UHGV virus genome: UHGV-0108392
Origin: a virus
DNA length: 26,514 bases
Direction: 5' to 3' (one strand)
Shown here: positions 1 to 26,514 of the stretch, in pieces
How positions within the stretch are numbered: position 1 is the stretch's first letter
Layout of the letters: the number at the start of each line of letters is the position of its first letter
The notes under the pieces: model-generated
Database searches by the model: none
What the model saw: only the letters and a program-made list of their open reading frames with translations
Told to the model about the DNA's origin: nothing
Translations under genes and position numbers: made by a program

Positions 1-782
1 GTCGGGCAACAGCAGTACAGGCCAGGGAGATCATCAGCAGCGTATACCGTCACGCCAATGACCGTGGTCATGGTTTGTTTAATCCTGCGGCTGACATTAA
101 ACCTTCGTCTATCGCCATATTTAAACCACGAGAGCGAACACTGACACCAGAAGAAATTGGCCTGTTCTTCCGCACGCTGGATGCCATTGGTGCTATGGGC
201 ACTATGAAAATGGCTTTAAAGCTGGTGCTTATCACTATGGTTCGTAAAGGCGAATTCACCAACGCAACGTGGGATGAAATAGATTTTAAAAAATGGACAT
301 GGACAATTCCTTCAGACCGCATGAAGGGAAGCCGGGCGCACGTTATTTACCTGCCTAAACAGGCACAGGATATATTGGTCGGGCTGCAGATGTGCGCTGG
401 TGGAAGTGAATATCTGGTTCCTGGTCGTTACAACTTCCGGAAGCCATTATCTAATGCCGCGCTGAACTCTCTGATCGACAGAACGGTGAAAATAATAAAT
501 GAAAATGGTGAGCATATTCAGGACTTCACCGTACACGATATGCGCCGTACAGCCAGTACGTTATTGCATGAGGCTGGTTATCCTTCAGACTGGATTGAAA
601 AGGCTCTGGCACATGAGCAGAAAGGTGTGCGCGCCGTATATAACAAAGCGGAATACGCCAGACAGCGCGCCTACATGTTGCAGCAGTGGGCCGATATGAT
701 TGATTCCTGGATTGACGGGGAGCATACGGATCTGATTCCGTTCTCCCCGTCGAAGTTTGAGAAATGGATGGCGGGGGAATAA
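1..782 (+). CDS. int: Tyrosine recombinase (phage integrase), C-terminal portion; 5' end lies outside the window
   Basis: Frame is open from position 3 to the stop at 780-782 with no upstream stop. C-terminal region (VHDMRRTASTLL...GVRAVYNKAEYARQRAYMLQQWADMI) has the His/Arg/Tyr arrangement typical of P4/CP4-57-type integrases. Confidence 0.85.
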   Translation, partial: RATAVQAREIISSVYRHANDRGHGLFNPAADIKPSSIAIFKPRERTLTPEEIGLFFRTLDAIGAMGTMKMALKLVLITMVRKGEFTNATWDEIDFKKWTWTIPSDRMKGSRAHVIYLPKQAQDILVGLQMCAGGSEYLVPGRYNFRKPLSNAALNSLIDRTVKIINENGEHIQDFTVHDMRRTASTLLHEAGYPSDWIEKALAHEQKGVRAVYNKAEYARQRAYMLQQWADMIDSWIDGEHTDLIPFSPSKFEKWMAGE

Positions 783-785
783 CGT

Positions 786-980
786 TTAATTATTCTGCTG
801 ATTTTCTTCCATCTCGGCTTCTGCTGCCAGTGATTCAATTTTATCTGCGAATATTGCTGACAGTGTTGCAAATTCAGCATCAGTGACAGCGGGAATTGGA
901 ACAAACCTGATCCCGCTGTGTGCAAGCATGTTTGCAGTTTCAAGGCATTTCCTTAAATCTGCTGGTGATGCCCTGTTCAT
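786..980 (-). CDS. Hypothetical small protein (64 aa), last gene of the leftward operon
   Basis: ORF whose ATG overlaps the upstream methyltransferase stop (ATGA); convergent with int. No recognisable motif. Confidence 0.3.
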   Translation of the reverse strand: MNRASPADLRKCLETANMLAHSGIRFVPIPAVTDAEFATLSAIFADKIESLAAEAEMEENQQNN

Positions 981-1627
981 GCTGCACGCTCCCGCCCCTG
1001 GTTGTCTGTTGGTGACAGCGGAGAATTGCTGAATGCATTTGTTAATCCGCCAATATCCAACGCGTATCCGGGGTGTAGTTGCACTGCCGGGTCTTCACAC
1101 TGATTACCCCAAACATCGAAGCCATGAGACGTCTGGCGGGCGAACAGTTCAATGCGAGAAACATCGCCTAACAATTGCACAAGTTTTTCACGAACGATAT
1201 CTGGTTTTCTTGAGTGCTCAAGCCGCGGTGCGGTAAATGACTGAACGATCCCTGCATTAATGCGCGTAGGTAGTTTTCCCTTTACTGCAAACAGGCAATC
1301 TTCACTATTGGCGCGAGTCATGTGTCCCATACCCATAACCAGTTTATCTGGTTGTCGACTACCACATTTTATCCACGTGAAGCCCTTCATGGTCATCAGA
1401 CGGAATCCCCAGGCTTCAACAACTTTTAGTGCTTCGAGTGGTTGTGTTGGCACCCACCACATGGCCAACAGACAGTTTTCATCGGCCAAATCCCACACAG
1501 GAAGGCGGCAGATATCCAGCACACTCATAACCGGATATTTAAAACCGGCACCGCGATTACCATCTGCGGCTTTGTCCCGGTATACCCAGGGTGGATCTGC
1601 ATAGATTAGTGTGTATTTCTTAGTCAT
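977..1627 (-). CDS. DNA N6-adenine methyltransferase (MT-A70-like, orphan)
   Basis: N-terminal KYTLIYADPPW motif (DPPW catalytic signature of MT-A70/Dam-like adenine methyltransferases). Start could be 1627 or 1639. No adjacent restriction endonuclease. Confidence 0.7.
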   Translation of the reverse strand: MTKKYTLIYADPPWVYRDKAADGNRGAGFKYPVMSVLDICRLPVWDLADENCLLAMWWVPTQPLEALKVVEAWGFRLMTMKGFTWIKCGSRQPDKLVMGMGHMTRANSEDCLFAVKGKLPTRINAGIVQSFTAPRLEHSRKPDIVREKLVQLLGDVSRIELFARQTSHGFDVWGNQCEDPAVQLHPGYALDIGGLTNAFSNSPLSPTDNQGRERAA

Positions 1628-1919
1628 AAACCACCCCACAACATCCTATGCCGCTATAGTCGCCACGGCGAAGGCCGTTACCTTTTGTGATACATTGGTC
1701 CCTGCGAACCGCGATCCTTGCACGCTCAACATCACCAGAAGCAACATCCATACACTGAAGCCAAAGGTGAGCGGCAATGCGGAACTGCCCTTTTTTCTCT
1801 CTTTCAATCGCGCGTTTTTCGATCTCTATCGCCGCAGGAGTAACGGCGACAATCTTTGACGGACTGCGCATTGAAACCTTGTTCATGTGATATTTTTCAA
1901 GTCGGCTTAACTTTCTCAC
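1620..1919 (-). CDS. Hypothetical protein
   Basis: ORF in the leftward operon, overlapping the methyltransferase start by a few codons. No recognisable domain. Confidence 0.35.
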   Translation of the reverse strand: MRKLSRLEKYHMNKVSMRSPSKIVAVTPAAIEIEKRAIEREKKGQFRIAAHLWLQCMDVASGDVERARIAVRRDQCITKGNGLRRGDYSGIGCCGVVYD

Positions 1920-2028
1920 TTAATCCAACCCTCTCTGAAAATTAATGCCAGCAGATAAAGCCATGCTGAAACAGAGGCCAGGAATAAGTACCATCCTGAC
2001 CATTTGCTCCAGTGCCTTAGAAGCACAC

Positions 2029-2277
2029 TCATGCAGCGTTGCTCACAGGACGATATACACGTTGCTGAACCGGAGGCTTTTTACCCTGGAACTCTGCCGG
2101 GCTTGCTGCCTGACGTTCATCAAGCCAACGCTCAACTTCGTCACGGTTCCATGCGCAGCGTTTGTCAGTGATATACCAGCGTTTAGGAAATTCACCTGCG
2201 CGCTCCATACGGTCGATAGTGCTCCATGACAGTGGCACCACCGCCAGGAGTTCCTTCTTACCTAATGCACCTTTCAT
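2029..2277 (-). CDS. AlpA-family phage regulatory protein / excisionase-like
   Basis: Small HTH protein (LLAVVPLSWSTIDRMERAGEFPKRWYI...WNRDEVERWLDE) typical of AlpA/Xis-type prophage excisionase regulators; sits between integrase and recombination genes. Confidence 0.65.
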   Translation of the reverse strand: MKGALGKKELLAVVPLSWSTIDRMERAGEFPKRWYITDKRCAWNRDEVERWLDERQAASPAEFQGKKPPVQQRVYRPVSNAA

Positions 2278-2326
2278 AAATACCTCTCTTGGTTGCAGTG
2301 CGGCGCGCGTGGCGCCGCGGTGGTGG

Positions 2327-3208
2327 TTACATAGATGTTTCGTTTAATTCTTCCCGACGAACGCTGTAAACGTCGGTGGCTTTTGCCAGCAGTTCGTCAT
2401 CATCTGAAAGTTTTTGTGCAATGTATTTGTAAGCCTTATCCAGTTCGGAGACAGTGCTGTAATTCATCGCTGCGCTGGTAAAGGCCATCAGCATTTCTTC
2501 TGGATCACGGCTATCCGCTTTACGCGTTTGCTCATCAGGCTTTTTCACTGGTTTAGCGTTGATCAGACTGTTCATTCCCGCAGCAGTAGTTGTTTGCGGA
2601 GTAATGTCTCGCTCAACGCGCGGTGCCGTTTCCTGTAATTCGTCAGGGGTGTAAACACCAAGAAGTACATCAGGAGCGTGCAGGCGAGCCCATCGTTTCG
2701 TGCAAAGATAGGCAAGTTGCTGGCGCGGATCCTGTTCCCACAATGGAGAGTTACGCACTCCGGCTTGCGCCATACTGATGGTAAGCTCACGTGGTTCTAC
2801 TTCTCCTTTAAGAACTGCTGACACAGTTACCGTCAGATTCGGTGATTTATCTGTTTTGCCGTTAACATTCGACCAGTCACCGCTCCAGCGATAATTAAGG
2901 CGTGTCGCTAGCAGGCTGGAAGAGGATACGACCGCGTTTACCAACTGTGCTTCGTAGCCTAACGTTCCGTTTACCACATGCGTTTTCTGCGCCACGGCGA
3001 AAGGGTTCATTCCCCACTGTGCCGCCTGCATGGTCACCGCCAGGCAATCGGCAGGTTTGCCTTCAAGATGTTTCGGTACAGTCGCTTTGCTTTGTGACAT
3101 CAACTCCGCGAAACGCACCAGTTGATTCATGCCCTCGGGGCTGAAGATTGCCGCAGCAGTGCCTACAGTTGCGCCTGGTTGTGATGTGATTGCGATATCA
3201 TTGCTCAT
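2327..3208 (-). CDS. Single-strand annealing protein (RecT/Redbeta family recombinase)
   Basis: 293-aa protein with a C-terminal segment (PRVERDITP...) recalling lambda Bet (PERDITPV). Its ATG overlaps the exonuclease stop (ATGA coupling), the classic exo/SSAP pair. Confidence 0.7.
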   Translation of the reverse strand: MSNDIAITSQPGATVGTAAAIFSPEGMNQLVRFAELMSQSKATVPKHLEGKPADCLAVTMQAAQWGMNPFAVAQKTHVVNGTLGYEAQLVNAVVSSSSLLATRLNYRWSGDWSNVNGKTDKSPNLTVTVSAVLKGEVEPRELTISMAQAGVRNSPLWEQDPRQQLAYLCTKRWARLHAPDVLLGVYTPDELQETAPRVERDITPQTTTAAGMNSLINAKPVKKPDEQTRKADSRDPEEMLMAFTSAAMNYSTVSELDKAYKYIAQKLSDDDELLAKATDVYSVRREELNETSM

Positions 3209-4026
3209 ACGTACATATCCTGTTTACGTGCCCAGTCAGGGCGTTTAATAATTTCCACTCCGCCCCATTCATCGTTGATGCGGCATTCGTGATAGGTATT
3301 CAGATCCCGGCGGAACAGAGCGTGCCCGGCATCGACATCTGGCGCATCCAGCTCGAACACGCGTACCGGATACCGACCACAATCAATGCTTTCGCTCACG
3401 GCAAGAAAGAAAAAACCATGCGGCTGACCAGTAACCCTCATTGCGCCTTCGCGGTACATTGCGTCCTGCACGTGGTAGCGGAATTCCTCGATGTGGCGTG
3501 CAAAACGGTCCATATCTGCAACCTTTTTCACGTCGACGATCACGTTGTGCTCGTTCAGCCATTTGTCTGGACGAATTCGGCACAACTCACCCGTCTCTTC
3601 ATCGTTCCAGTACATTGATGCTTCGCAGTAACCAGGTGCTTCCAACATCCAGCGTGCCGCCGGATGAGCCATTGCGCTATCACGCATCAGCTCCAGTTTT
3701 CGCCACTGCTCGACATCAAGTACCGTAATACCCATATCCGCCACATCACGAAGAAATGCTTCTTCGTCAGCTTTACCTTGTTTTGTCCGACGATCGAATT
3801 TCGGTGAAACGATGAAGCGTTTGTCGAATTCTCCAGGTTCCAGAAGCAGGCAGTGCAATGCGGTTCCCATATCCAGTGCAGACTTTTTCTCTTCGTCTTC
3901 TGGTGCTGCCTGAACCCATTTAAGAAGCGCCGGATTCTTGGCAACCATGTCCAGTTGCGACTTACTCACGCCGTCACCTGCGTGGTAGTCTTCGTTGCTG
4001 ATGTCGAAATAAATTCCCGGTTTCAT
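3205..4026 (-). CDS. PD-(D/E)XK exonuclease (RecE/exonuclease VIII C-terminal-domain-like), partner of the annealing protein
   Basis: 273-aa protein with a D...(D/E)xK-type motif (NVIVDVKKVADMD), translationally coupled to the downstream RecT-like gene. Confidence 0.7.
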   Translation of the reverse strand: MKPGIYFDISNEDYHAGDGVSKSQLDMVAKNPALLKWVQAAPEDEEKKSALDMGTALHCLLLEPGEFDKRFIVSPKFDRRTKQGKADEEAFLRDVADMGITVLDVEQWRKLELMRDSAMAHPAARWMLEAPGYCEASMYWNDEETGELCRIRPDKWLNEHNVIVDVKKVADMDRFARHIEEFRYHVQDAMYREGAMRVTGQPHGFFFLAVSESIDCGRYPVRVFELDAPDVDAGHALFRRDLNTYHECRINDEWGGVEIIKRPDWARKQDMYV

Positions 4027-4322
4027 GCCGCGTCCCTCTGCCCATCAAGCTGATCCGCCAGATCCCAGCGCGCTATAATTGCCATTGCCTCGCGCCGGTA
4101 GGCATCCATCAGTTCTTCGAACTCAGGGCTGTCTTTAGCAGCCTCCAGCACTTCCTGACGAACGCCTTTGCCTGTTACAACGTCGAAAGTTGAGGACAGT
4201 TGATGAAGTCGGATGCTCTCAATCAGTTCAACTTGTCGGTCATATAGCTGTTCTGACAGGCGGTAGTCCTTGTCGAATGCCAGCATGATTTTTTGAAGAT
4301 TTTTCTGCTGATTAACGTTCAT
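4023..4322 (-). CDS. Hypothetical protein (about 99 aa)
   Basis: ORF in the leftward early operon; likely start is the MNVNQQ methionine at 4322, which sits 2 nt after the stop of the upstream small ORF. Confidence 0.4.
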   Translation of the reverse strand: MNVNQQKNLQKIMLAFDKDYRLSEQLYDRQVELIESIRLHQLSSTFDVVTGKGVRQEVLEAAKDSPEFEELMDAYRREAMAIIARWDLADQLDGQRDAA

Positions 4323-4324
4323 TA

Positions 4325-4477
4325 TCAGCCCTCCCATATCTCGTTATCGTTGGCCACATCGCGAGCTTCTTTGCTGACGAAAGCCCACTTAATGCCTTCC
4401 TGTAAGGTGCGAAACTTCCAACTCATGAATCCGCATGCAGTAACGCAGTACCAACCGTTGATGATTTTCCACTGCAT
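4325..4477 (-). CDS. Small ORF (49 aa), first gene after the leftward early promoter; not in the supplied ORF track
   Basis: Hand translation of the minus strand gives MQWKIINGWYCVTACGFMSWKFRTLQEGIKWAFVSKEARDVANDNEIWEG with GAGGT 8 nt upstream of the ATG. It occupies the position lambda N would hold, but is not arginine-rich. Confidence 0.25.
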   Translation of the reverse strand: MQWKIINGWYCVTACGFMSWKFRTLQEGIKWAFVSKEARDVANDNEIWEG

Positions 4478-4482
4478 AACTT

Positions 4483-4573
4483 GTTACCTCGGTCTGTTAC
4501 CGTTGAGGTAATAATTATGCGTATTTGGTTTGATGTCAATAGATATGAGTTAAGAAAATTACCTATTAGGTAA
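4483..4573 (-). promoter_or_regulatory. Leftward early promoter region (pL-like) with flanking operator palindromes
   Basis: Minus strand carries a perfect TTGACA -35 followed by an AT-rich -10 region (CATAATTAT). It is flanked by the perfect palindrome TTACCTATTAGGTAA (4559-4573) and by inverted arms TTACCTC...GAGGTAA (4483-4510) overlapping the RBS of the first ORF. Confidence 0.45.
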
Positions 4574-4590
4574 CAGTATAGGCAATAAAA

Positions 4591-4610
4591 AAGCCGCCAG
4601 AAGGCGGCTT
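4591..4610 (-). terminator. Rho-independent terminator downstream of the repressor gene
   Basis: Hairpin AAGCCGCC-AGAA-GGCGGCTT, followed on the minus strand by a T-rich run (TTTTTTATTG). Confidence 0.5.
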
Positions 4611-4630
4611 ACTTACTGAAAAGTATGATT

Positions 4631-5215
4631 TTATTGTTTGTTTTTTTCGTTCTGGTTGATGACAAATTCAATGTAACTTTCGATCTTTGCTTTCTCGGTT
4701 TCGGGTAACAATGCGTAGCGCGAGCGGTCATAGTTGATGGTCGCAGGGTCGTGCGGGTGAATCAGTAATTCATAGCCGTGACGCCCGAATGCGGATGCAA
4801 CATTCTCCAGGGTGGAAATGGAAACGCTGACCTCATTGTTTAACAGGCGGCTGATTGTCACCTGGGCGACGCCGGATGCGCGGTGAAGTTTTCCCTGAGT
4901 TGAAAGGTCGCGGCTTTCGCTCATCCAGCGTTCCAGGTTGTGAGCCGCCAGCTGACCAATGTCGCTTGGGCCGACAGGCTGAAAACCTTCCTGAGAAAGC
5001 GAGCGATCGATATCAAGCCAGTTACGTGGTTTATTGGCGGCAGCTTCAATTTTTCGCGCAACCTGGTCGCCGATAACCTTCTTGCCAAGAGCCCAGCGGT
5101 TTACCAGATTTGCCTGAGTTCCAAGTTTTTCTGCCATCCGCGTCTGAACACCATTGAATTCACGGTCGATCAAGTCGTTGAGATTTTGCCTGCGGACGTC
5201 CTGGATACTTTTCAT
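4631..5215 (-). CDS. Prophage repressor, two HTH-like segments (XRE/CI type), no S24 peptidase domain
   Basis: N-terminal segment (QTRMAEKLGTQANLVNRWALGKKVIGDQVARKIEAAANKPRNWLD) matches the CI-repressor HTH pattern; a second HTH-like segment lies in the C-terminal half. Divergent from a cro-like gene across an operator-rich intergenic region. Confidence 0.6.
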   Translation of the reverse strand: MKSIQDVRRQNLNDLIDREFNGVQTRMAEKLGTQANLVNRWALGKKVIGDQVARKIEAAANKPRNWLDIDRSLSQEGFQPVGPSDIGQLAAHNLERWMSESRDLSTQGKLHRASGVAQVTISRLLNNEVSVSISTLENVASAFGRHGYELLIHPHDPATINYDRSRYALLPETEKAKIESYIEFVINQNEKNKQ

Positions 5216-5369
5216 TTTCTGGAAAATCGCCTCATATATGAATCAGTAGATGATTCAATTTAAAGCAATATTACCCAACAGGTAAATGCACCTCATGGGT
5301 AACTATCCTTGATTTTTGTTACCTTATGGGTGAATATTTATTATCTGAAATAAATATCAGGCAATAGCT
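5216..5369. promoter_or_regulatory. Divergent promoter/operator switch region between repressor and cro-like gene
   Basis: Three operator-like sites related to TTACCT-N3-AGGTAA at 5271-5285, 5288-5302 and 5319-5333. A rightward promoter candidate (TTGATT at 5309-5314, -10 near 5332-5338) has the third operator inside its spacer. Confidence 0.55.
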
Positions 5370-5600
5370 ATGAGCGATAACGGACATTTCGATTTCAAAA
5401 AGCACTGGCTTGCACTTACTCCGGATGAGCGTGAAGCCTTCGCACAGGAAGCCGGAACGACGAGTCACTATATCCAGACTCACTTAACAGGTAAGCGCAA
5501 AATGCCAGGTAATGTATTGATGGATGGGCTTTTTAAAGCCTGTAAATCAAGACAATGGCTGCGCTCAAAAGCAGAACTGGCATACTTCTTCTACTCATGA
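5370..5600 (+). CDS. Cro-like small HTH regulator
   Basis: 76-aa protein with an HTH-like segment (EAGTTSHYIQTHLTGKRKMP); first gene of the rightward operon, opposite the repressor. Confidence 0.5.
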   Translation: MSDNGHFDFKKHWLALTPDEREAFAQEAGTTSHYIQTHLTGKRKMPGNVLMDGLFKACKSRQWLRSKAELAYFFYS

Positions 5601-5750
5601 TATCCAGCCACAACCCTCTGTAGACCGCCATCCGGCGGTCTTTTCATATCTATTCGTACCTCAAAGGTAATAAAAAACCAAATATGGTTGATCTTTTTTT
5701 TGTGTCAGCACAAAATAACCGTAATCCCAATACTAATAACAGGGCTTACC

Positions 5751-5951
5751 ATGGAAATCATTACACGTATTGATGCCGCAAAGCGCGGACTTAAACGCTA
5801 CTACACCGGAAAACCATGTAAGCACGGACATGACAGTGAACGCTGGGTTTACAACGGACACTGTGTTGAGTGCACCATGGAATCAAACCGTCGCATCAGG
5901 GCAGAGATTAAGCAGATCATGATTAATTCCTCCCCACAACACTCAAGCTGA
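5751..5951 (+). CDS. Small Cys/His-rich (zinc-ribbon-like) protein in the cII position
   Basis: MEIITRIDAAKRGLKRYYTGKPCKHGHDSERWVYNGHCVECT with a C-x-H-x-H...H-C-x2-C arrangement. Start is uncertain: the track begins at a TTG at 5688, which would add a hydrophobic N-terminus. Confidence 0.4.
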   Translation: MEIITRIDAAKRGLKRYYTGKPCKHGHDSERWVYNGHCVECTMESNRRIRAEIKQIMINSSPQHSS

Positions 5952-5966
5952 TAGCGGAGATTAATC

Positions 5967-6782
5967 ATGAGCAGACATGCAACAGATTGGGCCTGGGAGA
6001 CAGATCCAGGTAGCTCATCATTAAAGCTCATACTGCTCTCGATGGCTGACAGAGCCGATGAATATAACCTCTGCTACCCCAGCATAGAACGCCTCGTTAA
6101 AGACACTTGCCTGAATAAAAAAACCGTGCAGGCCGGGCTTATATCGCTCATGAAAATGGGGCTTATTTCAGATACCGGAGAGAGAAAGGGAGCGACAAAA
6201 AGAGTGCGGGTTTTCTCTCTTAATATAACCAAAAACGGGAACATTAAAGGCAACCGGGAAGGGGGTAATGAACCCGAAAACGGTAATTTTACCGAAAACG
6301 GGAATATACCCAAAAACGGGATGTTGAATGATCCCAAAAACGGGATGTTGAATGATCCCAAAAACGGGATCCAGAACCAGTCATATAACCAGTCATTTAA
6401 CCAAGAGAGGGAGAGCAGGACAAAAAACGGGGATTCTGTGTCTCATGACCCCGGCGCAAACAACGCCGTGATGAATAACTTTGTTCCTCCTGGTGGGCCA
6501 GGGCAATTAGGCAAATTTGTCATGCATGAACAATGGCAACCATCAGATGACTTTCTTCGGAAAAGCTCATTGCAGGGGATCTACCTGGACAGTCTGCCAA
6601 CGGCACAGGAACTTGCAGAGTTCAGAATTTACTGGATGGCTGAGGGTAAGGCATACCATCAGGCACAGTGGGAGCAGAAGCTGGCAAGGAGGCTGCAGAT
6701 TAGCAGACAGAAGCAATCAACATTACCTGATAACAACGTTCCGCACTGGAACAGCCCTGAAGCATGGGAGGATTTCTTGTGA
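5967..6782 (+). CDS. Replication initiator (O-like; N-terminal HTH, C-terminal DnaT-like region) containing the origin iterons
   Basis: N-terminus (DWAWETD...LKLILLSMADRADEYNLCYPSIERLVKDTCLNKKTVQAGLISLMKMGLI) fits phage replication-initiator HTH proteins. A central repetitive linker is encoded by the iterons. Immediately upstream of the P-like gene. Confidence 0.7.
   Translation: MSRHATDWAWETDPGSSSLKLILLSMADRADEYNLCYPSIERLVKDTCLNKKTVQAGLISLMKMGLISDTGERKGATKRVRVFSLNITKNGNIKGNREGGNEPENGNFTENGNIPKNGMLNDPKNGMLNDPKNGIQNQSYNQSFNQERESRTKNGDSVSHDPGANNAVMNNFVPPGGPGQLGKFVMHEQWQPSDDFLRKSSLQGIYLDSLPTAQELAEFRIYWMAEGKAYHQAQWEQKLARRLQISRQKQSTLPDNNVPHWNSPEAWEDFL
6229..6434 (+). repeat. Iteron array (putative origin of replication) inside the initiator gene
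   Basis: Eight or more direct copies of CC(A/C/G)AAAACGG(G), including two perfect tandem 24-mers CCCAAAAACGGGATGTTGAATGAT (6309-6332 and 6333-6356); these encode the repeated P(K/E)NG peptide. Confidence 0.65.
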
Positions 6783-7564
6783 ACAACGTTTTTACCGCGA
6801 TACAAAACCGTGACGGAGAAGCCCTTTCTCGCATGTCAGGTTATGAGCATCAGTACACCAACAATGACAACGTGGTGAACATGTCAGCAGAGAGGCTTGT
6901 TGATGCCCTTTTCAAACAGCTGAAACAACTGTTTCCGGCGGCAGTGGTAACCAACCTGAAGACGCCAGAGCAGGAAGTTGCTGCAAAACAGCAGTGGATT
7001 GCTGCGTTTGCCGAAGGGGGGATCCGAACCCGTGAACAGGTTTCTGCTGGTATGCGCCACGCCCGCGCCAGTGAGTCTCCGTTCTGGCCGTCGCCAGGGC
7101 AATTCATCAAGTGGTGTAAAGACAGCAAGATGGTTCTTGGCGTCACCATTGACGATGTGATGGCGGAGTTTCACCGGTACAGCAAGGAAAAAAGTTTATA
7201 TCCTGGTGGTCCCGAAAGATTCCCGTGGCGACATCCGGTTATGTACTGGGTCGTATGTGATACCCGCCGTGCAATGTATCAGCGCCAGCTTAGCGAGATT
7301 GAGGTTGAGAAACACGCGCGCAGGCTGCTCGATGATTGGGCGAAAAAGGTAGCTTCCGGACAGCAGATACCCGATCCGGTGATCAGCATACAGGCAAAGC
7401 GAGAGCCCATGAGTACACCTCCGGACACAGGGAGAGACGTTTACCATCCACCAGGGCGAAGTTTCGGGTGCATGCCTAACGCCGCCACCCTTGGGGGAAT
7501 AACACCGGCGCAGTGGCTGATGGAGGAATACAGGCGGGGAAAGGCGGCAGGATTTATCAAGTAA
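6779..7564 (+). CDS. Replication protein P-like (DnaB helicase loader)
   Basis: Clear similarity to lambda P as recalled (REQVSAGMRHARASESPFWPSPGQFIKWCKDS versus lambda MEQVNAGMRVARRQNRPFLPSPGQFVAWCREE). A GTG at 6779 has a GGGAGG RBS and overlaps the O-like stop; an alternative ATG lies at 6764. Confidence 0.8.
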   Translation: MNNVFTAIQNRDGEALSRMSGYEHQYTNNDNVVNMSAERLVDALFKQLKQLFPAAVVTNLKTPEQEVAAKQQWIAAFAEGGIRTREQVSAGMRHARASESPFWPSPGQFIKWCKDSKMVLGVTIDDVMAEFHRYSKEKSLYPGGPERFPWRHPVMYWVVCDTRRAMYQRQLSEIEVEKHARRLLDDWAKKVASGQQIPDPVISIQAKREPMSTPPDTGRDVYHPPGRSFGCMPNAATLGGITPAQWLMEEYRRGKAAGFIK

Positions 7565-7602
7565 TACCAGCGCGATAGCGCATTTTTTTACGCCTCAATG
7601 AT

Positions 7603-7678
7603 TACCTATCAGGTAACAAAATATTCTAAACTCTATTGATTTCGTGTCTTATGTGGTTTTTAATTACCTAAGAGGTAA
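7603..7678 (+). promoter_or_regulatory. Promoter with two operator palindromes upstream of the nin-like gene cluster
   Basis: TTGATT (7636-7641), 17-bp spacer, TTTAAT (7659-7664). Perfect palindromes TTACCTATCAGGTAA (7603-7617) and TTACCTAAGAGGTAA (7664-7678) flank and overlap the -10/RBS. Confidence 0.5.
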
Positions 7679-7681
7679 ATC

Positions 7682-8026
7682 ATGAGAAAACAGATACAGG
7701 CTCTTGGTCGACTCAAAACAGGCCAGATGAACAAAACAGAATCTGCGTATTGCCAGCACCTTGAGCTGCGTAAACGTGCAGGAGAAATCGTCTGGTATCG
7801 ATTTGAGGGTATCAAGCTGCGGTTAGCTGACAACACGTTCTATACGCCCGATTTTGCTGTGATGCTCGCCACCGGCGAGATGGAACTGCACGAAGTGAAA
7901 GGTTTCTGGACCGACGACGCCAGGGTGAAAACCAAAGTCGCCGCAGATCAGTATCCGTTCCGAATCATCGGGGTAACGGTTAAACCAAAGAAAGCAGGTG
8001 GTGGCTGGAACATCGAAGAGTTCTGA
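7682..8026 (+). CDS. DUF1064-family protein (putative PD-(D/E)XK-like nuclease)
   Basis: 114-aa protein with the YTPDF...HEVKG motif pattern recalled for DUF1064 phage proteins. Confidence 0.55.
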   Translation: MRKQIQALGRLKTGQMNKTESAYCQHLELRKRAGEIVWYRFEGIKLRLADNTFYTPDFAVMLATGEMELHEVKGFWTDDARVKTKVAADQYPFRIIGVTVKPKKAGGGWNIEEF

Positions 8027-8087
8027 ATCGACGATCTTTTTAGTTATCAATGTAATCAATAAGTTATGTGGATAAGCGAGGGTAAAG

Positions 8088-8588
8088 ATGGAAAGTAATA
8101 TCAAAGGGTTAGTTTCCGCCGGGCATGAGATGGCTTCGGAACTGAAAGCAGAATGTGGTGCCGTTGATATGCGCAGTGTGGCAAAGCTGATCAGCGATTT
8201 GGCAACGCAACTGGAAGTGCAACTGGTGCGTGCTAATGCGCTGGCCGAAGACCACCAGAAAGCGATTGAGTCAATTAAGCAGGCTGATTCGGCTGTTAAG
8301 TTGGCACACGAGAAGTTTTCAGCGCTGGCGGCGGAGAATGCTGGGCTGAAACATGCAATGGCTGTAACTCTTGAGCATGTGTCGGTCACGGATGCAGGGC
8401 AGGCTGGTGTTGCTGCAATGATTATCAACGATGCCCTACACCACAGCGAAACTCCAGCCACCGATGCTTTTCTGGCTGAAGTACGTGCGCAGGGCGTGGA
8501 GATGTTTGCGGAGTGTGCATACACACTTGAACATCATGATCACGCAGTAGCTTTTGCCGCCGAGCTACGTGAAGGAGGCAACAAGTGA
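8088..8588 (+). CDS. Hypothetical coiled-coil phage protein
   Basis: 166-aa Ala/Glu-rich ORF with RBS; no confident family assignment. Confidence 0.5.
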   Translation: MESNIKGLVSAGHEMASELKAECGAVDMRSVAKLISDLATQLEVQLVRANALAEDHQKAIESIKQADSAVKLAHEKFSALAAENAGLKHAMAVTLEHVSVTDAGQAGVAAMIINDALHHSETPATDAFLAEVRAQGVEMFAECAYTLEHHDHAVAFAAELREGGNK

Positions 8589-8884
8589 CTGTATGTCTTA
8601 TTGATAAACGTCGACGTGGGCAACAAATACCATCTGTTGAAATGCCGAATCACACATGGTTTTGCGTACTTGATATCGATGGTATGGATACGTTGATCGA
8701 CACTCGTCATTACTGCGATACCGCAACAGCTACTCCTGCAAAAGCAAAGAAAATGGCTGCTCTGATAGAAAACTGGACTCCACCTGATGGTTGGTGCAAT
8801 GGGAATGATCGAGATTGGCACGAAAAAATGAAGGGCTATATCTGCGATTTTTTACGTAAATGCAACGGATTCAGGGTGATGTGA
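8585..8884 (+). CDS. Hypothetical protein
   Basis: GTG start overlapping the upstream stop (GTGA); Cys/His/Trp-containing 99-aa product. Confidence 0.4.
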   Translation: MTVCLIDKRRRGQQIPSVEMPNHTWFCVLDIDGMDTLIDTRHYCDTATATPAKAKKMAALIENWTPPDGWCNGNDRDWHEKMKGYICDFLRKCNGFRVM

Positions 8885-8885
8885 T

Positions 8886-9284
8886 ATGACCAAAATTAAC
8901 TATCAGGCACTGCGTGAGGCGGCAGAGCGTGCAATTCCGGCAATGGAACGCCTGTTAATGTTGCCAGTTGATGATGATCTGATAAGCGAGCAGGAACTTA
9001 AAGATAGCGGTGTTGATATTGATGCGCTCAATGCCTTCAAAATTCTGGCCGGACCAGAAAGCGTGCTGGCGCTACTGGATGAACTAGAAGCTAAAAACAA
9101 ACGCATTACAGAACTGGAAGCGAGGGAAGTTCAATTACCGACTCGCTACGACCTTCGATATGGGCACCCAATAAATGCTAATAAGCGGCATGTCATGATA
9201 CCTAAAGAAAATGGCAGTTGGCTTTGCCTGATTGACTTAGAACACGCACTACGCGTCGCTGGCATTCGCATCAAAGGAGAGTGA
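8886..9284 (+). CDS. Ead/Ea22-like protein
   Basis: N-terminal INYQALREAAERA... and coiled-coil LLDELEAKNKRITELEA pattern typical of lambdoid Ea22-like proteins. Confidence 0.5.
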   Translation: MTKINYQALREAAERAIPAMERLLMLPVDDDLISEQELKDSGVDIDALNAFKILAGPESVLALLDELEAKNKRITELEAREVQLPTRYDLRYGHPINANKRHVMIPKENGSWLCLIDLEHALRVAGIRIKGE

Positions 9285-9285
9285 T

Positions 9286-9651
9286 ATGGCACTGACGAAA
9301 AAACAACGTGCAGAGCTGCGCATGAAGTTCGGCGGTCGCTGTGCTTATTGCGGCTGCGAACTTGGCGAAAAGTGGCATGCAGACCATGTAAAACCGGTCA
9401 TTCGTTTTGCTGGAAATATGCTTCACCAGGAACGTGACGATATATCCAACATGGTTCCGGCATGCCACCCATGCAATCTGCACAAGCATTGCAGCAGCCT
9501 GGAAGATTATCGGCGAATTATCAGTGATGGTCGTCGTGAATTCCTTGCGTCCGGGAAAGGCAAAGCGCTGGTTCGTATGGGATTGGTTGAAATGAAATCT
9601 GACCCGATTGTGTTCTGGTTTGAAAAATATCAAGAAGGGGCTACGGCATGA
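9286..9651 (+). CDS. HNH endonuclease
   Basis: CAYCGCEL...HADHVKP...PACHPCNLHK: HNH motif with paired Cys zinc ligands. Confidence 0.75.
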   Translation: MALTKKQRAELRMKFGGRCAYCGCELGEKWHADHVKPVIRFAGNMLHQERDDISNMVPACHPCNLHKHCSSLEDYRRIISDGRREFLASGKGKALVRMGLVEMKSDPIVFWFEKYQEGATA

Positions 9652-10037
9652 CCACTATTACCAGAGAAAACGCGGAAATTAAATCATTCATCACTGGTTT
9701 CCTGAGCGACCCGGCGCACGATAACCAATCTTCAAACAGCCTGCTTGCCAATGTGTTTCGTATTGCACTGGTATCGCTGGAAGCAAAACCAATAGGTGCA
9801 TTTCACATTGCAGAACAGCAAGTTGACGGCACAAGTGACTACATCAAGGATGGGGAGTGGCCTATTGATAATGGAATTATTGAGGTCTACGCCGCTCCAC
9901 CCGTTCCAGTAGTACCGGAAGAAAAACCAATGCCTAATCCTCTTAGCATGTACGCGGTTGATGCTGTTGCTGCTATTGCAGAGGTGAGAGGCTGGAACGC
10001 CTGCCGTGCCGCTATGCTTCAGGGAAAAGGAGAGTGA
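9648..10037 (+). CDS. Hypothetical protein; N-terminus paralogous to the next gene
   Basis: Starts MTTITRENAEIK; the next gene starts MTTITDKKQYP, and both are preceded by an identical 16-nt initiation cassette. Confidence 0.45.
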   Translation: MTTITRENAEIKSFITGFLSDPAHDNQSSNSLLANVFRIALVSLEAKPIGAFHIAEQQVDGTSDYIKDGEWPIDNGIIEVYAAPPVPVVPEEKPMPNPLSMYAVDAVAAIAEVRGWNACRAAMLQGKGE

Positions 10038-10038
10038 T

Positions 10039-10611
10039 ATGACCACTATAACCGATAAGAAACAGTATCCCAGCGATCAATATCTTAATGAGCTGATCAC
10101 CAACATGGAGTTTGCTGCAAGGGCACCAGTTGAAGTCGTGAGAGTGATGGCAGCAGAGCTACAGAAGCGGCGCGAAGCTGATAGTGCAGAACCTGTAAGC
10201 CAAACTTACAACTTGCCACAAACGCACTTTGAACAGGTTGCTGACCTTTACGAAATGCAATTTGAGGATGGACGCACTTGTGCCTTTCATACTGATGCGA
10301 AAAAGGCTGCGCAATGGCTTCAGTCATGTGACGGAAACAGGGTTCAGGAATATGTGAAGCTGGAGCGGTTGCAGAACGCGCTGTCTGGCAACTCTCCGGT
10401 AACTCAGGATGGCTGGATAAGCTGTAGTGAGCGAATGCCAAACGAAGAAGATGTTTTGGTTTATTGCTCAGACACAAAAGAGCAGATGGTAGGGTTTCAC
10501 AAAGGTAAAGGGTTATTTCAATTCTTTTACATGAATGGTGTTGAGGGGGTATGTGAGCCGTCACACTGGATGCCACTACCAGAACCGCCGCAGGAGGTTA
10601 ACCGTGGCTAA
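10039..10611 (+). CDS. DUF551-like phage protein
   Basis: C-terminal DGWISCSERMPNEEDVLVY...HWMPLPEPP pattern recalled for the DUF551 phage domain; AAGGAGAG RBS before the ATG at 10039. Confidence 0.5.
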   Translation: MTTITDKKQYPSDQYLNELITNMEFAARAPVEVVRVMAAELQKRREADSAEPVSQTYNLPQTHFEQVADLYEMQFEDGRTCAFHTDAKKAAQWLQSCDGNRVQEYVKLERLQNALSGNSPVTQDGWISCSERMPNEEDVLVYCSDTKEQMVGFHKGKGLFQFFYMNGVEGVCEPSHWMPLPEPPQEVNRG

Positions 10612-10885
10612 CCTGCAACTTGCCGTCAAAGGTGAATATTTCGACCAGATGAAGTCAGGCGAGAAAACGGAAGAGTATCGCCTGTGTAATGACTACTGGA
10701 ATAAGCGAATTATGTTCCGGGAGTATGACCGCCTGATTATCACAAAGGGATATCCGAAGCGCGACGATTCCTGCCGCAGAATTGACGTCCCGTATGACGG
10801 ATATGAAATCAAGACAATCACACATCCGCACTTCGGTGATAAACCGGTAAAGGTGTTCGCGATAAAGGTAAATATTGATGGCTAA
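10604..10885 (+). CDS. ASCH/DUF3850-like small protein
   Basis: GEYFDQMKSGEKTEEYRLCND...REYD pattern resembling ASCH-fold proteins; GTG start at 10604 preceded by CAGGAGG. Confidence 0.45.
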   Translation: MANLQLAVKGEYFDQMKSGEKTEEYRLCNDYWNKRIMFREYDRLIITKGYPKRDDSCRRIDVPYDGYEIKTITHPHFGDKPVKVFAIKVNIDG

Positions 10886-11216
10886 ATCAGCAGCAGAGCG
10901 CAAAGCCGCTCAGAGAGCCAGACAAGCTGCATCTGGTGTGCGTAAGCTGGAGATTGTGCTTGATGCTCAGGAAATTGAAATGCTGGAGCGTAACTGTGCC
11001 ACACGTCGCCCCGGGCGTGCGCCTTACGAATTTGGTGAGTATATAGCGTTACTGATCTGCCAGGATGATGCACGCGTGCGCGGGCGTATAAAATCGATCA
11101 GCAGAAAACGTTGCGGTAAGTGCGGCGAGAGAGTTCCTGTGAATTCATGCCCGTGTAATGGTGACTCGCAATGCTGGGTGACTAAAGGCTGGCATGAAAC
11201 GAAATTAATAGTGTGA
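10878..11216 (+). CDS. Hypothetical Cys-rich protein (CGKCG...CPCNGDSQC)
   Basis: ORF overlapping the upstream stop; basic N-terminus and a Cys cluster suggest a zinc-binding, possibly DNA-binding protein. Sits where a late regulator might be expected, but there is no direct evidence for that role. Confidence 0.45.
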   Translation: MAKSAAERKAAQRARQAASGVRKLEIVLDAQEIEMLERNCATRRPGRAPYEFGEYIALLICQDDARVRGRIKSISRKRCGKCGERVPVNSCPCNGDSQCWVTKGWHETKLIV

Positions 11217-11233
11217 CATGTCACGAAGGTGTT

Positions 11234-11446
11234 ATGCCAAAAATACGCTACGACCTTGAAGATATGAGAGATAACTCAGCAAATTTTCCGAAAGAGGTTA
11301 AATTTCTCATGCATAAGTATGGTTGCGCCAGGAGGGATATAGTTATCGACAGTCAGCACCCTTGCGGCGAGGATGTAATTTTCATTCGCGGTAAATGGGA
11401 AGGGTATCTTGACGAGAGTTTTTACGATGAATTTGATGGACTTTGA
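11234..11446 (+). CDS. Hypothetical small protein
   Basis: ATG at 11234 with AAGGTG RBS; the track's 11213 start lies inside the GTGACATGTCAC palindrome. Confidence 0.4.
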   Translation: MPKIRYDLEDMRDNSANFPKEVKFLMHKYGCARRDIVIDSQHPCGEDVIFIRGKWEGYLDESFYDEFDGL

Positions 11447-11520
11447 ATACTGCCGCCAACTATGGCGGCTTTATTTTGCATGGTACTATTACCACAACGG
11501 TAACTATTACCAAGGTGGTT

Positions 11521-12117
11521 ATGATGCCTGCTGAACCTAAAACCTATAAACGCAAATCAACGCAATTTAAGCCACTAACAGCAATGCAGGAGGCTTATTG
11601 CCAGTCATACATCAAAACGCCTGAAAACCAGACTCAGGCAGCGATTAACGCAGGATTCTCCCCAAATACAGCGGCAGTTAAAGCCAGTGTCATGATGCGC
11701 GATGAACGCATTCAAAAACGGATTGCCGAGTTGATGGAGGAGCGCAACAAACGAATGCGCGTCAGTGCTGATTACGTTCTCATGCGCCTGGTGGAGATCG
11801 ACCAGATGGACGTGATCGACATCCTCAACGACGATGGGAGCCTTAAACCAATCCGTGAGTGGCCGAAAATCTGGCGCACTACGCTTAGTGGCTTTGATCT
11901 GTCATCGACCATCATGAACATGAACGAGGATTCGATAGAGACAATCCTCAAAAAAATTAAATGGCCTGACAAGGTGAAGAACCTTGAGCTGATTGGTAAG
12001 CATGTTGATGTCAACGCGTTCAAAGAACGTCTGGATGTTAATGTGAATGTGACAATTGCTGATCGCATAGCAGCAGCCAGGAAGCGACTCAAAGAACGTC
12101 AGGATGGTAATCAGTGA
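11521..12117 (+). CDS. Terminase small subunit
   Basis: Immediately upstream of, and overlapping (GTGA), the large terminase gene; N-terminal region (QEAYCQSYIKTPENQTQAAINAGFSPNTAAVKASVMMRDERIQKRI) resembles terminase small-subunit HTH domains. The true start is probably ATG 11521 (AAGGTGG RBS) rather than the track's 11443. Confidence 0.6.
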   Translation: MMPAEPKTYKRKSTQFKPLTAMQEAYCQSYIKTPENQTQAAINAGFSPNTAAVKASVMMRDERIQKRIAELMEERNKRMRVSADYVLMRLVEIDQMDVIDILNDDGSLKPIREWPKIWRTTLSGFDLSSTIMNMNEDSIETILKKIKWPDKVKNLELIGKHVDVNAFKERLDVNVNVTIADRIAAARKRLKERQDGNQ

Positions 12118-13589
12118 CAGATACAGCGTTATCTCCTGAAGAGCAGTTGATCGAGGATATTGCAGGGTTCACTCACGATCCGCTTGGTTATGCCCTCTAT
12201 GCGTTCCCGTGGGGGGAAGAGGGGACTGAACTGGCACATGCCACCGGTCCACGTCAGTGGCAGGCCGATGCGTTCCGAGAGATACGTGATCACCTGCAGA
12301 ATCCAGAGACGCGCTATCAGCCGCTTATGCTGGCACGCGCTTCTGGTCACGGTATTGGTAAATCCGCATTCATCTCAATGCTGATCAACTGGGGCATGTC
12401 CACTTGCGAGGATTGTAAGGTCGTGGTGACCGCCAACACCGACAACCAGCTACGAACGAAGACTTGGCCGGAAATTATCAAGTGGTCGAACCTTGCTATC
12501 ACGAAAGACTGGTTTACCTGTACCGCTACCGCGATGTACAGCAATGATCCTGGGCACGACAAGCGGTGGCGAGCTGACGCAATCCCCTGGTCTGAGCACA
12601 ACACTGAGGCATTCGCCGGACTACACAACGAGCGCAAACGCATCATCGTGGTATTCGATGAAGCGTCGAACATTGCGGATCTGGTGTGGGAAGTTGCCGA
12701 GGGTGCGCTAACGGACGAAGACACTGAGATTATCTGGGTGGCGTTCGGAAACCCGACGCGTAATACCGGACGTTTCCGCGAATGTTTCCGCAAATATAAA
12801 CACCGCTGGAAAACTGCGCAGATTGACAGCCGGACGGTGGAAGGCACTAACAAACAGCAGTTGCAGAAATGGGTTGATGACTACGGGGAAGACAGCGACT
12901 TCGTTAAAATCCGTGTGCGCGGCATATTCCCGGATGCATCTGAATTGCAGTTTATCCCTACCGGACTTACTGACGAGGCAATGAAACGGGTGGTCACCGC
13001 TGCGCAGGTTGCACATGCTCCGGTGATAATCGGCGTTGACCCGGCATACTCAGGCGTTGATGATGCGGTGATATACCTGCGGCAGGGGCTGCACAGTAAG
13101 GTGCTGTGGACCGGCAACAAGACCACTGACGATCTGATTATGGCAAAGCGTATCGCTGACTTTGAAGACCAGTATCAGGCTGACGCGGTGTTCATCGACT
13201 TCGGTTACGGAACTGGTCTGAAGTCAATCGGTGACGGCTGGGGTCGTACATGGCAACTTGTTCCGTTCGGTGGCGCGTCTACTGACCCGCAGATGCTCAA
13301 TAAGCGCGGGGAGATGTTCAACTCATGCAAGACGTGGCTGAGGCTGGGCGGCATGCTTGATGACCAGGAAACAGCGGACGACCTGTCGGCGGCAGAGTAC
13401 AAAGTTCGAGTGGACGGTAAAATCGTTATCGAACCGAAGGAAGATATCAAGGAGCGGCTTGGGCGTTCTCCTGGTAAAGGCGATGCGCTACTGCTGACGT
13501 TTGCGTTCCCTGTGTCGAAGCGTCTGCGAATTCCCGGGCAGCAGAACCAGCAAGGCAAGGCCATCACAGATTACGATCCATATGCTTAA
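12114..13589 (+). CDS. Terminase large subunit
   Basis: Walker A-like ARASGHGIGKS, Walker B-like VVFDEASN, C-terminal nuclease-type region; 491 aa. Confidence 0.85.
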   Translation: MTDTALSPEEQLIEDIAGFTHDPLGYALYAFPWGEEGTELAHATGPRQWQADAFREIRDHLQNPETRYQPLMLARASGHGIGKSAFISMLINWGMSTCEDCKVVVTANTDNQLRTKTWPEIIKWSNLAITKDWFTCTATAMYSNDPGHDKRWRADAIPWSEHNTEAFAGLHNERKRIIVVFDEASNIADLVWEVAEGALTDEDTEIIWVAFGNPTRNTGRFRECFRKYKHRWKTAQIDSRTVEGTNKQQLQKWVDDYGEDSDFVKIRVRGIFPDASELQFIPTGLTDEAMKRVVTAAQVAHAPVIIGVDPAYSGVDDAVIYLRQGLHSKVLWTGNKTTDDLIMAKRIADFEDQYQADAVFIDFGYGTGLKSIGDGWGRTWQLVPFGGASTDPQMLNKRGEMFNSCKTWLRLGGMLDDQETADDLSAAEYKVRVDGKIVIEPKEDIKERLGRSPGKGDALLLTFAFPVSKRLRIPGQQNQQGKAITDYDPYA

Positions 13590-13639
13590 TCCGCTGGTGG
13601 GGATAATGTCGTTGATATCCTCTGATGAGGATAAAACAA

Positions 13640-13659
13640 AGCCAGCTCATCGGCTGGCT
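13640..13659. terminator. Putative bidirectional terminator hairpin between large terminase and the convergent moron gene
   Basis: AGCCAGC-TCATCG-GCTGGCT hairpin with A/T-rich flanks on both sides. Confidence 0.4.
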
Positions 13660-13679
13660 GTTTGTGACATGTCACGGTG

Positions 13680-14099
13680 TTACTTAATGGCATTAAATCC
13701 AGCGTTGATGGCTTCCGCAATATTGATGGCACTTGTTTTATCGAAGTGCCCATTCTGAATAAGCGCCGCATGCAGGCATTGTAACTTCATGTTGTATAAG
13801 TGTTCGCTCATGTAATCATGATCACTTTTTGCTTTAGCGTAAACAGCGCGAGAAATATCAAACATATCGCCTTTTTCCATTTCAGAACGTTGTGCTGTTA
13901 TCCAGTCATGGAACGTAACGCTAGTACCATGGTCTTCGCTAAGAGTTAACCCGGCCAGTCCCTCACTCTGAATTACTTCGTAATGCATTTCATTACCAGC
14001 AAAAACGCCATAAAAAACGCAGTCTTCAGCCTGAACGATACGAGAATATTTTAATGGCCATTCATTTAGATACTTAGCCAACATATCAATTGTCTTCAT
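13680..14099 (-). CDS. Hypothetical protein (139 aa), opposite-strand moron gene downstream of the tRNA
   Basis: Good RBS (AAGGTGAG), opposite orientation to the flanking packaging and structural genes, no recognisable domain. Confidence 0.5.
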   Translation of the reverse strand: MKTIDMLAKYLNEWPLKYSRIVQAEDCVFYGVFAGNEMHYEVIQSEGLAGLTLSEDHGTSVTFHDWITAQRSEMEKGDMFDISRAVYAKAKSDHDYMSEHLYNMKLQCLHAALIQNGHFDKTSAINIAEAINAGFNAIK

Positions 14100-14298
14100 A
14101 ATCTCACCTTAAAAAAATGCCCGGACGAACCGGGCGAACTGGAAGCAATGAGTTCTGCCTTCCGTGGCTGTACTGGTTTACAGCATGAAGTCATCGCAAT
14201 GGCGTCCTGCTGTAAAAAGGGCGGTGATAGTCCTTCAAGGGAAACCATCACCGCCAAGCACCTGGAACTTCTGGCATCACGGTCCTTAGGCGTGATTC

Positions 14299-14375
14299 TG
14301 GCGTGGCATGCAGGATTCGAACCTGCGACCAACCGCTTAGAAGGCGGTTGCTCTGTCCAACTGAGCTAATGCCAC
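14299..14375 (-). tRNA. tRNA-Arg (anticodon UCU), phage-encoded, CCA encoded
   Basis: Reverse complement folds by hand as a 77-nt cloverleaf: acceptor GTGGCAT/ATGCCAC, D-stem GCTC/GAGC, anticodon stem ACCGC/GCGGT with loop CTTCTAA, T-stem GCAGG/CCTGC with loop TTCGAAT, then G-CCA. Stem sequences differ from E. coli argU as recalled. Confidence 0.9.
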
Positions 14376-14697
14376 AACGCTGAGAGCACTTAGCCTGTTA
14401 AGGCGCCACACTTTGTCGCGGCTCCATAAATGCTCTCATCGTTGTACCCTCGTCTCTTCCGAGGCGTCACACCGAATCGCCGGGATGGTGAATCCCCGTG
14501 CGCGGAATAAAACCGCTCGACTTGCACATTCCGGCTACCTGGTTCGTTTGCCCGAGCAAGGGAGGGTGCCCCTTAAACGTATCCAGACCGCTATCGGCGC
14601 ATGTGCCATACGCCGTACTGCTCAAAATAAAAGCTCACTCCACCTGTTCAATTTAACGACAAGCCAGTCATGTTAGTAACCGGAATGAACTCTTTGG

Positions 14698-14712
14698 TTA
14701 CCTCAAAGGTAA
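14698..14712. promoter_or_regulatory. Perfect operator palindrome TTACCTCAAAGGTAA upstream of the structural-gene module
   Basis: Same 15-bp palindrome as at the early promoters; a perfect TTGACA lies on the minus strand at 14734-14729 next to it. Confidence 0.4.
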
Positions 14713-14802
14713 TAATTCGCGCATTAAATGTCAACTGCCTACGATAAATAAATCATATGTGGTTAAATTGGTAATAATTTAATTGCGTACGGAGTCATTG
14801 AT

Positions 14803-15009
14803 ATGTGCATGGGTAGCTCACCATCAGTGCCTGCAACACCAGAAGTTCAGGCAGCACCACAGGAGCAGGATGCCGCCGTTGTTGATGCCCGCGACGAAGA
14901 AACTCGTCGCCGTCGCGCTGCTGCTAGTCGTAGTTCTACGCTGCTTACCGGTTCTCAGGGCGACACATCAACCGCTAAGACCAGCGGTAAAACGCTGCTT
15001 GGTCAGTAA
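14803..15009 (+). CDS. Hypothetical small Ala/Arg-rich protein preceding the portal gene
   Basis: ATG with a GGAG RBS; its initiation region CGGAGTCATTGA-ATG is near-identical to that of the portal gene. Confidence 0.4.
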   Translation: MCMGSSPSVPATPEVQAAPQEQDAAVVDARDEETRRRRAAASRSSTLLTGSQGDTSTAKTSGKTLLGQ

Positions 15010-15023
15010 CCGGAGTCATTGAA

Positions 15024-16703
15024 ATGGCGGAAACAACTAAAGAGCGATTGAACAAACAGTTCGCACAACTTGAAAGCGAGCGTCAGTCGTTCGAGCCGCA
15101 CTGGCGCGAGTTGAGTGATTACATCAACCCACGTGGTTCCCGCTTTCTGACTTCTGAGGTCAACCGTAACGATCGACGCAATACACGCATTATTGATTCG
15201 ACCGGGACTATGGCGGCGCGCACTCTCGCCAGCGGCATGATGTCAGGCATCACAAGCCCCGCGCGTCCGTGGTTTCGCCTGGCTACGCCAGATCCTGAAA
15301 TGATGGATTATGGCCCTGTTAAGTTGTGGCTTGAGGCGGTGCAGAACCGCATGAACGATATGTTCAATAAGTCGAATCTCTACCAGTCTCTTCCGCAGTT
15401 ATACGGAAGCCTCGGCACATACAGCACCGGTGCAATGGCGGTACTGGAGGATGACGAGGACATCATTCGCACAATGCCATTCCCGATAGGCAGTTACTAC
15501 CTGGCTAACTCACCTCGTGGCAGTGTGGACACCTGTTTTCGCAAGTTCTCTATGACCGTTCGTCAGCTTGTTCAGGAGTTCGGGCTAAATAACGTCAGCG
15601 AATCCGTAAAAAGCATGTGGGAAAGCGGCACCTACGAGAAGTGGATTGAAGTGATGCATTCGGTTTACCCGAACATTGACCGCGATACATCGAAGCTGGA
15701 TAGCAAGAACAAGCCATTCAAATCGGTTTATTACGAGGTTGGCGGTGATAACGACAAGTTGTTGCGTGAGTCCGGATTCGATGAGTTTCCAATTATGGCT
15801 CCGCGCTGGGAAGTTAATGGCGAAGATGTTTATGGATCATCATGCCCGGGTATGCTGGCGCTTGGACCTGTTAAGGCATTGCAGCTTCTCCAGAAGCGCA
15901 AGTCGCAGTTGATTGATAAAGCCACCAATCCGCCGATGGTTGCTCCGACTTCCCTCAAGAATCAGCGCGCCTCCCTTCTTCCTGGCGACATCACGTATAT
16001 CGATCAGATTACTGGTCAGGATGGATTCAGGCCTGCTTATCTGGTTAACCCCAGTACAGCAGATTTGGTGGCAGACATTCAGGACACTCGTCAAATCATT
16101 AACAGCGCCTACTTTGTCGATCTGTTCATGATGTTGCAGAACATCAATACCCGCTCGATGCCTGTTGAAGCGGTGATCGAAATGAAAGAAGAAAAACTTC
16201 TGATGTTGGGGCCGGTTCTGGAGCGTCTGAACGACGAATGTCTTAATCCTCTCATTGACCGCGCTTTCTCGATGATGGTGCGTAAAAACATGCTGCCGCC
16301 ACCGCCTGACGCGATGGAAGGCATGCCCCTGAAGGTCGAATACATTTCCGTCATGGCTCAGGCGCAGAAGTCTATCGGCCTGTCCAGTCTGGCGTCCACG
16401 GTTAACTTCATTGGTCAACTTGCGCAAGCGAAACCAGAAGCTCTCGACAAACTCAACGTTGATCAGGCGATCGATGCATTCGCTGATATGTCCGGAGTGT
16501 CTCCAACCGTCATTGTTCCGCAGGAACAGGTTGAGCAGGCTCGCCAGCAACGGGCACAGCAGCAACAGCAGCAACAAATGATGGCGATGGGGATGGCGGC
16601 GGCACAGGGTGTCAAGACGCTAAGTGAAGCTAAAACTTCGGATCCGAGTGTGTTGTCAGCTATGGCGAATGCAGTTAGTGGTCAGGGTGGGCAATCACAA
16701 TGA
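15024..16703 (+). CDS. Portal / head-to-tail connector protein (T7 gp8-like)
   Basis: 559 aa; Gln-rich C-terminus (QQQQQQMMAMGMAAAQG) resembles the T7 gp8 C-terminus as recalled; positioned after terminase and before scaffold and capsid. Confidence 0.75.
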   Translation: MAETTKERLNKQFAQLESERQSFEPHWRELSDYINPRGSRFLTSEVNRNDRRNTRIIDSTGTMAARTLASGMMSGITSPARPWFRLATPDPEMMDYGPVKLWLEAVQNRMNDMFNKSNLYQSLPQLYGSLGTYSTGAMAVLEDDEDIIRTMPFPIGSYYLANSPRGSVDTCFRKFSMTVRQLVQEFGLNNVSESVKSMWESGTYEKWIEVMHSVYPNIDRDTSKLDSKNKPFKSVYYEVGGDNDKLLRESGFDEFPIMAPRWEVNGEDVYGSSCPGMLALGPVKALQLLQKRKSQLIDKATNPPMVAPTSLKNQRASLLPGDITYIDQITGQDGFRPAYLVNPSTADLVADIQDTRQIINSAYFVDLFMMLQNINTRSMPVEAVIEMKEEKLLMLGPVLERLNDECLNPLIDRAFSMMVRKNMLPPPPDAMEGMPLKVEYISVMAQAQKSIGLSSLASTVNFIGQLAQAKPEALDKLNVDQAIDAFADMSGVSPTVIVPQEQVEQARQQRAQQQQQQQMMAMGMAAAQGVKTLSEAKTSDPSVLSAMANAVSGQGGQSQ

Positions 16704-16996
16704 CAGATTACGAAGACGATCAACTGAAAGAAGAAAACGCCCGTAAGCAACGTGACATGGCACAGCGTGAAATTGATGACATTCGCTTTGTCATGAGCAG
16801 TGAACAGGGGCGTCGCGTTGTCTGGTCGGTGCTGGAGAAAGGCCGTGTGTTTTCCGCTATCTCTCCGATGGATGCTATGGCAATGGCATTTAATGAGGGG
16901 CAACGCAATCTGGCGCTGGAACTGTTTCAGCGCGTTATGGCGCATTGCCCTGAACAGTATTTGAAGATGGCCAAAGAGGCCAGTGAACAGGAGTGA
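16700..16996 (+). CDS. Hypothetical protein (98 aa)
   Basis: ATG overlapping the portal stop (ATGA); acidic; no known motif. Confidence 0.45.
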   Translation: MTDYEDDQLKEENARKQRDMAQREIDDIRFVMSSEQGRRVVWSVLEKGRVFSAISPMDAMAMAFNEGQRNLALELFQRVMAHCPEQYLKMAKEASEQE

Positions 16997-16998
16997 TC

Positions 16999-17694
16999 AT
17001 GAATTTATTTGAGCGTTTGCTGTATCGCCGTCTTTGCAATGAGCAGCCAGTCGATGGTGGAGCAGCTCCGGCTGCGTCAGAACCGTCAGCGCCTGCAGGT
17101 GATACCCCTGCTCCAGTTGGTGATCCATCACAACAGGAAGGTGATAAGCCACAACCTGTTGCTGATGGCGATAAACCTGCTGATGACAAAAAGCCTGAAA
17201 ACGATAAGCAGGATGAAAAAAAGGGTGGCGATAAACCAGAGGGTGCGCCTGAGAAGTACGAGTTTCAGGCTGCCGAAGGCGTAGAGCTGGATACAGAAGC
17301 GTTGAAGGAATTCGAGCCGGTGGCGCGAGAACTTAACCTGACCAACGAGCAAGCGCAAAAGCTGGTTGATGCTTATCCGAAGATTCTGGCAGGTGTTCAG
17401 CAGCGCCAGGCAGAAGCCTGGCAGAAAACAACCGAGCAGTGGGCTGCGGATGTAAAAGCTGACAAAGAAATCGGTGGCGACAAGTTGATTTCTAACCTTA
17501 GCGCCGCACAGCGTGCGCTTGACCAGTTCGGGACACCTGAACTCAAAGAATATCTGAACACCACCGGGCTGGGTAATCACCCTGATCTGGTCAAAACGTT
17601 CGTGAAAATCGGAAAGGCGATGTCTGAAGATGGCATGGTCACCGGTGGTAATGAAGGCCAGCGTAGTGCGGCCGAAGTGCTCTATGGCAAATAA
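16999..17694 (+). CDS. Putative scaffolding protein
   Basis: Between portal and capsid; acidic, Pro/Ala/Asp-rich low-complexity N-terminus followed by a helical region. Assigned by position and composition only. Confidence 0.55.
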   Translation: MNLFERLLYRRLCNEQPVDGGAAPAASEPSAPAGDTPAPVGDPSQQEGDKPQPVADGDKPADDKKPENDKQDEKKGGDKPEGAPEKYEFQAAEGVELDTEALKEFEPVARELNLTNEQAQKLVDAYPKILAGVQQRQAEAWQKTTEQWAADVKADKEIGGDKLISNLSAAQRALDQFGTPELKEYLNTTGLGNHPDLVKTFVKIGKAMSEDGMVTGGNEGQRSAAEVLYGK

Positions 17695-17702
17695 GAGAGG
17701 AA

Positions 17703-18695
17703 ATGACAATGTCTGTTAAAGGCTTAACTGCGCTAACGCTGGCTGACTGGGGTAAGCGCGTCGATCCAAACGGGAAAGTCGATAAGATTATCGAGCTTCT
17801 CGGTCAAACTAACCCGATCCTTCAGGATATGCCTTTTGTCGAAGGGAACCTTCCTACCGGACACCGAACCACCATTCGTTCTGGTTTACCTTCAGCTACC
17901 TGGCGTTTGCTGAACTATGGCGTACAGCCAAGCAAATCAACCACAGTGCAGGTAACCGATTCCGTTGGCATGCTGGAAACCTATGCGGAAGTCGATAAGT
18001 CACTGGCTGATCTGAACGGCAATACCGCCGAATTCCGCCTGTCTGAAGACCGCGCATTTATTGAAGCGATGAATCAGCAGATGGCGCAGACGCTGTTTTA
18101 TGGTGATTCCAGCGTTAACCCTCAGCAGTTTATGGGACTGTCCTCCCGCTATTCCAGCCTGTCTGCGGGTAATGCTCAGAACATCATTGATGCTGGTGGC
18201 ACGGGTACAGATAACACCTCAATCTGGTTAGTGGTGTGGGGCGAAAACACCGTGCATGGCATCTTCCCGAAAGGGCAGAAGGCTGGCATCCAGATGGAAG
18301 ATAAAGGCCAGGTGACACTGGAAGATGCTAATGGCGGCAAGTACGAAGGCTATCGCACCCATTACAAATGGGATAACGGACTTGCTCTGCGTGACTGGCG
18401 TTATGTTGTTCGCATTGCAAACATCGATGTCAGCAATCTTTCAGAACCTTCCTCTGCCGCAAATATTGCGAAGTTGATGGTTAAAGCACTGCATCGCATT
18501 CCAAACCGTGGCATGGGCCGCCCGGTGTTCTACATGAACCGCACTGTAGGCCAGGCTCTTGATCTGCAGTCTCTGGAGAAAACATCTCTGGCGATTAGCG
18601 TAAAAGAGACTGAAGGCGAGTGGTGGACGTCATTCCGTGGTGTACCAATCCGTGAAACTGATGCGCTTCTGGAAACAGAAGCCCGCGTGGTGTAA
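17703..18695 (+). CDS. Major capsid protein
   Basis: 330 aa, strong RBS (AGAGAGGAA), immediately after the scaffold gene and followed downstream by a strong terminator. Assigned by synteny and size. Confidence 0.65.
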   Translation: MTMSVKGLTALTLADWGKRVDPNGKVDKIIELLGQTNPILQDMPFVEGNLPTGHRTTIRSGLPSATWRLLNYGVQPSKSTTVQVTDSVGMLETYAEVDKSLADLNGNTAEFRLSEDRAFIEAMNQQMAQTLFYGDSSVNPQQFMGLSSRYSSLSAGNAQNIIDAGGTGTDNTSIWLVVWGENTVHGIFPKGQKAGIQMEDKGQVTLEDANGGKYEGYRTHYKWDNGLALRDWRYVVRIANIDVSNLSEPSSAANIAKLMVKALHRIPNRGMGRPVFYMNRTVGQALDLQSLEKTSLAISVKETEGEWWTSFRGVPIRETDALLETEARVV

Positions 18696-18746
18696 CGCCT
18701 GTTATTAACCTGTGGGTCGTAACAGACCCACTAATGGAGAAAGAAG

Positions 18747-19184
18747 ATGATCACCGACAAACTGTTGATGTTCTCCGAAGCTCAGGCGGTTACGAATACC
18801 GCGGCTTCTACTGACGTAATCGATCTCGGTCCAATTGACGGAAAACGTCGTGATATCGGCGTGGGTTACCCGCTTGAGTTTTGGGCGCTGGTTAACACAG
18901 CCGCCGCGGCAAGCGGTGATGCAACTGTAAACATCCAGTTGCAGACGAGTGAGAATAACAGCTCATGGACCACTATTTATGATAGTGGCGCACTGGCAAA
19001 GACCGCCCTGACAGCAGGTAAACGAGTTGTTTCTGCAAAGGTGCCTGCCGGTGTTCAGCGATATCTGCGTGTTAACTACTCCGTCGCAACTGGCCCACTA
19101 ACGGCTGGCGAATTCACTGCTGGTATCAGTCTTGATGTTGATGCCAATACGCCGTATCCGATCCGCTCAAAAGTAACTGGTTAA
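18747..19184 (+). CDS. Hypothetical virion protein (possibly head decoration)
   Basis: 145 aa, Ala/Thr/Gly-rich, in the head module. Assigned by position only. Confidence 0.4.
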   Translation: MITDKLLMFSEAQAVTNTAASTDVIDLGPIDGKRRDIGVGYPLEFWALVNTAAAASGDATVNIQLQTSENNSSWTTIYDSGALAKTALTAGKRVVSAKVPAGVQRYLRVNYSVATGPLTAGEFTAGISLDVDANTPYPIRSKVTG

Positions 19185-19194
19185 GGTGATATCG

Positions 19195-19530
19195 ATGTCA
19201 GGTGAGAAACCAAGATACCGCGTTCTGCGCCTCTCTCATATCCATAACACACTGTGGCCGGAGGGGGCAGAAATCGAATACGAAGGTGAGCCTGGTAGCG
19301 CACTGGAACCTGTTAACGATGCAGCCAGACAGGCAAAAGCAAAAGTTGCAGGAAAGGTGTCAATGGCAGCAACCAGCACCAAAATCATCAACGATGTGTC
19401 AGATGATGGTGAACTGGATAAGCTCCGTGAAGAGTACGAATTGCTCTTTAACGAGAAGCCACACCATAACGCCAAAGCTGAAACGCTCCGCGAGAAGATC
19501 GCAGATAAGCGTAAAGAACTGGGCGTGTAA
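19195..19530 (+). CDS. Hypothetical protein
   Basis: ATG at 19195 with AAGGTG RBS; charged helical product; followed by a terminator. Confidence 0.4.
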   Translation: MSGEKPRYRVLRLSHIHNTLWPEGAEIEYEGEPGSALEPVNDAARQAKAKVAGKVSMAATSTKIINDVSDDGELDKLREEYELLFNEKPHHNAKAETLREKIADKRKELGV

Positions 19531-19547
19531 GCCTCGCGAATCAGACA

Positions 19548-19568
19548 AGGGGCTTCGGCCCCTTTATT
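19548..19568 (+). terminator. Rho-independent terminator after the head-gene cluster
   Basis: AGGGGC-TTCG-GCCCCT hairpin followed by TTATT. Confidence 0.6.
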
Positions 19569-19580
19569 GCAGGAGTGTAT

Positions 19581-19904
19581 ATGGAACTCGTAAACCTCAA
19601 AACCGGCACTGACAGCTACCAGGATGAGAGCGGAGAAACCAGAACTCGCGATGAATACCCGTGGGGGCTGTGCATCACGCTGAATAACGACACATTGAAT
19701 AAGCTGAAGGCGCAACCTCAGGGCGTCGGAACAGAAGTGATGATAACTGCGAAGGCTGTTATTCGAGGCCTGTCTGCCAGAGAAACTGACGATGGTGTTA
19801 ATCGCAGCGCCGATCTGCAGATCACTGATATGGCAATCGCTCCTGTTTCCGGTGATGTAGAAAAATCAGCGGCTGAAACCCTCTACGGTAACGGGGGTGA
19901 GTGA
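19581..19904 (+). CDS. Hypothetical protein
   Basis: ATG at 19581 with GCAGGAG RBS; no recognisable motif. Confidence 0.4.
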   Translation: MELVNLKTGTDSYQDESGETRTRDEYPWGLCITLNNDTLNKLKAQPQGVGTEVMITAKAVIRGLSARETDDGVNRSADLQITDMAIAPVSGDVEKSAAETLYGNGGE

Positions 19905-20509
19905 TGGCCTCTGTAGTAGAGATCTGTAATCGTGCGCTGTCCAATATTGGCAACAGCCGCAGCATTAACAGCCTGACGGAAGCCAGCAAGGAAGCGGGGG
20001 AATGTTCGCTGCATTTTGAGGCCTGTCGTGATGCTGTGCTTTCTGATTTTGACTGGAACTTTGCTACAAAACGCGTGGCGCTTGCAGATACGAGCAATCC
20101 ACCGCCTGACTGGGAATATGCGTACCAGTACCCTTCCGATTGTCTGCGCATTACTGAAATTATGCTTCCTGGTGTACGCAATCCAACAGCAGCAATGCGT
20201 GTTCAGTACGAAGTTGGTGCAGACACCAACGGAACAGGAAAATTGATCTACACAGACCAGCCGCAGGCATGGCTTAAGTATGTCTCTCGCGTTACAGATG
20301 TGAACATGTTTGATGCCATTTTTATGGAGGCGCTGGCCTGGCGTCTTGCGGCAGCTATTAACATGGCGCTGACTGGGAATGCAGACCTCGGTACGTTTGC
20401 CCTCAATATGTACAATCGCGTGATTCTTAGTGCTGGCTCGCATAGCCAGAATGAATCACAGGAACCACAGCCACCGGTTGATGAGTTTACCATTGCGAGG
20501 TTGTCCTGA
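19904..20509 (+). CDS. Tail tubular protein A-like (T7 gp11-like adaptor), tentative
   Basis: About 200 aa, same size class and position as T7 gp11; weak N-terminal pattern similarity (ALSNIGNSRSINSLTE versus T7 ILASIGEPPVSTLE as recalled). Confidence 0.45.
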   Translation: MASVVEICNRALSNIGNSRSINSLTEASKEAGECSLHFEACRDAVLSDFDWNFATKRVALADTSNPPPDWEYAYQYPSDCLRITEIMLPGVRNPTAAMRVQYEVGADTNGTGKLIYTDQPQAWLKYVSRVTDVNMFDAIFMEALAWRLAAAINMALTGNADLGTFALNMYNRVILSAGSHSQNESQEPQPPVDEFTIARLS

Positions 20510-22560
20510 TGGCTATCAGTTGGATCCAGCCCAGCTTTGCCGGTGGTGAGATTGGACCGTCGTTGTACGGTCGTATCGACATGGCGAAGTACCAGGTGGC
20601 ATTGCGCAAGTGCGATAACTTTATCGTGCGGCAGTATGGCGGCGTTGAGAATCGACCTGGTACGCGTTTTGTCGGTGCCGCCAAATACCCAAATCGGAAA
20701 TGCCGCCTGATCCCGTTCCAGTTCTCGACGGTTCAGACCTATGCTCTGGAGTTCGGGCACCAGTACATGCGCGTTATCAAAGATGGTGCGTTGGTGCTGA
20801 ACAGCAGCAATGTTATTTATGAAATTGCCACGCCATATACTGAAGCCGATCTGTTCCGAATTAAATTTACGCAAAGCGCCGACGTGCTTACGCTGGTTCA
20901 CCCGGCATACCCGCCGAAAGAGTTGCGCCGCTATGCGCATGACAACTGGCAACTGGTTGATGTGGTAACGAAGAACGGGCCATTTGAAGATATCAATATT
21001 GACGAGTCAGTGACGGTTTATGCCAGCGCCAGCACCGGGACAATTACGTTAACAGCAAGCGCCTCTATTTTTGGCGCGGAGCAGGTAGGCAAATTGTTCT
21101 ATCTGGAACAGCCTGCAGTGGATTCAGTGCCGGTATGGGAAACCAGTAAGAGTACGTCGATTGGCGATATTCGCCGTGCAGACAGTAACTACTATCGCGC
21201 CGTTACAGCAGGCAAAACAGGCACTTTGCGCCCTTCGCATACAGAAGGCACATCATGGGATGGCTGGGGCGGATCCGGTGATGATGATACTGGCATTGAG
21301 TGGGAATATCTGCACAGTGGTTTTGGCATTGCCCGTATCACTGCTGCAAATGGAACTACTGCAACTGCCGAGGTGATTTCCTATATCCCTTCGCAGGTCG
21401 TTGGCGAGGATAATGCCAGCTATAAATGGGCTAAATATGCCTGGAACAGTGTTAATGGTTATCCTGGCACTGTTGTTTATTATCAACAACGTCTTTACTT
21501 CGCCGCATCGACTGCGTTCCCTCAGACTATCTGGGCCAGCCGTACCGGGGATTATAAGGATTTTGGCAAAAGCAATCCTACGCAGGATGACGACAGAATT
21601 ATCTACACCTATGCCGGGCGTCAGGTTAATGAGATCCGCCACCTGATTGATGTCGGTTCGCTGGTGGCACTGACTTCCGGAGGTGAGTACGTCATCACCG
21701 GCGACCAGAACAAAGTGTTAACCCCATCATCATTTGCATTCAGCTCTCAGGGATCAAATGGCTCGAGCAATGTCCCACCAATTGCTGTGGCGAATATTGC
21801 TCTGTTCGTCCAGGAGAAAGGCAGCGTTGTCCGTGATCTGGCCTACTCATTCGATGTTGACGGCTATCAGGGGAACGACCTGACCATCCTTGCCAATCAT
21901 CTTTTTCAGAAGCACAGCATTGTTGACTGGTGCTTCTCGATTGTCCCTTACTCCAGCGCCTTCTGCATTCGTGATGACGGTAAATTACTGGTGATGACCT
22001 ATTTGCGTGATCAGCAGGTTTTTGCATGGGCACCACAGTCCAGTACCGGAAAATATGAAAGCACATGCAGTATCAGCGAAGGCAATGAAGATGCGGTGTA
22101 TTTCGTCGTTAACCGAACCGTTAACGGGCAAGCAGTGAGATACATCGAGAGACTGTCCAGCCGTTTATTTACCAGCGATGAAGACGCTTTCTTTGTTGAT
22201 TCTGGCCTTAGCTATGATGGAAGAAATACGTCTGACAGAACGATGATCATCACTGGTGGTTCTGGTGAATGGGATTACCGCGCGGAATATACAATCAGTG
22301 TTTCTGGTGGTGCGTACTTCACCAGTAGTGATGTCGGTGCGCAACTACAGTTCCCTTATGCCGGAACTGATCCTGATACTGGCGATGAAGTGTCAAAAGA
22401 ATTACGTTGCGACATTATTTCTGTAACCAGCAATACCGCTGTAGTGGTTCGTCCTAACAGGAACGTCCCGCCATCCCTCAGGAATGTGGCCACCACGAAC
22501 TGGCAGATGGCGCGCCGGGCATTTGGCGGCTTGTCTCATCTTGAAGGTCAGACCGTAAAC
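20509..22560 (+). CDS. Tail protein (tail tubular B / nozzle-like by synteny); phage-derived N-terminal ~684 codons of an ORF that runs in frame into foreign DNA
   Basis: Enterobacterial-type composition and codon usage up to about 22560; the same ORF (track 20509..24012) then continues in frame into lower-GC sequence, so the native 3' end is missing. Functional call is by gene order only. Confidence 0.45.
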
Positions 22561-22599
22561 ATGGATGAAGTCAATTTCTTTGCCAAGAGGATGAAAAGC

Positions 22600-24012
22600 A
22601 TGACGGAATATGAAAGAAAAGTTCTGTCAGCGTATGCTGAGGATTATGGTGTGGCTACCATGCAGGATTTAATCAATCTGACATTCAGCATGAAAGGTCT
22701 TTCATTGCTTACAGATTTTTCAGATGCCAGACAGGTCGGGGAACGTCTTTACTTGGATGAATTCTTGGGAATATCAGAAGAAGAAAAAGCGCAGACCAAC
22801 TTTATTGAGTTTGCGGAAAAAACCTTAAAGGAGAGCCGGGTGGAAGTCCTGCCCTATGGAGTTTTTGTAGAGCATGGCTTTGAAATGCAGGAAGTGTACA
22901 ATGGAAAAACATTTCCGTCTTTCGTTGCATCGGATGAGACTGTGGCAATTGTCGAGTTACAGAACAAAGCCGGAGATACAGAGTATCTGTACCTGCCAAC
23001 GGATATCAGTTCCATGAACAAGGTAAAGGAGCGGTTGCAGGTGCAGGATTATTGGGAGATGGAAGTAACCGGAATTGAAAACCTTCGTTTACCGGATATC
23101 CTTGTACCGATGCCGGAAAACATTGATTGTGTGGAAGCACTGACATTATTTAATGAGACATGTCAGGCGGTAAAACGTTTTGATGAAGTGCAGATGACGC
23201 AGCTTGCGATGGTGGTAGAATTTACCGGATTTAGTAGTTCTACTGAGGTGACAAGTATTGCAAGACTGCTTGGGGAATTTGAAGTGAATCCTTTCGTACA
23301 CAATGATGAAGAGTATGGAAAGTACATGGTGGAAGAGTCCGGGTTATTTGATGTGGATGAGTTATTGCTCCCTCATATTAATTATGCAGCCTTTGCAGCG
23401 GATAAGAGACAGGGAACACTTGTGCAAAGTGGTTATGTAGAAAATGGTTTTGTGGGAGCCACCAGAGAACTTTCAGAGTACCAGCAGTATAATGGAGAGT
23501 TTGCTGATCCGTTAGAAATTGATGAAGACTGCTATGAAACATTTAAACTTTATAGTCCGCTGACAGGAAATTTATTTGAAGGTGGCTGTGAGCGGGGAAA
23601 CTTATATCGTAGCGATCTGACACCGTATGCGGAGGAAATTGCAGAAACCATTGAAAATGAATATTGTGTCGGGGAAGAGCCAAGAGGTCTCATGCATTAC
23701 TTTGATAGAAGTCTGGTGGTGGCGGCGAAAGTAATGTCTGCATATCCCAAGGTAGAGATTGTGGATGGCGAAGTTTATGGTGTGCTGGAATGTAAAGTCA
23801 GTGAAGCATTAACAGAGCATGATATTGAAGTGTTAAAGGAATATTGGACCGGACAGATGAGTGACGGATGGGGTGAAGGCTTTGAACAGCATCCAATTTT
23901 AGTAGAGGACGGAGAAATCTATGTCAGTTTTTGGAACAGCGAGAATTTCTGGAATGTTATGACCGAGGAGGAACTGATGGGAGGACAGGTTCAGGGAATG
24001 GATATGTGCTAA
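22600..24012 (+). CDS. Hypothetical acidic protein, Firmicutes-type (about 470 aa if it starts at ATG 22600)
   Basis: AAGAGG RBS 9 nt before ATG 22600; Glu/Asp/Tyr/Phe-rich; GAA/GGA/AAG-heavy codon usage unlike the upstream phage genes. The true N-terminus may lie upstream of the junction. Confidence 0.4.
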   Translation: MTEYERKVLSAYAEDYGVATMQDLINLTFSMKGLSLLTDFSDARQVGERLYLDEFLGISEEEKAQTNFIEFAEKTLKESRVEVLPYGVFVEHGFEMQEVYNGKTFPSFVASDETVAIVELQNKAGDTEYLYLPTDISSMNKVKERLQVQDYWEMEVTGIENLRLPDILVPMPENIDCVEALTLFNETCQAVKRFDEVQMTQLAMVVEFTGFSSSTEVTSIARLLGEFEVNPFVHNDEEYGKYMVEESGLFDVDELLLPHINYAAFAADKRQGTLVQSGYVENGFVGATRELSEYQQYNGEFADPLEIDEDCYETFKLYSPLTGNLFEGGCERGNLYRSDLTPYAEEIAETIENEYCVGEEPRGLMHYFDRSLVVAAKVMSAYPKVEIVDGEVYGVLECKVSEALTEHDIEVLKEYWTGQMSDGWGEGFEQHPILVEDGEIYVSFWNSENFWNVMTEEELMGGQVQGMDMC

Positions 24013-24068
24013 TAAATATATTGAATCCGCCTAAAGAAAAGAATCAAGGAGATTGAGGAAGGAGAATC

Positions 24069-24815
24069 ATGTTAAGAAGAGAAGAAGTAGAACGCATTAA
24101 GGAACAGTACCCGAAAGGTACGCCCATTCGTCTTTACAGCATGGAAGGGGAGCAGACAGTGCCGCCGGGGAGCCGGGGAGTTGTAGACCATGTGGATGAC
24201 ATCGGGCAAATCCATATGAAGTGGGAGAACGGAAGCTCCCTTGCATTAAATGTGGAAGAAGACCGCTTCGATATCATCACACAGCAGGATGAATTATGTG
24301 AAAAGAAAGAGCAGGAGTTTATTGACAAGATAAATGAAATCTTGGACAAGACAGATTTCCTGCTCTTAAATACGTCCTGTAATACGGAGAATACATCCTA
24401 TGCTGCCGAGAAGCTCCTTGCCATGCATCAGGCATTCGAGGAAGTGTATGGAGAAGGGTATGTGGATGAAAGCTATGGTATGATTATGGTGCCTGCGGTG
24501 GTAAGAGGAAGGGAATCCGGCATACAGACCCTTGCGTTGGTAACACTGGACTTGGAATCATCCGGTGAGCATTGGGGTACTACATTCCTTACACCGGGAG
24601 GACCATTGGTGCAGGGACATGCAGAGCTTACGGAGGAGCAGAAGCGTGCCATCAGGGAATACTATATTCCCTACGATTATTGGTACACACCACTCGTTGA
24701 ACGTGACCACCATGTGAACTTTACGGATATGCCGGAGACAGTTGCAGACATCCGCAGGCTGGTGGATGAATCCTTGGTGACAGGACAGGCACAGCAGATG
24801 GAGGGACCGAAATAA
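24069..24815 (+). CDS. Hypothetical protein, Firmicutes mobile-element type (possibly DUF4314-like N-terminus)
   Basis: GGAGGAAGGAG RBS; N-terminus (IKEQYPKGTPIRLYSMEGEQTVPPGSRGVVDHVDDIGQIHMKWENGSSLAL) resembles a small domain I recall from Firmicutes conjugative-element proteins. Family assignment is from memory and uncertain. Confidence 0.45.
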   Translation: MLRREEVERIKEQYPKGTPIRLYSMEGEQTVPPGSRGVVDHVDDIGQIHMKWENGSSLALNVEEDRFDIITQQDELCEKKEQEFIDKINEILDKTDFLLLNTSCNTENTSYAAEKLLAMHQAFEEVYGEGYVDESYGMIMVPAVVRGRESGIQTLALVTLDLESSGEHWGTTFLTPGGPLVQGHAELTEEQKRAIREYYIPYDYWYTPLVERDHHVNFTDMPETVADIRRLVDESLVTGQAQQMEGPK

Positions 24816-24832
24816 AGGAGAGGAGGACATAA

Positions 24833-25834
24833 TTGAATAGCATTATCAGTTGGGTAGGCGGTAAGAAGGCACTCCGTGACCTGATATACCTGAGAATGCC
24901 GGGGCACTATGACCGCTACATAGAAGTATTTGGCGGAGGCGGATGGGTTTTATTTGGAAAGCCGCCTGATAAATGTATGGAGGTTTACAATGATTTCAAT
25001 TCGAATCTTGCAAACCTCTTTTATTGTGTCAAGGAAAGACCGATGGCACTGCTTCGGGAATTGTCTTTCCTGCCGCTTAACTCCAGGGATGAGTTTGTGA
25101 CACTCAGGAAATTCCTTACGATGGAAGAATTCAAAAGTGAGCATCTGGCAGAGGAACTGGAGATAGCAACTCATTTTCTGAAAGAGCCGGAGGCAGCGGA
25201 AATTTGTGACATCCTTATGGAACGAGCAGTAGTCGGGGATGTGAAAAGGGCGGCGGCCTTTTATAAGATTATCCGCTACAGCTATGGAAGTGGCTGTACC
25301 TCTTATGGGTGCCAGCCATTTGACATAAGGAAGACCTTTACTATTCTCTGGGAGGCAAACCGGAGGTTAAAAGATACCGTGATTGAAAATAAAGATTTTG
25401 AGGCACTCATCCGTCAGTATGACAGACCGAATGCCTTTTTTTATTGCGATCCACCGTATTTTGAAACCGAAGGGCATTATGAAGTGGTGTTCCGTAAAGA
25501 AGACCATGTAAGACTTAGGGATACGCTGGCAGGCATCGAGGGAAAATTCATGGTCTCCTACAATGACTGTGAGTACATCAGGGAATTGTATCAGGACTTT
25601 CAGATTGAAGCGGTAACACGAATCAACAATCTAGCACAGCGCTATGATAACGGAAGTGAGTTTCCGGAGGTGCTGATTGCCAACTATGACATGGAAGAAA
25701 GAAGAAAGAGCCTGCCGATGCAGATGAATCTGTTTGAAATGTTTGATGAGCAGAAGACTTCTGTGTGGCATGGCAGTAGCAGGAAGGAGGACGAAGATGG
25801 TTCAGTTAGTCGAGATAACAGGAGTGCTGAATGA
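24833..25834 (+). CDS. Dam-type (D12 class) N6-adenine DNA methyltransferase
   Basis: N-terminal SWVGGKK motif and DPPY catalytic motif (FFYCDPPYFE); TTG start with AGGAGG RBS. Confidence 0.8.
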   Translation: MNSIISWVGGKKALRDLIYLRMPGHYDRYIEVFGGGGWVLFGKPPDKCMEVYNDFNSNLANLFYCVKERPMALLRELSFLPLNSRDEFVTLRKFLTMEEFKSEHLAEELEIATHFLKEPEAAEICDILMERAVVGDVKRAAAFYKIIRYSYGSGCTSYGCQPFDIRKTFTILWEANRRLKDTVIENKDFEALIRQYDRPNAFFYCDPPYFETEGHYEVVFRKEDHVRLRDTLAGIEGKFMVSYNDCEYIRELYQDFQIEAVTRINNLAQRYDNGSEFPEVLIANYDMEERRKSLPMQMNLFEMFDEQKTSVWHGSSRKEDEDGSVSRDNRSAE

Positions 25835-26246
25835 AAAAGGCTGTATTGAAATTCCCATTGTATTGCTTGCACAGACAGGCATCTGTATCGGGGAGGAGGT
25901 AAATCTGATTTATCTTGCCGCAGGGGAGAAGGATTACCGTAATGAATCAAGGGAATTCATGTTGAAAAGAGCCGGGGAAAATCCATTGGAGGAGCTGCAG
26001 AGTGGGGAAACGGAGTTGAAACTGCCGCCACAGTTGCTTGCAGATGCACACATTCCCTTGGATGCAGACCTGGACATTGTCTGCTTGGATAGAAAAATTG
26101 TGATTCTGCCTACGGAGGATGTGGAGTCAGAGGATGTACCCAAAGAACTTCTGGATATCTGTGCAGAGCTTGGCATCCCCAGAGAAAAAGTAAACATTGT
26201 TTTGCGTATGACCGAGGAGGGGAGCGATGAAAAAGCCGGTGTATAA
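25797..26246 (+). CDS. Protein with two AbrB/SpoVT-like (swapped-hairpin) segments
   Basis: ATG at 25797 with GGAGGA RBS, overlapping the methyltransferase 3' end; two segments (IEIPIVLLAQTGICIGEEVNL and ELKLPPQLLADAHIPLDADLDIVCLDRKIVILP) resemble AbrB/MazE-type DNA-binding hairpins. Confidence 0.45.
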   Translation: MVQLVEITGVLNEKGCIEIPIVLLAQTGICIGEEVNLIYLAAGEKDYRNESREFMLKRAGENPLEELQSGETELKLPPQLLADAHIPLDADLDIVCLDRKIVILPTEDVESEDVPKELLDICAELGIPREKVNIVLRMTEEGSDEKAGV

Positions 26247-26514
26247 GCTGTTAGATGAAAAGGGCAGGGTACTGATACCTTTGGAAATGCGACAAAAAGC
26301 GGAGATGGAGAAAGGGGATATCTTAAAGGTTTCCATAAACTCCGGGAAGATTGTTATATCCAAGGTAGACATTTTAGAGGTAGGAAAGCAGGATGCAGAA
26401 GCTGTGGAGGCTTATGTCCATGCAGCCGTAAAGACCATGAGCCATGAAAAGCAGGTGGCACTTGCCGCGAGGATTTTGAAACTTGCACAGCAGGAGGGAG
26501 GAGCGGATTGCTAA
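26227..26514 (+). CDS. AbrB/SpoVT/MazE-family small DNA-binding protein
   Basis: VYKLLDEKGRVLIPLEMRQKAEMEKGDILKVSINSGKIVISKV matches the AbrB-type swapped-hairpin pattern; overlaps the upstream gene by 20 nt; its stop codon is the last 3 nt of the window. Confidence 0.5.
   Translation: MKKPVYKLLDEKGRVLIPLEMRQKAEMEKGDILKVSINSGKIVISKVDILEVGKQDAEAVEAYVHAAVKTMSHEKQVALAARILKLAQQEGGADC

Follow-up and report, generated by a model that had tools for sequence, protein, structure and literature searches.

The Locus and Its Two Sources

The window, that is the whole stretch of 26,514 nucleotides of the virus genome UHGV-0108392 that was analyzed, consists of DNA from two unrelated sources, an Escherichia coli prophage part and a part from an integrative conjugative element (ICE) of Lachnospiraceae. 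Bases 1–22562 are those of a phiV10-type E. coli prophage, and bases 22541–26514 have 100% identity to the left end of one ICE. The phage part ends in a phiV10/epsilon15-type tail gene (20509–22562, + strand) that has 98% identity to phiV10-like phages and stops exactly at 22562. This gene encodes 823 aa in phiV10 (gp15); its first 684 codons are present here and the last 139 are missing. At the join, GC content drops from 0.51 to 0.44 and the GC skew jumps.

Between 22600 and 26514, five co-oriented and closely packed reading frames were found on the + strand, in agreement with an initial annotation made from the letters alone. That annotation had also placed a separate 470-aa gene from 22600, which did not hold: the frame extends upstream without a stop as far as 20509 and forms one ORF of 1167 aa. 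The five genes are a real, Firmicutes-derived block and not chance ORFs, since 1090 blocks of the public collection contain an identical copy of the DUF4314 protein. The matches of the block were checked for enterobacterial phage genes and were not such genes. Annotated relatives of the block were absent from phage and plasmid collections, which contained only short unannotated virome fragments. No Rfam families and no meaningful repeat structure were found in the block, and promoter-like and terminator-like sites occurred at chance level.

Proteins of the Block

The first frame contains the 3′ part of an ArdA-family gene (22541–24012, + strand), covering native residues 53–542 with 100% identity to positions 8473–9944 of L002. 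The copy in the window lacks the start codon and the first ~52 codons of the native protein (P0001, 542 aa). Profile matches indicate that the 542-aa protein is an ArdA-family member, with an ArdA (PF07275) domain at native residues 204–353 (22993–23442, + strand). The native protein scored 30.2 bits against Pfam ArdA, only just above the cut-off of 27, and the truncated, fused copy only 25.6 bits. All of the 25 relatives tested matched Pfam ArdA (best E 1.9e-11), and a 392-aa relative reached 61 bits. What had been taken for a domain-less protein of 470 aa, and for the best candidate for an undescribed role, is the C-terminal 483 residues of the 542-aa protein, the product of a 5′-truncated ArdA-family gene. 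Its acidity was confirmed, with a pI of about 4.2–4.3, a net charge of -61 and every 50-residue block negative, a feature of composition only. The C-terminal module of ~155 residues (native ~385–540; 23536–24003, + strand) has no family match, and is found in other proteins by itself or in fusions with DUF4314 or DUF3848. ArdA was at or near the top in both fold searches with the 542-aa protein (model pLDDT 60), and fold evidence is weak because the AlphaFold2 models are poor. PDB sequence and profile searches with this protein returned nothing meaningful (ovalbumin and dUTPase at E > 0.2). Comparisons with hhalign revealed no internal repeats among its N-terminal, ArdA and C-terminal regions, and the C-terminal module has no similarity to the tail of the DUF4314 protein.

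The DUF4314 protein (24069–24815, + strand) has 248 aa, with the domain at residues 4–70 (Pfam E 3.4e-27), as the initial annotation had assigned, and no assignment for the rest of the chain. It matches phrog_3782 and phrog_2431, two families of unknown function. No solved relative of the protein was found, and the searchable literature library contained no mention of DUF4314. The next gene (24833–25834, + strand, TTG start) encodes a 333-aa protein that is, by profile and motifs, an orphan D12-class N6-adenine DNA methyltransferase. The earlier Dam-type assignment agrees with its match to PF02086 (MethyltransfD12; E 1.5e-27, 97.4 bits, cut-off 22). It carries the SAM-binding motif FGGGG at residue 33 and the catalytic motif DPPY at residue 206, and DpnM is the nearest of its solved relatives (2dpm, E 9e-18). 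Against the curated Dam subfamily TIGR00571 it scored 90.4 bits, below the cut-off of 114.85. The claim that no endonuclease is adjacent was borne out, as endonuclease models matched no neighbor, whether within the window or at the native locus. In addition, nuclease families were absent among genes up to 10 kb on either side at native loci, and PADLOC matched the block to methyltransferase models only.

Both overlaps described earlier were found: the methyltransferase gene overlaps the following gene (25797–26246, + strand) by 38 nt, and this gene overlaps the last one (26227–26514, + strand) by 20 nt. The former encodes a 149-aa acidic protein with two putative AbrB-like half-domains (~8–41 and ~70–108) and a helical tail. 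The two AbrB-like hairpins proposed for it are weakly supported. The top matches in a PDB profile search were 2glw (E 0.15) and 7d2n (E 0.74), which are not significant, and hhalign aligned the halves in the expected register with P 0.0025–0.004 and a probability of about 10%. The gene contains a DNA-level repeat 171 nt apart, and the AlphaFold2 model of the protein (pLDDT 47) was unusable. The last gene encodes a 95-aa basic protein of probable AbrB/SpoVT/MazE type. The AbrB/MazE-like nature claimed for it is reflected in sub-threshold scores: 26.3 bits (E 4e-6) against TIGR01439, with a cut-off of 28.3, and 21.7 bits against Pfam MazE_antitoxin, with a cut-off of 24.7. It also matched the AbrB N-domain in the PDB (1z0r, E 9e-4) and the antitoxin family phrog_4681 (E 1e-7). 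These AbrB-type matches are mutually consistent, with each profile score below its curated cut-off.

The Junction between Phage and ICE

The two parts meet in a 22-mer, TTGAAGGTCAGACCGTAAACAT (22541–22562, no strand assigned), which is native to both parents. Both the tail gene of the E. coli 2013C-3033 prophage and the L002 ICE gene contain it, in an identical frame that gives (L/F)EGQTVN. When the phage part was compared with 23 kb of the ICE, no longer exact match was found; the second-longest is 14 nt, and the random expectation is 6e-5. A T at 22548 was considered as coming from the ICE side, which would leave a microhomology of only 7–14 nt, and this was rejected because the T is also present in a natural E. 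coli prophage. The junction lies in sequence common to the two parents and cuts short the gene on either side, as in a chimera. It is located 1057 nt inside the ICE and not at the integration end, and also inside the phage tail gene. The resulting ORF (20509–24012) is in frame and joins the 684 tail codons to codons 60–542 of the 542-aa ICE gene.

The join is most probably a misjoin in a low-coverage metagenome assembly, as deduced from the anatomy of the junction and not from read mapping. The window corresponds to the initial 26.5 kb of a SPAdes metagenome contig of low coverage, where phage and ICE were apparently connected at the exact 22-mer that they share, a length equal to one edge in a de Bruijn graph with k=21. 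The two genes that meet there are truncated and read through as a meaningless 1167-aa fusion. The source contig is recorded with 2 samples, possibly not independent, an observation that was counted against misassembly.

A biological origin, in which a phiV10-like prophage took up a Firmicutes ICE fragment by microhomology-mediated illegitimate recombination and so gained a tail-ArdA fusion gene, could account for the in-frame fusion and the 22 nt of perfect microhomology, and is nevertheless extremely improbable. It would require a donor and a recipient from different phyla. The fusion protein is known from one contig only, NODE_105_length_31728_cov_2.55 of ERZ1303912, and is a singleton at a k-mer coverage of 2.55. 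Neither product at the junction would be functional, because the tail gene loses its 139 codons and the ICE gene its start. The phage part is matched in 524 of 5426 complete E. coli genomes, none of these 524 carries the block, and no complete genome in the whole set (n = 5426) matched the block itself; searches for the junction in viral and JGI metagenome contigs were also negative. Moreover, the ICE piece stops after 8861 nt (8.9 kb) at another unrelated junction on the same contig, where it passes, within a gene, into a reversed gut-Firmicute metA. At this second junction 7 bases match neither parent, and the exact assembler mechanism is therefore uncertain. These non-templated or unmatched bases are not predicted by a pure k-mer collision and favor an in vitro chimera, a molecule formed by template switching or amplification in library preparation and not in the assembler graph; template switching, too, happens at short identities. 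Such a molecule is still rather unlikely, as the overlap is exactly 22 nt, one edge of the first k=21 graph of SPAdes, the 22-mer is the single longest match of the two sources, and graph misjoins are favored by very low coverage. A misassembled join, together with a restriction-evasion and establishment module of an ICE in its true context, is very probably the correct reading of the window as a whole.

The Parent Element

By its exact matches, the block is cargo of an ICE of human-gut Lachnospiraceae. The proposal that it is cargo of a Firmicutes conjugative or integrative element proved sound: the exact sequence is present in Lachnospiraceae genomes and gut metagenomes, beside Tad-pilus and type IV secretion genes. 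The identical block was found in five GTDB genomes, four from named Lachnospiraceae plus a MAG with the label Ruminococcus sp. In at least seven Lachnospiraceae backgrounds the ICE sits within the 3′ end of a rumA-like gene; seven different left flanks each end in a rumA-like gene, and the identity of the element begins at the same base. Serine-integrase ICEs that integrate into rumA have been documented (PMC4701971). In its native setting the block occupies the region 1.06–5.0 kb from the ICE's left end, the element being inserted at the 3′ end of a rumA-type gene for an rRNA methyltransferase. The block is read inward, with the orientation of the Tad-pilus and type IV secretion genes that follow downstream.

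The ICE was examined over ~24 kb from its left end. A TrbL/VirB6-like gene and a VirB4-like ATPase gene are found at 15–20 kb into the element, and a relaxase and an oriT were not located within the ~24 kb. Just past the window, a 79-aa gene overlaps the 95-aa gene by 7 nt; its product matched no toxin family. Other toxin-antitoxin genes (HipA_C and MNT/HEPN) are present downstream. The observed/expected ratio of GATC is 0.27 in the ICE versus 1.10 in the host flanks, and depletion of GATC, CGCG and GCGC is specific to the ICE.

Proposed Function of the Block

The block is most likely an ordinary anti-restriction and establishment module that serves the ICE in restriction evasion and early regulation. 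The initial annotation had suggested such a module, and the ArdA domain and the orphan methyltransferase strengthen this suggestion. The 542-aa acidic protein would block Type I restriction enzymes by mimicking DNA, and the orphan D12 methyltransferase would pre-methylate the DNA of the element to protect it from Type II enzymes. Both AbrB-type proteins may be DNA-binding regulators of their own operon, and the DUF4314 protein an accessory factor. These biochemical activities, and an early (“leading-region”) timing of expression, are what we infer for the block.

It is possible, though unlikely, that the block is mainly concerned with maintenance and regulation, with the methyltransferase as an epigenetic regulator, the 95-aa protein as an antitoxin and the product of the overlapping 79-aa gene as its toxin. 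The antitoxin PHROG and MazE_antitoxin matches of the 95-aa protein, the 7-nt overlap of its gene with a gene of no known family and the HipA_C and MNT/HEPN genes downstream are consistent with this role. The lack of a toxin-family match for the 79-aa protein argues against it, and restriction evasion is favored by the ArdA domain as well as by the depletion of GATC, CGCG and GCGC that is specific to the element. The maintenance and anti-restriction roles are not mutually exclusive. A tentative extension of the anti-restriction module, held at low confidence, is that the 542-aa protein is a polyvalent anti-defence protein in which the ArdA DNA mimic is combined with an N-terminal region and a promiscuous C-terminal module that neutralize further defence systems, with the DUF4314 protein as an anti-defence factor linked to it in function, not yet described and common across gut Clostridia ICEs.

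Implications

Because the join is an artefact that cuts through two genes, which the initial annotation had not noticed, the window says nothing on a link between the block and its phage neighbor. It provides no evidence for gene flow between E. coli phages and Firmicutes, nor for a novel tail-fibre fusion, and the case is a warning on low-coverage metagenome contigs. The ICE that carries the module is very common and recently spreading in human-gut Lachnospiraceae, with identical sequence across many host backgrounds. Anti-restriction modules of this kind are already known. The enlarged ArdA-family protein, the orphan methyltransferase and the unstudied DUF4314 protein are reasonable, if unsurprising, targets for work on restriction evasion by gut conjugative elements.

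Comparison with Known Systems

Inter-genome chimeras of short-read metagenomes share with the window a join at a common k-mer, very low coverage, an abrupt change in composition, genes cut on both sides and a second junction on the same contig; no feature sets the window apart from them. The parent element resembles the rumA-targeting serine-integrase ICEs, among them streptococcal ICEs and CTn5 of C. difficile (PMC4701971), in that its start lies within the 3′ end of a gene for a 23S rRNA (uracil-5)-methyltransferase and it brings a substitute for that end, here in 7 host backgrounds. It differs from them by a Tad-type pilus locus besides the VirB4/VirB6-like genes. With ArdA (Orf18 of Tn916, PDB 2W82) the large protein has in common the profile match over native residues 204–353, the strong acidity and carriage by a Firmicutes conjugative element. 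ArdA is a stand-alone protein of ~165 aa, whereas the protein of the ICE, at 542 aa, is three times the size of characterized ArdA and has an extra N-terminal region of ~200 residues and the C-terminal module of ~155 residues. The methyltransferase shares the D12 profile and the FxGxG and DPPY motifs with DpnM/Dam-type (D12) enzymes, and differs in that it falls below the Dam-subfamily cut-off, has no partner endonuclease and belongs to an ICE that is itself GATC-poor.

Samuel et al. (2024; PMC11541004) have described leading-region anti-defence islands in which ArdA, orphan methyltransferases and antitoxin-like genes are typical. No SSB or PsiB-type gene was seen here, and the element is a gut Clostridia ICE and not a plasmid. 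The block has the gene repertoire of these islands, with ArdA, an orphan methyltransferase, antitoxin-like small proteins and uncharacterized families, all in one orientation.

Origin of the sequence and of the junction

The window evidently combines two unrelated sources, an E. coli phage and a Firmicutes integrative conjugative element (ICE). Over positions 1-22562 it shares ~98% identity with phiV10/epsilon15-type podophages of E. coli (genus Uetakevirus). This identity breaks off abruptly at 22562, behind codon 684 of the tail gene gp15, which has 823 codons. Some part of the segment (1-22562) was also matched by 64 Synechococcus phage records in the phage search. At the end of the phage match the GC content changes from ~0.51 to 0.44 and the GC skew jumps. 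The 3974 nt from 22541 to the end of the window recur with 100% identity in contigs of five independent gut metagenome assemblies, in which the first gene encodes a complete protein of 542 aa; the window keeps residues 53-542 only. The phage and ICE identities both cover the 22-mer TTGAAGGTCAGACCGTAAACAT (22541-22562), and the two genes share its reading frame. Both parents have it natively: it occurs in the tail gene of a prophage of E. coli 2013C-3033 (the reference phiV10 differs at one base) and was found in all native ICE copies examined. The phage part and 23 kb of the ICE have no longer exact match in common; the second longest has 14 nt, and chance alone would give a 22-mer match 6e-5 times in this comparison.

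Judged from the sequences, the juxtaposition of phage and block and the 1167-aa open reading frame that it creates are evidently artefacts, since a contig that switches within genes between three unrelated pieces, at a coverage of 2.5, has the look of a mis-assembly. The 1167-aa fusion protein is recorded on one contig only (ENA ERZ1303912 NODE_105_length_31728_cov_2.553942), which has a SPAdes-style name and a k-mer coverage of 2.55 and whose initial 26514 bases make up the window. The join lies 1057 nt inside the ICE, away from the ICE's own integration end, and costs the ICE gene its start and the phage tail gene its last 139 codons. NODE_105 exits the ICE again after 8861 nt at a second chimeric junction beyond the window (20893/20894 of locus L017, which lies on this contig; ~31401 of NODE_105), where a TadZ-like gene is interrupted and ICE identity ends. 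The contig closes with ~320 nt of metA (homoserine O-acyltransferase) on the reverse strand, a gene that 32 other gut metagenome contigs have in ordinary native context. Seven bases at the second junction, AACGTGG, match neither parent. The phage-ICE junction was found neither in IMG/VR nor in JGI metagenome contigs. Matches to the phage part came from 524 of 5426 complete E. coli genomes, and matches to the block from none. In length the shared 22-mer equals a single edge of a de Bruijn graph with k=21, the first k that SPAdes takes by default, and the assembler may have misjoined the two sources there. That the junction is a real recombinant is very improbable; it keeps a slight chance because the index entry for NODE_105 gives '2 samples' and because the misjoin was judged from the anatomy of the junction.

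The native element

In its native setting the block belongs to what appears to be a recently spread ICE of gut Lachnospiraceae, as indicated by its presence in five GTDB species genomes and by its varied host flanks. The five genomes, which share a 48-mer of the block, are those of Suilimivivens aceti and Waltera hominis (both Lachnospiraceae in the NCBI taxonomy), two Lachnospiraceae MAGs and one 'Ruminococcus sp.' MAG. The left host flanks are of seven different types, and an identical copy of the DUF4314 protein of the block is indexed in 1090 blocks of a public collection. Identity between contigs starts at one point inside a rumA-like gene, no more than ~50 nt before its end, so that the element supplies a new 3' end to this gene. 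Serine-integrase ICEs targeting rumA have been reported from streptococci and include CTn5 of C. difficile (PMC4701971); the present element behaves alike at the rumA 3' end. At the left end of the ICE (7416-7717 of the native contig L002, outside the window), a GC-rich hairpin, GGCGGTAC...GTGCCGCC, is followed by a T-run, TTATTTTTTT, and then directly by the first ICE gene, whose 202-aa product has no family.

The gene order is constant in ten long contigs, with all genes co-oriented. A rumA-type (tRNA_U5-meth_tr) methyltransferase is followed by the genes for the 202-aa protein, the 542-aa protein, the DUF4314 protein, a D12 methyltransferase, proteins of 149, 95 and 79 aa, YodL, SpoVG, DUF6133, a second SpoVG and a prepilin peptidase, then by an HTH + HipA_C pair (missing in one contig, L004, only) and a Tad-like pilus locus with RcpC, a TadZ-like protein and a TadA-like ATPase. 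An MNT/HEPN pair, a TrbL/VirB6-like gene, a 510-aa C5 DNA methyltransferase and a VirB4-like ATPase lie deeper in the ICE. The complete Tad-type pilus locus sits among transfer genes. The downstream cargo of defence/anti-defence type (L002 14880-16221; 14040-14727 and 16157-17689 of L050, another native contig) includes the HTH + HipA_C kinase pair, the MNT/HEPN (NTP_transf_2 + HepT-like) pair and the 510-aa C5 enzyme, a second orphan methyltransferase of the ICE.

Genes of the block

The initial annotation, made from the sequence alone, had described five tightly packed, co-oriented frames at 22600-26514, and these are present on the + strand. Its separate 470-aa gene from an ATG at 22600 did not hold, as the frame is open upstream to the ATG at 20509 and encodes 1167 aa. 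The following + strand frames encode the 248-aa DUF4314 protein (24069-24815), the 333-aa methyltransferase (24833-25834; TTG start preceded by a good ribosome-binding site), a 149-aa protein (25797-26246 in public gene calls; 38-nt overlap with the preceding gene) and a 95-aa protein (26227-26514; 20-nt overlap). The 95-aa gene, stop codon included, ends on the last base of the window. It is overlapped by 7 nt by the ICE gene that follows, which encodes a 79-aa protein of no family, begins at 26508 and is cut by the window end (26508-26514). No Rfam family was found in the block. Promoter-like and terminator-like sites were only as frequent as in shuffled sequence, and the + strand had 0 terminator-like sites; this absence, together with the chance-level promoter-like sites, fits a single transcription unit.

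The 542-aa protein has a pI of 4.3 and a net charge of -61, and is negative over its whole length. It had been described as an acidic protein with no assignable domain, which proved wrong: the native form matches Pfam ArdA at residues 204-353 with 30.2 bits (gathering score 27). The ArdA match was obtained in all 25 relatives tested, and a 392-aa relative comprising the first two-thirds only gave an E value of 2.6e-16. When 1.84 billion representative proteins were searched with a profile, 2790 relatives were obtained, and these revealed two modules. Positions 1-353 correspond to many proteins of 380-400 aa, and positions 385-540 occur alone, after DUF4314 or beside DUF3848. This C-terminal module (window 23536-24003, + strand; native residues ~385-540) is promiscuous in the representative library, standing alone in proteins of 124-190 aa, directly after a DUF4314 domain in P0444 and P0495, and in proteins of 660-730 aa that also bear DUF3848. 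The ArdA part is the only one with a family assignment; the N-terminal ~200 residues have none, and neither family nor fold could be assigned to the C-terminal module. Public assemblies hold more aberrant versions of the ArdA-family gene (records P0004, P0029, P0020 and P0006). In two of them the gene is fused, to an unrelated C-terminus in one (671 aa) and to a C5 methyltransferase in the other (623 aa); the others are an in-frame internal deletion (414 aa, 3 contigs) and an insertion (572 aa). Such versions reflect either additional assembly errors or genuine rearrangements of the ICE.

The assigned part of the DUF4314 protein is limited to its N-terminal 70 residues, and our searches found no solved relative of the protein and no literature on DUF4314. 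The methyltransferase belongs to the D12 class, and its FxGxG and DPPY motifs are intact. It had been called an orphan of Dam type. The orphan status stood, since no nuclease lies in its neighbourhood; as to type, its nearest solved relative is DpnM, and its score falls below the curated Dam-subfamily cut-off.

The 149-aa protein, for which two AbrB-like hairpins had been proposed, matched no family. Its family profile had 2glw (double swapped-hairpin) and 7d2n (AbrB/MazE) as top matches, neither of them significant. An alignment of its two halves to one another and to the 95-aa protein falls in the register expected (P ~0.003). The two putative hairpins are plausible. Its gene carries a 20-nt direct repeat (25863-25882 and 26034-26053, 75% identical, 171 nt or 57 codons apart) spanning the motifs LLAQTGI and LLADAHI, apparently a DNA-level trace of the internal duplication. 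The 95-aa protein is basic (pI 8.7) and gave consistent matches to AbrB/SpoVT/MazE N-terminal domains, each just under the curated threshold.

Apparent restriction-site avoidance and proposed function

Site ratios were calculated for the native ICE (L002 7416-20747 and L050 10550-20549, which includes window 22541-26514). The observed/expected ratio of GATC was 0.27 in the ICE (26 vs 95.5 expected) and 1.10 in the host flanks. The corresponding ratios were 0.21 and 0.70 for CGCG, and 0.45 and 1.02 for GCGC. This depletion looks like passive restriction-site avoidance. It is curious beside a Dam-like methyltransferase and a C5 methyltransferase.

Overall, the observation in the initial annotation was partly confirmed and its interpretation partly supported. 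The block is an ordinary module of a known kind in a common gut ICE, and mild novelty is confined to the DUF4314 family, which is unstudied, and to the ArdA-family protein with its enlarged size and modular build. As we infer the activities of its proteins and the timing of their expression, the ArdA-family protein would titrate Type I restriction enzymes, the orphan methyltransferase would protect the ICE's DNA and the AbrB-type proteins would control the operon. Possibly the 95-aa protein makes up a toxin-antitoxin pair with the product of the 79-aa gene that follows it, a reading that partly competes with anti-restriction; however, the 79-aa protein matches no toxin family. [quoted passage not shown]
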